DNA of 64,000 nucleotides, from positions 288,001-352,000 of the forward strand of contig CAZSOZ010000001.1 of assembly GCA_964608675.1 (NCBI GenBank), read 5' to 3'. This document shows positions 1 through 64,000 of this stretch, in pieces. The position numbers and the translations under genes are program-made. Numbering within the stretch: the stretch's first letter is position 1; each line of letters starts with the position of its first letter. The notes under the pieces were generated by a model that saw only the letters and a list, made by a program, of their open reading frames with translations, did not search any database and was not told the DNA's origin. This stretch comes from an uncultured archaeon. GTDB taxonomy: Archaea > Iainarchaeota > Iainarchaeia > Iainarchaeales > 1-14-0-10-31-34.

Positions 1-773
1 TCTTTGAGTTTTTTTTCGTTTAATCCTTTTGAATTAATTTCATTTACGTCAACCAAAGATTCAAATATTTTGTTAAATGGATCGTGATAAACACTGCTTA
101 AAACAGAAATAATTACGTTGTCTTCTTTGCAGGGAATCCTTAAATTATTTATTTTAGTGGAATCTCTCCATATTTCATTTAAGTTTATTTGAAATGAATT
201 AACCGGAAAAAACAAGCTTTTGTGGGGTTCTGCAATATATGTAAAACCGTTTTCTTTTTTTTTCATTAAAGGATAATGCTGTAAGTTTTCATAAAACCAA
301 TTAAAAAACACTTTTTTGGTTTTTTTTGATTTTTCCCAGAAGTCTGCTGAATCAGAAAAATATTTTTTTTTCTTTAAAATCCTTTTTGTTTTATTGTAGT
401 TTTTTTCTTTAATTAAAAAATCAAAGTCTGCTGAAACTCTTAACATTGTTTTGCTGTAAATCGAATAATTCAAAGCAGTTCCTTTTATTGCAATAAAATT
501 TATTCTTTTTTTTTGGAATTCTTCTGCAAGACAGTCAATTTCTTTTTTATACAAGAAATTTTTTAATAAAATTTTTTTGTTTATTAAATTTAATTCTTTT
601 GCTGTTTTCGGAGCAAGTTTTTTGTTTATTTTTTTTGAAATAAATCCTGTTATTCTGTGATAAACACATAATTCCAAGAATTTTTTTTGATTAATTCCTT
701 TATAATCTTTTTTTTTGGTTTTTTCCTGTATTAATTTAATTAACAGTTTTTCTTCTGTTTTCATTTGAATCAT
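1..773 (-). CDS. Nucleotidyltransferase family protein (PF14907-like), 3' end runs off the window
   Basis: Manual translation from ATG 773 gives MIQMKTEEKLL...IKGTALNYSIYSKTMLRVSADFDFLI, which has the KG..L..Y...R...DxD motif. The frame is open to the window edge. Confidence 0.75.
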   Translation of the reverse strand, partial: MIQMKTEEKLLIKLIQEKTKKKDYKGINQKKFLELCVYHRITGFISKKINKKLAPKTAKELNLINKKILLKNFLYKKEIDCLAEEFQKKRINFIAIKGTALNYSIYSKTMLRVSADFDFLIKEKNYNKTKRILKKKKYFSDSADFWEKSKKTKKVFFNWFYENLQHYPLMKKKENGFTYIAEPHKSLFFPVNSFQINLNEIWRDSTKINNLRIPCKEDNVIISVLSSVYHDPFNKIFESLVDVNEINSKGLNEKKLK

Positions 774-833
774 TTTTATTATATTTTGGTTCTACTTTAA
801 ATTAAATAACAAAGAAATAAAAAAAGTGATTTA

Positions 834-1973
834 ATGAAAATTTTGTTTGTTTCCCCGTATTTTTTTCCGTTTGTAGGAGGTGCAGAAAATCATCTTCTTA
901 GAATCTGCAGTGAATTAAAGGAATTAAATCATGAAATAATTGTTTTTACTTCAACTAAAAATTCGCAGTCAAACAAAAAAATGAAAATTATTGTTTCTCC
1001 TCCTTTGTTCACTTATTCTAATACTCCTTTTAATTTTTGGGAAAACCAAATAAATAAAGTGATTGAAGAAGAAAAACCCGATGTTGTTGTCGGCTCTCTT
1101 TCCACTCCATTTATGGCTGATTTTTCTGCAGTAATCACAGAAAAAAAAAGGATTCCTTTTTTTTTAATGTACTATAATGATTTTATTCCAAAAAACTTTT
1201 TTGAAAAAGTTTTTCTTGAATTTTACCGGTTTTTTTTTATGAACAAAACCCTTAATTCAGCAGACAAAATTATTGTTCTTTCTGAGTATTATGCAAAAAA
1301 TTCTTCTGTTTTAAATCCTTTTTCAAAGAAAATTTCTGTGGTTTCTCCTTTTTTGCGTTTAAGGGAATTTAATTCTTTAAATGAATACAAAAAAACTTTT
1401 CCTGAAAACAAAGTGGTTTTGTTTGTCGGCGCATTAAACAAAGGCCAGAATTACAAAGGATTAAATTATTTAATTAAAGCAGTTTCTTTGGTTAAAAAAA
1501 TTTTTCCTGAAATAAAACTGGTTGTAGTTGGAAAAGGAAACAACATGAATTATTTCAGAAAACTGGCAGAAAAAAAAGGAGTTCAGTCAAATGTTTTTTT
1601 TGCCGGAGAAATTTCTCAAAAAAAACTTTTGTCTTTTTATTCTGAATGCAAAACTCTTGTTCTGCCTTCTGTTAATGATTCAGAAGGATTCGGCTTGGTT
1701 TTTTTAGAAGCAATGGCTTTCTCCAAACCTGTAATTGGAACCACTGCAGGAGGAATTCCCGCAATAGTTAAACATAATTTTAATGGTTTTTTAGTTGAAC
1801 CAAAAAACGAAGCAAAATTAAGCAAAGCAATTGAATTCATTTTAGAAAATGAAAAAAAAGAAAAAAAAATGGGGGAAAACGGCTTTAATTATCTGAAAAA
1901 ATTTTCTTCTAAAAAAAGCATTAATAAATTAATTAAATTGTTTGAGAGTGCATTAAATGAAAAAAAACAATAA
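834..1973 (+). CDS. GT4 family glycosyltransferase
   Basis: N-terminal PxxGGAE, YKGL, and EGFGLVFLEAMAFSKPVI GT-B motifs. Confidence 0.93.
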   Translation: MKILFVSPYFFPFVGGAENHLLRICSELKELNHEIIVFTSTKNSQSNKKMKIIVSPPLFTYSNTPFNFWENQINKVIEEEKPDVVVGSLSTPFMADFSAVITEKKRIPFFLMYYNDFIPKNFFEKVFLEFYRFFFMNKTLNSADKIIVLSEYYAKNSSVLNPFSKKISVVSPFLRLREFNSLNEYKKTFPENKVVLFVGALNKGQNYKGLNYLIKAVSLVKKIFPEIKLVVVGKGNNMNYFRKLAEKKGVQSNVFFAGEISQKKLLSFYSECKTLVLPSVNDSEGFGLVFLEAMAFSKPVIGTTAGGIPAIVKHNFNGFLVEPKNEAKLSKAIEFILENEKKEKKMGENGFNYLKKFSSKKSINKLIKLFESALNEKKQ

Positions 1974-3552
1974 AATTTTGATTTTATTAATTTTGTTTTG
2001 TTTGTTTGCAGTTCTTGTTATTCAGTTAACTTCCCCAACCTCTCTTTACAGAGATCCGTGGATGTTCAGGCATTTGGGGGCAGCAGAACTTGTTTTGAAA
2101 ACCGGCAATTATGTTCTTTCTGATGAATTTTTAGTTAAATTCAATTTTTTTGGAGAAGATTTTTTTCTTAACAATAACTGGTTTTTTTATTTTATTCCTG
2201 TTTTATCAGGAGTAATTTTTCATTTTTTGTCAGGCTTGAATATTTATTTTGTTTTTAATTCCTTTTATTTTTTGATTTTAATTCTGGCTTTATCTCATTT
2301 TATTTTGTTTAAAAAAATTTTTGGCCGCAACCGGATTGCTTTGGGGCTGTCTTTAATTTTTGTTTTGTTTCCTTTTGAGCCACTTTACTATAAGATTTCA
2401 GTTCATGGCTGGATTTTTGTAAGAATTTTTTCTGCGATAGCAATGTATTTTTTTGCAAGATTTTTGCAGGATTTTTCATTTAAATCAAAAAACTTTTTGT
2501 TTCTTTTATTTTTTTCTTTTCTGGGAATTTATTCTGACAAAAGCGCTTTTGTTTTAGTTCTGCTTCCAGTTATCTTGTTTTTTCTTTTTTATTTTTTCTT
2601 TGAAAGAAAAAAAGCTTCCAGTAAAACATCTTTGAATTATTTTTTTCTGGTTTTTTTGGTTTTGGTTGTTCTGTCTATTTTTTCTGTTTTTTATCAGCTT
2701 TTCTGGAGTTTTTTAGGAACCCTTTATAATTTCTTAAATTTTAATTTTATTCCTTCTTTTATTAAACCAAGCCTTCCTTTTTCTGAATTTTATTTAGCAA
2801 AAAACTTTTCTTATATTTTAATAAGATACCTTATTCCTTTTTTTGCGGTTTTTTCTCTTATTTTATTGAATTTCAAAAAAATAAAAGAACTTGCTTTAAA
2901 AAACAAAATAATTAAGGCATTTATTTTTTCTCAGGCACTATTTTATTTTTTTGCGGGTTTTTTTTCTTTGTTTTCTTTTGCTTTTGTTTCCAGCAGAGGA
3001 GCTTCAATGCTTTTCTTGTTTTTTTCTTTGCTGGCTTTTTTGGGGTTGTCTCAAATGAAAAAAAGTCTGCTAAAATTTTTTTTGATTTCATTTTTTTTCT
3101 TTTTTGTTTTAATTCTTCCTTTTCTTTATTTTACTCAAACTCCGCAGTTTCAGTATGAACAATTCAACGAAAAGCATGTTTCTTCTTTGGATTGGGTGAA
3201 CGAAAATTTATCTGAAACGGCAATTGTTTATTCAGATGTAAAAATGGCTAAAGCGGTTTCACTGAAAACCAGTTTGTTGGGATTTAACCCTAAATTTGAA
3301 TTTGGTTTTGTTATGGAAAACTATATTATGCCAGTTTATTTTACTGATGACTTAAATAAAGTTTTATTTTCATTTAAAGAAAAAGGAATAACTCATTTGC
3401 TTTTAACAAAGGAAATGAATTCTTTGATGGTTCAGCCTGCAAACGAGTTAATGAAGCCTGCAACTCATCTCAAAAAATTTGATTTTTCTGAAAACTTTAA
3501 CAAAGTTTTTGAAAACAAGCAGGCAGGAATTTACGAAATAAAATACAATTAA
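1957..3552 (+). CDS. Polytopic membrane protein, probable GT-C-fold glycosyltransferase-like
   Basis: About 12 hydrophobic segments, a DPW..H motif after TM1 and a C-terminal soluble domain (DWVNEN...VYSD...KVFEN). Overlaps the GT4 gene. Confidence 0.55.
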   Translation: MKKNNKILILLILFCLFAVLVIQLTSPTSLYRDPWMFRHLGAAELVLKTGNYVLSDEFLVKFNFFGEDFFLNNNWFFYFIPVLSGVIFHFLSGLNIYFVFNSFYFLILILALSHFILFKKIFGRNRIALGLSLIFVLFPFEPLYYKISVHGWIFVRIFSAIAMYFFARFLQDFSFKSKNFLFLLFFSFLGIYSDKSAFVLVLLPVILFFLFYFFFERKKASSKTSLNYFFLVFLVLVVLSIFSVFYQLFWSFLGTLYNFLNFNFIPSFIKPSLPFSEFYLAKNFSYILIRYLIPFFAVFSLILLNFKKIKELALKNKIIKAFIFSQALFYFFAGFFSLFSFAFVSSRGASMLFLFFSLLAFLGLSQMKKSLLKFFLISFFFFFVLILPFLYFTQTPQFQYEQFNEKHVSSLDWVNENLSETAIVYSDVKMAKAVSLKTSLLGFNPKFEFGFVMENYIMPVYFTDDLNKVLFSFKEKGITHLLLTKEMNSLMVQPANELMKPATHLKKFDFSENFNKVFENKQAGIYEIKYN

Positions 3553-3554
3553 AA

Positions 3555-3671
3555 TTAACAAACATTTTTTTTTGTAATCAAATTTTTTTTGCATACTGCA
3601 AATTCTTCGTCTTTTTTCTTGCATCCGTTTTCAAGTTTACTGCATAATTCTTTTGCTTTTTCTTTACTCAT
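3555..3671 (-). CDS. Putative small Cys-containing peptide (38 aa)
   Basis: Manual translation MSKEKAKELCSKLENGCKKKDEEFAVCKKNLITKKNVC*; fills the intergenic gap. Confidence 0.35.
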   Translation of the reverse strand: MSKEKAKELCSKLENGCKKKDEEFAVCKKNLITKKNVC

Positions 3672-3864
3672 GTGAACCCACATTAGTAAAGTTATTTTCT
3701 TTTTTAAGTCTTTCGGTTAAAAAAAAATTGGTTTGGTTTTCAGAAAAAAATCATCAAAAAAATTCATAAAAACAACAAAGAAATTATGTAAAAGAAGCTT
3801 TTTTTTAAAAAGTTGTTTCAAAAAAAATCAAATAAATTTTTTTGTTATGATTAATTCATTTTTT

Positions 3865-6800
3865 TTACTTTAATCTGACTGCATCTAAATCTCTTATTGC
3901 GTTTGAATTAATTCTGAATTTGTTTGAAACATATCTTGCGAATTCTATTGCAGTGTCTTTTTCTCCGTGGTTTACAATTATTTTTTTGGGTTTTGGATTT
4001 AAATTTCTTATATAGTTTACTAATTGGTTTCTGTCTGAGTGCCCTGAAAACCCTTCAACGGTTTCCACTCTCATGTTAATTGGCAGTTCTCTTGTTTTTC
4101 CATTATCGCTTATTGGAGTTTTTTTTAGTCCTTTTTGTATTCTGTTTCCTAATGATCCTTCTCCCTGATATCCGACAAACACCATTGTGTTTTTTGGGTT
4201 TTCTGCCATTTTTTGAAAGTATTGAACTGAAGGTCCTCCTGTAAGCATTCCTGAAGAAGCAATAATTATTGCTTCTTTTTCTTCTAAAATTTTGTCTCTT
4301 TCTTTTGCGTTTGCTGTCTGAAATAATTCTGAAGTAAAAGGAGAATCATTTTGGAGTACTCTTCTTTGAACTCCTTTTCTTAAGTATTCTGGATAAGCTG
4401 TATGAATTGCGCTTGCTTCTTTTGTCATTCCGTCAACAAACACTTTTCCGTCAAGCATTCCTTTTCTATAATATTCTTCTATTACCAGCATTATTTCTTG
4501 GGCTCTTCCAACAGAAAAAACCGGAATCAAAGTGTTTCCTCCTTTATGCATTGTTTCTTTTAAGATTCTGATTAATTGTTCTTCTGCTTTGTTTCTGTCC
4601 TGCTGTATGTCGTCTTTTCCTCCGTAAGTTGATTCAATAATCAAAGTTTCTAGTCTTGGATAATTAATGTCTACATTATTAAAGAGTCTTGTAAAACCAA
4701 ATTTAATGTCTCCGCTGTATACTAGATTGTGTGCTCCTTCTCCTATATGAAAATGAACTGAAGCACTTCCTAAAATATGTGATGCATTATGTAAAGTTAT
4801 TCTCATGTCAGGAGCAATATCTGTTACTTCTCTGTATTCACGTGTAATGCAGTATTTTAGCATTTCTTTTACGTCTCTTTCTGTGTATGGAGGTTCTTTT
4901 CCTTCTTTAATTAATACATCAATATAATCAAACTGCAGTAATGCCATTAAATCTCTTGTAGGTTTAGTATTATGCAAACAAATTGGAGCATTCCCTCCAA
5001 CAAAATTTTCATCTTCATCTACTGAAAAGTCATAAACATGGCCATTGCTTGCTTCAACTTTCTTTATTTTTGTAATAGGCAAGAAACTTAGATCAGATTC
5101 AGCCAATTTTGACAGGTTTTCTTGAATTGAATATGTGCTTCCCTTGGTGTTTACTATCCACCCTTTATCAATCAACGCTTTTAGTCTTTCTTTTGTAACA
5201 CTTTTCCTTTCTTTGAGTCTGTGATAATACCATTCTTTGTTGAAGTTTGTTTCTTTAAGGGGAATTATTTCAGTCGACTTTTTATCTAGTCTTTTTGTTC
5301 CTCCAAAATCACTTAAGTTCAAGGTTATTCTATGTGCAATATTTTTTGTTTTTGCTGAGACAACATGTCTTGAAAATAAGGTATAATTGATTCCAAGTTG
5401 GGTTAGAACATATGAAATATCAGAAACTAATCTTTCACTTACACTTATAGCGTGTGCAGTTTTGTTTAACAAATTTACTGTTCCGTCTCCCTTAAAATAT
5501 GCATCAACAAATTGCATTTTAAGTTCATTTGATACATTGAAAACTATTTCTGGGACATGTTTACTTGTTGCTTTTTTATATTCTTTGAAAAAGTAGTTTT
5601 TAAACAAATCCCTTACTACTATTGAATTAACTGAAACTGAAATAGTATTTCTATTTTTAACTGCTTCCTTTGCTTCTAGACCGAAAACTGTTTTAATGCA
5701 GTTCTTTAGTTCTTTAACTATTTCTTCTTCTTTTAATCCAAAAGTAAACCTAACAGCCCTTTTTTCAATGTGCCCTTCTGAAGCAAAGTAACCCAAAATT
5801 CTTAAGAGTTCTTTGTTGACCTCTAATACTTGGGGGATGCCTTTGCTTTGTTTTGTTTTAATTTTTCCATTTTTGAATAAATATTTGTTTTCATTCATTT
5901 TTCCCTTTAAGTTAATTAACTTAGTTTCTTGTGTTGGGATTTTTTGAGGCACTACTAATTGGTCACCTTCAGAAAGCTCGTTGACTTTAATTTCTTTTAT
6001 TTTTCCGTTTTTCAATACAAAAACACTGTGGCTTCCTGTCACTTTAACTTTTCTCCCTGTTTTTGCAGTGATTTCAAATAAGTCATCATCAACTGAATGT
6101 CTTATAACTTCTTTTACTTTTTTAAATCTGACTTTATAGTCTTTTTTAGAAAAACAAGGCACTTCAATATTTCTTTCAGGTTTCGCTGCAATAAATTCAT
6201 TGTAAGGTAATTCTTCTTTTTCTTTTGATTCATCAATTATTGAATCAATTACTTTTCCAATTTTTTCAGTTTTAATTACGCCATCTTCTTTAATCATTAC
6301 TTGTTCTTCATAATCTACGCTGCAATAAACAGGCCCTCGATAACCCATTTTAAATAATAATGGAATTAAACCTGAATGATCTAAATGCGCGTGGCTTATT
6401 ACTACTCCATCTAGCTGGTCTAATGGAAACCTTATTGCTTCAAGGTAAGGGTATGGTTGTTCAATATTTGCTACGTCTACTCCCACATCTAATAACACTT
6501 TTGTTTCAGGTGTTTCAATCATTAAACAGCTTTTTCCTACTTCCCTGAATCCACCTAATGCAGTTAATCTAACCCAGCCATTGTTTTTGTTTTTTTCTCT
6601 GTAAATTTTTTTTGCTGTTTCATTTAAAATTTTTTTTCTTTCTGAACTGTATTTATGAAGATGGTGCCTTATTCCTTTGAGTATTTCTGATTCGCTTGTA
6701 GGGCTTCTTAAAATATTAGGCGTCCAGCCTGTCTTTAAAATGATTTCTTTTGATGTTTCTCCGCCTTTTCCTATTACTAATCCGGGTTTTATTGCATCAA

Positions 6801-7104
6801 TTACTACTTCGCTGAAAGCAGGATTAAAGTAAATTTCTTTTATTTCTGCGCTTTCAGGAACCAATTCCTGAATTACTTTTTTTGCATGCATTTCGTCTGA
6901 CAAAAGGCTTTTGTCTGTTCTGATATTTACTCTTTTTTTTAATTCAAATGCAATTTTTGCAACAAAGTTTTCGTTTTCAAAAAAAGCTTTTGGATTTCTT
7001 GTATAAATTGCTACTTCAGGGCCTTCCATTTCAATATTTGTTATTTGAGTTTCTTTTGGAAGGTTTGACTGAATTATTTCTTTTACTTCTTTTAATGCAT
7101 CCAT
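3865..7104 (-). CDS. fttA: aCPSF1/FttA beta-CASP ribonuclease with KH domains, containing an intein
   Basis: N-terminal KH domains, LGGFREVG, HAHLDH, and FSGHSD; lies next to psmB as in other archaea. Length is 628 aa after removing the intein. Confidence 0.95.
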   Translation of the reverse strand: MDALKEVKEIIQSNLPKETQITNIEMEGPEVAIYTRNPKAFFENENFVAKIAFELKKRVNIRTDKSLLSDEMHAKKVIQELVPESAEIKEIYFNPAFSEVVIDAIKPGLVIGKGGETSKEIILKTGWTPNILRSPTSESEILKGIRHHLHKYSSERKKILNETAKKIYREKNKNNGWVRLTALGGFREVGKSCLMIETPETKVLLDVGVDVANIEQPYPYLEAIRFPLDQLDGVVISHAHLDHSGLIPLLFKMGYRGPVYCSVDYEEQVMIKEDGVIKTEKIGKVIDSIIDESKEKEELPYNEFIAAKPERNIEVPCFSKKDYKVRFKKVKEVIRHSVDDDLFEITAKTGRKVKVTGSHSVFVLKNGKIKEIKVNELSEGDQLVVPQKIPTQETKLINLKGKMNENKYLFKNGKIKTKQSKGIPQVLEVNKELLRILGYFASEGHIEKRAVRFTFGLKEEEIVKELKNCIKTVFGLEAKEAVKNRNTISVSVNSIVVRDLFKNYFFKEYKKATSKHVPEIVFNVSNELKMQFVDAYFKGDGTVNLLNKTAHAISVSERLVSDISYVLTQLGINYTLFSRHVVSAKTKNIAHRITLNLSDFGGTKRLDKKSTEIIPLKETNFNKEWYYHRLKERKSVTKERLKALIDKGWIVNTKGSTYSIQENLSKLAESDLSFLPITKIKKVEASNGHVYDFSVDEDENFVGGNAPICLHNTKPTRDLMALLQFDYIDVLIKEGKEPPYTERDVKEMLKYCITREYREVTDIAPDMRITLHNASHILGSASVHFHIGEGAHNLVYSGDIKFGFTRLFNNVDINYPRLETLIIESTYGGKDDIQQDRNKAEEQLIRILKETMHKGGNTLIPVFSVGRAQEIMLVIEEYYRKGMLDGKVFVDGMTKEASAIHTAYPEYLRKGVQRRVLQNDSPFTSELFQTANAKERDKILEEKEAIIIASSGMLTGGPSVQYFQKMAENPKNTMVFVGYQGEGSLGNRIQKGLKKTPISDNGKTRELPINMRVETVEGFSGHSDRNQLVNYIRNLNPKPKKIIVNHGEKDTAIEFARYVSNKFRINSNAIRDLDAVRLK
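4969..6321 (-). mobile_element. Intein with LAGLIDADG homing endonuclease (451 aa)
   Basis: Interrupts GPVYC|TKPTRDL. Starts SVDYEE, has block B VTGSHSVF, LAGLIDADG motifs LGYFASEG and VDAYFKGDG, and ends VYDFSV..ENFVG...LHN/T. Confidence 0.95.
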
Positions 7105-7180
7105 TAGTTCACTCTCTCTTTTTTTAAGTTAATCTTTTTATATTTAAGAAAAAAAAATTCAAAACCAAGTTTTTTTTTAT

Positions 7181-7783
7181 TTAATCCTGTTGTATTTCTC
7201 TTGTTCCGTTTTTGTCTATAATCATTATTTTTACTGAAATTCCACCGGAATAAAGGTCTCTTTTTTTTGAGGCTTTAACTGCTTTTAATGCTAATTCAAT
7301 TCCTTGTTCTGTTGAAATGTTTTCAGCATAATTTTGGTCTAAAACACTCATTGCAAGTTCTGTTCCAGAACCAGTGACTGCAAACCTTTTTTTTTCAAGA
7401 AGGCCTCCGGAAGGATCAATATCAAATAATTCAGGTTTATTGTTTATTCCTCCTACTACAAACTGCACAAGGAAAGGATAAAACCTGTTTGAATTCAAAA
7501 TGTTTGAAGCAAATGTTGCAATTGCTTTCGGAGTAATTTTTGTTTCTCTTTCTATTTCAAATAATTTTGCATGGCTTCTCAGAAACCTAACTAAAGTTAA
7601 TGCGTCTCCGACTGAACCCGCAATAGTTACTGCAACATTATCGCTTATTTTGTATATTTTCTGGACTTCTTCATCGTAAGCTAAATGCCCCATTGAAGCT
7701 CTCATGTCTGCTGCCAGTACAACAGAATCTTTTGTAACCAAGCCTACAGTTGTAGTACCAGTTTTAAGTTTTTTGTCTTCCAA
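7181..7783 (-). CDS. psmB: Proteasome beta subunit
   Basis: KTG|TTTVG autocleavage site and D-SGG motif. Likely TTG start at 7783 after a GGTGA RBS. Confidence 0.95.
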   Translation of the reverse strand: MEDKKLKTGTTTVGLVTKDSVVLAADMRASMGHLAYDEEVQKIYKISDNVAVTIAGSVGDALTLVRFLRSHAKLFEIERETKITPKAIATFASNILNSNRFYPFLVQFVVGGINNKPELFDIDPSGGLLEKKRFAVTGSGTELAMSVLDQNYAENISTEQGIELALKAVKASKKRDLYSGGISVKIMIIDKNGTREIQQD

Positions 7784-7897
7784 AAAAAAATCACCACAAT
7801 TAGTCAAGTGCGCCTATATTTAATGTTTTACTAACTATTTAAAAACTTAATTAACTAAACCGCAAACATTAAAAATAAAAAAAGACTAAATGCTGTT

Positions 7898-8536
7898 ATG
7901 CCTGCAAGAAAAACTGCGATGCACAAATATCTTCCTGAAATAAAAAAAGAATTAAAATCCAAAAAAACAGGCTTTTCAGAAAAAACTCTTTTTTTAGAAC
8001 AAGCATTCAAAAAACTAAAGAAAAAAATTCCAAAAGAACGCCTTGGATTATATCTTCAAAGAACAATGCGTAATTCAAAAAATAAAGCTGAAAGAATTTT
8101 TGCAGTTAGAAACTTAATAAAGTATTCAGGTTCTGAATCAGCAGCCAGGCATTTAAGAAAATCAGTATTTTTTGACAGAGATCCTTTGGTAAGGCTTTCT
8201 GCTTTTCAGGAACTGCTTAAAACAAATGTTTCTGATTCAATTAAAAGAAAAATATTTTTGGAAAGATTTTTCAGGCAGGAAGTTATTCTGGATCCACAAT
8301 ATTCAAAGCAGACAACAACTGCAAGAGCTTTTTTTAAAAAAGAATATATTGATGCTGTTGCATTTAATAAAAAAATGAAAGATAAAACAAAACTTGTTTT
8401 TTTTGAGACGGCATTTAAGAGAATTGAAAAATCAAATGTTTTTGAAAAAAAACTTCATTTGAACGAATCAGTTAAAGAACATTTGCAGTCAAAAATTGAT
8501 TTTTTAAAGCAAAAATTGAACAGAAAAGCAGCTTAA
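7898..8536 (+). CDS. Basic hypothetical protein with HEAT-like segment
   Basis: Long Lys/Arg-rich ORF containing DRDPLVRLSAFQEL, a HEAT-like motif. Confidence 0.6.
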   Translation: MPARKTAMHKYLPEIKKELKSKKTGFSEKTLFLEQAFKKLKKKIPKERLGLYLQRTMRNSKNKAERIFAVRNLIKYSGSESAARHLRKSVFFDRDPLVRLSAFQELLKTNVSDSIKRKIFLERFFRQEVILDPQYSKQTTTARAFFKKEYIDAVAFNKKMKDKTKLVFFETAFKRIEKSNVFEKKLHLNESVKEHLQSKIDFLKQKLNRKAA

Positions 8537-8625
8537 AGCAAAAACTTTAAATTAAACTAAAAACAAAGTTAAATAAACAAATTTTCTATTGAAAAAAAAG
8601 AAAAAATAATTCGTGAGGTCATTTT

Positions 8626-9396
8626 TTGAAGAATTTGTTTATTGGTGTTTTAGTTTTGTCTGTTCTTTTGTCTGGATGCACTGAAGACAGCACAGGACAG
8701 GCATTTAAAAGCTTGAACGAAAAAAAAGTTCTGCCTCCTGTTGATTCAACAATTCAGGTTCCTTCAACTCCGCAAAACTTGACTGCAGTTTCAGGACCAA
8801 ACACAGGCCAAATAACTTTGGATTGGAATCATTCAGATGAAAACGTTTCTGATGGAAACATTTCTTATGAAACTTACTGGTGGACTAATGACATGAATGG
8901 AACAGACTATAATGGAACCATCTATTCAAATTTAACTTATTTAACACATACTACTCCTACTCCATCTGAAACAGGTTTACTGCATTACTATAAAGTTAAA
9001 GCCTGTAATTCTTTTGGATGCAGTTCTTGGTCTAACACTGATTCAGCTTACCCTAAATTAGGCGCTGAAGCAAACGGACCTTATACTGCTTTAGAAGAAC
9101 AAGGTTTTATGGTAAGCGGAAATGCATGGTATCGATCAACAAATCCAAGTTATTATTGGTATTTGTCTGATACAAATTCAGATGTAAACTGTTATGTTTC
9201 AAGTCCATTCAATCAAAACACTACTGTTTATTGTGCTAACACTGGAACAATAACAATTAATTTAAGGGTTTCAGCTGCAAACGGAACAGAGTATGATACA
9301 GCGTTAATTACTGTTGACTCTAATTCAAGCAGTTCAGGATGCATTCCGTATTATGATAAGACTACTGGAATGTGGATTCCTTGTTCATCTGAATAA
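8626..9396 (+). CDS. Secreted lipoprotein with fibronectin type III and PKD-like domains
   Basis: LSGC lipobox; PSTPQNLTA...LDW...YYKVKACNSFGCSSWS (FN3); AEANGPY (PKD-like). Confidence 0.75.
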   Translation: MKNLFIGVLVLSVLLSGCTEDSTGQAFKSLNEKKVLPPVDSTIQVPSTPQNLTAVSGPNTGQITLDWNHSDENVSDGNISYETYWWTNDMNGTDYNGTIYSNLTYLTHTTPTPSETGLLHYYKVKACNSFGCSSWSNTDSAYPKLGAEANGPYTALEEQGFMVSGNAWYRSTNPSYYWYLSDTNSDVNCYVSSPFNQNTTVYCANTGTITINLRVSAANGTEYDTALITVDSNSSSSGCIPYYDKTTGMWIPCSSE

Positions 9397-9427
9397 AAGT
9401 TTTCTGTTTTAAAAAACAGAAACTTTT
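9395..9427. terminator. Imperfect hairpin plus poly-T between convergent genes
   Basis: AAAAGTTTTCTGTTTT-AA-AAAACAGAAACTTTT followed by a T-run. Confidence 0.45.
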
Positions 9428-9443
9428 CTTTTTCTTTTTTTTT

Positions 9444-10442
9444 TTAGTATTTTGGAATGATTTTGTCTATTTCGGTTATTACATAAGTTTCAAGATAAGC
9501 TGCAATTAAAAGCAATGTAAATGAAATCATCATTAAAATAAATGCATGAGTTAAAATTCTTTCAAATCTTTCTGATTCAAAGTTTTCTTTTGCTAATCCT
9601 TGTGAAGCAATTCCTCCTGAGATTGCTGCAGTAAAATACGTTAATGCTTCCATGGCTGTATGCGGAAGAACAGTAAGCAAAAGCAAACCAAAAAAAACAA
9701 TCGGGTTTTTGTCTGCAATTGGCGCTAACTCCAGAGATTTGTGGGCAAAAACTATTCCCCAGACAGATGCATTCCATGTAATAATAAACATTGCTCCAAA
9801 ACCGTAAATTAATGCTACAAGAAAAGTGACAATTAAAACCCATAAATTGTTTTGAATTATTCCAATAAAGAACTCAAATTGCCGGCAGTCTCCTAACAGG
9901 CATTCTTTTGCAGCGCTTCCTGTTGCTTCTCCTGTTGAATTCCCTAAAATTCTTTCATATGCTTGAAATTGTTCTCCGAACATGTATTTGTCTGAAACAA
10001 GTTTTTCTTGTCCTCCTTTGATTACAGTAAACTGGATTAATCCATTATAGTTTCCGTCTTCCTGCGGAAGAATAAAAATCATTAATCCAAATAACAAGAA
10101 TGCACCGAAAAAAAAATACAAGTACACTTGAATTAAATGTTTGTGGTCTGACCATAAACTTTTAACTGAAAACTTTTTTGATCTAAACTGTAATTCAGTT
10201 ATTTTTAAGCCGTTTGCTTCTACTTGTGTTTCTCTTCCTTCTCTTAATGCAAGTTCTTCAATTAGTTTGCTGATTAAAGGCATTAATGCCATTGAAGTAA
10301 AAAACACTGATACAATTCCAATATAGCTTGGAAACAAAAAAAACGCTACAATTATTCCTATTAAAGCATAAACAAACCCCATCATAAAAGCTCTGTCAGG
10401 AGAAGCATGTAGTTTTGCTGGATTAATAAATTTGCTTATCAT
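9444..10442 (-). CDS. SpoIIM/DUF95 family membrane protein
   Basis: I..NNL.V, WNASVWG and LPHTAME motifs; multiple TM segments. Confidence 0.8.
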   Translation of the reverse strand: MISKFINPAKLHASPDRAFMMGFVYALIGIIVAFFLFPSYIGIVSVFFTSMALMPLISKLIEELALREGRETQVEANGLKITELQFRSKKFSVKSLWSDHKHLIQVYLYFFFGAFLLFGLMIFILPQEDGNYNGLIQFTVIKGGQEKLVSDKYMFGEQFQAYERILGNSTGEATGSAAKECLLGDCRQFEFFIGIIQNNLWVLIVTFLVALIYGFGAMFIITWNASVWGIVFAHKSLELAPIADKNPIVFFGLLLLTVLPHTAMEALTYFTAAISGGIASQGLAKENFESERFERILTHAFILMMISFTLLLIAAYLETYVITEIDKIIPKY

Positions 10443-10477
10443 GCATAAAAATAGGTTTACCTGCTTTAAAACTTTTC

Positions 10478-10840
10478 CTAAATCATTCTTTTTCTTGGAA
10501 GAAATTGTTTTGGTTTAGGCATTCTTTTTGTTTTAAGCGGTTTTTTTTGTATTAATTTTTTTTTGCTTTCATTTTGGTTAATCCATTTTCTTGCTTGAAC
10601 CAAAAATTTTTCGCTTTTTTTAGGAGCGCCTTTTTTTTCTTCAATAACTGCTTTTTGAATCAGTTCATTTAATCCGGGTTTTTTTGCGATTTCTTTTTCT
10701 ATTATTTTCCAGCTTTCTTCAATTAATTTTTCTGCGTCTTTCCATGTGCATTTTCTTAATGAAAACGGAAGAAGAGTAAGCAAAGCAGTTAATCCAATTA
10801 TTTTAATTATTTTTGTTTTGGTTTTTTTGTTTAAACTCAT
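10478..10840 (-). CDS. Basic hypothetical protein with N-terminal hydrophobic segment
   Basis: ORF start overlaps the FKBP gene stop; Lys-rich. Confidence 0.55.
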   Translation of the reverse strand: MSLNKKTKTKIIKIIGLTALLTLLPFSLRKCTWKDAEKLIEESWKIIEKEIAKKPGLNELIQKAVIEEKKGAPKKSEKFLVQARKWINQNESKKKLIQKKPLKTKRMPKPKQFLPRKRMI

Positions 10841-11586
10841 TTTTTTTCTTCTTTTGTTTTTTCTGAATCAGTTTTTTTTTCTTTGTTTATTTTTTCTATT
10901 TCTTTTTTTATTTCTTCTGTGTTTTTTTCTTTTGGTTTTTCTACTTTTTCTATAAAATTAATTTTTTTTGTTTCTTCAAAGTTTTTGAATATTGTCTGGC
11001 TGAATACTGCTTTTGCTTTTGGTTCAGGGACTATTCCTTCAAAAACCACTTCAATTTTTTCTTTTTCTTCTTTGATTTTTGGGGTTTCTCCAAAAAACTT
11101 GTTTTTTAATGCCTGTAGTTTTTCTTTTTTTTCTGTTAAAACTTTTTTCAGTTTAACGCTGTATTCTATTTCTTTTCCTGCTAATTCGTGATTAAAGTCA
11201 ACTCTTATTCTTCCTCCGGAAACACTCTGAATTTTTCCTCTCATGTTATTTAATTCAACTATTAATCCAGGCACAGGCCTTATTTCTCTTGCAATGAATT
11301 CTTTCATTGGCAGAACTTTAATTAATTCTGCTTTTCTTTCTCCAAAAGCTTGTTCTGGTTTTAATTCAATTTTTTTTTCTTCTCCTTCTTTCATTTTTAT
11401 TATTTCTTTTTCAAGGGATTCGAGGAGTTCTTTGTTTCCGATTATTATATTAATGGGTTCATAATTTATTTTTTCGTTATATATTCCTGCTTCTTCTGCT
11501 TTTTCTTTTATTGTTGAATCAAATATTTGTCCGTTTGTTTTGTCTCTTGCAGTGTAGTTGATTATTGCTATATCTCCTTTGTCCAT
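10837..11586 (-). CDS. FKBP-type peptidyl-prolyl isomerase (SlyD-like, long type)
   Basis: GQIFDST, PEQAFGER, and VDFNHELAGK motifs; likely start MDKG at 11586. Confidence 0.93.
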   Translation of the reverse strand: MDKGDIAIINYTARDKTNGQIFDSTIKEKAEEAGIYNEKINYEPINIIIGNKELLESLEKEIIKMKEGEEKKIELKPEQAFGERKAELIKVLPMKEFIAREIRPVPGLIVELNNMRGKIQSVSGGRIRVDFNHELAGKEIEYSVKLKKVLTEKKEKLQALKNKFFGETPKIKEEKEKIEVVFEGIVPEPKAKAVFSQTIFKNFEETKKINFIEKVEKPKEKNTEEIKKEIEKINKEKKTDSEKTKEEKK

Positions 11587-11761
11587 TAAACCACCTTGCT
11601 TTTTTTTTAAATGCTGTACCAAAAACTTTTTAAAAAATTTTTATCAAAAAAACAGTTTTTTTTTGTGTTGCCTTTTCTTTTTTTTTTAAGAAAATAACAG
11701 CAATAATATTTACTAAAACTCAATTCTTTTAATACCTTTTATTCACATTTATTTTTTTGGT

Positions 11762-13111
11762 GTGTTCATGAATTTAAATCAATGGTTTGGAATTTTTGTT
11801 GCAGTTTTAATGGTTGGCTCAATTTTTGGTTTTGCAGTATATTTTAATGACGGCCAGCCTGAAGAAACTCTTGAAAATTCTTCAGAACCCAGTGTGCCTT
11901 CAACTGTTATTCAAATGAAATCAGAAAACGTGGAAGCAAAAGTTGTTGAAGTTTTGCCCAAAATTTTATTTAGTGCGTACACAAACGAAGCAGACATTAC
12001 AATAATTAATGAAAAGCTTGCTTTGGTTGAAGGAATATACAAGTTAACCCCTAAATATAAACAGGTTGAGAACACGTCTTTTGGCACTTCTTTGGTTTAT
12101 ATTGCTGAAATTTCTTTTGATGAAGAAAAAACTTCAAAAGAAATTGTTTCTCAGATTGATTCTTTGACTGAAGGGCTTTTGTTTGACCCTGTTTATTTTG
12201 AAATAGTTTTGGTCAGCGTTCAGAAAAACGTTCAGTTTTCAAACGAACAGGGATTTGAAAAAGAATATGAATTTGAAGACCCTTTGACTGTTGCTTATAC
12301 TGCGCCGGGAACAAAAAAAGGAGACCAAATTTTTGTCAGGCTTGATGCTTCTTTTACTGGAAACAATTTAGTTAATTTGTTTGCTTCGGGAACAAGAAAT
12401 TTAAGCGCAGAACCAAAAACACATACTTTTGATGTAAATAAAATTGTTGAAGAAAAACTTCCAAGAATTGTTTTTGGAGCATATGTAAAATACAGTAATT
12501 TTGTTGAAGAAAGTGAATTAAAAGAAAAAATTCTTTCTTTAAGTAATGCTGTTGACGTAAATGTTTCTGCTTTTAAACCGGAAAATTATTTTACTGTTTT
12601 TTTTGATGCCAACATTGATTTAAAATCTGATTTAAATGATTTTTTTTCAGACAACAATTCTTTTGAATCAATTGCAGTTTATGAAGCAGGAAATGGTTTT
12701 TCTGCTGAAGTTTATTTTAATGAATCTTCAGATAAAAATGTTGCTGAACTATTTGAATTAATTTCAGGTTTTTTGGAATCAAAAACTGCTTCAAATATTT
12801 CTTTGAAGGAATCCAATTCTCAGGTCTTTGCATCTATTGCTTTGACTTCATCTGATTCCATGCAGACTGTTAATGAATTGAATGCTTTGTTTGGTGAATT
12901 AAATTTTGCAGGAAGCCAGATTCAGCAGGAAGCAGTTGTTTCTTTTGATTCTTTTTTTTCTGATGAAGGGCAGGAGTTCATTCCTGATAAAGAAACAGTT
13001 CAAGAAGTTTTTGTTTCTCCTGAAACACAAACCGGAGAAACAGTTGAATTAGTTGTTGAAATCGAAGTTGTAAGAGGTTCAATTGTTTCAATCAGGGCGG
13101 CTGCCTCTTGA
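11762..13111 (+). CDS. Membrane-anchored acidic hypothetical protein
   Basis: N-terminal TM (FVAVLMVGSIFGFA) followed by an acidic beta-rich ectodomain. Confidence 0.7.
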   Translation: MFMNLNQWFGIFVAVLMVGSIFGFAVYFNDGQPEETLENSSEPSVPSTVIQMKSENVEAKVVEVLPKILFSAYTNEADITIINEKLALVEGIYKLTPKYKQVENTSFGTSLVYIAEISFDEEKTSKEIVSQIDSLTEGLLFDPVYFEIVLVSVQKNVQFSNEQGFEKEYEFEDPLTVAYTAPGTKKGDQIFVRLDASFTGNNLVNLFASGTRNLSAEPKTHTFDVNKIVEEKLPRIVFGAYVKYSNFVEESELKEKILSLSNAVDVNVSAFKPENYFTVFFDANIDLKSDLNDFFSDNNSFESIAVYEAGNGFSAEVYFNESSDKNVAELFELISGFLESKTASNISLKESNSQVFASIALTSSDSMQTVNELNALFGELNFAGSQIQQEAVVSFDSFFSDEGQEFIPDKETVQEVFVSPETQTGETVELVVEIEVVRGSIVSIRAAAS

Positions 13112-13112
13112 T

Positions 13113-13460
13113 TTATTCTTTTTTTAGTTTCATTATTGCTTCTGCAAGATCTCCGTTTGTTTCTTTTAATGCTTTTTCTGCGTCTTCTTTTTTTGAATTG
13201 GTTTGTTCCATTACTATTTTTATGTCTTCTTCGTTCAAGCTTTTTTCTTCTTTTGCTTCTCCTACTACTGAATAAATTTTTTGCCCTTGTGCATTCATTG
13301 CTGTAACGTTTGGGTTTTCTATTGTGAGTTTGCTTCCGTCTTCTAATTCAAAAACAACTTTTACTGCGTTTATTTCTTCTGATTTTATTCCGAATTGTTT
13401 CATTAAACCCTGCATTTGTTTTGGATTCATTTTTCCCATTCCTGGAATCATTTTTATCAC
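13113..13460 (-). CDS. nac: Nascent polypeptide-associated complex protein
   Basis: MNPKQMQGLMKQFGI NAC domain plus C-terminal UBA (EDIKIVMEQT...GDLAEAI). Confidence 0.95.
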   Translation of the reverse strand: MIKMIPGMGKMNPKQMQGLMKQFGIKSEEINAVKVVFELEDGSKLTIENPNVTAMNAQGQKIYSVVGEAKEEKSLNEEDIKIVMEQTNSKKEDAEKALKETNGDLAEAIMKLKKE

Positions 13461-13564
13461 CTAAAATTTTTTTTTGAGTTCTTATTTAGTTTTTTTTGGT
13501 TTTTTTCCATTCAATTATGTTTTGTTCCATTAAGTTTATTAATTTTCATTCTGTGTTTTTTTGT

Positions 13565-14218
13565 ATGTCTAAAGGAATTATTTCTTCTTTTGAAAAATTT
13601 GTTGAAGCCAACCCTGAAATTGATTTGGATTCAAATCCTCAGAGAACAAAAGCATTAAAGGATTATTTTTCTTTTGGAGGTTTTGTTTCTTTGATTTCTT
13701 TTGATAAAAGCTGGCCAAAATTAATTTATCCTTCAAAGCAGAGATTATTATTTCAATTAAATGAATTAGAGGAAAGTAGGAAATTGTTTGAATCAAAATT
13801 AAATGACTGGAAAAAAAAGAATTCTGAAGCAAAAAATTATAAGACAATGGTTTCAATTAAAAAATTTTCTGAGCTGGTTTACTGGAAACATTTAGCAAAA
13901 AAATTAACTGACAAGGAATACAGCAATTCAGTTAATAGAGTGAATCTTCCTGTTGAACTGGTTTCAGACAAAAAATATAAGCCGATGATTAAAACTTTTC
14001 TTGAAGACGAAGAATACAGAAAGCATTTAATTGAAGCTTTTGAGAATTCTGTTGTATACAAAAAAGACAGGGAGTTAGCAAAGCATGCAAGCAATCTTCA
14101 GGAATTCAGAAAGAGTGTTTCAGAAACAAAAATAAATGAATTGTCAAAAAAAATCGAATTAATAAACAAAAATATTTCTTGTTTAAGAGAAATGATGAAG
14201 TGGGCTGAAAATAAATAA
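13565..14218 (+). CDS. Hypothetical coiled-coil protein
   Basis: Long ORF; likely start MSKG at 13565. Confidence 0.65.
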   Translation: MSKGIISSFEKFVEANPEIDLDSNPQRTKALKDYFSFGGFVSLISFDKSWPKLIYPSKQRLLFQLNELEESRKLFESKLNDWKKKNSEAKNYKTMVSIKKFSELVYWKHLAKKLTDKEYSNSVNRVNLPVELVSDKKYKPMIKTFLEDEEYRKHLIEAFENSVVYKKDRELAKHASNLQEFRKSVSETKINELSKKIELINKNISCLREMMKWAENK

Positions 14219-14228
14219 TTCAGCTGAT

Positions 14229-14354
14229 TCAGCCTGCAAGTGTTTTTATTACTGCTTTTCCTATTGCTCCATTTTGGTAAGCAAAAAACAGGGAAACAAT
14301 AATTACAGCAGTAAATAAAATTATAATAACTCTTGTTTTTGTTTTTCTATCCAT
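14229..14354 (-). CDS. Small single-TM protein (41 aa)
   Basis: Manual translation MDRKTKTRVIIILFTAVIIVSLFFAYQNGAIGKAVIKTLAG*. Confidence 0.5.
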   Translation of the reverse strand: MDRKTKTRVIIILFTAVIIVSLFFAYQNGAIGKAVIKTLAG

Positions 14355-14447
14355 AAATATATTATGTATAAACTCTTTTTATTTTTTTTGTTTCACCTGC
14401 ATTCTGGTTTCAATTTCTTTTTATTCTTTTTTTTCCTTTTTTTTTTA

Positions 14448-16601
14448 ATGGATGTTGTTATAAAAGCAAAAGAATTAAATAAAATTGAATTCAATCCAAT
14501 GCAGAAAAAAGCCTTAAATGAAGGGTTGTTTGATTCAAATGTAATTGTTTCTTCTCCTACTGCTTCAGGAAAAACTTTGATTGCAGAAATAACTGCTTTG
14601 AATTCTGTTGTAAACAAAAAAAAGAAAGTAATTTATGCTTGTCCTTTAAAGGCTCTGGCTTCAGAGCATTTTCAGGAATTCAAAAAAAAGTATTCAAATG
14701 AATTGAAGATAAGGACAACTATTTCTACTGGCGATTTTGATTCTAATTCAAAATACTTGCAGAATTATGACGTTATTTTTACTACTTATGAAAAAACTGA
14801 ATCTCTTTTAAGGCATAAAGCTGAATGGCTTTCTTCTGTTGGATTATTAATTGTGGATGAAATTCACGAAATTGATTCAAACAGAGGGCCTACAATTGAA
14901 ATAATGATTACAAAACTTCTTTTATTGAATCCAAAACTTCAGGTTTTGGGGTTAAGTGCTACAATTCCTAATTCAATTGAGTTAGCTGAATGGCTTAAAG
15001 CAAAATTAATTCAAAGTTCTTTTCGTCCGGTCAAATTAAGTGAAGGAGTTTTTTTTGAAAACACAATTCATTTTTTGAGAATCAAGGAAAGAATTGAATC
15101 CAAAGATGAGTCGATTGTTTCTCTTTCTCTTGATGCAGTAAAAAAAGGAAAACAGGCATTAATTTTTTGTAATACTCGCCCAAGTTCAATTGCGACAGCA
15201 AAAAAACTGGCAAAAACTATTGAAAAAAATCTTTTGGAAAAGGAAAAAATGTTTTTGTCAGACAAATCAAATGAAATTCTTAATGCTTTAGAAACTCCCA
15301 CTGAACAATGCAGGATTCTTTCTAATTTAGTTAAATCCGGTGTTGCATTCCATAATGCAGGAATGCTTTCAAAGCAAAGAAGTATTGTTGAAGATTTGTT
15401 TAGAAAAAGACTTTTAAAAGTGGTTTCTGCCACTCCTACTCTTTCTGCAGGAATCAACATGCCTGCTTTCAGAGTGATTATTCCTTCGGTTTTCAGGTAT
15501 ACTGCCGGAGGCATGGCTAAAATTCCTGTCCGTGAATACAAGCAGATGGCTGGAAGAGCCGGCAGACCTAAATTTGATTCAGTCGGGCAAAGCATTTTGA
15601 TTGCAGGAAACGAATTTGAAGCAGAAGAATTAAAGGAAGAATTTATTTTAGGGGACACTGAAGATGTTTCATCTAAACTTGGAATCGAACCTGTTTTGAG
15701 AACTCATGTTCTGGCTGCAATTGCAACAGGCTTTGCTTTTGACCTTGATTCCCTTGAAAAATTTTTTTCAAAAACATTTTATGCTTACCAGTTTAACGGC
15801 TTAGAGGAAATTTTCCTGAAAATTAATTCTGTTTTGCAGGAGCTTCAGGAAATGAATTTTATTTTTGGAAACAATAAAAGCTTTCAGCCTACTCCTCTTG
15901 GAAAAAGGGTTGCTGAACTTTATTTGGATCCATTGACTGCTAAAATGATTTTAGATTCTTTTGAAAGACCTTTAAATAATTTTTCTTTTTTGTTTTTGTT
16001 GTGTTCTGCTTACGAATTTTTTCCTTTGTTTTCTGTTTCTAAATCAAAAGAATCAGAATTATGGAGTCAGATGACTGCAGAACAAGATGAACTGCCTGTT
16101 AATTTAGAGGAATTAATGTTTTCTGATGTTTCTTTGTTAAAGAAATATAATTCTGCTTTGCTTTTGCAGAAATGGATTAATGAAGCCTCTGAGGAAAGCA
16201 TGAGAAAAGAATTTAATGTTCAGCCGGGAATTCTTCGTTCAAAATTGATGATTGCTGACTGGCTGTTGTATTGTTTTTCTGAATTATCTTTGATTTCAGG
16301 AAAAAAATCTTTTATTCCTTTAATCAGCAAACTTAGAAAAAGAATGAAGCACGGAGTAAAAGAAGAACTTTTACAGTTAACTGAATTAAAAGGTGTTGGA
16401 AGAGTCAGGGCAAGAAAATTATTTAATTCAAATCTGACTTCAATTGCGTTGCTTAAAAAAACTGAATTAAAAAATCTTGCAGGAATTCTTGGAAAAGAAA
16501 CTGCAGTAAAAATAAAAAAACAAGTAGGGCAGGTTTCAAAAAAAGACTTGGATTCAGTTAAAAACAGTTTTTCTAAGCAAACTGACTTAAGTTCTTTTTG
16601 A
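14448..16601 (+). CDS. hel308: Hel308/Hjm Ski2-like DNA helicase
   Basis: PTASGKT, DEIH, SAT, QMAGRAGRP, GVGRVRARKL; C-terminal PIP box QTDLSSF. Confidence 0.93.
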   Translation: MDVVIKAKELNKIEFNPMQKKALNEGLFDSNVIVSSPTASGKTLIAEITALNSVVNKKKKVIYACPLKALASEHFQEFKKKYSNELKIRTTISTGDFDSNSKYLQNYDVIFTTYEKTESLLRHKAEWLSSVGLLIVDEIHEIDSNRGPTIEIMITKLLLLNPKLQVLGLSATIPNSIELAEWLKAKLIQSSFRPVKLSEGVFFENTIHFLRIKERIESKDESIVSLSLDAVKKGKQALIFCNTRPSSIATAKKLAKTIEKNLLEKEKMFLSDKSNEILNALETPTEQCRILSNLVKSGVAFHNAGMLSKQRSIVEDLFRKRLLKVVSATPTLSAGINMPAFRVIIPSVFRYTAGGMAKIPVREYKQMAGRAGRPKFDSVGQSILIAGNEFEAEELKEEFILGDTEDVSSKLGIEPVLRTHVLAAIATGFAFDLDSLEKFFSKTFYAYQFNGLEEIFLKINSVLQELQEMNFIFGNNKSFQPTPLGKRVAELYLDPLTAKMILDSFERPLNNFSFLFLLCSAYEFFPLFSVSKSKESELWSQMTAEQDELPVNLEELMFSDVSLLKKYNSALLLQKWINEASEESMRKEFNVQPGILRSKLMIADWLLYCFSELSLISGKKSFIPLISKLRKRMKHGVKEELLQLTELKGVGRVRARKLFNSNLTSIALLKKTELKNLAGILGKETAVKIKKQVGQVSKKDLDSVKNSFSKQTDLSSF

Positions 16602-16679
16602 TTTTTTTTTCCGTCAGTTTTTTATATTCTAAAGCACTATTTTTATTGATTATTGCTTTATAGCTTTAAAGGAATTCTT

Positions 16680-18296
16680 ATGATGAAAAAAACTTTATTG
16701 TTTTTGTATTTTTTACTGCTTTTGTCTATTGTTTGTTCTGCTGAATTAAAGGGTTTTTTGAGTATGGGAAGCCCAATTGAAGAAGAATTTTTTCCTGAAG
16801 AAAACAAAATGGTTTACAGTTTTACTTCTCCAAAAAAAATTATTGTTTCAAATATTTTTGTTTCAAGTCCTTCGGCTGAAATCAAGTATTATTTGAAAAT
16901 TCCAGAAAACGTTCAAATGGAAATCTGTGATGAAAGAATGCCTGAATGCAGTTTTTCTTCAGATAACACTCAGCTTTCTGTTAATTCAACTATTTCAGGA
17001 TTAATTCTTGAAAACAATTCACGGATTGCGCTTTATCATCATATTTTCCCAAGTTCTTTTGATTTTATTGTTGAAGGAGACATTAATGTTAATGGTTCAG
17101 CTTCAATTGATGCTTCAGGATTAGATGGAGGGAATTCTGATGTATGTAATGGACTTCCTGCAGGAAACGGAAAAAATGCAGGAAACATTCAAGTAAACGG
17201 AAGCATTTTTCTTTTAGAAAATTCTAGTTTAACTGTTTTTTCTGACGGAGGTTCAGGAGGCAATGGTTCAGATGGAAGCTATGAATGCAGTGTTTTAGAT
17301 GGAACAAATGGAGGCAGTCCTGGAAAAGCAGGAAATATTACTGTAAACAATCTTGTTTTTTCTGAGAATTCTTCTGGTGTTTTTTCTGTTAATGCAGGAA
17401 ACGGAGGAAATGCCGGACAAGGAGAATATTTTGTTGAAACAATTGGAAACGAAGATGAAGTAGAGGAATGCGAAAACGAGTATGATTCATGCAAGGATAA
17501 CTGCAAAACAGCCTGCGGCTGGACATGGGACAACCCGTATGTTTTGCCTTCCTGCGTTGAACCTTGTGAAGAGTCATGCAAACAGCAAAGAGATACATGT
17601 CTTGAAAATGTTTCAGAGAACATAACTAATATTTATGAAGGAGAAGACGGACAACAAGGGCTTTCTGAAAGCGCAGGAAGAATTGAAGTAAATAATTTTT
17701 CTGCTCAGCTTAATTCAAAAATAAGTTTTTTTGCTTTAAAGGGCACAGGCAAAAACTTTGAATTGTTTTCAGATGGAAACATTTCAATGAAATCCTGCAG
17801 TAATTCTGGATTGGAGTTTGACTCTGTTAAAGCAGGAAGAATTTTTGTTTATTCAAATAATTTGTTGGATTTAATGAATTCATTTAATTCTGTCTGCATT
17901 AAACCTGACTGCAGTACTTTTTTTCAGCCTAAAATAAATTTTGATTGTCCTGCTGAAATCCAAGAAAACAATAACGCAATTTTTTCTTTGACTGGAACAA
18001 TCAAAAAAAACGAAGAAAATCTTTCAGGAAAATTCAGTGAATTTGTTTTGTTTAAGGATTCAGGAAATTTAATTGAAGTGGACAGAACGCTTCCTTCACA
18101 GGACTTTGCTTTTTCTGACGGATTCTTTAATTTTTCTTTTGGTTTCAATCAAAGCATTTTTTCTTTAACTGAATTTGATTTCAGTTCTGAATCAAACCCT
18201 TTCAGTTATGTTTTGAATTTTGTTGTTAATGCTTTTGATCCTGTTTTATCTGATGTAATTAAAGCAGGTTTTGTTTTGGAGGAATTTGAAGAGTGA
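16680..18296 (+). CDS. Secreted glycine-rich repeat protein with Cys-rich insert
   Basis: Signal peptide, repeated GGxGG/GxAGxI units, and an 8-Cys segment. Confidence 0.75.
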   Translation: MMKKTLLFLYFLLLLSIVCSAELKGFLSMGSPIEEEFFPEENKMVYSFTSPKKIIVSNIFVSSPSAEIKYYLKIPENVQMEICDERMPECSFSSDNTQLSVNSTISGLILENNSRIALYHHIFPSSFDFIVEGDINVNGSASIDASGLDGGNSDVCNGLPAGNGKNAGNIQVNGSIFLLENSSLTVFSDGGSGGNGSDGSYECSVLDGTNGGSPGKAGNITVNNLVFSENSSGVFSVNAGNGGNAGQGEYFVETIGNEDEVEECENEYDSCKDNCKTACGWTWDNPYVLPSCVEPCEESCKQQRDTCLENVSENITNIYEGEDGQQGLSESAGRIEVNNFSAQLNSKISFFALKGTGKNFELFSDGNISMKSCSNSGLEFDSVKAGRIFVYSNNLLDLMNSFNSVCIKPDCSTFFQPKINFDCPAEIQENNNAIFSLTGTIKKNEENLSGKFSEFVLFKDSGNLIEVDRTLPSQDFAFSDGFFNFSFGFNQSIFSLTEFDFSSESNPFSYVLNFVVNAFDPVLSDVIKAGFVLEEFEE

Positions 18297-18300
18297 TTCA

Positions 18301-19941
18301 ATGAAAAAATTAATTTTTGTGTTTTTGATTTTGTTTTCTTCTTGTGTGTTTTCTTTGGAGTTAACAGGACTGGATTATGTGGATTCTGACAGTTTTTCTC
18401 GGACAATTACTGAAACGCAGGCTGTAATTACTTTAAAGCAGGGAATGCAGGCAACCGCGACCGCTGAATCAATTCAGAAAGCTGAAGGATTTGAAAAAGA
18501 AGTTGTTTTAATCCTTGAAGAAAACTCAAAACTTTTTAATAAAGAAAACTCTGATTTAATTATTTCAGAAATAACTCTTGTTTTGAAAGGCGCAGACATT
18601 TATTCAAGAGGAAAAAATTTTTATGCTTCTGTTTTGGTTGTAGAAGAACCTTCTGTGTCTTCGCCTTATTATTCCAGTATTAATTCGTCTGGAGCAGATG
18701 GAGAAACCGGAACCTGGAACGGTCCGTTAAAGGAATTAAATAACGGGGAATGCGGAAACTGCACTAATTACAATAAAGTTTGTGCAATTGATTCAGATTC
18801 CAGAAAAGCAAAAAAAGGAAAAAACGCAGGAAACATTTTAATTGATTTTGCTGAAATAAAAGCTGATGTTTCTTTTTTGAGTAAAGGAGGAAAAGGAGGA
18901 AACGGAGCAAATGGAAAGGATGAAGCTGTTATTGGTACTGGTGTTTTTCAGTATTCTATTCGCGGAGGAAACGGCGCTGACGGCGGAAACGCAGGAAAAA
19001 TTACAATTAATGAATTAAATCTTTTGGATGGCTTGCTTGGCTTTAATGTTTCAGGAGGCGAAGGCGGTTCAGGGGGCTCAGGCGGTGAAGGCGGTGAAGG
19101 CGGAGATAATACTGGTGCAGGAGATGCTCATGACGGAGGCGACGGCGGAAACGGAGGCAATGCAGGAAAAATTGAAATAAACAAGTTAATTAATGTTTCT
19201 TCTTCTGAAATACAAATTTTTTCTTTAGGAGGACAGCCTGGTTCAGGAGGTTCAGGAGGAAAAACTTTGGATTGGATGGGCTGTGATGCCCAGAATGGTT
19301 TGAACGGCCAAAAAGGTTTTTCCGGAGAAGTAATTTTAACTGACTTAAAGGGAACTGCTCCAAAGCAGATTAAATCAGGAAGCATTCTGCTTGATGGTTT
19401 TCTTTCTGAAAAAATTAGTTTTTTAACAGGAACAAATTATTCTGCTTTAACTGAAAATAATTCAGGAAATCTTTTAATTAATGCCTGTGGTTTTTCCGGT
19501 GAAGGAATGCAATTAACTGAACAGGGTTTTCCGCAGATTTCTTTTTCTGCTGACATCCTTGAAGTTAAATCTTGGAATCCCTTGCTTTTGTTTGATAAAA
19601 CTTTGCTGAATGCAGGAAATTTGCTTGCAGTAAAAGATGATTCCTGTAATTTAACTCCAAGAAAGCTTATGAGGATTCCTTTTAACGGCAGAATTAAAGA
19701 CAAACAGAATAATTTAGTTGAATCAGGTTCAGTTAAAGACATTCAAATAATTAATTCTCTTACAAACGAAATTGAATTTGAAGATTCTTTTGAAAGAAGT
19801 TTTTCTAATGGCGTGTTTTCAACTTTAATTACCGCAGAACTTTATTCTAATTCTTTTTATGAGATTTCTTTTAGTGTATGCAGTGATAATGAATGTGATG
19901 ATTTTGCATTTCAGTTTTTTACGTGGAAGAGGTTGTGGTAA
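18301..19941 (+). CDS. Secreted glycine-rich repeat protein (paralog of the upstream gene)
   Basis: Signal peptide, GGxGGxGG...NAGKI repeats, and a C-terminal FNGRIKD...FSNGVFS domain. Confidence 0.75.
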   Translation: MKKLIFVFLILFSSCVFSLELTGLDYVDSDSFSRTITETQAVITLKQGMQATATAESIQKAEGFEKEVVLILEENSKLFNKENSDLIISEITLVLKGADIYSRGKNFYASVLVVEEPSVSSPYYSSINSSGADGETGTWNGPLKELNNGECGNCTNYNKVCAIDSDSRKAKKGKNAGNILIDFAEIKADVSFLSKGGKGGNGANGKDEAVIGTGVFQYSIRGGNGADGGNAGKITINELNLLDGLLGFNVSGGEGGSGGSGGEGGEGGDNTGAGDAHDGGDGGNGGNAGKIEINKLINVSSSEIQIFSLGGQPGSGGSGGKTLDWMGCDAQNGLNGQKGFSGEVILTDLKGTAPKQIKSGSILLDGFLSEKISFLTGTNYSALTENNSGNLLINACGFSGEGMQLTEQGFPQISFSADILEVKSWNPLLLFDKTLLNAGNLLAVKDDSCNLTPRKLMRIPFNGRIKDKQNNLVESGSVKDIQIINSLTNEIEFEDSFERSFSNGVFSTLITAELYSNSFYEISFSVCSDNECDDFAFQFFTWKRLW

Positions 19942-22900
19942 TGGATTCATTGAAGGAAGAACTTAATGCTTTGAAGGGTTTAGTTAAAAAAAAGGAAAAA
20001 AAACCTGAACAAAAAGAAGAGAAAAAACCAGAAAAAAAAACTTCTGCAGAAAAAATTGAAGAACAAAAATCATTTGATTCAAAATCAATTGAATTGCAGG
20101 AAAGCAAGAGTCCTGAATTACAGCCTTTAAAGGAAAACCCTGAAAAAATCCAAAAACAAAATAATTTTCTTGATTCAAAGAAATTTAAGCAGTCTTCTAA
20201 GTTTTCTGAAGCTGAATCAAATTCAAATCCTGTTCTTGATTTCTATTATTTTTTTGAAGACAAATATTATGCTTTTCTGGACAAAGTAAATAATTTTTTT
20301 CCTGTTTATAAGGTAGTTGACCCTATTGATAGAATTCTTCCTTCTTTTCTTTTGTTTTTGGGTTTAATTCTTTTAATTCTTGTTTTATTGTTTTCTGTTT
20401 TTGTTGTTCCTTTTCAGGCTAAAGCAAAACTTACTGTTCAAGTAATTAAAAAGGATTCAGGGAATCCTTTGTCTGATTTTAATGTTGTTGTTTTTGTTGA
20501 CGGAGAAAAAAGTGTTTTTATTACAGATGAAAACGGAAGAATTGTTTTAACTGAACTGGACTTAAATTCAGGCATTAAAATTCAGGTTAAGGGCGTTGAA
20601 AATTATAAGGATTTCGAGCAAATTGTTTTAGTTGAAGAAGAAGAGTCTTTTTTTACTGTTGAGCTTGAAAGAAAAACAGAAATTGATTCAGGCTGGAACA
20701 GTAAAACAGTTTATTTTAAGGATGAATACGGAGACCTTGTCAAGAGTATGCTGAGAATTTCTTTTGAATGCTCTGGCAGTAATTCAGGTTTAAAAATAAA
20801 GAATGAATCAGGTTTGACTGCAAGAACCAGCAAAGGAAGTTTGTTAATTGAATTCAATGATTCCTGCGGTGACATTTTTGTTTCTGTTGAATCAAGCAAT
20901 TACGAAAAAATTGAAGGAGAGCTTTTGTCTGGAAGCAGTGTTTATTTGTCGGCTAAAGCAAGTCCTGAAGGAACAATTCACATTAAAGTTAAATACAACG
21001 GAAGCTTGATTGACAGGAAAATGAAGTTTGCTTTGTTTAATCAGAATGAAACTGAACCAATTGACGGTTTTTCTGAGTCAAGCATTTATTCTGGTTCAAA
21101 GTCTTTTGAGTTTAGTCCTGGAACTTATTTCATTAAAGTGTTTGATGCAAACACTTCTAATCCTGAATATGAATGCCCTGATTCTTCTTCAAAGGAATTA
21201 ACTGAAGGAAACGAAATTGAATTTGTTGTTGAATGCTTTTTGGCGGTTCCTGATGATTCTATTTCTGTGAATGTCTTTGACAAGAATTCAGGAAATGCAG
21301 TTGATTCTGTTATTGAATTAAGAAAGAAAACTGATTCAGGTTTTGAATTCGTTAGAGTTTCAAGAAATGTTTCTTCTGTGAATTTTTCTGTTTCAGATGA
21401 AAACAAGTATATTGTTTTGGTTTCAAGCAGGAATTATTTGCCTTATGAAGGAACTGATTTGCTTTCAAAAGGAGATTCTCTTGAAGTTGAATTAATTAAA
21501 GCATCAAACCAGAATTCCGGCAAAGCTTTAATTAGTGTTTTGGATGCAGATAATAATCCTTCTTCAGGTGCAAAAATTTATTTGAGGTATTCTGACGGAA
21601 AACTAATGGATTTAAGAACGCCTTATTCTGTGTCTTCAGGTTTTAACGGCGAAGCTTTAATTGAGGGAATTAAGCCGGGAAATTATTATGCTGAAGCGTT
21701 TACTAATACGCAAAAAGGTTTTTCTGCTCCAGCCGAAATTGACGCGAACTCTGTTTCCAATTTTACTGTCAGCATGGAAAAATCCCGCGGGTTTGTTGAA
21801 TTAAAGGCTTTTGATTTGGATTCAGGAGATGAATTAGAAAATTTTACTGTTGAATTTTTTGATTCTTTTAGTTTAAGGAAACTTAATGAAAGCGTTTTTG
21901 TTTTTAATCCTTCAACAGGAATTTATGCTTTTGATGCAGGAGAATATTTTGCGGTTGTTTTAAAGAACGGTTTTTATTCAACTCAGACTGCAGTTTTTTC
22001 TGTTTCAAAGAATGCAAAAACTTATGTTAATGTGATGTTAAGAGAAAAAGAACAGGACGATAATCCAGTTTTAATTGATTTTATTGGATTAAAGAAGAAC
22101 GGTCAACCAGTTAATTCTCTTGATTTAGGCGAAGAATATTCAGCTGAATTCAATCTTACTTTAAAGAATGATTCTGATATGTTTTTCTTTAATTTTTTGA
22201 TTGGAACAGGAAAAGAAAATTTAATGCAGGATGATTCTTTGTTTATTTCTTCTGTTTTAACTCCTTTTGATGATGCAGTTGAAGTATTAAAGTCAACTTC
22301 TTTTACTGGAAATTTTTCTGTTGACTTTAATGAAAATTCCACTTCAGGAAATGCTAAAGCTGTTTTGGTTTCATTTAATGAATTTGATAAAGCAGAACTT
22401 GATGCTGAATCTTTTATTGTTTCAGCTAAAATAAAATTAAAAGACAAAATCCTTGATGCAGACAACTTGTCTTTGTTTTACAAGGCTTTGGCTGTGTCTG
22501 ATCCTGAAGAACCTTTTTATTTCCTTGACCCTGAAGATGAAAGGGATTTCAGTTCTTTGCAGGCAAGAACTTATTCTAATGCAAAAACTCAAGGCATTAA
22601 TTTGTGTGAAGAAAATTTTTGTTATTCTTTTTTGGTTGAATCAGTTTCTTCTGATGATTCATGCAAAGTAATCAGGCATGGTTCTGTTTCAAGCCTTAAA
22701 ATTAATTGTCCTTATAATTTGATTTCTTTTCTTTTAAACAACAAAAAAGATTATGATTCAGTTAATTTTTTTGTTCAGAATTCTTCTTTGGAGATTCCTT
22801 CTGTTCTTTTGAATGCAGTTGAATTCAATGATTATTTGATTGAAACAAAACAAAATAATTTTTCAGACACAGCTAACAGCAGTGTTATTGAAGTTTCTCT

Positions 22901-25900
22901 GCCTTTTAATTTAAATCATTTAATTTATTCTGATGCAAATTTTATTCCAGTTAATTTAATTAAAAGTGACTCAAAAATTCCTGCAATTGAATCAGGGATT
23001 TCAAAAACAGGAAAAATTGATTCTAATTTCCTTGAACTTCAAATAAGAAGCGATTTAAATCTGAATGTGTTTGTTTCTCCTGCTGAAGTTCCTGCTTTCA
23101 CTCAAACTGATTTAACTGTTGAAGTTTTGGATGAACAGGGAAACTCAATTGAATTTGCTTCAGTTAAATTGAAGATTCAGGATTCTGTTTCAGGGCAAAC
23201 TTTAAATTTAGGTCCTTTGGATACGGATTCTTTTGGCAAAGCAGTTTTTATTGGAAGCAATGCAGTTCCTGAATTGAATCCTAATTCCAGAATTGAAATC
23301 ATAGTTGAAGCAGAAGACCTTGAACCAAAATCAAAAATAATTTTTGTAGGCAAACCCATTACTTTTGATTTTTCTCCAAAAACTTTTTTGATGGTGTTTT
23401 CTCCTTTGGATAATTCAATTCATTCAGTTGACTTGAATTTTTTTAGTTTATTGGATGAAGATTCTGATGTAAGGCAGGAAATAACGGGTTATTCTATTGA
23501 ATTTGAATCTAATTCAGATTTTTTTGTTGAAAAATCTTTGTATGGGTATCAAAGAGAGTTTGTTCCTGAAGGAATTTTAACTGAATTCAAGCTTTCTTTG
23601 GATACATCCAAAACAGAAAATTTGACTTCTACTCTGGCTGTTGATGCAAATCTTAATCTTACAATAAGAACAGGAAATTATTTTTTTATTGAATCAATTC
23701 CTTTTAAAGTTTTAATTAATCCGCTGTCTGATTACGTTAAAGCGCAATTCAAAGGAAAAGACGTTAATTCAGATAATCCTGTTGTTGTTTCGTTGTTTTC
23801 TGATTCAATTTCTTCTGTCGGAGAATTTGATTTAGTCAGAAAAAATTCTTTGGCTGAACAAATTAAAATTAATGAAATTCAATTGGTGTTGTCTTCTGCT
23901 TTTGTTGATTTTCCGCAAACTGAATTCAGCTTGAATTCTCATCAAGAAAGGTTTATTTCTTCGGTTCCTTTGACGGTTGATTTTACTGTTTTTTTGAATG
24001 ATTTAGCTGAATTTGTTGATGAAAAAACAATTGAAAACGCAGGAATTTTCTTTGAGTTTAATGCAGACAACAAAAAAGATTTTTTGATGGTGCCTTTAAC
24101 AATTGAAATAATTCCTGAAAATGATGCGTTGAAAACTTTTCCTAAAAACCTGAATTACAGTTTTTATTTAAGAGAGGATTCTCCTGAAACAATTTTTAGG
24201 ACAGTCAATTTTAAAAGCGAGTCAAGCGATTTTCCAATTACTATTACTTCTGTTGGATTTGAATTGGATTCTGAGTTAGTTTCTCAAGGAGAAATTCAGG
24301 GAATGGATACTCCTTCTTTAATCAGGAATGAAGGAAGGGATGCAAATTTTTTCTTGTCTTTGACTGAAGCAGGAAAAGCTCTTCAAACCAGCAGAGTAAT
24401 TGACGCAAACCTTTCAGTTTATTATGAAGTTAAAGGAAAAGAGTTAAATGAAAAAATTCCTGTTAATATTTCAATTTTAACTGTTCCTGAAGACATTGAA
24501 TCCCAGACTTTTGATTTAAAAGCGTGTATTGGAGAAGGCTCTCTGCAGGACTCTAAAGAAAACTTTGAAGTGGATTTTTGGATTGGATGCAATTTAAGTG
24601 AATTGTCTAATTCAGATTTAAGGGAATGTTATTCTGGTGCAGAAGAAAAACCAAAAATTCTTCTTGACTGGAAATTTAATTCTTTTTCTGTTAATTCTTT
24701 TGATTCTGAAGGCTCTTGTACAAAGAGTTCTGCTGAAGACAATTCTTATGTTTACTGCGATGGAGCACAGTTTTCAATGGAATTAATTAACAGAATAATT
24801 GAATTCAAAAAAGAAAATTCTGAAGGAAATTTTTCTTTTAAAGCAGTGCTTATTTCAGATAATTTTTCTTTTGATTTTTTTGATGATTTTGATGAATGGG
24901 CAGTAAACAATGTTTTAACTGCAGGAACTCCTGCTTCTTACAATCAAACAGAAGAAGAAGCTGATTATGGAATTGTAAGAAAGTATTTTCATCAAAACAG
25001 AATTGATGTTTTTGTTAACGGAGTACCGCAGACTGAAATTAATTCTCCGGGCTGGTATGATGTTTCAGTTAATGCTGGCGAAAAACTTGAATTGCATTTT
25101 AATTTAATTCAGTCGTCTTCTCAGCTTGAAAGAGAAAAAGATTATGTGTTTTATTATATTCCTTTTGATGGAGAAATCGGATTAAATAATTCTGTTTTTA
25201 ACAGGCCTGATTATGGTTCAAGTTTTGATGTTGTTTCTTCTTCCGGAAACTTTAAAGTAAATGAATCAGGTTTCAGTATTTTTTCTTCTCAGGAAATTTC
25301 CGGTTTTAGTTCTTTGTGGTTCAGGCAGATTAATGATTTTAGTTTAATTAATTCAATTGAACCAAAAGGCACTTTATTGAAGTTAACTAAAAACGCAGAA
25401 GACAAAACAATTGATTTTTATCAGGGGTTTGCTACTCCTTTGGCTTTGAAGGCAGTTTTGTCTCAGACAGCAGACCCTGCTTTAATTTATTATTCTGTTT
25501 TAAATCAAAACCAGCAGGCCTTGAATCTTCAGTCTGATAACTTAATTGAATGGCAAGGATTAGGAAACCAGTGCATTGATTTTTCTGGAAATGAAATGCA
25601 AAACAAACTTTATTCTGATTTAAAAGCTGATTCTTCTGACCAGCCAAACGTTGACTCAGACACTTCTTTTAAGTTAATGTGGCCAAGCGCTCTTCATACA
25701 GGCTCCAATTTTTATTTTGGTTTGGCGTTCACTCCTGTTAATTCAGATTCTTATTATTTAAATATTGTGAATTATTCCGGAAACCCTTTTGAATTAATTA
25801 AATTGTATTCAAGGAATTCAGATGATGAAAGCAATCCTTCTGCTGAAAAAAACTTTATTGAATTGAATGGTTTGGAGGGAGTAAATTTTAATCATGCTCC

Positions 25901-26075
25901 GAATTCTTATTCTGATTCAATGCAGGATTTATTCAATTTAATTGAACAGGATTATGCCTGCATTACAAATCAAGCCAATACAACTTATGTTTTGTGGAAT
26001 AAAGAAAAATTTTTGAATGAAATGAATTCAAGAATTAACAGTTTGAATCCAGAGAATTTGTGTATTATTGAATAA
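19941..26075 (+). CDS. Giant (~2040 aa) membrane-anchored surface protein with tandem Ig/carboxypeptidase-regulatory-like domains
   Basis: TAATG coupling to the upstream gene; one TM near residue 150; repeated V.V.D..GN.I..A.V motifs. Confidence 0.8.
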   Translation: MDSLKEELNALKGLVKKKEKKPEQKEEKKPEKKTSAEKIEEQKSFDSKSIELQESKSPELQPLKENPEKIQKQNNFLDSKKFKQSSKFSEAESNSNPVLDFYYFFEDKYYAFLDKVNNFFPVYKVVDPIDRILPSFLLFLGLILLILVLLFSVFVVPFQAKAKLTVQVIKKDSGNPLSDFNVVVFVDGEKSVFITDENGRIVLTELDLNSGIKIQVKGVENYKDFEQIVLVEEEESFFTVELERKTEIDSGWNSKTVYFKDEYGDLVKSMLRISFECSGSNSGLKIKNESGLTARTSKGSLLIEFNDSCGDIFVSVESSNYEKIEGELLSGSSVYLSAKASPEGTIHIKVKYNGSLIDRKMKFALFNQNETEPIDGFSESSIYSGSKSFEFSPGTYFIKVFDANTSNPEYECPDSSSKELTEGNEIEFVVECFLAVPDDSISVNVFDKNSGNAVDSVIELRKKTDSGFEFVRVSRNVSSVNFSVSDENKYIVLVSSRNYLPYEGTDLLSKGDSLEVELIKASNQNSGKALISVLDADNNPSSGAKIYLRYSDGKLMDLRTPYSVSSGFNGEALIEGIKPGNYYAEAFTNTQKGFSAPAEIDANSVSNFTVSMEKSRGFVELKAFDLDSGDELENFTVEFFDSFSLRKLNESVFVFNPSTGIYAFDAGEYFAVVLKNGFYSTQTAVFSVSKNAKTYVNVMLREKEQDDNPVLIDFIGLKKNGQPVNSLDLGEEYSAEFNLTLKNDSDMFFFNFLIGTGKENLMQDDSLFISSVLTPFDDAVEVLKSTSFTGNFSVDFNENSTSGNAKAVLVSFNEFDKAELDAESFIVSAKIKLKDKILDADNLSLFYKALAVSDPEEPFYFLDPEDERDFSSLQARTYSNAKTQGINLCEENFCYSFLVESVSSDDSCKVIRHGSVSSLKINCPYNLISFLLNNKKDYDSVNFFVQNSSLEIPSVLLNAVEFNDYLIETKQNNFSDTANSSVIEVSLPFNLNHLIYSDANFIPVNLIKSDSKIPAIESGISKTGKIDSNFLELQIRSDLNLNVFVSPAEVPAFTQTDLTVEVLDEQGNSIEFASVKLKIQDSVSGQTLNLGPLDTDSFGKAVFIGSNAVPELNPNSRIEIIVEAEDLEPKSKIIFVGKPITFDFSPKTFLMVFSPLDNSIHSVDLNFFSLLDEDSDVRQEITGYSIEFESNSDFFVEKSLYGYQREFVPEGILTEFKLSLDTSKTENLTSTLAVDANLNLTIRTGNYFFIESIPFKVLINPLSDYVKAQFKGKDVNSDNPVVVSLFSDSISSVGEFDLVRKNSLAEQIKINEIQLVLSSAFVDFPQTEFSLNSHQERFISSVPLTVDFTVFLNDLAEFVDEKTIENAGIFFEFNADNKKDFLMVPLTIEIIPENDALKTFPKNLNYSFYLREDSPETIFRTVNFKSESSDFPITITSVGFELDSELVSQGEIQGMDTPSLIRNEGRDANFFLSLTEAGKALQTSRVIDANLSVYYEVKGKELNEKIPVNISILTVPEDIESQTFDLKACIGEGSLQDSKENFEVDFWIGCNLSELSNSDLRECYSGAEEKPKILLDWKFNSFSVNSFDSEGSCTKSSAEDNSYVYCDGAQFSMELINRIIEFKKENSEGNFSFKAVLISDNFSFDFFDDFDEWAVNNVLTAGTPASYNQTEEEADYGIVRKYFHQNRIDVFVNGVPQTEINSPGWYDVSVNAGEKLELHFNLIQSSSQLEREKDYVFYYIPFDGEIGLNNSVFNRPDYGSSFDVVSSSGNFKVNESGFSIFSSQEISGFSSLWFRQINDFSLINSIEPKGTLLKLTKNAEDKTIDFYQGFATPLALKAVLSQTADPALIYYSVLNQNQQALNLQSDNLIEWQGLGNQCIDFSGNEMQNKLYSDLKADSSDQPNVDSDTSFKLMWPSALHTGSNFYFGLAFTPVNSDSYYLNIVNYSGNPFELIKLYSRNSDDESNPSAEKNFIELNGLEGVNFNHAPNSYSDSMQDLFNLIEQDYACITNQANTTYVLWNKEKFLNEMNSRINSLNPENLCIIE

Positions 26076-27272
26076 TTAATTTAATTGAGAGTCAATTATT
26101 GAATTAATTTTTTCTGGGTCAAAACCTAATTTAATTAATTTTGTCTGGCCTTTTATGCCTGGACCTGAAGCTGAAGTTAAAATTAATCCGTATGTTTCAA
26201 GTTCGTTTATGTACTGCCTGTACCATCTTGAACTCACTATGGTTTCCTTTAAATTTAATGCTAATTGCTTGTATTTTTCGTATACTTCTCCTGAATAAAG
26301 AACTCCTTGTTCTTCTTTTCCTGTTATTTTTTTGATTCCTTTTGTACTCATAGACAAAACTGCTATTGCTTTTAAAACCAACTGTTGTTGTTCAGGCAAA
26401 GTGGAAACCATATTAAAAATTATGTCTTCTTCTACTTTCTTTTTTGCTTTTTGTACTTCCAAATCAGTTACTTTTTTTTTGCTGTCTTTTTCTGCTATTT
26501 CTCCTGCTCTCATTAACAGCATTACTGCTGTTCTTGCGTCCCCTGATTCCTGTGCAGCAATTGCTGATGCAAGGTTTACTGCAGATTCTGCTACTGCTTC
26601 AGGAAAGAAAGCTAATTCAACTCTTGCATTAAGTATTGCTCTTAATTCTTCTGCGTTGTATGGCGGAAAAACCATTTCTTTTTCGCATAAAGAGCTTTTT
26701 GTTCTTGCATCAAGTTTTTCTTTGAATATTAAATTATTTGATATTCCTATAATTGAGATTCCTCCTTTTTCTATTTCGTCGTTGCTTCTGCTTAAAGAAT
26801 ACACTAATTCATCTACGTCTTTTACTTTGTCTATTTCATCTAAAATCAGTATTATTTGGCTTCCTTTACTGCAGTATTCAATTAATTTTTCTTGAATGAA
26901 TCCTGCTGAATAACCAATAAAATTGTCTTTTGGATAAAATTTTTTTACTGCTTTAATTAAAACCTTGTATTTTGAGTTATGGTTTCTGCAGTTAATGTAA
27001 TTGCATGAAACTTTTGCCTGATTTTTTTCTGCAAATTCTTCTAATTGTTTTATTACGTGCAAGGTTACAGTTGTTTTTCCTGTTCCTACTTTTCCATATA
27101 AAAATAAGTTGTCGGGTTTTTTTGATTTCAATGACGGAGCAAGAATTTTTGTTATTTCTTCTATTTGTTTTTCTCTGAAAGGAAGTTCTTTTGGAAAATA
27201 ATGCTGGCTGATTGCATCCCTGTCTTTGAAAATGGTTTCCCTGTTTAATTCTTTTTCAAATAAATTTGGCAT
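26076..27272 (-). CDS. cdc6: Orc1/Cdc6 replication initiator
   Basis: GKVGTGKT, ILDEID, FPPYNAEEL, GDAR motifs and a C-terminal winged helix. Confidence 0.95.
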   Translation of the reverse strand: MPNLFEKELNRETIFKDRDAISQHYFPKELPFREKQIEEITKILAPSLKSKKPDNLFLYGKVGTGKTTVTLHVIKQLEEFAEKNQAKVSCNYINCRNHNSKYKVLIKAVKKFYPKDNFIGYSAGFIQEKLIEYCSKGSQIILILDEIDKVKDVDELVYSLSRSNDEIEKGGISIIGISNNLIFKEKLDARTKSSLCEKEMVFPPYNAEELRAILNARVELAFFPEAVAESAVNLASAIAAQESGDARTAVMLLMRAGEIAEKDSKKKVTDLEVQKAKKKVEEDIIFNMVSTLPEQQQLVLKAIAVLSMSTKGIKKITGKEEQGVLYSGEVYEKYKQLALNLKETIVSSRWYRQYINELETYGLILTSASGPGIKGQTKLIKLGFDPEKINSIIDSQLN

Positions 27273-27382
27273 CAATAACTTTTTAATTTAAAAATGAATT
27301 TAAACTCAACTCCTTTTTTTTCACATTCTTTTTAAAATATGTTCTTTTCAGGTAATATTGTAGAATTTCGTTTTTTTTAGGG

Positions 27383-27748
27383 GTGATATTTTTGGGTTTC
27401 ATGGATAAAATGTTCAAGAAACAAGAAGATTCTGTTGATATTGAAGAATTTTTAAATAATTTGGATGTAGAAGAAGAAACAATGGTGGAAGAAGCAGATG
27501 CTTATGTTAAACCTGTTTCTCTTACAGGAGACGAAGACACTGTTATGGTAACAGATGAATTAAAGAAAGGAAACATTGTTCTTCTTAACATAGGCGATTT
27601 ATCAAAAAGAAATGCAATTAAATTAAGGGAATTAGTTGGAAGAATCAAAGGAGTCGCAGACGAAATTAACGGAGACATTGCAAGAATTTCTACTGAAAGA
27701 ATTCTGGTTACTCCTTCAAAAGTTAAAATTATTAAGAGAAAAGAGTAA
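27383..27748 (+). CDS. sepF: Cell division protein SepF
   Basis: ELKKGNIVLLNI...INGDIARI...ILVTP archaeal SepF pattern. Confidence 0.85.
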   Translation: MIFLGFMDKMFKKQEDSVDIEEFLNNLDVEEETMVEEADAYVKPVSLTGDEDTVMVTDELKKGNIVLLNIGDLSKRNAIKLRELVGRIKGVADEINGDIARISTERILVTPSKVKIIKRKE

Positions 27749-27757
27749 TCTTTTATT

Positions 27758-28525
27758 ATGAAGTTAAAAGAAAATTCTTTTCCTTTGTCTTTTTCTTTAG
27801 ATAATGCAACTTCTTTTATTAAATCTGTTTTAGAAGAAAAAGACTGGCATGAATTTGAAGTAATTGAAGTCAAAATAGTTTTTTTTCCTTATTATTTTTT
27901 TTCTTATGAAGCCTTTTTTGAATCCGAAAAACACGGAAAAAAAATTGTTTCTGAAACAGCAAATGGAAAGCTTGCTTTGAATGGAATTACAGGGCAATTA
28001 GATGACTCTGTTTCTTTTCCTTCTTCAGATGAATTAGTTCAGGAAATAGATGAACTTCCTGAAAACATTCCTTTTCAGGAGGAATCTTTTGAATTAAATG
28101 AAAAAATCGAGGAAATCCTTAAAATTAAAACTGCAGGGCATTTAAAGACAGCAAAAGAAACTGTTGTAATTCATTCAATTAAAAAAGTTTTGTATCCTGT
28201 CTGGGTAATTGATTTTTCTGTTGAAGAACAAATTTATCAGTTTATGGTTTCAGGAACAGATGGAAGCATTATTTCAGAAGAAGAAATTCCTGAAAGACAA
28301 CAAGGTTTTTGGGAAATTACTTCAGAAACGCTTGCTGAATTAAAGTCTCCTTCTTCTTGGATTAATTATACTACTTCAATTGTTTCTGATTCAGCAAATT
28401 TTATTTCTAAAACCACTTTTTCTGGCAGTTTAATTTACGGTTTTCTGCATAACTGGAAATATCAGACGTTTATTTTATTGATAATTTTAATTTTGGTGGT
28501 TCTCTGGACTTATGGAATCATTTAG
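27758..28525 (+). CDS. Hypothetical protein with C-terminal TM
   Basis: Follows sepF; two internal [FL]xP[YV][YW] repeats; C-terminal hydrophobic anchor. Confidence 0.7.
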   Translation: MKLKENSFPLSFSLDNATSFIKSVLEEKDWHEFEVIEVKIVFFPYYFFSYEAFFESEKHGKKIVSETANGKLALNGITGQLDDSVSFPSSDELVQEIDELPENIPFQEESFELNEKIEEILKIKTAGHLKTAKETVVIHSIKKVLYPVWVIDFSVEEQIYQFMVSGTDGSIISEEEIPERQQGFWEITSETLAELKSPSSWINYTTSIVSDSANFISKTTFSGSLIYGFLHNWKYQTFILLIILILVVLWTYGII

Positions 28526-28935
28526 TTTTTTTTGGGTTTTTCCAGAAAATCAAAATGATAATTTAATGCTTTTTCTGTTTTATATAAAACGCTTTTTCCA
28601 GGACTGCCTTTAAATATATTGAAAGTAATTCTTTTTCCTGTAAACTTATTTTTTAATGTTAAAGCATTCCCTGATTTTTTTGGTGTTTTAACAGCATAAA
28701 ATCCAAGTTTTTGAAATAACCCTGTTATTTGTTTGCAGTCCATTTTTTTTATTTCTTCAAAAACCATTTTTCTGTGAGTCCTTGGAATTGTTTTGTGTTT
28801 TCTTAAAAGCATTTCAAATTTTGTTTGAAAACCAGTATTTTTTTTGAATCTTCTTATTTTTCCTCTGCAGACATATTCCTGTAAAGGATTGATTTTTCTT
28901 TTTGGTTTTTTTAATTTTTTAATTGGTTTAGGCAT
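28522..28935 (-). CDS. Basic protein with possible degenerate HicA-like C-terminal domain
   Basis: Likely start MPKP at 28935; LFQKLGF...KSGN...GKRITF resembles the HicA fold but lacks the GSH histidine. Confidence 0.5.
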   Translation of the reverse strand: MPKPIKKLKKPKRKINPLQEYVCRGKIRRFKKNTGFQTKFEMLLRKHKTIPRTHRKMVFEEIKKMDCKQITGLFQKLGFYAVKTPKKSGNALTLKNKFTGKRITFNIFKGSPGKSVLYKTEKALNYHFDFLEKPKKN

Positions 28936-28964
28936 AATTAATTCAGTATTTGTTTTTTGTTTTA

Positions 28965-29133
28965 TTATAAACAATTATAAACATTTTTTAAGAACCCTGG
29001 AATGTCTTTAGAATTGAAGGAAAAGTCTATTGCAATTCCTTTAAGGTTAATTAATTTGTTTCCATTAAATTTGTAGCCTAAAGCAAGTAATTCTGTTTTC
29101 CTTTTTTTTTAAAGGCTTGTTTCTTTTCGGCAT
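28965..29133 (-). pseudogene. Small ORF frameshifted in an A9 run
   Basis: Removing one A gives MPKRNKPLKKRKTELLALGYKFNGNKLINLKGIAIDFSFNSKDIPGFLKNVYNCL*. As written it stops after 22 aa. Confidence 0.35.
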
Positions 29134-29159
29134 CACAAAACTAATCCAAAACAGTTTTT

Positions 29160-32100
29160 TTAAAGGTATTCGTGTAATGACTTTTGTTCTATTTTGTCGT
29201 TTTTGAATACAGAGGAAATTTCTTTTTCTGCTAAATCAATTCTTTGTTTTAAGTAATCGCTTAATTCATATTCATTAATTATTTCTTTTGCAATTTTAAG
29301 GTATTTTTTAACTGAACCTTCTGCTATAGTTAAAATCAAGTTTCCTGAACATTTAGTGCATTTTCCTATTAAGGGAACCCTTCTGTATTTTGTATTACAT
29401 GAAGTGCACCGAAAATTTTGTCTTGAAAAAGCTCGTGTATTTCCAATTATGTCAGGAAAAAAATGAGACAGCATAACTCTTTCTAAGGCATCTTTTTCTT
29501 CAACTGCCTTGATTTTGTGCTGTAATTTTGCCTGCCTTTTTATTTTTTCTTCCATTGTTTTTAGTTTAACGTACATTGATTGTTTGGGTCCTTGGTCAAA
29601 TAAATCAGTGTTGTGAGTAAACATTAAATCCGAGTACTGGTTTGTTTTTCCAAGCCTTCTTTTTACTACTTCTACTTCCTTTAAGTTTGGTTCACTGTAT
29701 TCTAAAGTTTTGTAATAAAATTCTAAAGGGTATTTTGGGATTATTTCCATTTCATATACTTCGTTGTCTATTTCTGCTGGATTAAGCATTGTAGTAAAAA
29801 CTAAAGGAGCATCCATTCGTCCTCCTCTTGAACTTGGAAGATAGTGCTCTGAAAAGTTAAGCAGTGCATCCATTAACAATATAATTGAATCCTGGTCTCC
29901 GTCTGCATTTCTTCTTTTGCAGGTAATAAAATACGGGTGCCCCCAGCCTACTCTTGCTTTGCTGTAGCCTATAATTCTGCCGATTATTCCTGCAGATGTA
30001 TGGGGAGCCAAGCCAATAACCAGTTCTCCAATTAATTCTTCTTTTTGTGTTTTATTATAATATGGTTTTATTTCGTAAAATCTTTCAAGTAATTCATCAA
30101 TAAAATTTGTTGTTTTTATCAGCCAGTCTCCTGCGCCTTCATTTACTATTATGTCTTGAGGAAAAATTTCAATAATTTGTTCTTCTGATGTTATTTCTTT
30201 TCCATAAATGTCTTTTATGTACCCTAATTCTTTTGTTTTTTTTGTATTTAACCCTATTTCTTTGGGTTTAAAATGTGTTATTGGCGCATTAAGCAGTTCA
30301 AATCTTGTTGTTCCGTCTCTGAAAACATGTATTCCGTGTTTTGCTCTTAAAATTGCTTTTTCTATTGGTTCTGGTTCTTTTAAGTCTGAAATCAGTCCTT
30401 TTACTCCTTTAATTAATTCAGGCATTCTTACATTAATTTTTTGGAGTCCGTTGTAAACAGTTTCTTCCAAGTCAATTTCTCTTTCTTCTGCTTTAATCAT
30501 TTTTCCTCTGCATTGTTTGCATTCCACTGCATCTTTTTTTCCTATCCATCCGCATTTAATGCATTTGCTTATTCTTATTGTTTCAATTAAACATTTGCTG
30601 CATTTAGAAAAAGGAATTATTTTTGTGCATTTAGGGCATCTGAATAAAGCTAATTCTGTTTTAAGTTTTTTGTTTTTTGAATTAAGCAGTTCAATTGCTT
30701 TATTTATGCTTCTCGTGTTTCCCCCAAAGTTTCCTATTGGAAATAATCCATGCGGGTTTCCTTTCATTTCTCTTGGTTTTGCTTGTTCAGGTCTTCCCAT
30801 TCTTGCTCCAACAAAGCTTGCTCCTTTGTCTTTTATTTCTATTCCTGAATAATATTTCAATAAATCAAAAACGTTTTTTTCTTCTGTTTCTTCTATTTCT
30901 TTTGTGCTTAATGCTCCTAAAGTTTTAAGAAAAGAATATGCAAACTCTTCTTCAATCAGAATTTTTTCTTCTTTTATTTTGTGGGGCAAGCCAATTTTTT
31001 CCATTAATTCTTTTATGTTTTCTTTTAATTCAAATTTTGCTCCTGTTATTTTGTCTTCTTTGAATATTTTTTCTGCTTTTCTTGCTTCTTTCATTAATTT
31101 AATTATTTCTTCTGAATTTAATGCACTGTAATAATGAGTATATTTTGGATGCAGGGGAACTTCCAACTGCATGCTTAATTCAACTGCAGTGAATCCGTTC
31201 ATTTCTTTTATTTCAGGTATTGTTTCTTCGGTTTTTTTTTCTTTTAAGGCTTTTTTTAATTCCAGTTCATACCATTCTTCCACAAAAGAACTTGGAATTA
31301 AAGGATGAGAGCTTTTTCTGAAGTCCCCTAAGCTTACTAAAATGTCTCCTAAAAAAAGTATTTTTTCTATTTGAGGCTTTATTTTTTTTGCTTCTTCTTC
31401 TGAATCCAATCTCATTACATTTCTGTTTTTGAGTTTTACTATGGGGCCGTCAATTGTTGTGCAGGGAAACAATTGTGCAGCTTTTCCTGGTCTTTCAATT
31501 CTTATATGAGTGCCTACTGCAATAAAATCATCTAATACAATCATTGTTGCAGGATTAATTCCTTTTCCCATTATTCCTGTGTTTCTTCCTCTTCCATACC
31601 TTAATCTGAATCCTCCGTATTTTGTTGGATAAGCAAGCAAAGGTCTTCCTGCTGCTATGCTGTCTAAATACTTGTAATTTGGTTTTATTTCTGTTTTTGA
31701 TTCACTTATTTTTTTTACTTTGATTATTTTTTCCAGCCAGCTCCAGTCTAACTCCATTTTTTTTGCCCAGTCCATTATTTTCATTGCTTTTAATGCAACT
31801 CCTTCTGTTATAACCAATCCCATTCCGCCTCTTATTCTATTGGAGGGAACTCTTTCTAAGTCTCTGTGCACTGAAACTTCTTTTTTTTCTGTGGGAACAC
31901 CGTTAATGCATACAGGGCATCCTCTTACTATTGTTCTTATTTCGTTTTCTGAAATCTTGTACTGCCTTGAAAAAATTTCTGTTTGATAAATTGTGATTTC
32001 TTCAACATATCTTTCTATTTCTTCTTCTGTTGCCTTATATTTATCTAATTCCATTAACTTTCTTGCATAATCTCCTAAAATTAATGGAAGAACTGTTGAA

Positions 32101-32588
32101 CTTCCTCCTGCTGCTCTTATTGGGCCAGCAAAATAAATGTCTATGTATTTGCTTCCATCAGGGTTTTTGTTTATTTTTATTTCAGGGACTCCGTCTAATG
32201 GAGCAACTACAACTCCTTCGGTTTCAATTACAAGGCAGGTTTTTATGGCTTGTTCAACTCTTTTTGATTCATCAGGGATATCGCACCATTTTTCTTCTAT
32301 TATTTCTCTGCATAAAGTGAACATTATTTTAAGTCTGTCGCCTTTCGTTTCCTTGAATAATTCCCTGTATCTTTTTGCAACTCCTTTTGGTCCAATAATG
32401 TTTTCTGTTCTTTCAGCTAAATCTGCAACCGGAACACATTCAACTTTTTCGTTTAAATCCAGTTTTTTTTCTCTTGCTTTTTTTGCAATTTCATATTGTT
32501 TTTTTACTTTTGTTTCAAGTTTTTCAAAATAGTTTTTAATTTCAGGAATTGATTTAATTTCTATTTTTTCATTCATTTGCTTGTTCAC
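29160..32588 (-). CDS. polC: DNA polymerase D large subunit DP2
   Basis: AGPIRAAGG, GARMGRPE, KRRNADGDQD catalytic motif, C-terminal Zn finger and PIP box QKSLHEYL; no intein. Confidence 0.97.
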   Translation of the reverse strand: MNKQMNEKIEIKSIPEIKNYFEKLETKVKKQYEIAKKAREKKLDLNEKVECVPVADLAERTENIIGPKGVAKRYRELFKETKGDRLKIMFTLCREIIEEKWCDIPDESKRVEQAIKTCLVIETEGVVVAPLDGVPEIKINKNPDGSKYIDIYFAGPIRAAGGSSTVLPLILGDYARKLMELDKYKATEEEIERYVEEITIYQTEIFSRQYKISENEIRTIVRGCPVCINGVPTEKKEVSVHRDLERVPSNRIRGGMGLVITEGVALKAMKIMDWAKKMELDWSWLEKIIKVKKISESKTEIKPNYKYLDSIAAGRPLLAYPTKYGGFRLRYGRGRNTGIMGKGINPATMIVLDDFIAVGTHIRIERPGKAAQLFPCTTIDGPIVKLKNRNVMRLDSEEEAKKIKPQIEKILFLGDILVSLGDFRKSSHPLIPSSFVEEWYELELKKALKEKKTEETIPEIKEMNGFTAVELSMQLEVPLHPKYTHYYSALNSEEIIKLMKEARKAEKIFKEDKITGAKFELKENIKELMEKIGLPHKIKEEKILIEEEFAYSFLKTLGALSTKEIEETEEKNVFDLLKYYSGIEIKDKGASFVGARMGRPEQAKPREMKGNPHGLFPIGNFGGNTRSINKAIELLNSKNKKLKTELALFRCPKCTKIIPFSKCSKCLIETIRISKCIKCGWIGKKDAVECKQCRGKMIKAEEREIDLEETVYNGLQKINVRMPELIKGVKGLISDLKEPEPIEKAILRAKHGIHVFRDGTTRFELLNAPITHFKPKEIGLNTKKTKELGYIKDIYGKEITSEEQIIEIFPQDIIVNEGAGDWLIKTTNFIDELLERFYEIKPYYNKTQKEELIGELVIGLAPHTSAGIIGRIIGYSKARVGWGHPYFITCKRRNADGDQDSIILLMDALLNFSEHYLPSSRGGRMDAPLVFTTMLNPAEIDNEVYEMEIIPKYPLEFYYKTLEYSEPNLKEVEVVKRRLGKTNQYSDLMFTHNTDLFDQGPKQSMYVKLKTMEEKIKRQAKLQHKIKAVEEKDALERVMLSHFFPDIIGNTRAFSRQNFRCTSCNTKYRRVPLIGKCTKCSGNLILTIAEGSVKKYLKIAKEIINEYELSDYLKQRIDLAEKEISSVFKNDKIEQKSLHEYL

Positions 32589-34086
32589 TTATTTCTTTTT
32601 CTTGATAAAAATTTTTTTCAAATGTTTTGCCTGTTTTTAGTTCTAATAATATTGCTATTCCAGGAGTAGGAACATGCCCTTGTTGTGCCTGAAATTCTGT
32701 TTTTTCTTGAAAGGTTCCGCAGCTAATTATTTTTGTTCCTCTATAGGAGCCAATTGAATAATGATGCAAGTCTCCTCCTAAATAAATATCTGGGATTTCT
32801 TTGATTACCATGTAATTCTTTTTTTCAGGAACATAAGGTCTTTTTAAACCGTAAACAGGCATTAAATCCCTTTTTTTTATTAGTTCTTCTATTGCTTTTG
32901 CAGGATTTGAATAAGATAAAAAGCTGACGCTTGAATAAAGGTCATGCAATGAAGGTCCATGGTAAAATAATACTTTTAATCCTTCTATTTTTGCCCATCC
33001 AGGAGAACTCAAAAAATGAAAATTTTTTTTTGTGTATAATTCTTCTACAAATTCTTTTGGTATTGCGGGCTGAGGGTCTGCAAATCTTACTCCATCATGT
33101 TGTCCGGGAATAATAAATACTTCTATGTAATCAGGAATTTCCTGCATTAATTCAACAAATTTTTTGTATTGTTTTTTTATGTCTTTAATGCTTAATTCTT
33201 TTAATTGATCTGGATAAACTCCTATTCCATCTATGTTGTCTCCTAATACACACAAATATTTTATTTTGTTTATTATTTCTTTTTCTTTTTTGTTTTCAGT
33301 GTTTCCTTTCAGCCATAAAACAAATTTTTTAAATGAGTCTTCAAGAAAAAGCTTGCTTCCTATATGCATATCTGAAATGCAGGCAATAAAAACATCTCTT
33401 TTGCTTCCTTTAAAATTGTTTACAGGAATTTCAGGCAGAATTATTTCTTTTATTAAAATCATTTCTTCGTTTCCTTTTATTCCTTTGAATCCAATCACGT
33501 TGTCAAGCAGAATTCTTTCGCTTTCTTTTGTAAGCTGTTCATCATCTTTTAGGATTATTCCTATGCATCCTGCTTCTAAATCTTCTAATTTGAATGCAAT
33601 GTGCCCGTTTTTAGTTGTCCATTTTTCTGCAATCATTGCAATTATTTCTACTTCGTTTCCTTTTGAAACTGCTTTAAGTCTTTTTATGGGCTTGTTTGCC
33701 ATCCCTCTTTCTTTAAGCATGGATTCAATTGAAGTGAATTTATCTCTAAAAAACTCAAGAAAATTTTTTACTTTTCCTTCAGAGCATGACTGGTTGGTTA
33801 CATTGAATTCTTCTAAAATTTTGCAGTCAGCTTCAATTTCTTTTGCTTTAGAAGAAAACTCTTTTTTTTTTATTTCTTCTTTTTCAACTGAAGGCAGTTT
33901 AGTTGAATTTTGAACAATTTTTTCTTCAACTATTTTTTTTGTTAATACAAATAATCCTTTTTCTGCTGTTTCTTCAATTATTTTTTTGTAGTCTATTTCT
34001 TGTTGTATAATTAGGTCAGCCGCAGAATTTTCTATGATCAAATTTTTTTCTGATGCAAATTCAATTATTTCCTTTTTTTCTGCCAT
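32569..34086 (-). CDS. polB: DNA polymerase D small subunit DP1
   Basis: OB fold, ISDMHIGS, GDNIDGIGVYP, PGQHD and HG phosphoesterase motifs; likely start MAEKK at 34086. Confidence 0.95.
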   Translation of the reverse strand: MAEKKEIIEFASEKNLIIENSAADLIIQQEIDYKKIIEETAEKGLFVLTKKIVEEKIVQNSTKLPSVEKEEIKKKEFSSKAKEIEADCKILEEFNVTNQSCSEGKVKNFLEFFRDKFTSIESMLKERGMANKPIKRLKAVSKGNEVEIIAMIAEKWTTKNGHIAFKLEDLEAGCIGIILKDDEQLTKESERILLDNVIGFKGIKGNEEMILIKEIILPEIPVNNFKGSKRDVFIACISDMHIGSKLFLEDSFKKFVLWLKGNTENKKEKEIINKIKYLCVLGDNIDGIGVYPDQLKELSIKDIKKQYKKFVELMQEIPDYIEVFIIPGQHDGVRFADPQPAIPKEFVEELYTKKNFHFLSSPGWAKIEGLKVLFYHGPSLHDLYSSVSFLSYSNPAKAIEELIKKRDLMPVYGLKRPYVPEKKNYMVIKEIPDIYLGGDLHHYSIGSYRGTKIISCGTFQEKTEFQAQQGHVPTPGIAILLELKTGKTFEKNFYQEKEISEQANE

Positions 34087-34091
34087 TTTAA

Positions 34092-34358
34092 TTACTTTAT
34101 TTTTTCCTTTAAGTTTTCGAGTTCGCTTATTATTGTCCAAATTTCAGTTCTTGTATGCTGGGGCATGTTGATGTCGTTGCTGATGTCATCCAGCAAGTAT
34201 ATTGCTGAACTAATTTGAACTCCTAATTCTTCTTTTTTTTCTATTTTTTCTTTTGATTCTTCAACTACTTTTCTTATATTTCTTGGAACGCTTGTATCCT
34301 GAATAACTGAATCCATTAATTCAGATACAAAGCTTACATCTATTTCTTTTTTTTTCAT
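34092..34358 (-). CDS. UPF0147 family protein
   Basis: DTSVPRNIR...D.NMPQHTRT.IW signature. Confidence 0.9.
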   Translation of the reverse strand: MKKKEIDVSFVSELMDSVIQDTSVPRNIRKVVEESKEKIEKKEELGVQISSAIYLLDDISNDINMPQHTRTEIWTIISELENLKEKIK

Positions 34359-34495
34359 TTGAATCCCTCTCTAAAATCAGTTTTTGAAGCCAGATTAACT
34401 TTTGAACGGAAATTAATTTAAAATCAATTAACTTTTTTCCTATTTAAAATCAAAAAACAAAACCATTAAAAACCTGAAAACTGTTTTTTTATTGA

Positions 34496-35725
34496 ATGAA
34501 TAAATTGCTTTTGTTTTCTGTTTTCCTTCTTTTATTTTTTGGAACAGTTTATTCTGCTCCATGCATTACAGGAGATGTTATAGTTCAGCTTGAAGATCCT
34601 GCTAACAATGAAATGGTTTCTCAGGGAGAAAATTTTACAATGCAGGGAATAGCAATCGCTCCTGGAGGAGACTGCGAGGCAGACATTTATTTTGAGTATG
34701 ATGAAGGCTCAAACGGAGCAAATTTTTACAGAATAAAGGATTCAAGTTATACTCCCCCTTCAGGTCTTGAATACATTGTTGCTCCTTTTTCTTCTGGTGA
34801 TTCAACTTTTTTTGATAACCAACCTATTACTATGTCAGGCACAACTATTCCGATTACAATTAAATGCAATTCTCCGGGAACTTATCAATTAATGTTTTCA
34901 GCTTATACTACAGATTCTGCAAGTATTCTTAATTCTGATGCCAAAACAATTTATTGTTCTGCTAATGCTCCGCCGACAGGTTATTTTATTTCTCCTGCTG
35001 TCAGCACAGTTTTGTACAGGAAAACAGGAAACGGGGATTCATTTGATTATACTATTGAATGGGATGCTGAAGACAGCGAAGGAGAACCAATTACAAGCTA
35101 TGATTTAACGGTTTTCAAAAAAAATGCTTCAGGAACTTTTGATTCTTATTTTACTCACACTACTCCAAATAAAATTTATAATGTAACTATTTCAGATTAC
35201 GGAGAATTTTATTTTTCTGTAGAATTTTCTGATGGAGTAAACACAACAGTAATTGAAAGCGAGCACTTGTTTGTTGCAGAGCCGGTAAACACTTTGTCTG
35301 TTTCAGAGTTAATTGTTTTTCCTGAAGCAGTTTATGGAGACGCAGAAATAGACATTAATTTAACTGTAAGAAATTATTCTTCTGAAGAAGTTGACATTAA
35401 TGTTTTTTATTTTCATTCATTGTTTCCTGGAGGAAGCTATGAACAGTCAGTTAAAAATGTTCTTCCTTTTTCTACTGCAAAATTTCATTTAAATCATGAT
35501 TTTCTTGATTCAAATCCTGTTGATTACGGAGACTATAATATCAGAATTGTAATTCAGGATTATCTTGCAGGAACAGACACAAAAAATAATGATGTGCCTT
35601 TGCAGGTTTTTGCTCATTTTGTTGTGTTAATGCCTAATACTCCTGTTTCTTTGAATGAAACAAACTGGATTGCAGTTATTCTTGTTTGTTTGTCTGTTGT
35701 TCTGATTGTCAGAAAAAAAAGTTAA
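34496..35725 (+). CDS. Secreted Ig/CARDB-like protein with C-terminal TM and basic tail
   Basis: Signal peptide, beta-rich domains, and C-terminus PVSLNETNWIAVILVCLSVVLIVRKKS. Confidence 0.75.
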   Translation: MNKLLLFSVFLLLFFGTVYSAPCITGDVIVQLEDPANNEMVSQGENFTMQGIAIAPGGDCEADIYFEYDEGSNGANFYRIKDSSYTPPSGLEYIVAPFSSGDSTFFDNQPITMSGTTIPITIKCNSPGTYQLMFSAYTTDSASILNSDAKTIYCSANAPPTGYFISPAVSTVLYRKTGNGDSFDYTIEWDAEDSEGEPITSYDLTVFKKNASGTFDSYFTHTTPNKIYNVTISDYGEFYFSVEFSDGVNTTVIESEHLFVAEPVNTLSVSELIVFPEAVYGDAEIDINLTVRNYSSEEVDINVFYFHSLFPGGSYEQSVKNVLPFSTAKFHLNHDFLDSNPVDYGDYNIRIVIQDYLAGTDTKNNDVPLQVFAHFVVLMPNTPVSLNETNWIAVILVCLSVVLIVRKKS

Positions 35726-36690
35726 TTGATTTTTTTAAGTATTTTTGCTTTTAGTTCTTTGTCTCCTTCTCCAGTTAAAATTAATTCAAATTCAGAAAAA
35801 AGTTTTTCTGCTTTTTTTGTTTGTTCTTCTGAAACCAAGTCATTTTTGTTTAATGCAACAACAGTTTTTTTGTTTAATTTTTTTAGTTCTTCCAGCAGTT
35901 TTTTTTGTTCTTCAAGAGAAAAGCTTTCTTCGCTTAAGTCAACTGCAAATAAAATTATTCCTTCAAGATTTTTTAATGCGTTCACTGCTTTTTTTTCAAT
36001 TAAATTTCTTTCTTCTTCTTTTCTGTCTAAAAGCCCTGGAGTGTCAATTACCTGAAAGTCTTTATATTTGTCTGAAAAATACCCTAATTCTATTTTTTTT
36101 GTTGTAAACAGATAAGCCGCTATTTGAGGAGAACTTCCTGTGAGCCTTTCAAGTATTGTGGTTTTTCCTGAATTAGGAAAGCCTGCTACAATAACAGAAG
36201 GAATCAGTTTTATTTCAGGTATTTCCTTTAATTTTCTGTTTATTTCATTTAATTTTTCAATGGTTCTTTTAACATCTTTTTTTAATGACAAAATTCTTCC
36301 GTAAAAACTTTTTCTGGTTTGTTCAGGTTTTTCGCTTTTTCTTATTGAAGCAAGGTTTTTTTTCTTTAATTCTTTTATTATTGTGTTGAGTTTATATAAG
36401 TACCCTAATTCTTTTTTGAGTTCTTTTATTTCAACAAGAGATGAAATTGATTCTTTTTGGAATTCGTTTAATTCTGAAATCACAGGAAAAGAAGTTATGT
36501 ATATGTCTATTTTGTTTGTTATGTATTCTGCCATTAAATTTATTCTTGCTTTTTCTTTTGTTCTTATTAATTTGTGTTTGTTTCTTATTCCTGAAATTTT
36601 CATCGCTTCTTTTCTTGCGTAAGCCATTGCATTTTCAAATAGTTTTTCTCCGTCTAAATATTTGGCTTTTTTTATTTTCATTGCTTTCAT
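35722..36690 (-). CDS. NOG1-family GTPase
   Basis: GFPNSGKT, AYLFTTK, DTPGLLDR, NKND motifs with an N-terminal helical domain. Confidence 0.9.
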   Translation of the reverse strand: MKAMKIKKAKYLDGEKLFENAMAYARKEAMKISGIRNKHKLIRTKEKARINLMAEYITNKIDIYITSFPVISELNEFQKESISSLVEIKELKKELGYLYKLNTIIKELKKKNLASIRKSEKPEQTRKSFYGRILSLKKDVKRTIEKLNEINRKLKEIPEIKLIPSVIVAGFPNSGKTTILERLTGSSPQIAAYLFTTKKIELGYFSDKYKDFQVIDTPGLLDRKEEERNLIEKKAVNALKNLEGIILFAVDLSEESFSLEEQKKLLEELKKLNKKTVVALNKNDLVSEEQTKKAEKLFSEFELILTGEGDKELKAKILKKIN

Positions 36691-36834
36691 TTTTTTTTCT
36701 CCTGTATATTTTTTTGTTGCTTTGATTTTTTTAATTAATAACTTTTTTTAGCTTTAAATCTTTGCGTCATGAATTCTTTTTTATTCTTTTCCCAGGTTAA
36801 TTATTTTACTTTTTTAGTTTAAAGCGTGATTTAA

Positions 36835-37887
36835 ATGGATTTTTTTTCCGGCAATTATAAAATGTATTTAATTGTGCCTTTAATCCTTACTTTTGTCTTT
36901 GTTTTTATTGTTTTTGTTTCTCCGGGCATAAAGCAGGGAATTGACTTAAAAGGAGGAACCCAAATTATTATTCGTTCTAATCAGCCTGTGAATTCCTCTG
37001 AACTTGAAGTTCTTCTGGAACAAAAATTTAATTTCACTGAATTAACAATTAATTCTATTTCTTCTCCTGCTGCTCATGGAGTAACAATTCAGTTTGCAGG
37101 AGAAGAAACTCTGACTAAAGCAAAAAGTGAATTGGATTCAGCTAAAGAATTGCTGGATTCAAATCCTGAACAAGCTGAAATTCATGCCTTAAATTCAATT
37201 GCTTTTTCTTCTTTTTTTGCTGAAGTTGATTTTCAAGGGCTTTCAGGAAAAGAACTGGTTGAAAAAGCAGATGAAGCGTATTCTAAGGCAAAAGATGCAA
37301 TGAACCAGCAAATAAAAAATATTGTTGCATCTAATTTTGGATTGACAGAAGACTTCTTTTTTTCAACTAAAGAAGTTCCTCCTGTTTTAGGCAAAACTTT
37401 TTGGGATAATGCTTTGCTGGTAAGTGTTATTGCTTTAATCGGAATAATTCTTGTTATTTTCCTTTTTTTCCGTGAATTAATTCCTTCTGTTGCAGTAATT
37501 TATGCAGGAATTTTTGATGTTTTAACTGCTTTGGCTTTAATGTCTTTAACTGGAATTGCTTTAAGCCTGAATTCTATTCCTGCTCTTTTGCTGTTGGTTG
37601 GTTATAGTGTTGACACAGACATTCTTTTAACTACAAGGCTTTTAAAAAGAAAAGATAAAACTCCTAAAAAAAGAGCAATGGATTCAATGAAAACAGGTTT
37701 AACTATGACTTTTACAACTCTTTCAGCAGTTTCTGTTATGCTTGTTTTATCTTATCTTTATCAGATTGAAATAATGTTTAATATTAGTGCAGTAATTTTA
37801 TTTGGTTTAATTGGAGACTTAATTGTTACTTGGATGATGAATGCTCCGATTTTATTATGGTATGTTGAAAGGAAGGCGAAAGCATGA
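36835..37887 (+). CDS. secF: Protein translocase subunit SecF
   Basis: GIDLKGGT and GYSVDTDILL. Confidence 0.93.
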   Translation: MDFFSGNYKMYLIVPLILTFVFVFIVFVSPGIKQGIDLKGGTQIIIRSNQPVNSSELEVLLEQKFNFTELTINSISSPAAHGVTIQFAGEETLTKAKSELDSAKELLDSNPEQAEIHALNSIAFSSFFAEVDFQGLSGKELVEKADEAYSKAKDAMNQQIKNIVASNFGLTEDFFFSTKEVPPVLGKTFWDNALLVSVIALIGIILVIFLFFRELIPSVAVIYAGIFDVLTALALMSLTGIALSLNSIPALLLLVGYSVDTDILLTTRLLKRKDKTPKKRAMDSMKTGLTMTFTTLSAVSVMLVLSYLYQIEIMFNISAVILFGLIGDLIVTWMMNAPILLWYVERKAKA

Positions 37888-39503
37888 GAGATTTATTCAA
37901 GAACTGGAGGATTTTGCTTTTATTGTTTTTCTTATTTGCTTCCTTGCTTTCAGTTTCTTTTAATGGATTAAAATATGGAATTGATTTTGAAGGAGGAACC
38001 CAATTTCAGATTCACTTAGAGGAACCCTTAAATTCTCCTGAAGAAATTTCACAGATTACTTCAATTATTTCCAGAAGACTTGATTGGACTGGCCTGAAAG
38101 ACACTAAAGTGACTGCATGGGGAAATGAATTTATTATTGCTCAGGTTGCAGAAACAAACCCTGAACAGGTTGAAAGAATTGAACTGCTTTTAAAAAAACA
38201 GGGAAAATTTGAAGCAAGGCTTGAAGGAAAAACAGTTTTCACTGGCTCTGATATTGTTCATGTTTTTAAAGAGCCTCAAAAAGGCTATGGAGTACTGAAA
38301 CAACAGGATGCCTTTGAATGGCGCCTTCCTTTTATGTTAAGCCAAGAAGGTGCACAAAAATTCACTGAAATGACTTTTCATAAATGTACTATTACTGGTT
38401 TTGAACAAAACACCGGAAAAACATATGAGTGCGAAAAAACTTATTTTTTTATGGACAGACCTCATGCAGTAATTTTAGTTCCCAGAACAGTTTTTGAATC
38501 AAACAAAGAAATGCTTTTGCAGGGAAACATGGTTGAAAACATTCCTCCTAACACTGATATTGATGAATTAATTCTTAATGCAGGAACTCCTTTGATTATT
38601 TCTGATTCAAATCTTTCAGATGAAGACAAAAACAAATTAATTAATTTTTCAGAGGACTTTGAAGACGTGTTTGTTCTTCAGGGAGTTTATTCAAATGAGT
38701 TTTTGCAGGACTTGAATTCATTTGGATTCAATTTTGTTGAAATAGAAAAAGAAGAAAATATTCCTTGGATTTGGACGGCTACAGGCGCCAGAGAAATAAT
38801 TTCTTTGAGTGAAGATGTAACAAACATGAAGCCTTATGTTGAAAACATCGAAAACGCAAAAACTTATTCTGAATTAGTTATCAGAGGATTTGGAGTAAAT
38901 GAAGATGATGCTCTTGAAAAACTTTCAAATTTAACTATTCTGCTTGAATCAGGGTCTCTTCCTATTGGAGTTGAATCAATTGGAAAAGAAACAATTTCTC
39001 CTAATTTAGGCGAAGAATTTCTTGATGTTGTTATTTTAATGGGTGTGTCTGCTTTGTTGATTGTAATTCTTGTTTTGTTTTTAAGATACCGTGAACCAAA
39101 GCTGATTATTCCTATGGCTTTCACTGTTTTTTCTGAAGTTGTGATAATTCTTGGTTTTGCTTCTTTTATTAAATGGAATCTTGATCTTGCTTCTCTTGCA
39201 GGAATCATTGCAGCAGTTGGAACAGGGGTTGACCACCAAATCGTTATTTCTGATGAATTACTGCGAAAGGAAGCAGACTATGAAACTTCTTTTGTTAATC
39301 GTGTTAAAAGAGCTTTTTTCATTATTTTTGCTGCAGCCGCAACTTCTCTTGCAACCATGGCTCCAATTATTTTATTTGGTTTCGGCTTAGGAAAATTAAT
39401 TGGTTTTGCAATAACAACTATTGTAGGGGTTTTGGTAGGGGTTTTTATTACTCGGCCGGCTTTTGGTGAAATCGCAAAATACCTGTTATCAAAAGCAAAT
39501 TAA
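37884..39503 (+). CDS. secD: Protein translocase subunit SecD
   Basis: GIDFEGGT, LESGSLP, ISPNLG, GTGVDHQIVI. Confidence 0.93.
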   Translation: MRDLFKNWRILLLLFFLFASLLSVSFNGLKYGIDFEGGTQFQIHLEEPLNSPEEISQITSIISRRLDWTGLKDTKVTAWGNEFIIAQVAETNPEQVERIELLLKKQGKFEARLEGKTVFTGSDIVHVFKEPQKGYGVLKQQDAFEWRLPFMLSQEGAQKFTEMTFHKCTITGFEQNTGKTYECEKTYFFMDRPHAVILVPRTVFESNKEMLLQGNMVENIPPNTDIDELILNAGTPLIISDSNLSDEDKNKLINFSEDFEDVFVLQGVYSNEFLQDLNSFGFNFVEIEKEENIPWIWTATGAREIISLSEDVTNMKPYVENIENAKTYSELVIRGFGVNEDDALEKLSNLTILLESGSLPIGVESIGKETISPNLGEEFLDVVILMGVSALLIVILVLFLRYREPKLIIPMAFTVFSEVVIILGFASFIKWNLDLASLAGIIAAVGTGVDHQIVISDELLRKEADYETSFVNRVKRAFFIIFAAAATSLATMAPIILFGFGLGKLIGFAITTIVGVLVGVFITRPAFGEIAKYLLSKAN

Positions 39504-39504
39504 T

Positions 39505-39999
39505 TCAAAGCAGTTCATTGAATTCTTTTACTTTAGTTATTTTTTTTGTAAAATAATACCATAATCCAATAATGAATACTGCGGTTGTCATCCATGAAAT
39601 TTCGTGAAGCACTCCTATTAATTCTTCTCCAAAATTTAGTCCTGACCACAACACAAAATAAATTCTAAGCAGATTCAAAAAAAACATTATTGTTCCGGCT
39701 AAAACAAATATTTGCATTTTTTTTTTCATTTCAGGTTTTTTTAAAGAAAAAATGATTGCTGCCAGAATGCTTATGCTGATTAATCCTGTGCATGAAGGAT
39801 TAATTAAAATCTGTTTTTCTTCTAAAAAAACAAGGTTTTCCTGCAAAGGCAGTCCAAAAAAACCTGCTTGAAGAAACGCAATCCAGTTCTGCAGAAAATT
39901 TAAGGGAATACTCCAAACCAAATAATGGAGCGCTGAAAAAATCACAGTAAATTTTATCAGAAAAAATATTGTTTTATTTTCTTTTATTTTTTTAATCAT
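39505..39999 (-). CDS. Archaeosortase/exosortase family protein
   Basis: Cys-Arg-His triad pattern PSCTG...NLLRI...LHEI in a small polytopic membrane protein. Confidence 0.85.
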   Translation of the reverse strand: MIKKIKENKTIFFLIKFTVIFSALHYLVWSIPLNFLQNWIAFLQAGFFGLPLQENLVFLEEKQILINPSCTGLISISILAAIIFSLKKPEMKKKMQIFVLAGTIMFFLNLLRIYFVLWSGLNFGEELIGVLHEISWMTTAVFIIGLWYYFTKKITKVKEFNELL

Positions 40000-40002
40000 T
40001 TT

Positions 40003-40518
40003 TTACCAGGGAACTTTTTTTAATTTGAATTTGAATGCAATAAAATTTGCTGTTTTGTGTGCAATAACAGTTATGACACACACTACAAAAAACAATTGGA
40101 TTGAAATATTGTGAATAAGGCTTCCTAACAGAAGCCCTCCAAAAACAAAATCCAATTGGTCTAAAACAATAACTGGTTTTCCTCGCTTGATGTCCAGTCT
40201 TCTTTTAATAAAGCTTCCTGTTATATCTCCTAAAACTGCTCCTAATGCAAGAAGGACTCCGTATTCAAAATAATTTTTTATTATTGGAACGTTTCCTTGA
40301 AAATAAAAATCAACTAAAAAAACTGCAAGTATTCCTATTCCTGCTCCAAAAAGAGTTCCTTTAATTGTTTTTCCTTTTCCAAATAAAGGTTTTTTGTCAA
40401 AAAAATTTAAGTTGAAATCCACTGGAGTTTTTCCTCCTAAAAGCATTGCAGTAGAATTCGATAAATACAATGGAATTAAAATCAGCATTATTTCAAGAAT
40501 TAATGAAGTGTAATCCAT
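40003..40518 (-). CDS. carS: CDP-archaeol synthase
   Basis: PVDF...LFGKGKT.KG, GD..GSFIKRRL...RG and LDQLDF. Confidence 0.92.
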   Translation of the reverse strand: MDYTSLILEIMLILIPLYLSNSTAMLLGGKTPVDFNLNFFDKKPLFGKGKTIKGTLFGAGIGILAVFLVDFYFQGNVPIIKNYFEYGVLLALGAVLGDITGSFIKRRLDIKRGKPVIVLDQLDFVFGGLLLGSLIHNISIQLFFVVCVITVIAHKTANFIAFKFKLKKVPW

Positions 40519-40633
40519 TCAACCAACTTTTTTTTTGTTATTAAATAAAAGCGTTTTTTCTTTATTAATTTTTTTATTGTTTCCTTTTTAATTCAATTGC
40601 TTTTTTATTCTTTTTCTGTCAATATTCTTTTCT

Positions 40634-41533
40634 ATGAAAAAATTAGTTTTATTTATTGGTTTAGGTTTATTTCTGCTTGTTTTGATTGCTTTGGTTTTGT
40701 CTCTTGTTTTTCCCCAGAATTTTTCAGGTTTGTCAGGCGAAATTGCAGTTATCCCGATTAAAGGAGAAATTCTTTCGTCTTCTGATTCTTTTTCTTCTTC
40801 AATGAGTTCAACTTTGATTGCAGGAAAAATAAGGGAAGCAGACAAAGATCCTTTTATTAAAGCAATTTTTTTGGATATTGATTCCGGAGGAGGAAGTGTT
40901 GTTGCTTCAAAGGAAATAGTTTATGCTGTAAGGAAAGCAAAAAAACCGGTTGTAGCTTATATAGGGGGAGTAGGAGCATCAGGAGCGTATTATATTGCAG
41001 CAGCATCTGATTTAATTATTGCAGATGAAGATTCTCTTACAGGAAGTATTGGAGTAATAAGCATGTCAACTAACATTCAAGGTTTTTTAGAAAAACTTGG
41101 AATTGAAGTAAAAGTATTAAAGGAAGGAGAATTCAAAGACATGGGTTCTCCGTTTAAAGACTTAACAGAAAAAGAAAAAGAAATTTTAAATGAAATAATT
41201 TTTCAGGCTTCACAAAACTTTAAGTCAGATATACTGGAATTCAGAGAAAGCAAACTTAATGAATCAAAATTCAATCAGGTTGCAGATGGAAGAATTCTTT
41301 CAGGAAAAACAGCAAAAGAATTTGGTTTAATTGATTTAACTGGAAGCAGGCAGTTTGCAGTAAAAAAAACAGCTGAATTAGCAGGAATTAAAGGAGAACC
41401 AGTTTTAAGAAAATTTTCTCAGCCTGAAACCGATTTCTTTTCTTTGCTTTCAAAAGCAGGTTATTCTTTTGGCACAGGATTTATTTCAGCAGTAAAATCA
41501 TCTGAACCAAAATTTAAATTAAATGCAGAATAA
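40634..41533 (+). CDS. sppA: Signal peptide peptidase SppA (S49)
   Basis: DSGGGS, ASGAYYIA, TGSIGV, GEFKD. Confidence 0.93.
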   Translation: MKKLVLFIGLGLFLLVLIALVLSLVFPQNFSGLSGEIAVIPIKGEILSSSDSFSSSMSSTLIAGKIREADKDPFIKAIFLDIDSGGGSVVASKEIVYAVRKAKKPVVAYIGGVGASGAYYIAAASDLIIADEDSLTGSIGVISMSTNIQGFLEKLGIEVKVLKEGEFKDMGSPFKDLTEKEKEILNEIIFQASQNFKSDILEFRESKLNESKFNQVADGRILSGKTAKEFGLIDLTGSRQFAVKKTAELAGIKGEPVLRKFSQPETDFFSLLSKAGYSFGTGFISAVKSSEPKFKLNAE

Positions 41534-41540
41534 TTATTTT

Positions 41541-42227
41541 TTATCCTGCAACAATTACAGAAAAAACTACAGCGATTGAAGTTGCAATAAAATTAACCCC
41601 TGTATTTGAAAGCTTTCCTTTTCTTTCAAATAATGCGCCTAAAATGCTGTCAGCAAAAGTTCCAATCAATCCTGCTAAAAGAATTACTCCTGCAAAAAAC
41701 ACGCTTGAATACAATGCATAATGCATTAATGCAATTAATCCTGCTCCAATTAAAGCAAAAACACAGCCTAAAACTGTGATTCCTCCGTCTGTTCCTGTTT
41801 CTACTTCTTTAAAGGTAGTGATAAGCAAAGGCTTTCTTGATGAAAGCATTCCTATTTCAGAGCTTAATGTATCGGCTAATGCAGCTGAAATTCCTGCAAA
41901 AAAACCAATAGGAAAATTTAATCCTAATGCAATTACTCCTGCCAGTGAATTTCCCAGAATGTTTCCTGTTGTTCTCACTTCGTGTTCTTTTCGTATTTTT
42001 TTTGATCTGTATCTTGTTCCTGTTTCTCCGATAACAAAAAAATAGGAAATAAAAAGGAAAGCAGTTAATCCTCCTGTTGAAGTTATCTGCCCTAAAAAAA
42101 CAGTTGTTAATCCGATTAATAATCCGATTAAAATTCCTTTTCTGTCAAAACTTTTCTTTTTTACTGAAATAAAAGTAAATATTGCTAAAATAATTAATAT
42201 AATAAGCAGTTCTATTGAAGTTAACAC
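41541..42227 (-). CDS. DUF92/TMEM19 membrane protein
   Basis: ADTLSSEIG, GTDGGIT.LG, DSILGA, VNF. Confidence 0.9.
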   Translation of the reverse strand: MLTSIELLIILIILAIFTFISVKKKSFDRKGILIGLLIGLTTVFLGQITSTGGLTAFLFISYFFVIGETGTRYRSKKIRKEHEVRTTGNILGNSLAGVIALGLNFPIGFFAGISAALADTLSSEIGMLSSRKPLLITTFKEVETGTDGGITVLGCVFALIGAGLIALMHYALYSSVFFAGVILLAGLIGTFADSILGALFERKGKLSNTGVNFIATSIAVVFSVIVAG

Positions 42228-42229
42228 TT

Positions 42230-42850
42230 TTATTTACCTTCAATCAGCTTTGTTTTGGCTATTTCAACTCTTCTTATTGAACCTATTTTTTTTGCGTCAT
42301 TCTGTATTTTTATTGCAATGTTTCCAAAAATCATTTCGTTTAAAAAGTCATCAAAATCTTTTTTCTTTGAAGCATAAGCAATTTTTTCCATCATTATTTT
42401 TCTTACTGCTGTTTCTTTTATTTTTGTTAGTTTTCTTCCTGATACAACTACTGCTTTTACTCTTGTTTTTTCTCCGTCTTTTAATTCTAAAACCTGATTT
42501 GTTTCCATTTTGCTTGTTCTTCTTCTTATAACTCTTTTCAGGAAATTAGGGTTTATTTCGTGTCCTAAAACTTTGGTGTATGCTTTTAATCCCTGAACAT
42601 CTTTTATTTTAAAAAACAAAGTAATATGTTGTTTTTTTGGATTTCCTGTTAATGTTCTTACATTAATTTTAATGATTCTTCCCTGTAGGGTTTCAGGTTT
42701 TTCTGCAACAGTTTCTCCTATTTCTTTTTGGTCAAATAATTTTGGAGCATATACTGTAAACCATTTCTTTTTTTTCCATTTATCTGTGGTTCTTCTTGAA
42801 TCTGTTTTTTTTGGTTTTATTTTTTCTTTTTTTTGTTCTTTTTTTGCCAT
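42230..42850 (-). CDS. rps3ae: 30S ribosomal protein eS1 (S3Ae)
   Basis: DKWKKKKWFTVYAPKLF...GR signature. Confidence 0.95.
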   Translation of the reverse strand: MAKKEQKKEKIKPKKTDSRRTTDKWKKKKWFTVYAPKLFDQKEIGETVAEKPETLQGRIIKINVRTLTGNPKKQHITLFFKIKDVQGLKAYTKVLGHEINPNFLKRVIRRRTSKMETNQVLELKDGEKTRVKAVVVSGRKLTKIKETAVRKIMMEKIAYASKKKDFDDFLNEMIFGNIAIKIQNDAKKIGSIRRVEIAKTKLIEGK

Positions 42851-42855
42851 TCTTA

Positions 42856-42963
42856 TCACAGTTCCTGAATCATTTTTTCTCCTGTTTCCAGAAGATTTTT
42901 CAGCCCTTTTCCTTTTTCTTCTTTTTCGTGATTTTTTGTTTTTATTTTGATTGAGTAATTCAC
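42856..42963 (-). pseudogene. 35-aa ORF at the conserved pcc1 position, possible internally deleted KEOPS Pcc1
   Basis: GTG overlaps the uS15 stop (TAGTG); MNYSIKIKTKNHEKEEKGKGLKNLLETGEKMIQEL*; ends just before the eS1 start. Confidence 0.4.
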
Positions 42964-43418
42964 TATTTCACCATTAATTCTGCTTCTTCTTCTGTGTATC
43001 TCCATCCTTCAGGGATTTTTCCTTTGTTTGAATAATATTTTCCCAGCCTTCTTATTTTTGATACAGTCAGCTGGTATCCTCTTAAAGCACTTTTATCGTG
43101 CTTGTTGTTTTCGTAATGTTTTTTTTCTTTAACAGATTTTCTGATTAAGTTAAGTAAATTTCTTGGAAAATCAGATTTAATTCCTGCTTCTTCAATTATT
43201 TTTTCAATCTTTTTTTTGGTTGCTGTTTTAACTGAAGGAACAGCATATTCGTCTCTTAAAATTATTCCTATTTCTGAAGAAGGGTGCCCTTTATGGGCTA
43301 ATTCAATTATTTTTTCTTCTATTTCTTTTGGTTTTAATTCAATCCATTCAGGATTGCTTTTTTTTGCCGGTCTTTTTGAACCGCTTTTTCCTTTGCTTCT
43401 TCCGTGAATTCTAGCCAA
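42963..43418 (-). CDS. rps15: 30S ribosomal protein uS15 (S15P/S13e)
   Basis: ARIHGRSKGKSGSKRP, SEIGIILRD, SKIRRL..YY. Confidence 0.96.
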   Translation of the reverse strand: MARIHGRSKGKSGSKRPAKKSNPEWIELKPKEIEEKIIELAHKGHPSSEIGIILRDEYAVPSVKTATKKKIEKIIEEAGIKSDFPRNLLNLIRKSVKEKKHYENNKHDKSALRGYQLTVSKIRRLGKYYSNKGKIPEGWRYTEEEAELMVK

Positions 43419-43549
43419 ATAAATCTACTCCTATAAAATACTTTTTAATAACATAAAATAAATGCATAAAAAATAGCATCAAATTAATGCTTTACACTCA
43501 ATATTTTGTGAAACATTAGGTTTTTATAGCTTTTTTCGATTCTTTTTGC

Positions 43550-44149
43550 TTATAAATATCTTCCTCTTTTTTCTACTTCCTGAATTCTTTTAATTACTGT
43601 TTTTCCGTGTTTTGATTTCAGGTATCCTTTTTCAATCCATTTCCATTCTTTTTTCTTTTCCGGATGGGAAGACAAAAAAGTTCTTTTAAATCCCAGTAAA
43701 TCAACTGCAAAATCTTCAATTTTTTTTGAATTAAAGCCTAATCCAAAATCAATAAAAAAAAGTTTTTCTTTAAATAATATGTTGTTGGCAGTTAAATCTC
43801 CATGCACAATCTGGTTTTTATGAAGCAAAGAAATCTGTTTTCCTAACTCCAAAAAATCTTTTTTCTTTAATTCATTAATTTGTTCTTTTATTTTTTTTGC
43901 TTTAATGAATTCCATTAAAATAATTCCTTTTTCTTTCTGAACTTCAAACAAAACAGGAGTTCTTATTCCAGCCAGTTTTGCTTTATGAATCAGGTTTGCT
44001 TCGTCTCTTGTTCTATGTTTTCTGATTTTTTCATCCAATTTTTTGTTTCTGTATTTTTTGTTTGTCCTGTGTTTTTCAATTATTTTTCTTCCAAACTTTT
44101 TAATTAAAAAAGTTCTTGCTTCTGCTCCCTCAAAAATCAGTTTTTTCAT
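43550..44149 (-). CDS. bud32: KEOPS kinase/ATPase Bud32
   Basis: GAEA, HGDLTANN, IDFGL, C-terminal RGRY. Confidence 0.95.
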   Translation of the reverse strand: MKKLIFEGAEARTFLIKKFGRKIIEKHRTNKKYRNKKLDEKIRKHRTRDEANLIHKAKLAGIRTPVLFEVQKEKGIILMEFIKAKKIKEQINELKKKDFLELGKQISLLHKNQIVHGDLTANNILFKEKLFFIDFGLGFNSKKIEDFAVDLLGFKRTFLSSHPEKKKEWKWIEKGYLKSKHGKTVIKRIQEVEKRGRYL

Positions 44150-44174
44150 TTAAAAATTAAATAAAAAAAAGTAT

Positions 44175-44702
44175 TTAACAGCTTCTTTTGTCTTTTATTT
44201 CTCTGAAAGAAATTATTATTGAATTAGTTGTATCTAAAACATTTTCATTCCATTCTTTTGTTTTTTCTGCAAGCTTGTCATATTCAAGGTATTCCTGAAT
44301 TGAATTTCTTGCTGATTCAGCAGAGCTTATAATTGAATCAACTGCTTCCATCTGCTTTTTGCATTCAATTGCTTTTCTTGCTTCAATCAAATTCAACTGC
44401 ATTAAAATTAATTCTTTTCTTGCTTTAACCAGAAGCTTTAATGCATTTGCTTCTTTATCTTGTTTTTTTTCGTTCAGTTTTTTTTCAAAATCAGTTAATT
44501 CAAGATTGTATTCTTTAAGTTTCTGTTCTTGTGCAGGAACAAGACCTTCAGAAAAAAATTTGCTGTCAATTGATTCCAATTCATTTAAGCCTTCTTCAAA
44601 GGAAATTGTGTTGAATGCGTTTTCAACGTAAACAAAATAATACAATAAGAGCGCTGCAAGCAGAACCAAAAGCAATTTACTTCGCATATTCATTAAAACC
44701 AC
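44175..44702 (-). CDS. Membrane-anchored helical hypothetical protein
   Basis: N-terminal TM followed by an amphipathic helical region. Confidence 0.65.
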   Translation of the reverse strand: MVLMNMRSKLLLVLLAALLLYYFVYVENAFNTISFEEGLNELESIDSKFFSEGLVPAQEQKLKEYNLELTDFEKKLNEKKQDKEANALKLLVKARKELILMQLNLIEARKAIECKKQMEAVDSIISSAESARNSIQEYLEYDKLAEKTKEWNENVLDTTNSIIISFREIKDKRSC

Positions 44703-44738
44703 TAGTAATAATATTTCTTCTTTTTATTAAAGTTTTTT

Positions 44739-44747
44739 GGTTTTCGG
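44739..44747. repeat. Left target-site duplication GGTTTTCGG
   Basis: Identical 9-mer at 50167-50175. Confidence 0.92.
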
Positions 44748-44772
44748 GACGTTGTTTAAAAAGTCCTTTTTA

Positions 44773-44792
44773 GAGGCTTCTGTTTAAAAACT
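44773..44792 (+). repeat. Inner (subterminal) left inverted repeat
   Basis: GAGGCTTCTGTTTAAAAACT matches the reverse complement of 50100-50119 at 18/20. Confidence 0.85.
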
Positions 44793-44830
44793 ATTTTTTA
44801 AATAGCTGTGTCTAAAAAACACTTTTAATA

Positions 44831-45862
44831 TTATTGAGATTTATGCATCCATTTTAACAGATTTGTAGATGAAGAAGCACTTTTTCTGATTTTTCTTTTT
44901 TTAGTTGGCTTACGCCTTTCTAAAGCCATTCTTTCTGTACATATTTTTCTTGAAAATTTTTCATATTGTTTATTTTGCTTCTTCGGTTTAGCTAAATCAG
45001 ATAAACTAACAGTAATGTAAACGCCATCGAATCTTAACGTATTCATTTTTCTCAAAAACACAAGCCCTTCAATTACCCAATCACGCTTAAGTTTAGAGAA
45101 TTCATTATTTGTGCGTTCTAAAATGAAGCTATAAAAATCATCAAAATTAACTCTTTGTTCTTTTCTTGGATTTGGCTGTTGAAGTACTTTAGAAAAAAAT
45201 TGTCTAATAAACCCCTCTATTTCTCCTGCAAGATATGGAATAGGAGGTTTTCTCTTTGAAAAAGTAAAATTTTTTGTTGTTTGATAAATGGCTATTTTAG
45301 GAAGACTTATAGTTATTCCAGTCGGGTTTTCTTTTAACTTACTTAAAAATTCATTTTCATCTGCATTTCCTTTATAAAACTGAAGTTTTAAAGTTTCTTC
45401 ATTCCCTGTGTTCTTGTACACATTGAAGCTCACAAAACATATTTTTTTGGATTCTCCTTCTCCAGATAAGTCTTTGTTTTTTTCATACATCTCTACTAAA
45501 TTTTGTATTTTATCCACATGACAAATAAAAATAAAGTTGTTTGTTTTGTATTTTTTTCCAGAAATAAAAACATCGGACAGTCTTAATCTATTATTTTTAA
45601 TATCTTCATAAATTTCTTCTTCTTTGTTTGGGAGAGAATTTTTTATTTCTATGAGGCACAAATTTTCATTCTTTGCAATAACTATATCTACTTCAAAAGA
45701 TTTTCCTTCTTTTGTCTTTACGTCATCTTCAGCTTGAATTAAAGTCCATTCAAGATTATTTTCTTTTAAAAATTTATGAACAAAACTAACTATCTGAAGT
45801 GTTGAAGAATAAAACTGTGAGTCTCTTATGAGTAAATCTATACATTTTTGTTTTTCATCCAC
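44831..45862 (-). CDS. PD-(D/E)XK nuclease-domain protein with possible C-terminal winged helix (transposon cargo)
   Basis: E...EVDIVI.....LIEIKNS motif; later KPPIPYL...WVIEGLVFL; basic tail ending STNLLKWM. Confidence 0.65.
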   Translation of the reverse strand: MDEKQKCIDLLIRDSQFYSSTLQIVSFVHKFLKENNLEWTLIQAEDDVKTKEGKSFEVDIVIAKNENLCLIEIKNSLPNKEEEIYEDIKNNRLRLSDVFISGKKYKTNNFIFICHVDKIQNLVEMYEKNKDLSGEGESKKICFVSFNVYKNTGNEETLKLQFYKGNADENEFLSKLKENPTGITISLPKIAIYQTTKNFTFSKRKPPIPYLAGEIEGFIRQFFSKVLQQPNPRKEQRVNFDDFYSFILERTNNEFSKLKRDWVIEGLVFLRKMNTLRFDGVYITVSLSDLAKPKKQNKQYEKFSRKICTERMALERRKPTKKRKIRKSASSSTNLLKWMHKSQ

Positions 45863-47011
45863 TTAACCACTTTGAATTTTTCCTTCCCCAAATCTTGAGA
45901 ATAAATAAGAAATTAATTTAGAAAGAGAGACTCCAGAACAAGAGTATTGGGGGATAATCATCATTTCATAGGATGAATTACTTTCACTGTTTTTATCATA
46001 AAATAGTATATCGTAAGTTGAGCCATCATTATAATCCGTTGCTCGTGAATGAAAATAGGGATTTCCAGAATGATATAAATTTACTAATATATTTTTGTTA
46101 GACTGCAAAATAGAACTAAAATTTTTGACAACCTGATGATTTGTTATTCCGGGGATATTTATGTCAAATTCTACTTTTATCTCATTTACTTTGTCTATTG
46201 TTCTTTCTTTGTTTTCAAAAAGCTCCAGCTTGTCAAATCTATCCTGAATTATCTTGTTCAATATTCTTTCTTCAAAAAAGTCATAATATCCATCAACATA
46301 CTTCACTAATCCTTTTCTTGAAATTTGTGTCCTTAATATTAATCTTTTGTTTTCAGAATCCCTTACATCAAAAGAAATTGTATTAATAAATGAGTTTTCT
46401 TCGCCAATATTTTTCAATACTTTTTCTATTGGAACATCAGATAGATAATGTATCTCAGAACTATATAGTCTGCCTTTCCTAACAACTCGTTCTTCCTTTT
46501 GCCACCATCGTTTAATAGAGAGTAATGTTGCACTTATGAAATATCCCTCATTCTTTATTCCTTCTAAGATATCTCTAATTTGTGTCGATGAAATAAAAAG
46601 ATTTTTAGAAAAAGGGTAAAGTTTGTTTAAAAAATAAGGAAGAGCTTCTCTTAAAAAGTTTGACTTGCCGTCTGACAAAAACAATGCCAAATGTTTAGTT
46701 TTATCAAATAAACAAAGGGCGTTCCCTTTTATTCTTTCAATTTTACCCTCAGAATTGTTCCTTAATTTTTCAATATGTAGTTTAACTAACTTCTTTGAAG
46801 CGGTTTCTTCGACAACATCAAAACGCAACAGAATATTATTTGAATATTTTTTACTAACAAAATCAAAAACCGAAATGGGTTCTACTGTTTTGGAAAAAAG
46901 AGTTATATAAAAAACTATTTTATTTTCTGAAATTTGAGAGATTTCCTTGTAGGATTTCAAATAACTTTGCATTTCTTTTATAGAATTAATATTTTCAGAA
47001 ATGCCAGTCAT
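45863..47011 (-). CDS. Uncharacterised protein (transposon cargo), translationally coupled to the nuclease gene
   Basis: 382-aa ORF with a GAGGGGGG RBS; its stop abuts the next GTG; motif-like C-terminus HSGNPYFH...DGSTYDI...IIPQ...FGEG. Confidence 0.8.
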   Translation of the reverse strand: MTGISENINSIKEMQSYLKSYKEISQISENKIVFYITLFSKTVEPISVFDFVSKKYSNNILLRFDVVEETASKKLVKLHIEKLRNNSEGKIERIKGNALCLFDKTKHLALFLSDGKSNFLREALPYFLNKLYPFSKNLFISSTQIRDILEGIKNEGYFISATLLSIKRWWQKEERVVRKGRLYSSEIHYLSDVPIEKVLKNIGEENSFINTISFDVRDSENKRLILRTQISRKGLVKYVDGYYDFFEERILNKIIQDRFDKLELFENKERTIDKVNEIKVEFDINIPGITNHQVVKNFSSILQSNKNILVNLYHSGNPYFHSRATDYNDGSTYDILFYDKNSESNSSYEMMIIPQYSCSGVSLSKLISYLFSRFGEGKIQSG

Positions 47012-47100
47012 AAACCCCCCTCATTAACATTCGCTTTGAAATTATGGATGTTAAAATTTAAATTACTATGGGAATGCTCGTTTTTGGCAAAAGCTGGTTT

Positions 47101-47259
47101 TTAAGTATTTTCATCCATTAACGATTTTACTGTTTTTTTCATTAAAAAATCCAAATTGGTTTTATTGTTTCTTGCATAAATGGTTGTTGTTTTTGATTTG
47201 CCTGTCTTTAAATCAATTAGCCGTAACCTGTAATTTCCTTTTTGTCTTCCTATTTGCAT
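47101..47259 (-). CDS. Small basic protein (52 aa, transposon cargo)
   Basis: Manual translation MQIGRQKGNYRLRLIDLKTGKSKTTTIYARNNKTNLDFLMKKTVKSLMDENT*. Confidence 0.55.
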   Translation of the reverse strand: MQIGRQKGNYRLRLIDLKTGKSKTTTIYARNNKTNLDFLMKKTVKSLMDENT

Positions 47260-47300
47260 GGAAAAATTTATTCAGTTTGTGCATTTAAACCACCAACAAC

Positions 47301-47345
47301 TTGTACAACTTTTTGTACAACATTTAAAAACATGATTTTATACAA
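47301..47345. promoter_or_regulatory. Tandem TTGTACAA palindromes in a divergent cargo promoter
   Basis: TTGTACAA at 47301-47308 and 47313-47320; a TTATACAA variant near 47338-47345. Confidence 0.5.
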
Positions 47346-47353
47346 TACTTTAG

Positions 47354-48337
47354 ATGATTTTAAAGAACAATCTCAAAATAATGAGTATTTTATTTATTTT
47401 TTTGTTCCTTTTTGGTTGCTTGGATTCAGAGGAGAATAACCAAAAACAAGAATTAAAGGAATCAGAAATTGAACTTTACTCACTTTATTTAGAAAGTATT
47501 TTCACTTCAGATTATGTTGTTGCTGATGCACAAGATGAGTTAAAATTTGAAGTGAGAAAATGCAATTTTGAGAAAGGAATGTTAGGAGAAAAACCTCTTC
47601 TTTTGGCTTTTGAAAGACCAATTATAAGCATTCATTCATTAGAAGGCACTCCTGAAAGAAACACAGTAATTGCTGGAACACAAATCAATGACAAAAACTA
47701 TGTTCAGACAGTTTTTGCACCACTCATAACTTTGGCAATAATTAACAAAGGCAAAACTGATAGCGGAGAAATAAGACTTTCTTTTGATGTTGAATCAAAT
47801 GGAGATTTAACGTTTGCTAATGTTGAAAGATTTAGTTGGGGGGCAGGATATAGAACAAAGTTTCCTGAAGATTTAGTACACAAACATTATTTTATAACAG
47901 AAGAAAATGAATATGTTTTTTTTGATGCTGACAAAATAGGTTCTGAAGATTTGTCTGAAAACGAAATAGTTATGGATGAACTAACTGAAGCAAAAATTCT
48001 GACGCTTTGTAATGACGGGGTTCTTGATTATTCTGAGTTTCTTGGAGTTAATTTTCCTTGTAGACAATCCTTCAAAGAAATACAAATAGAGAATTTACAG
48101 CCAAATGAAATAGCCAAAATTTCTTTCTTTTATTTTCCTATGCAAAGAATAAGTTTTGAATCTAAATATCCTGTTAATCCAAAATATCAGTTTCCAATAA
48201 AAGAAAAAGAAAACGAATTAACTGAAATTAAAATTTATTATGCAAATAATGTTTCAAAAGAACTTTTATTAAAAATCAACCTTTCGCATTCTTTGAACGA
48301 GTTTTCTTTTGACGAGATTCTTGATAATTGTCAATGA
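47354..48337 (+). CDS. Lipoprotein of unknown function (transposon cargo)
   Basis: LFGC lipobox after a hydrophobic stretch; acidic beta-rich body. Confidence 0.75.
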   Translation: MILKNNLKIMSILFIFLFLFGCLDSEENNQKQELKESEIELYSLYLESIFTSDYVVADAQDELKFEVRKCNFEKGMLGEKPLLLAFERPIISIHSLEGTPERNTVIAGTQINDKNYVQTVFAPLITLAIINKGKTDSGEIRLSFDVESNGDLTFANVERFSWGAGYRTKFPEDLVHKHYFITEENEYVFFDADKIGSEDLSENEIVMDELTEAKILTLCNDGVLDYSEFLGVNFPCRQSFKEIQIENLQPNEIAKISFFYFPMQRISFESKYPVNPKYQFPIKEKENELTEIKIYYANNVSKELLLKINLSHSLNEFSFDEILDNCQ

Positions 48338-48584
48338 GTTTTTTAAAATCTTCCCACGTTGGAACATCTAACATTTCTTCCCTGAGTCTCCATCTAATTC
48401 TGTTTCCTTCTCGGTATACTTCTAATATGCTCGGCTGGTCAATTCCGCTCATGGCTCTTAAATATTTTTTTGCAGTAGCCCAACTCATGTGCGTTTTTAA
48501 TGCAATTCTTCTGGTAGTTACTCCTCTATTAGCTAACCACAAATATTTTAGAATAATGTATTGAAAGTCATTTAGATTTTTCAT
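48276..48584 (-). CDS. Winged-helix/HTH DNA-binding protein
   Basis: ILKYL...TTRRIALKTHMSWATAKKYL...IRW HTH plus wing. Confidence 0.8.
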   Translation of the reverse strand: MKNLNDFQYIILKYLWLANRGVTTRRIALKTHMSWATAKKYLRAMSGIDQPSILEVYREGNRIRWRLREEMLDVPTWEDFKKLIDNYQESRQKKTRSKNAKG

Positions 48585-48804
48585 CTAAAAACCTCACAGT
48601 AACTTCCTTTTTGTCTTTTTTCTTTAAATCAAATAAAATTTTTGCTTTTTGTCCTTTTTTGATTTTTAAATAATCAGCCAATTCTTTAGGAAACCTTAAG
48701 AAGAATTGTCTGCTGTCAAAACTAACACTTACTTCCCACATATCAACTGATAAACTATCATCAATTGCTTTATTAACAGTTCCTCTTTGACTCAATTTTT
48801 TCAC
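48568..48804 (-). CDS. AbrB/SpoVT-like DNA-binding protein
   Basis: QFFLRFPKELADYLKIKKGQK, matching the AbrB-type Q..+.+P..+...L.+..G motif. Confidence 0.75.
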   Translation of the reverse strand: MKKLSQRGTVNKAIDDSLSVDMWEVSVSFDSRQFFLRFPKELADYLKIKKGQKAKILFDLKKKDKKEVTVRFLDEKSK

Positions 48805-48831
48805 CTTTTTAATTATAATTTATTCACTTAA

Positions 48832-48917
48832 AACGTACGTTCAAGATAAAATAAAATATTAGTCGTACGAAACATATTTAAATCTATTTATACACTATTA
48901 ATTATTCGTACGAATAA
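48832..48917. promoter_or_regulatory. Divergent promoter with three CGTACG palindromic sites
   Basis: AACGTACGTT (48832-48841), TCGTACGA (48863-48870) and the perfect 16-bp TTATTCGTACGAATAA (48902-48917) around a TATA-like element; AAGGTG RBS before the transposase. Confidence 0.7.
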
Positions 48918-48933
48918 CTCGCAAGGTGTTTTA

Positions 48934-50100
48934 ATGGATGAAAGCTTTTGCTGGAAATGTGGGTCAAAAAAAGTGATTAAAAAAGGCAAATCTGTTTCTA
49001 AATGGAAAAGTTTTTGGAAACAGAGATTTCAATGCCTTGCTTGTAATCACAAGTTTATAAGTAAAAAAAAACATTTGATTGACTATGAAGAAAAAGAATT
49101 TGTTTACAAAACTAAACCAATCCCTAAAATAGATTGGAGTGCATACAATAAAGCACAGACAAATGAAAAGCTTATGATATTCAGTTTAATTGATGAACTT
49201 CTTGATTTAATTTCTATGTCTCAAGAACAAAAAACTGGAAGACCTGCTATTCAGATTAGAGATATGGTATTTTGTATGCTAATAAAAATATATACAAAAA
49301 CTTCCAGCAGAGCAGTTGTTTCAGATTTAGAGTTAGCAAAAAGACAGGGTTACATAAATCATGTTCCTTGCTATTCAACTCTCATGTTATATTTTAATGA
49401 TGAGAGACTTCAAAAAATATTAAAAGAATTAGTGCACTTGTCTGGACTGCCTTTGAAAGATGTCGAAGAACATTTTTCCATAGATTCATCAGGATTTTCA
49501 ACCTCTCAATTTGGAAGGTGGTTTGACTTTAGATTTAGAAACAAATCAATCATAACAGAGGAAAGGGTCTTTAGAAAAGCACATATAATGGTTGGCGTCA
49601 AAACAAATGTAATTACTGCAATAGAAATAACAACACAAACCCATGCAGACAGCCCACAACTAAAAGCATTGCTAAAAAAAACAGTTTTGAATTATGATGT
49701 AAAGGAAGTTTCAGCAGATAAAGCTTATTTAAGCATAAATAATCTTGAACTTATTGACTCTGTTGGGGCAGTTCCATTGATTCCATTCAAGAAAAATTCA
49801 AAAGGTTCAAGAGGAAGACAAGGAATGATTTGGAAAAAAATGTTTTGGTATCAAAAAAACAAACCTCAAGAGTTTTATGAACGCTATTACAAAAGAGCAA
49901 ATGTAGAATCAACATTTAACATGATAAAACAAAAATTTACTCCAACTCTTATGACAAAAAATTTTGTAGCAAACGTGAATGAAATAATGGGCAAAGCATT
50001 ATGCCACAACCTACGCTGTTTAATCTACGGATACTTTAAATTAGGAATAAATAAAAAATTTGCAGAAGTCCTAACAAACAACCAAAATGTCACTTATTGA
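48934..50100 (+). CDS. DDE transposase, IS5 family (IS903-like), with N-terminal Zn ribbon
   Basis: CxxC...CxxC N-terminus, DWSAYN, IDSSG, ADKAY, Y..RANVESTF. The stop codon overlaps the inner right repeat. Confidence 0.9.
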   Translation: MDESFCWKCGSKKVIKKGKSVSKWKSFWKQRFQCLACNHKFISKKKHLIDYEEKEFVYKTKPIPKIDWSAYNKAQTNEKLMIFSLIDELLDLISMSQEQKTGRPAIQIRDMVFCMLIKIYTKTSSRAVVSDLELAKRQGYINHVPCYSTLMLYFNDERLQKILKELVHLSGLPLKDVEEHFSIDSSGFSTSQFGRWFDFRFRNKSIITEERVFRKAHIMVGVKTNVITAIEITTQTHADSPQLKALLKKTVLNYDVKEVSADKAYLSINNLELIDSVGAVPLIPFKKNSKGSRGRQGMIWKKMFWYQKNKPQEFYERYYKRANVESTFNMIKQKFTPTLMTKNFVANVNEIMGKALCHNLRCLIYGYFKLGINKKFAEVLTNNQNVTY

Positions 50101-50119
50101 GTTTTTAAACAAAAGTCTC
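50100..50119 (-). repeat. Inner (subterminal) right inverted repeat
   Basis: AGTTTTTAAACAAAAGTCTC; shares TGAGTTTTTAAACAA as a direct repeat with the terminal copy at 50148-50162. Confidence 0.85.
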
Positions 50120-50135
50120 AAAATATTAGAATCTG

Positions 50136-50717
50136 CTAATCTTGTGCTGAGTTTTTAAACAACGTCGGTTTTCGGATTTCCAGTATTCTGAAATAAAAGT
50201 TAGCAATAATGCTTGAAACCATGTGGCTGATTAAAAGAATGTAAAATGTTTCTTTTTCAAAAAATTCAGCTGAATAAAATTGTTTTGCAGTAAAATATAA
50301 AAGGAAAAAGATTATTAGTGTAAGAAAAACTTTTTTCCTGGTAAGTTTTATGTAATGAAATATCGGCACTTTTTCCACTAAAGCAAGCCCTAGCGGAACA
50401 ACCAGGATCATAATCAAAAAAAAAGTGTATCCCCAGCCTGTCAACACCAGAAAAAGAAACGGAACCGAAAAAAGAAATGTTATTTGTTTGAATCGTTCCT
50501 TTAATTTTTCCGAGTTTTGTTTGTTCCATCCAAAATAATTTTCCAGCAGAGAAACAAAAACAACCATCGAAGTAGCCATTAAAACAAAATAAATTCTTGC
50601 TTGAATTGAATCAAAAAAAGGGCTTTCCTGCACTAAAAGAAAATAACTTGTTACTGCAAGAAAAAAAAATATTATGAATCCAATCCAGAACCTCTGCCTT
50701 AATTTTTTTGGCATCAT
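50136..50717 (-). CDS. Polytopic membrane protein whose C-terminus is replaced by the transposon end
   Basis: About six TM segments; the last residues (TLFKNSAQD) are read from the right end of the element. Confidence 0.75.
   Translation of the reverse strand: MMPKKLRQRFWIGFIIFFFLAVTSYFLLVQESPFFDSIQARIYFVLMATSMVVFVSLLENYFGWNKQNSEKLKERFKQITFLFSVPFLFLVLTGWGYTFFLIMILVVPLGLALVEKVPIFHYIKLTRKKVFLTLIIFFLLYFTAKQFYSAEFFEKETFYILLISHMVSSIIANFYFRILEIRKPTLFKNSAQD
50167..50175. repeat. Right target-site duplication GGTTTTCGG
   Basis: Identical to 44739-44747. Confidence 0.92.
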
Positions 50718-50741
50718 GATATTATTAATGCATTCGTTTAT

Positions 50742-51875
50742 TTATTTTTTGAGTATTTTTTTGAATTTTTTAAATAACCCGTTTTCTGTTTTTTCTTCTT
50801 CTTCGCTTAATTCTTCAAATAATTCTTTTTGTTTTTTTGTCATTTTTTTGGGTGTCCTGACAATAACTTTAATATATTCGTCTCCATAGCCTCCTTGTTC
50901 GATGTCTTTTATTCCTTTTCCTTTCAATCTGAAAATCGTTCCTGTTTGTGTTCCTTCAGGAATCTTTAATTCTGCTTTGCCTTTTAAAGTTGGAACTTCT
51001 ATTTTTCCTCCTAATGCTGCAGTAGCAAAAGTAATCGGAACTTCTCCGTAAATATCTGTTTTATCTCTTCTGAAAAAATCATGAGGTTCAACAAAAACAA
51101 CTACATACAAGTCTCCGTTTCCTGCTCCTCTTTCCCCTGCGTTTCCTTCTCCTTTTAGTCTTAAATATGCTCCGTTTTGCATTCCTTCAGGAATTTCTAC
51201 TTTTATTTTTCTATTTTTTCTTTTTCTTCCTGTTCCGTTGCATTCACTGCAGGGATTTTTTATTGTTTTTCCTTCTCCTCTGCATCTTCTGCAGGTTGTT
51301 TTTGTGCTAAAAGTTCCGAAAGGAGTTCTTTGATTTCTTGTTTCGTATCCTGTTCCTCTGCATTCAGGGCATGTAATTAAACCGTCTTTTTTTTCTGAAC
51401 CTGTTCCATTGCATTTACTGCATTCTTCTAGTCTTTCTATTTCTATTTCTTTTTCTGTTCCGAATGCAGCTTCTTTGAATCCAATACTTAAGTCAACTCT
51501 TAAATCAACTCCTTTTTTTGGGCCTCTTCTTTTTCTTGAGCCAAAAATGTCTCCAAATCCAAATGAATCAAATATGTCTTCAAAATCAAATCCTGCTCCG
51601 GAAAAATCAAATCCACTGAAGCCTTCTCCAAATCCTTTAAATCCCTGAAAGCCTTCTGCTGCATGCCCAAATTGATCATAATTTTTTCTTTTTTGAGGGT
51701 CTTTTAAAACAGAATAAGCTTCTAATACTTCCTTGAATTTTTCTTCTGCGTTTTCTTCTTTGGAAATATCTGGATGATATTTTTTTGCAAGCTTTTTGTA
51801 TGCTGTTTTTATTTCCTGTTCTGATGCATTCTTGTTTATTCCTAAAACTTCATAATAATCTTTTTTTTCCGCCAT
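50742..51875 (-). CDS. dnaJ: Chaperone DnaJ
   Basis: J domain HPD, G/F region, four CxxCxGxG repeats. Confidence 0.98.
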
Positions 51876-51963
51876 ACTTAATCACATTAATACAGAGAAA
51901 GAAAAAGAGAAAGGAAAAGAATTTATTTCAATTGAATTTTTGTTTCTCTTCCTTTTGTGTTCA

Positions 51964-53844
51964 TTATTTTTTTTCTTCTTTGTTTTCATCTTCCATTTTG
52001 TAGTCTGCATCAACTACTTTTTCGTCGTCTTTTTTTTCTTTTTTCTGCTGGCCTGCTTCCTGTTGTGCCTGCTGTTTCTGCTGTTCTTGTGCGGCTTTCT
52101 GGTATAATTCAGTGGAAGCTTCTTGAAATACTTTATTTGTTTCGTCGAGTTTTGTTTTTATTGCTTTAACGTCTTTTTGTTCTGGTTCCAGCAGTTTTTT
52201 GAGTTCATTTATTTTGTCTTTTATTTTCTGCAGTTTTCCTGCTTCAACTTTTCCTTCCATTTCTTTTAATGTTTTTTCTGTGCTGTGCGCCAAGGCGTCT
52301 GCCTGATTGATTGTATCTATTTCTTCTCTTTTCTTTTTGTCTTCTTCTGCAAATTGTTCTGCTTCTTTTTTCATTTTTTCTATTTCTTCTTCGTTTAATT
52401 TTTCTGATGCAACTATTGAAATTTTTTGGCTTTTTCCTGTTCCTTTGTCTACTGCTGTCACGTGCACTATTCCGTTTGCATCTATGTCAAAAACAACTTC
52501 AATTTGAGGAACCCCTCTTGGGGCAGGCGGTATTCCCACTAATTGAAATCTTCCTAAGGTTTTGTTGTCTTTTGCCATAGGTCTTTCTCCTTGAAGCACG
52601 TGGATGTCTACTGCTGTCTGATTGTCTGCAGCAGTTGAAAAAATCTGGCTTTTTTTAGTTGGAATTGTAGTGTTTTTTTCAATTAATTTTGTAAAGACTC
52701 CTCCTAATGTTTCTATTCCAAGGCTTAATGGAGTGACATCCAGCAAAAGAACGTCTTTGACTTCTCCTGAAAGGACTCCTGCTTGTATTGCTGCTCCCAT
52801 TGCAACACATTCCATTGGATCAATTCCTCTTTCAACTTTTTTTCCTACAATTTTTTCTACGAATTCCTGAACCATTGGCATTCTTGTAGGGCCTCCTACT
52901 AGAATTATTTTGTCTACTTCTGCAGGAGTTAAGTTTGCGTCAGCCAAAGCCTGGCTTACAGGCTTTTCGCATTTTTCTACAATCGGCTTTACAAGCTCTT
53001 CAAGTTTTGCTCTGTTTAATTTCATGTTTAAGTGTTTTGGGCCTTCTTGTGTTGCAGTAATATAGGGCAGATTTATTTCTGTTTCAATTACATTGCTTAA
53101 TTCTATTTTTGCTTTTTCTGCTGCTTCGTTTAATCTTTGTGTGGCCATTTTGTCTTTTGTTAAATCAACTCCTTCTTCTTTTTTGAATTTTTCTACAATA
53201 TATTTTTGGATGGCTTCATCCATGTCTCTTCCGCCTAATTGAGTGTCTCCTGAAGTTGATTTGACTTCGAATACTCCTTCTCCAAAGTCCATTATTGTTA
53301 CATCTAATGTTCCTCCTCCGAAATCAAATACAAGAATTTTTTGGTCTTTTTCTTTTTTGTCTAATCCATAAGCCAGTGATGCTGCTGTCGGCTCATTTAC
53401 AATTCTTATTACTTCCAGTCCGGCAATTTTTCCTGCATCTTTTGTTGCCTGCCTTTGGTTGTCGTCAAAGTAAGCTGGAACTGTAATTACTGCTTTTTCT
53501 ACTTTTTCTCCTAAAAAGTTTTCTGTGTCTTTTTTTATTTTCTGCAGAATAAAAGCAGAAATTTGTTGGGGAGTGTATTCTTTTCCCTGAACTTTGTATT
53601 TGTGGTTTGTTCCCATTTTTCTTTTTGCGCCTGTAATTGTTCCTTCTGGATTGCTTACTGCTTGTCTTTTTGCTGGTTCTCCTACAAGCATTTGTCCGTC
53701 TTTAGTAAAAGCCACTATTGAAGGAAATGCTTTTCCGTATAAGCTTGCTCCTTCTGCTGAAGGAATAATTCTTGGTTTTCCTCCTTCTAGTACTGATGCT
53801 GCAGAATTTGATGTTCCTAAATCTATTCCAATTATTTTGCTCAT
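51964..53844 (-). CDS. dnaK: Chaperone DnaK (Hsp70)
   Basis: [30 protein letters not shown]. Confidence 0.98.
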
Positions 53845-53859
53845 AATATCACCTTTTTT

Positions 53860-53976
53860 TTAATTAGCATAAACTTGCTTTCTTAGCCTCCTTTCTTCTT
53901 CATGTATTTTTTCTTTTATTTCTTCAGGGAGTTTTTCAAATTCTTCTGAATCAAGCATTAAAATTTTTTTGTTCAT
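53860..53976 (-). CDS. Small protein (38 aa) between grpE and dnaK
   Basis: ATG immediately after the grpE stop; MNKKILMLDSEEFEKLPEEIKEKIHEEERRLRKQVYAN*. Confidence 0.55.
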   Translation of the reverse strand: MNKKILMLDSEEFEKLPEEIKEKIHEEERRLRKQVYAN

Positions 53977-54564
53977 TTAATCACAGCCTATTCTTTTTTT
54001 TTCTTCTATTCCTTTTTCCTTTTTTTCTTCTCGACCTGAATTGATTTTTACTTTTGAATGCCTTAAAACTTTGTCTTTAAGCATGTATCCTTTTTGGAAT
54101 TCTTCAAGGATTATTCCGTCTTCTTTTTCTGGATTGTTTTCCTGCATTAAGCAGTCATGAAGCCCGGAATCAAATTTTTTTCCTATTGCTTTAATTTCTT
54201 TTAAGCCGTATTCTTCTAATGTTTGTTTTAATTGCTTTTCAATCAATTCAATTCCTTTTCTTTCATTTTCATCTGAATTTTTTTTGGCTGAATCAATTGA
54301 ATCCATTACTGGAAGCAGATTCTTGATTAATTCTGCGTTGCTGAATTCAACAAAAATTTTTCTGTCTTTTTCTTCTCTTTTTTTGAAGTTTTCAAATTCA
54401 GCTTGAATTCTTTTAACTAATTCAGTTAATTCTTCTATTTTTTCTTCTTTTTTGTCTTTTTTTTCTTCTGGTTTTGTTTCTTCGGGTTTTTTTGCTTCTT
54501 TTTCTTGTGTTTTGATTTGGTTTTTTTCTTTTTCTTTTTCAAAATCCTTTTTTTGTTCAAACAA
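53977..54564 (-). CDS. grpE: Nucleotide exchange factor GrpE
   Basis: QAEFENFKKR, LLPVMD, QKGY...VLR. Confidence 0.96.
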   Translation of the reverse strand: MFEQKKDFEKEKEKNQIKTQEKEAKKPEETKPEEKKDKKEEKIEELTELVKRIQAEFENFKKREEKDRKIFVEFSNAELIKNLLPVMDSIDSAKKNSDENERKGIELIEKQLKQTLEEYGLKEIKAIGKKFDSGLHDCLMQENNPEKEDGIILEEFQKGYMLKDKVLRHSKVKINSGREEKKEKGIEEKKRIGCD

Positions 54565-54647
54565 ATTAATCCCTGCCTAAAAAGTTTTGACTATGATTAA
54601 ACTCTTTAAACAAAACTTTTTTAAACCTTTTTTTTCATTCTTTTTTC

Positions 54648-55148
54648 ATGGATGACCAAAACACAAAAAAACTGCTTACTGTTTCCCAGAAATTTTATTT
54701 AACCGGAAGAACTCTTTCTGATAGCAATCTATCAAGGCATAGATTTCAAGTTATAATAAGAAAGATTGAACAGCCTTTTTCTGATGACTTGGATAAAGAA
54801 TTTAATTGGTTGTTGCAGTGTTTAGGTTTTTTTGAACCTATAGATAAAGGCAAAACAGCTGCGTCTGTTTTTCGTGAATTAGTTAAATCTACAGATAAAA
54901 AAGAAGGGCTTACTTCAACTCAGCTGGCCGAAAAAGTTGGGATGAGCAGAGGGGCAGTGATAAATCATTTAAATAATCTTTCAAGGAGCGGTTTAATTTT
55001 AAAGCAGGGAAGCAGATATTTTGCAAGAAGCAAATCTCTTTTTCGCACAATAAAAGAATTGCAGGATGAAATTGATTTGGTGTTTAAAAAAATGGAGAAA
55101 ACAGCAAAAGAATTAGATGAAGAAATGGGCTTGCTTTTAGAAGACTAA
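54648..55148 (+). CDS. ArsR-like winged-helix transcription regulator
   Basis: LTSTQLAEKVGMSRGAVINHLNNLSRSGLI HTH; divergent from grpE. Confidence 0.85.
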   Translation: MDDQNTKKLLTVSQKFYLTGRTLSDSNLSRHRFQVIIRKIEQPFSDDLDKEFNWLLQCLGFFEPIDKGKTAASVFRELVKSTDKKEGLTSTQLAEKVGMSRGAVINHLNNLSRSGLILKQGSRYFARSKSLFRTIKELQDEIDLVFKKMEKTAKELDEEMGLLLED

Positions 55149-56516
55149 TTATTCTGTCCATTCAAATTTTGACTGGAAATGCCTTAAAACAGGGCTTTCA
55201 AATTCAAATTTCAGGCCTTTGATTTCTTTTTTTCTTTTCTTTAATTTTTTGAATGATTCAATTATGTAGTCCATATGTTCTTTCAAATAAACTCTTCTTG
55301 GAATAGTAAGTCTTAATAAATCAAGTTTTGGCATTATGTTTTCTTTTGTTTTTGGATTTCTTCCTGCCAGCAGGGTTCCGATTTCTACTCCTCTTATTCC
55401 TGATTCAATATAGAGTTCTGTTGCAAGAGCCTGAGAAGGAAATTGTTCCTGAGGGATATGCTTTAAAAATTCTTTTCCATCAACAAAAACTGCATGTCCT
55501 CCAATTGGCTTCATTACAGGAATTCCTGCTTTACTTAATTCTTCCCCAAGATATTTCACTTGTCCAATTCTGTGCCTTAAATAATCTTCATTTATTCCTT
55601 CTTTTAATCCTACTGCTATTGCTTCTAAATCTCTTCCGCTAATTCCTCCGTAAGTTGGAAAACCTTCAAACAAAATACAGAAAGGAATACTTTTTTCATA
55701 TAATTCTTTTTCTTTGAATGCAAGAACCCCGCCAATGTTTACTATTGCGTCTTTTTTTGCACTCATAGTGAATCCATCACAATAAGAGAACATTTCTTTT
55801 GCTATTTCTTTAATTGACTTGTTTTCAAATCCTTTTTCTTTTTCTTTAATAAAAAAACAGTTTTCTGCATATCTTGCTGCATCCAAAAAAAACAATACAT
55901 CATATTCCCTGCATAATTCGCTTGTTTTTTTAATGTTCTGCATTGAAACCGGCTGGCCTCCGCCTGAATTGCAAGTAATCGTAGTTAAAACATACCCGGT
56001 ATTTTTTTTATTTTCTTCAAGAACTTTTTCAAGTTTTGTTAAATCTATGTTTCCCTTAAAATCACATTCTTTTTCACAATTCCATGCTTCTTTTATTACA
56101 CAATTTTCTCCGATTCCTTTTCTGTGTTCAATATGTGCTTTGGTTGTATCAAAATGAATGTTTCCAGGAATAATGTTTCCTTCCTTTACAAGAAGATGGT
56201 CAAGAATGTGTTCTGCTGCTCTTCCCTGATGAACAGGCAGAACGAATTCAAATCCTGTTATTTCTTTTATTGATTTATGAAAATTATCAAAGCTTTTTGC
56301 GCCTGCATAGCTTTCATCTGCTTTCATTATTGCACTCCATTGATTCTGGCTCATTGCATTTGTTCCTGAATCAGTCAATAAATCAATGAAAACTTCATCT
56401 GATTTCAATAAAAAAACATTCAATCCTGCTTTTTTTACTGCCTTAATTCGTTCTTCTTTTGAAATAAGTTTTGTTAATTCAACTGACTTTATTTTAAAAT
56501 TAGGCAGAACTTCCAC
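55149..56516 (-). CDS. tnaA: Tryptophanase (PLP-dependent beta-eliminating lyase)
   Basis: IDLLTDSGT, HQGRAAE, MSAKKD. The C-terminal LRHF has the His typical of tryptophanase, versus LRFF in tyrosine phenol-lyase. GTG start at 56516 after AAGGGGA. Confidence 0.88.
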   Translation of the reverse strand: MEVLPNFKIKSVELTKLISKEERIKAVKKAGLNVFLLKSDEVFIDLLTDSGTNAMSQNQWSAIMKADESYAGAKSFDNFHKSIKEITGFEFVLPVHQGRAAEHILDHLLVKEGNIIPGNIHFDTTKAHIEHRKGIGENCVIKEAWNCEKECDFKGNIDLTKLEKVLEENKKNTGYVLTTITCNSGGGQPVSMQNIKKTSELCREYDVLFFLDAARYAENCFFIKEKEKGFENKSIKEIAKEMFSYCDGFTMSAKKDAIVNIGGVLAFKEKELYEKSIPFCILFEGFPTYGGISGRDLEAIAVGLKEGINEDYLRHRIGQVKYLGEELSKAGIPVMKPIGGHAVFVDGKEFLKHIPQEQFPSQALATELYIESGIRGVEIGTLLAGRNPKTKENIMPKLDLLRLTIPRRVYLKEHMDYIIESFKKLKKRKKEIKGLKFEFESPVLRHFQSKFEWTE

Positions 56517-56618
56517 AAAATCCCCTTTTTTCTTTAAATCTATGTATTTAGGGGGAAAGAAAAAAATAAAAAGACATCCAGACAAAAAATTATTTGTTTT
56601 CACTTTAAAGTGGTTATT

Positions 56619-56780
56619 ATGTCAAGAGCTTTTGGAAGCATTCTTTTGGTGGTTGCAATGACAGCTTTTTTTTCAAGCACAGGGCTTATTGACTGGTATA
56701 GATTTAATGAAGTTTCTTTTATGCAGACAGGCCTAACTGTTTTGCTTTTTTCTTTTGCTGTCTTTTATTTGTTCAAATGA
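56619..56780 (+). CDS. Small two-TM membrane protein (53 aa)
   Basis: Manual translation MSRAFGSILLVVAMTAFFSSTGLIDWYRFNEVSFMQTGLTVLLFSFAVFYLFK*. Confidence 0.55.
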   Translation: MSRAFGSILLVVAMTAFFSSTGLIDWYRFNEVSFMQTGLTVLLFSFAVFYLFK

Positions 56781-56790
56781 TTTAAAAGAA

Positions 56791-57555
56791 TTATAGGGAA
56801 GTAAAAATCTTTGTTTCAATTTTTTTATTCGGATGCATGATTATTTGCATGCCTGCTTCATAAGGCGGCTTTTTTTTGTTAAATTCTATTTCGGTTATTT
56901 CTTTTATTGTTCTTCCTTTGTTTAATCTTACTTTTGTTATGATTATTGATTTTCCATGATTTGGTTTATCAATAACATCTTCTTGTATAACTGTTTCCTG
57001 TTTATTTATTTTTTTTAAATATTTTTTAAAGTACTCTAATTGCCGTTTAAGATTGTTTTCTATTTTCTTTGAAGAATTAAACATTTTGATTATTTCCATT
57101 GATTTGCTTTTATTTTTTTGTTCGAGTTTTGAAATATCTTCTATTATTTCTTGCATAGACCATTCAGTTGAATCTAAAAGCATGTGTTCCAGTTGAGCAT
57201 TAATAAACTTAAATGAACCTTTTCTCTCATGCTTCTGCATTAAGTCTCTGAGCCTTTTGCTTTTTTGTATTTGTGTGCTGCGCTGTCTTATTTTTGGTTG
57301 CTTTATTAATTTTTTGTATCCTGGTTCATTAATAATGTCCCATACTTTTTTTCCTATTTCAAGATACTCTCTTTTTGTTGCTTTAATTTTGTCCTCAGAT
57401 AAAAATAGATGCCCCTTGTCAACTAAGTCATTGAATTTTTTTATTAATGCAGTTCTTATTTTTCGCGGTTTTGTTCGCCCCCTGATTTTTAAGGAAACTT
57501 TCCTGCCATTGCCCGTGCTTATTTGGTAAATGGTTCTTTTTGGTTTTTTGGCCAT
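56791..57555 (-). CDS. Basic hypothetical protein
   Basis: 254-aa Lys/Arg-rich ORF with no motif I recognise. Confidence 0.6.
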   Translation of the reverse strand: MAKKPKRTIYQISTGNGRKVSLKIRGRTKPRKIRTALIKKFNDLVDKGHLFLSEDKIKATKREYLEIGKKVWDIINEPGYKKLIKQPKIRQRSTQIQKSKRLRDLMQKHERKGSFKFINAQLEHMLLDSTEWSMQEIIEDISKLEQKNKSKSMEIIKMFNSSKKIENNLKRQLEYFKKYLKKINKQETVIQEDVIDKPNHGKSIIITKVRLNKGRTIKEITEIEFNKKKPPYEAGMQIIMHPNKKIETKIFTSL

Positions 57556-57637
57556 TTTTATCTTTATGTAATACTATTCTATTTTTTTTTATTTCTTTCC
57601 CTTTACAAGGACTACTTAAAAGGTTATTTTTTTATTT

Positions 57638-58228
57638 GTGTTTGACCTTTTTTTATCGATGAAAGCAAACCTTATTTTTTTTCCAGGAATGATTTTTCAT
57701 GAATTCAGCCATATGCTTGCCTGTTTTCTGGTCGGCGTTAAAGTAAGAAAAGTAAAGTTTTTTGGATTAAATGAAGCTTATGTAATTCATGAAAACCCTG
57801 ATGCAGTAAAGTCAATCATAATTACTCTTGCTCCTTTTATTTTAGGGAACTGGATTGCGTTGTATTTTCTTTCAGCTTCTTTTAAACAGCTGGCTTTTCT
57901 TAATCCTGTGGGATTCATTTTTTTATGGCTGGGTTTTAGTCTGGTTCATTATTCTTTTCCTTCTTTTCAGGACACAAAAAATACTTTTAATTCCTTTAAA
58001 GATTTTTATTCTTTGAGGTTAATTAAAGGAAACATTATTGCAAGAACACTGGTTTTTGTTTCTCTTCCTTTTGTGTTTATTCCTTTATTTTGTATTTTGG
58101 GGTTAATGCTTTTATTCAATTATTTTTATTTTTTAAGACTTTTGTGGACTGCTTTTATTTTTCTTTTTGCTTTCAATCAGGCTTTTGCTTTGGCCTTAGC
58201 TGATTCATTTATTTATTCTTTTTTTTAA
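57638..58228 (+). CDS. Membrane HExxH metalloprotease (M50-like)
   Basis: PGMIFHEFSH, LAPF and FPSFQD in a hydrophobic protein. Confidence 0.75.
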   Translation: MFDLFLSMKANLIFFPGMIFHEFSHMLACFLVGVKVRKVKFFGLNEAYVIHENPDAVKSIIITLAPFILGNWIALYFLSASFKQLAFLNPVGFIFLWLGFSLVHYSFPSFQDTKNTFNSFKDFYSLRLIKGNIIARTLVFVSLPFVFIPLFCILGLMLLFNYFYFLRLLWTAFIFLFAFNQAFALALADSFIYSFF

Positions 58229-58266
58229 TCACAAAGTTTTTATTTAATTAAAACCTATTTTACTTT

Positions 58267-58566
58267 ATGAAAGAAAAAGTAAAGGGAAAAATAATTAAAG
58301 AAAAAAATCAAATCATAAAAAGAAAAAACAAATTAAAGCATGGTTTTTTTGAAGCAAAAGAAGATCCAAGAATTTTTGCTCTGCTTTTCATTGAATTTTC
58401 AATTTCTATTGCTATTGCTTTGAGCATTTATTTTTATCTTGACCCTGAAGCAAACATTGTTCCTTTTCCTTATGGAATAATTATTTTTGCTGGTTTAATG
58501 TTTCTTTTGGCAATGGTTTTTCATAACACAAAAGGATTCAGAGAAAAAAGAAAAAAAGAAAATTAA
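58267..58566 (+). CDS. Small two-TM membrane protein
   Basis: Two hydrophobic helices with basic termini. Confidence 0.65.
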   Translation: MKEKVKGKIIKEKNQIIKRKNKLKHGFFEAKEDPRIFALLFIEFSISIAIALSIYFYLDPEANIVPFPYGIIIFAGLMFLLAMVFHNTKGFREKRKKEN

Positions 58567-58739
58567 ATAAATTCCTTTATATCTTCTTCTTCAAAGTTTT
58601 CTGCCAGCCCTAATTTTTTTCCTTTTTTCACTACAAATAATTCTGTTCCGCATTCAGGGCATTCAACTGAATCTCCTTCTTCATGGAGTTCTGAATCCAG
58701 TTCAACAATGCCGTCGCATTTAGGACACTTTATATTCAT
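58563..58739 (-). CDS. LysW-like zinc-ribbon protein (58 aa)
   Basis: Manual translation MNIKCPKCDGIVELD...GDSVECPECGTELFVV...EEEDIKEFI*; GGAGG RBS. Confidence 0.75.
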   Translation of the reverse strand: MNIKCPKCDGIVELDSELHEEGDSVECPECGTELFVVKKGKKLGLAENFEEEDIKEFI

Positions 58740-58817
58740 TTTTTTGCCTCCTTAAGAGAAAAGCAAAATATTTCCTAAAAGTTAATTTATTTAAATATAA
58801 TCTAAAAACCGGATTTC

Positions 58818-58850
58818 AAAAAAAAGAAAAAAAACAGGGGAAAAACCCCT
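58818..58850 (-). terminator. Hairpin plus U-tract downstream of the small SWIB-like gene
   Basis: On the minus strand AGGGG-TTTTT-CCCCT followed by GTTTTTTTTCTTTTTTTT. Confidence 0.5.
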
Positions 58851-58877
58851 AAAAAAATTTTTTTTTAATTGCCAAAA

Positions 58878-59033
58878 TTATTTTGAAGCCAACTTGTTTT
58901 TTTTGATGTAAGCCCAAAGCTTTTTGGTCATCTCGCTTGGAGTGACTTTTCCTGTTCCAAACACTTTTTCTAAGGTGTCGTTGCATCCTTTAAAACTAAT
59001 TGCATATCCGCCGAACGGTTTTTTTGCTGGCAT
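58878..59033 (-). CDS. Minimal SWIB/MDM2-like protein (51 aa)
   Basis: MPAKKPFGGYAISFKGCNDTLEKVFGTGKVTPSEMTKKLWAYIKKNKLASK*; SWIB K.+W.YIK..L motif; strong GGAGG RBS. Confidence 0.75.
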   Translation of the reverse strand: MPAKKPFGGYAISFKGCNDTLEKVFGTGKVTPSEMTKKLWAYIKKNKLASK

Positions 59034-59089
59034 ATAATTTCCTCCTTTTTAAAATTAAACAAATTATTAGAATAAAGGTTAAAGTATAT

Positions 59090-60094
59090 TTAAATCCTTC
59101 TATTTAATGTTTTTTTTTCCCACATTACTTTGATTTGATCAGTTCTTTGTTTTGGAAGAATCCTGCTTTCTTTTAATTCAGTTTTTTTGCCTGCCTTAAA
59201 TTCAATTAATCCCTGCCAGGCAATCATTGCTCCCTGGTCAACACAAACTTCTTTTGGAGGAACAAAAAATTTTGCTTTTCTTTGTGAACACATTTCTTTC
59301 ATCATTTCTCTTAAAGCTTTGCTTGAAGCAACTCCTCCTGTCAGAAGCACTTCTTTTTTTTCTGTGTGTGCTAAAGCTCTTTCGCTTACTTCTGTCAGCA
59401 TTGCAAAAGCAGTATGCATTAAACTGTAAACAAGGTCTTTTTTGTTTTCTTTTCCTATTTTCTGTTTTCCTGCTGTAAGCAAACCGGAAAAAGCCAAATC
59501 CATTCCTTTTACTGTATACGGCAATTCAATGAATTCTTTTCCTGTGAAATATATTTTATCCATTTTTGGTCCTGCAGGAAAACCTAATTTTATTTTTCTT
59601 CCGAATGCATCCAAAAAATTTCCTATTCCAATATCCAATGTTTCTCCAAAAACCCTGTATTTTCCTTTTTCTAATCCGATTATCTGTGTGTTAGCGCCGG
59701 AAGCATAACAAGTAATTGGATTTCTTGCTTTTGTAAGTTTTCTGCCGATTTCAATATGTGCAATGCAATGGTTTACTCCAACCAAAGGCTTGTTATGTAG
59801 AATAGAAAGTGTTCTTGCAAAAACTGCGCCGACTCTTAAACAGTTTCCTAATCCAGGCCCTTGAGAAAAACTGATTAAATTAATTTCTTTCATTCTAATT
59901 CCGGCTTTTTCTAATGCCTTCTCCAGAATGTTTTTTGCATTTTTGTAATGAAAGTCTGCTGCTTCTCTTGGGTGAATTCCAACTGAATCCTCTTTAACAT
60001 AAGAACTTTTTTCGTTTGCAAGAATCCTGCATTTTTCGTCCACAATTCCTATTCCGAAAGTGTGCGCTGTTGATTCAATTCCTAGGCAAATCAT
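59090..60094 (-). CDS. kae1: tRNA t6A threonylcarbamoyltransferase Kae1
   Basis: LGIESTAH, GPGLG, NHCIAHIE, SGANT, GGV, DQGAMIA. Confidence 0.96.
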   Translation of the reverse strand: MICLGIESTAHTFGIGIVDEKCRILANEKSSYVKEDSVGIHPREAADFHYKNAKNILEKALEKAGIRMKEINLISFSQGPGLGNCLRVGAVFARTLSILHNKPLVGVNHCIAHIEIGRKLTKARNPITCYASGANTQIIGLEKGKYRVFGETLDIGIGNFLDAFGRKIKLGFPAGPKMDKIYFTGKEFIELPYTVKGMDLAFSGLLTAGKQKIGKENKKDLVYSLMHTAFAMLTEVSERALAHTEKKEVLLTGGVASSKALREMMKEMCSQRKAKFFVPPKEVCVDQGAMIAWQGLIEFKAGKKTELKESRILPKQRTDQIKVMWEKKTLNRRI

Positions 60095-60154
60095 TTTTTC
60101 TCATATTTTTTCGGTTGCTTTAGTTTTTTATTTATATATCCTCTTATTTTTTTT

Positions 60155-60613
60155 ATGCCAAAAAAATCAGTTAGTTTAGTTCAGGTAAGAAAAGGCCCTA
60201 AAACCCTACAGCCGTTGCAGGCAATTGAATTAATGAAGAAATCTAAATCCCGTTTTCTTGCAGTCCCCAGAAACAGAAAAGATCTGGTTAATGACAAAAG
60301 AAACTGGTATTTTATTAGAAATAAAGAAGGAGAAAAAATTGGCACTGTTTCAATTCATCCGGAAACAGCTGAAATTGGAGGTTTTTCTTTGCTTTCGGAA
60401 CACAGAGGATTACAAAATGCAGTTCCTGCTTTACGAAGTGCAGAAAACATCCTGAAAAAGTTAGGCCATAAAAAAGTAATGGTTAGAGTTAGTGTTTCTT
60501 CACAAAAAACAATTAAGGCTTTGAAATTTCTTGGATACAAAACGAAAAGAAAACTTGTCAAACAAAAATATGGAATAAAATTTGATTTAGTTGAACTGCA
60601 AAAACAATTATGA
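60155..60613 (+). CDS. GNAT-family acetyltransferase-like protein
   Basis: IGTVSI...EIGGFSLLSEHRG...LKFLGY GNAT pattern with a basic N-terminal extension. Confidence 0.7.
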   Translation: MPKKSVSLVQVRKGPKTLQPLQAIELMKKSKSRFLAVPRNRKDLVNDKRNWYFIRNKEGEKIGTVSIHPETAEIGGFSLLSEHRGLQNAVPALRSAENILKKLGHKKVMVRVSVSSQKTIKALKFLGYKTKRKLVKQKYGIKFDLVELQKQL

Positions 60614-61195
60614 TTTTCCTGCTAAAGCTTTTTCAATTTCTTTTTCGGTTATTTTTCCTTTCCTTAAAACTTTTTTTTCTTTTAAATCATATATTGTGCT
60701 TGATTTTTCTTCTTTTAATTTTCCTGCATCCAAGATAAAGTCAACTTTTTTTCCCAAAACTTTCACTGCTTTTTCAAAAGAGTAAATTGCTTTTTCTCCT
60801 GAAAGGTTTGCGCTGGTTGAAATTATTGGTTCATTTATTTCTTTTACAATTTCTTTTGCAATTTCGTTTGAACTAATCCTCAATGCAATTTTTTTTTCGC
60901 TTACTTGATCAGGAACAGATTCTTTTTTTGGCACAATTAGAGTCAAATGTCCTTTGAATTGTTCAAACAGTTTTTTTGCCTGAGAATTTATTTCAGCGAA
61001 TTCTTCAGCCATTTCTTTTGATGACACAAGAATAATAAACGGTTTTTTTCTTTCTTTTTTTATTTCTCTTATTCTTTTAACTGAATTTAAGTCGCTTATC
61101 CTGCAGCCTATTCCGTAGCTTGTTTCTGTTGGATAAACAATTACTCCTTTTTTTTTTAATACAAAAATCGCAATTCTTGTTTGTGCGTCCATCAT
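60608..61195 (-). CDS. sua5: Threonylcarbamoyl-AMP synthase (single-domain YrdC/TsaC type)
   Basis: YPTETSYGI, K.R, STSANLSG, SSTI. Confidence 0.92.
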   Translation of the reverse strand: MMDAQTRIAIFVLKKKGVIVYPTETSYGIGCRISDLNSVKRIREIKKERKKPFIILVSSKEMAEEFAEINSQAKKLFEQFKGHLTLIVPKKESVPDQVSEKKIALRISSNEIAKEIVKEINEPIISTSANLSGEKAIYSFEKAVKVLGKKVDFILDAGKLKEEKSSTIYDLKEKKVLRKGKITEKEIEKALAGKS

Positions 61196-61755
61196 CCCAC
61201 CAGAATTAATCCAACTGCATTAAATGCCATGTGGCCTAAAATAACAGGAATTAAGTTTCCCTGTTTTTGATAAGAGTAAGCCAGAAACAATCCTGCAATA
61301 AATGCTCCTATTACTTCTATGATTGAACCGTATAAAAAATGAGCTGATCCAAACACTAAAGAAGAAAAAAACACTCCGGTTTTTTTTACAAGAAAACCTC
61401 TGAAAAAAATTTCTTCAGAAAAAACTCTTACAATTAAATAATAAATCATTAATCCCGGGCTTATTTCAACTATTGTTTTGACTGCTTTATCTACTTTGTC
61501 TAAGTCATTAAAATTAATCAGAGTTGCAGTAATTGAAATCAAAAACATTATTGCAATTAACCCAAGCAGAACTTGAATTAAATTTTTAGTTAATTCTTTT
61601 TTGTTTATTTTTTTTATTCCCAGTTCTTTAAATGATTCTTTTATTGAATTATTTTTAAGATAAAAATAAGCCAATGGAATCAAAATAAAAATTAAATCCA
61701 GTGAAATTACAGCAAAAATTCTTTGAATTATTTTTGCTCCCCTTTGTCTTTCCAT
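61192..61755 (-). CDS. CPBP/Abi (CAAX protease-like) intramembrane protease
   Basis: [17 protein letters not shown] motifs. Confidence 0.9.
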
Positions 61756-61925
61756 TCACTGTAAGAACAGTTTCCGCAGGAATATCTTTCTTTGTGTTCT
61801 GCCATAAAAACTCCTGGACCGCATTTGGGGCAGAATTTGCTTTTTCTTTTTAATTCATTTTCTTTAATTTCATATTTTTCTGATTTTTTTATGTTAGGGT
61901 GCTTTTTTCTTGTTTTTTTTGCCAT
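61728..61925 (-). CDS. rps27ae: 30S ribosomal protein eS31 (S27Ae)
   Basis: [20 protein letters not shown]. Confidence 0.95.
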
Positions 61926-61933
61926 TTCTTCAC

Positions 61934-62296
61934 CTACTTTTTCTTTTTTTTGCTTTCAAGTTTCTTTTTTTCTTTTGCTGATTTTTTTTCGTCTTTTATT
62001 TTTTTTATTCTTTCTTTTTCTTCAGCAAAATTTCTTCCTAAAACATAATCTAATTCAATTTCTTTCATTTTTTCCTTGCTTTTGTATGCTCTTGCTTTTC
62101 CTTTGCAGGTTTTTTCTCCGGAATTCTGTTTTATTTCTGTTATTACTGTTGATTCAGTATTTGATTCTGTTAAAGCTGAAATTTTTTCTTTTAGTTCTTG
62201 TATTTTTGGAGTAGTTTTTATTTCTTTTACTTGGAATTCTATTTCTTCTCTTGAAAGCAAAGGATTGCTTTTTTTGTTTGTTATTTCTATTTTCAT
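61934..62296 (-). CDS. rps24e: 30S ribosomal protein eS24
   Basis: NPLLSREE and G.ARAY; operon context. Confidence 0.9.
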
Positions 62297-62318
62297 TGAA
62301 TTTTCCTCCGTTGTTTTT

Positions 62319-62513
62319 TTATCGGCTTAATCTTAATGCATGTTTTCCTGTTGTAGTGATTCCCATTTTTTTTGCTATTTCTGATTTTTCTGGATTCAGA
62401 ATTACTACATAGCCTCTCCAGAAGGTAGTAAAGCTTGTGCTTCCGCAGTTAGGGCATTTATCGCCTTCTTCTATTACTTTCCTGCATTCCCTGCAAGCTT
62501 TTCCTTTTCCCAT
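62319..62513 (-). CDS. spt4: Transcription elongation factor Spt4 (RpoE'')
   Basis: ACRECR...CPNCG...WRGYVVI..PEKSEIA. Confidence 0.95.
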   Translation of the reverse strand: MGKGKACRECRKVIEEGDKCPNCGSTSFTTFWRGYVVILNPEKSEIAKKMGITTTGKHALRLSR

Positions 62514-62528
62514 TCTTTAACCAACCCC

Positions 62529-63134
62529 TTATTTTTTCTTTTTTTCTTCTTTTTTTTCTGTTTTCTGTTTTGTTTTCTTCTGTTTTTCTTTTCTTTTTAA
62601 GTCTATTTCAAGCCATTCTTCTTTTCCTAATCCTGGTTGTCTCATAGTTAATCCTAGTTTTGAATTCGGAATGTTTCCTTTCAGACTGCATGTAACAATC
62701 CTTGCAATAACTTCGTCTTCTAATCCAAGTTTTTTGTTTGATTCTTTTCCTATGAATGCCGGGCCTTTTGCATCATAATTAATGTAATCGTTCATTATTT
62801 GGCTAACATGAATTAAGCCTTCAATCGGTCCTGTTCTTACAAATGCGCCAAATTCTGTTATTTCTGTTATTGCTCCTTCTGCTACTTCTTTTATTTCCGG
62901 CTTGTAAATTAATGCTTTGTATTCTGTTTCATAGTATGCTGCTCCATCTCCTGGAATAACTTTTCCTTCTCCTACTTTATCTACTTCTATTACTGCAATA
63001 ATTACGCCGACACTTTCATCAACTATTCCTTCATATTCTTCTTTTACTATTTTTAATATTGCTTTTTCAAGTTTTCCTCCGAATTCTTTTGGCGGAACCC
63101 TTACTGTGTCTTTCATTGAAATTATTGCATACAT
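62529..63134 (-). CDS. rpo7: RNA polymerase subunit Rpo7 (E')
   Basis: VRVPP, PGDGAAY, GLIHVSQI, GLTMRQPGLG. Confidence 0.96.
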   Translation of the reverse strand: MYAIISMKDTVRVPPKEFGGKLEKAILKIVKEEYEGIVDESVGVIIAVIEVDKVGEGKVIPGDGAAYYETEYKALIYKPEIKEVAEGAITEITEFGAFVRTGPIEGLIHVSQIMNDYINYDAKGPAFIGKESNKKLGLEDEVIARIVTCSLKGNIPNSKLGLTMRQPGLGKEEWLEIDLKRKEKQKKTKQKTEKKEEKKKK

Positions 63135-63150
63135 TTTGTTTCCTCCTTAT

Positions 63151-63537
63151 TTATTCAACAACAATAATCTTTTTTTGTCTTACGAAAGCGGTTTTAAAAC
63201 CTTTCTTTTTTATTTGCTTTCTTAATTCTTTATCGTTTGTTCCTATTATAAAACCCTGTTCTGCGAGTTTTTTCATTTTTTCGTCTGCAGGAATGTTTTC
63301 TCCTTTTATTATTCTGCATTCTCTTTCTATTAATTTTTCTGCTATTTCAGCATTTTTCTTTTTTGTTTTGTTTTCTTTTTTTAATTTTTTTAATTCTTTT
63401 AAAACTTCTTCTGGAACAAAAAATTCTGTTTTTCCTATTTCTTTTTCTATTTCCCTGAAAACATTTATTTTTAGTTCTCCTGAAGCCAAAAGCATGTTTG
63501 TATCCAAAGCAACTTTATTGTATTTCTCCATAGGCAA
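63151..63537 (-). CDS. PIN-domain protein (Fcf1/Utp24-like)
   Basis: LDTN, V..EL, AD, TND.EL motifs; conserved position after aIF2gamma. Confidence 0.88.
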   Translation of the reverse strand: MPMEKYNKVALDTNMLLASGELKINVFREIEKEIGKTEFFVPEEVLKELKKLKKENKTKKKNAEIAEKLIERECRIIKGENIPADEKMKKLAEQGFIIGTNDKELRKQIKKKGFKTAFVRQKKIIVVE

Positions 63538-64000
63538 TTAATCTCCATCTCATTCCGTCTTTTTTGCTTACTGCTATTTTTTGTTGTTTTTCTGCTGCAA
63601 TTGGAACTTTTAATGAAACTTCAATTAAATCTTTTTTTATTGAAATAACGTTCCCTATGGTTGTTGCTGTTCCTGCACTTAAAACAATCATTTCTTCTGG
63701 TTTTAATTCTGTTTGAATATCTTCTGTTTCTCTTTTAAAGTAATTTATTTTCATTTTAATTAGGCTTACGGAATCCGGAACTGTTCCTTTTTTTCCTAGG
63801 ACGTTCCCTTTCATTTGATCGTTTTTAGTTAAATTCGGATCCATTAAAGTTTTAACTGAAATTAATCCTCCTTGAACGGCTTTTTTTATTCTTCCTTCTG
63901 CTGTGCTAACTTCAATTATTTTTATTTCTGTTTTTTTGTTGTTTATTCCTGGACTTAATTCCAAAATATCGTTTTCTTCTATTTTTCCCTGAATAATTGT
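63515..64000 (-). CDS. eif2g: Translation initiation factor aIF2 gamma, C-terminal part (5' end outside the window)
   Basis: IIQG...ELSPG, GGLI...DP.LTKND, GTATTIG, RWRLIAYG. Confidence 0.92.
   Translation of the reverse strand, partial: TIIQGKIEENDILELSPGINNKKTEIKIIEVSTAEGRIKKAVQGGLISVKTLMDPNLTKNDQMKGNVLGKKGTVPDSVSLIKMKINYFKRETEDIQTELKPEEMIVLSAGTATTIGNVISIKKDLIEVSLKVPIAAEKQQKIAVSKKDGMRWRLIAYGEIQ

Follow-up and report, generated by a model that had tools for sequence, protein, structure and literature searches.

Two adjacent genes, here called A and B, lie in a 64,000-nucleotide window (the whole stretch of archaeal DNA analyzed) and represent a real, widespread, and uncharacterized module that is predicted to encode a heteromeric nuclease. 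A 5.4-kb IS5-like transposon brought the pair into this genome as passenger genes. At a probability of roughly 0.45, we read A-B as a DNA-directed nuclease complex and a mobile accessory module that most likely serves in methyltransferase-independent defense.

Gene pair and its transposon

Genes A and B are read from the minus strand (Table 1), where the sequence across their junction (positions 45852 to 45882) runs ...TAA GTG GAT GAA. The TAA stop of A abuts the GTG start of B, and both the coordinates and the junction sequence agree with the first-pass annotation, which had described two tightly coupled genes. A hairpin directly downstream of B may be terminator-like.

Table 1. Features of the inserted element and its flanks (window positions)
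Feature	Position	Strand	Remarks
Inserted element, IS-like transposon with passenger genes	44748..50166		5,419 bp; six ORFs
Left target-site duplication, 9 bp	44739..44747		GGTTTTCGG; identical 9 bases at 50167-50175
Right target-site duplication, 9 bp	50167..50175
Left terminal inverted repeat, 18 nt	44748..44765	+
Right terminal inverted repeat, 18 nt	50149..50166	minus
Imperfect hairpin, directly downstream of gene B	44759..44826	minus	32-nt arms, 78% complementary, 4 nt apart
Gene B	44831..45862	minus	343 aa; GTG start
Gene A	45863..47011	minus	382 aa; ATG start
Passenger ORF, 327 aa	47354..48337	+	no family
Passenger ORF, 102 aa	48276..48584	minus	weak winged-HTH signals only (HTH_24 E 0.0053, below cut-off)
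Passenger ORF, 78 aa	48568..48804	minus	no family; 17-nt overlap with start of 102-aa ORF
IS5-like DDE transposase	48934..50100	+	N-terminal zinc-finger-like segment; DDE_Tnp_1 E 1.2e-18

The terminal repeats of the element are complementary at 17 of 18 positions (94%), and the 9-bp direct repeat flanks them directly. The search for terminal repeats returned 2 matches in the window, a number reached by 3 of 100 shuffles, and a similar subterminal copy of the right repeat is located at 50100-50118. The flanking genes p193 and p175, which the element splits in the window, lie ~45 to 100 bp apart in four congeners, and alignment with these four genomes revealed a single copy of the target stretch, i.e., the empty site. 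In a fifth congener (G015), p193 was not detected and the cargo is absent too. The congener loci contain no counterpart of any of the six element ORFs. Because of the empty site in the congeners, the inverted ends, and the target duplication, the pair is mobile-element cargo, as had been proposed from the first reading of the sequence.

With its transposase, terminal repeats, target duplication, and empty site, the locus has the hallmarks of an IS-type transposon. It resembles the IS5/IS4-type insertion sequences with passenger genes (transporter IS) in its DDE_Tnp_1 transposase, 18-nt terminal repeats, 9-bp target duplication, and empty site in relatives. It departs from plain IS5/IS4-type elements, which are ~1.2 to 1.5 kb long, in its length of ~5.4 kb, its five passenger ORFs, the lack of a second copy, and a transposase that falls below the NCBIfam IS5 cut-off (transpos_IS5_2, E 5.1e-35, 121 bits against a 140-bit cut-off). 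In the genome, a second copy of the element or of the transposase was not found, only DNA that matched portions of the transposase gene at 63 to 70%. The base composition of the insert (GC 0.28 to 0.30) is not distinct from that of its flanks. Four DNA sequencing runs from one study, one of which may derive from the source sample, contain parts of the window, with no RNA run listed; among their fragmentary contigs, none has the empty site and none spans the whole insert. Among the other passengers, the 327-aa ORF looks from its sequence as if it begins with a signal peptide and a lipobox-like LFGC. Whatever the function of the cargo, this is a clean archaeal insertion sequence with passenger genes, whose ends are precise, whose target is duplicated, and whose site is empty in sister genomes, and it shows how such modules travel.

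The location of the pair within an element that has terminal repeats and a target duplication, beside a DDE transposase, also invites the reading that A and B are transposition accessory proteins of this transposon, B being a TnsA-like protein that cuts one strand at the element ends. TnsA of Tn7 likewise combines a restriction-like nuclease with a winged helix in the same order as B, and in one further locus (L008) a DDE transposase again adjoins the pair. We consider this very improbable: of 48 other loci, only about 2 have a transposase adjoining the pair (the families listed for 139 neighbors include one IS66 and one DDE_Tnp_1), the pair is conserved independently across very different contexts, and IS5-type transposases are not known to need a TnsA-like partner.

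Domain composition of B and A

B comprises a putative N-terminal PD-(D/E)XK domain (residues ~1 to 170), a helical linker, a C-terminal winged helix (~205 to 294), and a disordered basic tail. The nuclease motif E..D....EIK reported in the first-pass annotation is present in B as the catalytic triad D59, E72, and K74 (PD..ExK; E72-I-K74), and it is conserved in relatives: across 35 B-family sequences, D59 occurs in all 35, E72 in 34 (one has D), and K74 in 34. In the model of B, D59 lies just before strand 60-64, E72 within strand 67-73, and K74 just after the latter, so that the D...(D/E)-x-K motif sits on successive beta strands, the arrangement that characterizes the PD-(D/E)XK superfamily. 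The triad speaks for the nuclease assignment, with modest support from the fold (Z ~6.5). Residues 15 to 170 matched the type IIS enzyme PaqCI (VIA Z 6.6, 133 residues aligned, rmsd 4.4) and the N-terminus matched Bax1 (Z 6.4), both at Z levels that are common for VIA, and Foldseek matched the N-terminus to the R2 restriction-like endonuclease domain and YaeQ with probabilities of 0.87 to 0.89 and E values >1e-3. The nuclease models of Pfam all scored below cut-off (NERD, E 0.013; AHJR-like, E 0.015; PDDEXK_10, E 0.026). We infer nuclease activity for B. The winged helix, called probable in the first reading, gained backing from fold comparison: of the 50 VIA rows listed, the majority are winged-helix domains that cover residues 205 to 294 (Z 6.3 to 8.4, rmsd 2.2 to 3.6), and Foldseek returned CRP/FNR matches.

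A consists of tandem TBP/KA1-like alpha-beta domains, according to fold comparison of its model. Its motif-like C-terminus (HSGNPYFH...DGSTYDI...IIPQ...FGEG), already pointed out in the first reading, is present and is the most conserved stretch of the family. In 122 sequences, S331 never varies, and H314, N317, P318, D326, D329, and P354 show conservation of 90% or more. Neither a HEPN domain nor any other toxin domain was matched in A by Pfam; the protein is non-enzymatic-looking and bears no catalytic signature.

That A belongs to no nameable family was borne out by scans of Pfam, NCBIfam, PADLOC, and PHROGs, which gave nothing significant for A, for 17 and 122 A-family members, or for 13 and 31 B-family members. 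Against PADLOC-DB v2.0.0, A hit no family at E≤0.1, and the best hits of B, CARF_PDDEXK (E 0.0013, 54 residues, 43 to 96) and HEC-02B (E 0.019), are not meaningful; neither protein thus corresponds to a system described in that database. Profile searches of the PDB (profiles A2, A3, A5, and A8) returned nothing credible, the best being annexin (E 1.5), spectrin (E 0.011), and a Retron-Kva2 winged helix (E 0.013). In titles and abstract openings, literature searches on the pair, including MJECL32/MJECL33, turned up nothing relevant.

Predicted A-B complex

Structure prediction supports the formation of a complex by A and B. The predicted A-B complex reached an ipSAE of 0.79 (0.78, 0.79, and 0.80 in separate runs), while the best of three controls gave 0.01. 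Of 80 solved complexes, 58 attained this ipSAE mark, as did 2 of 110 mismatched pairs, counts that are rough since the alignments were made here. At least 82% of the contacts are common to the runs, with a partner pLDDT of at least 76. In the predicted interface, residues 305 to 359 of A, which contain the conserved motif, face residues 187 to 232 and 290 to 300 of B, including the conserved Y210. The predicted complex adds weight to the proposal of a sensor or scaffold combined with a nuclease effector.

Distribution of the pair

The A family comprises 667 cluster representatives (E≤0.001). In 15 of 16 metagenome loci B directly follows A, and the contig of the sixteenth stops 98 nt past A. 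Among 32 archaeal and bacterial genome loci, 24 have the same order, including loci of Nanoarchaeota, Nitrosopumilaceae, Bathy-, Loki-, and Micrarchaeota, Planctomycetota, Omnitrophota, Bacteroidota, and Chloroflexota, with an intergenic gap of −62 to +15 nt in 23 of these 24 (L050 left out). No B was detected downstream of A in the other eight genome loci, which include one contig end, several Cenarchaeum MAGs, and one broken A. Co-occurrence of the homologs, which the first-pass annotation had wanted checked, is therefore strong. A third gene conserved alongside the pair was not found across the 16 metagenome loci. No fused or longer A appeared among 8000 scored candidates, which is weak evidence. 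The first profile scan of genome contigs (profile A2) gave no relative. The phage collection contained no match to the family, and one locus in viral contigs (L073) was found with profile A6 and none with A2.

Within the phylum the pair is sporadic, occurring in 2 of 215 genomes and in none of the five congeners; A was found in just one further genome of this phylum (G148), where B again directly follows it. On this distribution we reject a housekeeping repair nuclease of the Hjc/NucS type, and the accessory, transposon-borne status of the pair likewise speaks against a housekeeping function. No methyltransferase was found by Pfam or NCBIfam among the six element ORFs, as had been claimed, and we reject a classical restriction-modification (R-M) system, as the pair is not accompanied by a methyltransferase of its own.

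Gene neighborhoods and plasmid copies

The defense context of the pair is only moderate: R-M or HEPN-DUF499 genes, mainly the former, were found nearby in at least 8 of 48 loci, a raw count from 48 of several hundred family loci. A type I R-M system adjoins the pair in two loci (L003 and L004), HsdM/HsdS-like genes are present in two (L040 and L069), an HsdR-like gene in one (L007), type IIG R-M in two (L052 and L062), and HEPN_Swt1-DUF499 in one (L063). Among the 139 neighbors, N6_Mtase (4), Eco57I (3), and ResIII (3) lead the Pfam families, and mad2 (7) leads the PADLOC models. Many immediate neighbors are housekeeping genes, such as those for the thermosome, CoA-transferase, PPDK, secretin, a sigma factor, and a family B DNA polymerase, and most chromosomal loci have no mobile-element genes within three genes.

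The family also occurs on plasmids, namely, Haloarcula pNG100 and those of Natrinema, Halosimplex, Halosegnis, and Arthrobacter. The downstream partners on the haloarchaeal and Arthrobacter plasmids matched the B profile weakly (hhalign probability 2.5 to 18%, HMM E ~1e-3) and were left out of the confirmed B homologs; the Haloarcula partner may, at low confidence, lack the triad.

The plasmid copies, together with the transposon described above and a ParA gene beside the pair on the Natrinema plasmid, would suit an addiction (toxin-antitoxin-like) module that stabilizes its carrier elements, with B as a nuclease toxin and A as its bound inhibitor and no direct antiviral role. The intimate complex predicted for A and B would also fit, as would the likeness of A to the N-terminal, TBP-like domains of the toxin RnlA (Z 7.1 to 7.3). 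However, A (~365 aa) exceeds the usual antitoxin size, is encoded first, and carries no HEPN or other toxin domain, and the scarcity of mobile-element genes around the chromosomal copies likewise counts against this reading, which we hold to be unlikely. It would in any case be compatible with defense, because many such modules are abortive-infection systems.

A second reading prompted by the neighborhoods is an accessory function in DNA repair, recombination, or replication of mobile elements, in which, for example, a resolvase-like structure-specific nuclease and an RdgC/CENP-L-like DNA-binding partner would serve propagation of the element. A family B DNA polymerase is immediately beside the pair in L047, L049, and L068, although the loci L047 and L049 are near-identical and this adjacency therefore counts about twice rather than three times. 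Nre neighbors the pair in L002, and plasmid copies lie near the starts of their records. The folds point the same way: the two N-terminal domains of A resemble RdgC (Z 7.2, 195 residues aligned) and CENP-L/Iml3 (Z 8.3 and 7.8), and the N-terminus of B is similar to Bax1, a nuclease that partners XPB. These similarities are nevertheless at common Z levels and carry no function, neither a helicase nor a recombinase accompanies the pair consistently, and the sporadic distribution and variable neighborhoods count against a core repair role. Such a function seems to us improbable.

Relationship to known systems

B resembles the DpnI-type (type IIM/IV, modification-dependent) enzymes in its order of domains, a putative PD-(D/E)XK domain followed by a C-terminal winged helix, and in residing in an element without a cognate methyltransferase. 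The winged helix of DpnI matched residues 205 to 286 of B with a VIA Z of 7.2, and no sequence relationship between B and DpnI was found. Unlike DpnI, B is ~90 residues longer, has an extra beta-rich middle part, and is paired with a ~365-aa partner that is absent from DpnI.

A, in turn, is built as a chain of TBP-like alpha-beta domains like the N-terminal two-thirds of RnlA, and it belongs, like the anti-phage toxins RnlA/LsoA, to a two-gene mobile module. The match to RnlA had a Foldseek probability of 0.92 to 0.97 and a VIA Z of 7.1 to 7.3, with whole-chain TM-scores <0.2. In contrast to RnlA/LsoA, A lacks the C-terminal HEPN RNase domain that defines that family, and the effector is a separate, putative DNA-type nuclease. 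The best whole-domain matches to residues 12 to 263 of A were RdgC and the kinetochore proteins CENP-L/Iml3 (Z 7.2 to 8.3, 176 to 204 residues aligned), TBP-like double-domain binders of DNA or chromatin. With 6 to 12% identity, an rmsd of 5 to 6.5 Å, no match of A to Pfam RdgC, and unrelated functions, this resemblance may reflect only a common arrangement.

A putative defense nuclease

We return to the defense nuclease as the preferred reading. A and B would be two subunits of a single DNA-directed nuclease complex, to which B would contribute the PD-(D/E)XK endonuclease domain and the winged-helix DNA-binding domain. A would dock through its conserved C-terminal domain onto the linker and winged-helix region of B and would act as the sensing, targeting, or gating subunit. 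The outcome could be either a restriction-like attack on foreign DNA or a self-attack after A has sensed infection, and the pair would move horizontally as an accessory module. The proposal of a candidate novel defense system is partly supported: the co-occurrence of the two genes, their accessory status, the triad of B, and the lack of a match to a system described in PADLOC-DB v2 agree with it. Against a defense role count the few loci with nameable defense neighbors (only ~8 of 48), the many housekeeping neighbors, the middling fold matches of the nuclease domain, the genome loci in which no B follows A, the weak plasmid partners, and also the lack of any meaningful PADLOC-DB v2 match. A defense role is plausible and unproven, its odds being a little short of even.

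More tentatively, it is tempting to assume a new cross-domain immune system in which A, made solely of TBP/KA1-like nucleic-acid-binding domains, would respond to an infection cue or to some feature of invading nucleic acid and switch on a DpnI-like B. The switch could operate through a conserved composite interface between H-x-x-N-P-Y...D-x-x-D-G-S of A and the K-P-P-x-x-Y helix of B, and the system would have spread on transposons and plasmids. TBP/KA1-like folds are not known as defense sensors; as A also lacks a catalytic signature, the trigger would then be new biology. If the pair does serve in defense, several hundred sequence clusters would be added to the known immune repertoire, in a family with members in DPANN, Thaumarchaeota, Asgard archaea, and numerous phyla of bacteria. 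Archaea, above all the small-genome DPANN, are under-sampled for experimentally known immunity. Were addiction or element maintenance the function instead, A-B would still be a large uncharacterized predicted nuclease complex.

A possible relative in Methanocaldococcus jannaschii

In the cross-domain reading, a distant branch of the system would be MJECL33/MJECL32, an adjacent uncharacterized pair on the large extrachromosomal element of M. jannaschii (Pfam 38.1 PF25924 and PF27326, by Atlas labels). The A-family HMM found nothing in the first 50 kb of this plasmid. The hhalign matches are weak: the 438-aa protein aligned with the PD..ExK core of B at a probability of 57% (E 1e-4), and the 405-aa protein with the C-terminal motif region of A at 18% (E 1.3e-3). 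Among language-model neighbors carrying Atlas labels, PF25924 (MJECL33) accounts for 19 to 42% of members for A (score 0.91 to 0.92) and PF27326 (MJECL32) for 30% for B (score 0.94). On the M. jannaschii plasmid, two neighboring hypothetical genes (405 and 438 aa) stand in the same order as A-B, and we take them, by gene order alone, to be those that bear the MJECL names.

Transposon-borne gene pair

Genes A and B are flanked by housekeeping genes of archaeal type (SecD-like, ribosomal proteins, a Bud32/RIO-type kinase, DnaK, DnaJ, and GrpE) in a genome of 1.2 Mb and ~30% G+C (53 contigs, 94% complete), features that point to a DPANN-like archaeon. In four genomes of the same genus, the order at this locus is DnaJ, p193, p175, Bud32, and S15, and the gap between p193 and p175 is ~45 to 100 bp, while in the window it is 5.4 kb; p193 was not detected in a fifth congener, G015. 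The insertion point falls in the last codons of p193. None of the six open reading frames (ORFs) of the inserted element was matched at the congener loci, and no second copy of the element is present in the rest of the genome. The empty site in the congeners, the inverted ends, and the 9-bp direct repeat uphold the first-pass annotation of the pair as mobile-element cargo and establish that it arrived here on a transposon. The subterminal repeats may be additional transposase-binding sites. The C-terminus of p193 now reads into the right end of the element, unlike the C-termini in the congeners.

Besides B and A, the element holds an IS5-like DDE transposase, a 327-aa ORF, and two small ORFs of 78 and 102 aa that overlap each other. 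The 327-aa ORF has no family match and runs at its 3′ end into the 102-aa ORF of the opposite strand. The 78-aa and 102-aa ORFs matched no family, and signals of a winged HTH in the latter are weak; together they may encode two regulators of the element or a small module of toxin-antitoxin type. Since they travel with a transposase, A and B could conceivably be accessories to transposition, a role that we regard as highly improbable.

The two genes abut exactly as first described, the minus-strand junction reading TAA directly followed by GTG GAT GAA. The pair is real, conserved, and translationally close.

Coordinates of the features discussed (window positions unless a locus is named)
Feature	Position	Strand	Remarks
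Direct repeat, 9 bp	44739-44747 and 50167-50175		GGTTTTCGG; junctions aligned and read
Element	44748-50166		5,419 bp
Inverted ends, 18 nt	44748-44765 and 50149-50166		immediately inside the direct repeat; 17/18 positions match
Subterminal inverted repeats, 24 nt	44769-44792 and 50100-50123		88% complementary
Gene B	44831-45862	minus	343 aa, GTG start
Gene A	45863-47011	minus	382 aa, ATG start
327-aa ORF	47354-48337		hydrophobic N-terminus ending LFGC, lipoprotein-like from its sequence
78-aa then 102-aa ORFs	48276-48804	minus	17-nt overlap
p193	50136-50717	minus	193-aa membrane protein
p193 C-terminus reading into element's right end	50136-50175	minus
Split B, metagenome locus L005	1443-2508		two ORFs
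Split B, metagenome locus L016	2940-3928		two ORFs
Plasmid pair, L037	5701-7955		Haloarcula marismortui pNG100
Plasmid pair, L038	5671-7843		Natrinema plasmid
Family B DNA polymerase, L047	4745-7684		Loki-type
Family B DNA polymerase, L049	77-3019		Loki-type
Family B DNA polymerase, L068	8942-12352		Cenarchaeum
MJECL33/32-like pair and surroundings, L072	38825-45825		M. jannaschii pDSM2661_1

Gene B has an invariant nuclease triad and a winged helix

The restriction-like nuclease motif read in gene B from the start is kept throughout its family: among 35 B-family sequences, D59 is present in all, E72 in 34 (one D), and K74 in 34, which establishes the triad as invariant. Other conserved residues are Y18 and P206 (35/35 each) and W262 (34/35). 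Library searches (Pfam, NCBIfam, and PADLOC) returned only subthreshold matches, all of nuclease type and all within residues 30 to 104: NERD (E = 0.013), PDDEXK_10 (E = 0.026), CARF_PDDEXK of PADLOC (E = 0.0013), and a YraN-like NCBIfam model (E = 0.002). A word-indexed search of 5.8 billion proteins yielded no relative of B.

In the AlphaFold2 model of B (pLDDT 76.8, pTM 0.75; 13-row alignment), D59 and E72-x-K74 are located at the neighboring strands 60-64 and 67-73. Foldseek gave no match at E ≤ 1e-3; among its rows of higher probability are the restriction-like folds of YaeQ (0.89) and of the R2 retrotransposon endonuclease domain (0.87), as well as CRP/FNR winged helices. In VIA-align against 48,161 chains, residues 15 to 170 resemble PaqCI, a type IIS enzyme (Z 6.6, 133 aligned), and Bax1 (Z 6.4). 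Because Z values under 8 are common on this scale, the nuclease fold is supported mainly by the invariant triad. The C-terminal winged helix that had been proposed is established at residues 205 to 294 by VIA-align matches to the kleisin and JetA WHD (Z 8.4) and ORC/Cdc6 (7.8 to 8.2). The winged helix of DpnI scores Z 7.2 in the same region, and DpnI-type enzymes are the nearest architectural analogues of B.

Gene A and the predicted A-B complex

Gene A remains without a family name, with no match at E ≤ 0.1 in Pfam, NCBIfam, PADLOC-DB v2, or PHROGs; the same word-indexed search found two relatives at 31 to 32% identity. Its confident model (pLDDT 82.8, pTM 0.84) is a chain of alpha-beta domains. 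High-probability Foldseek rows are Iml3/CENP-L, RdgC, and RnlA, with TM scores of only ~0.2 to 0.35. By VIA, residues 12 to 263 resemble CENP-L (Z 8.3, 204 aligned), Iml3 (7.8), and RdgC (7.2), and the C-terminal domain (268 to 382) is KA1/TBP-like (Chk1 KA1, Z 9.4; METTL16 vertebrate conserved region, 9.3; SAD-B KA1, 9.3). The ligands of such domains vary between families and may be nucleic acids, lipids, or proteins. In architecture, A comes nearest to RnlA, RdgC, and CENP-L with their TBP-like domains, and none of these likenesses names a function.

The motif-like C-terminus noticed at first reading contains the most conserved residues of the family (H314, N317, P318, D326, D329, S331, and P354). 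In a complex predicted with both family alignments, the interface on A is the conserved C-terminal domain (305 to 359), which makes the motif the surface onto which B docks in this model. On B, the interface comprises the N-terminal helix, linker helices 187-232 (including the conserved Y210), and 290-300. The ipSAE was 0.79 (runs of 0.78, 0.79, and 0.80), compared with 0.01 for the best control. Of 80 solved complexes, 58 scored this high, as did 2 of 110 mismatched pairs, a calibration that holds only roughly because our own alignments were used. At least 82% of contacts agree between runs, and partner pLDDT is at least 76. The prediction supports a putative complex of A and B via conserved surfaces.

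The pair recurs in archaea and bacteria

A three-sequence A profile retrieved 16 metagenome loci. In 15 of them a B homolog is the very next same-strand ORF, a few bases away, while the 16th contig stops 98 nt past A; the loci share no conserved third gene alongside the pair. The B homolog is split into two ORFs in L005 and L016, by either a frameshift/pseudogene or an assembly error.

When 1.84 billion cluster representatives were searched exhaustively with a profile, the A family came to 667 proteins at E ≤ 0.001 (498 at ≤ 1e-10; 98 at ≤ 1e-30); among the 150 matches listed, most are 335 to 390 aa long and about a fifth are shorter. The A family is thus large, though the window's own branch is small. 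The sub-alignment of A6, the largest branch, led to 32 loci in named genome assemblies, from archaea (Nanoarchaeota, Nitrosopumilus/Cenarchaeum, Bathyarchaeota, Promethearchaeota [Loki], and Micrarchaeota) and bacteria (Planctomycetota, Omnitrophota, Bacteroidota, Chloroflexota, Ignavibacteria, and Aminicenantes). The next ORF matches the B profile (E = 1e-12 to 1e-32) for 23 of 33 A ORFs, and B follows A in 24 of the 32 loci with L050 counted in. Of the eight loci lacking B, one is at a contig end, one has a broken A, and four belong to Cenarchaeum metagenome-assembled genomes (MAGs) with several A copies; two others complete the set. With pairing in 15/16 metagenome and 24/32 genome loci, A and B homologs do co-occur. 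Within the phylum, the A family is found in 2 of 215 genomes and in none of five congeners; the sole other genome, G148, also carries the pair. The distribution is accessory and spans two domains of life.

The sponge-associated Cenarchaeum MAGs contain several A-family copies per genome, some with no recognizable B after them. L041, L064, and L068 share one contig and L044 and L048 another, with tandem A genes (two) in L048, a pattern suggesting that the module has multiplied and decayed there.

By tblastn, A is also encoded on plasmids of Haloarcula marismortui (pNG100), Natrinema, Halosimplex, Halosegnis, and Arthrobacter. In all three records opened (Haloarcula, Natrinema, and Arthrobacter), it is followed by a hypothetical gene of ~345 to 376 aa that aligns weakly to B. 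The partner on pNG100 appears to lack the D..ExK residues in a low-confidence alignment, and the Natrinema pair adjoins ParA near the start of the record. A single contig of a viral collection, L073 (IMG/VR, 30 kb), has an A-family gene with 35% identity to the A6 reference. For a pair carried on plasmids and a transposon, an addiction-type role comes to mind; we consider it unlikely.

Gene neighborhoods and a possible role in defense

In several loci the neighbors are of defense type. Type I restriction-modification genes adjoin the pair in the near-identical L003 and L004, and its direct neighbors elsewhere are type IIG enzymes (L052 and L062) or a HEPN_Swt1-DUF499 protein (L063); L040 and L069 contain HsdM/HsdS-like genes, and an HsdR-like gene lies 5 kb from the pair in L007. 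L011 has an SMC/AAA_21 ATPase two genes upstream, and L008 a DDE transposase two genes downstream. From 48 loci, 176 neighbors of 90 aa or more, no more than three genes from the pair, were selected, and 139 of them were scanned, nearest first. Among Pfam families, N6_Mtase was seen most often (4), followed by DNA_pol_B (3), Eco57I (3), and ResIII (3), then T1RH-like_C, N6_N4_Mtase, Methylase_S, Mrr_cat, and AAA_21 (2 each); mad2 (7) led the PADLOC models, ahead of MTase_II (5) and MTase_I (4). Other immediate neighbors are clearly housekeeping genes (thermosome, CoA-transferase, Nre, PPDK, secretin, oxidoreductase, sigma factor, and, in three loci, a family B polymerase). Defense-type neighbors could be named in ~8 of 48 loci, a raw count rather than an enrichment test, so the defense context is suggestive. 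A family B DNA polymerase adjoins the pair in the near-identical L047 and L049 and in L068; a role in repair, recombination, or element maintenance, to which such a neighbor might point, also seems improbable.

The A-B pair is a nuclease-plus-partner mobile module and, as first proposed, stands outside described defense systems as far as PADLOC v2 models cover them. We put the probability of a defense role at about 0.45. In such a role, the A-B complex would cut DNA, with A as a sensing or targeting subunit, and the module would act against foreign DNA without a methyltransferase.

Possible relationship to MJECL33/MJECL32

In the protein-language-model Atlas, some members of the clusters nearest to A carry PF27341 (AF_0896_M, 15%) and PF25924 (MJECL33, 19 to 42%), and B is near a cluster with PF27326 (MJECL32, 30%) (Pfam 38.1). 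The large extrachromosomal element of M. jannaschii has adjacent hypothetical genes of 405 aa and then 438 aa, ordered as A and B, on which we placed the MJECL numbers by gene order rather than from the record. By hhalign, the 438-aa protein matches the PD..ExK core of B (probability 57%, E = 1e-4) and the 405-aa protein the C-terminal motif region of A (18%, E = 1.3e-3); the A-family HMM had no match in the first 50 kb of this element, and literature searches by the MJECL names found nothing. Membership of the window's pair in a wider superfamily of two-gene modules is a lead. On M. jannaschii pDSM2661_1 (L072), the MJECL33/32-like pair lies within a few kilobases of an "ATP-dependent endonuclease," an EVE-domain protein, and a VapC toxin pair, with an HsdR gene further along; by the annotation of the record, this stretch is defense rich.
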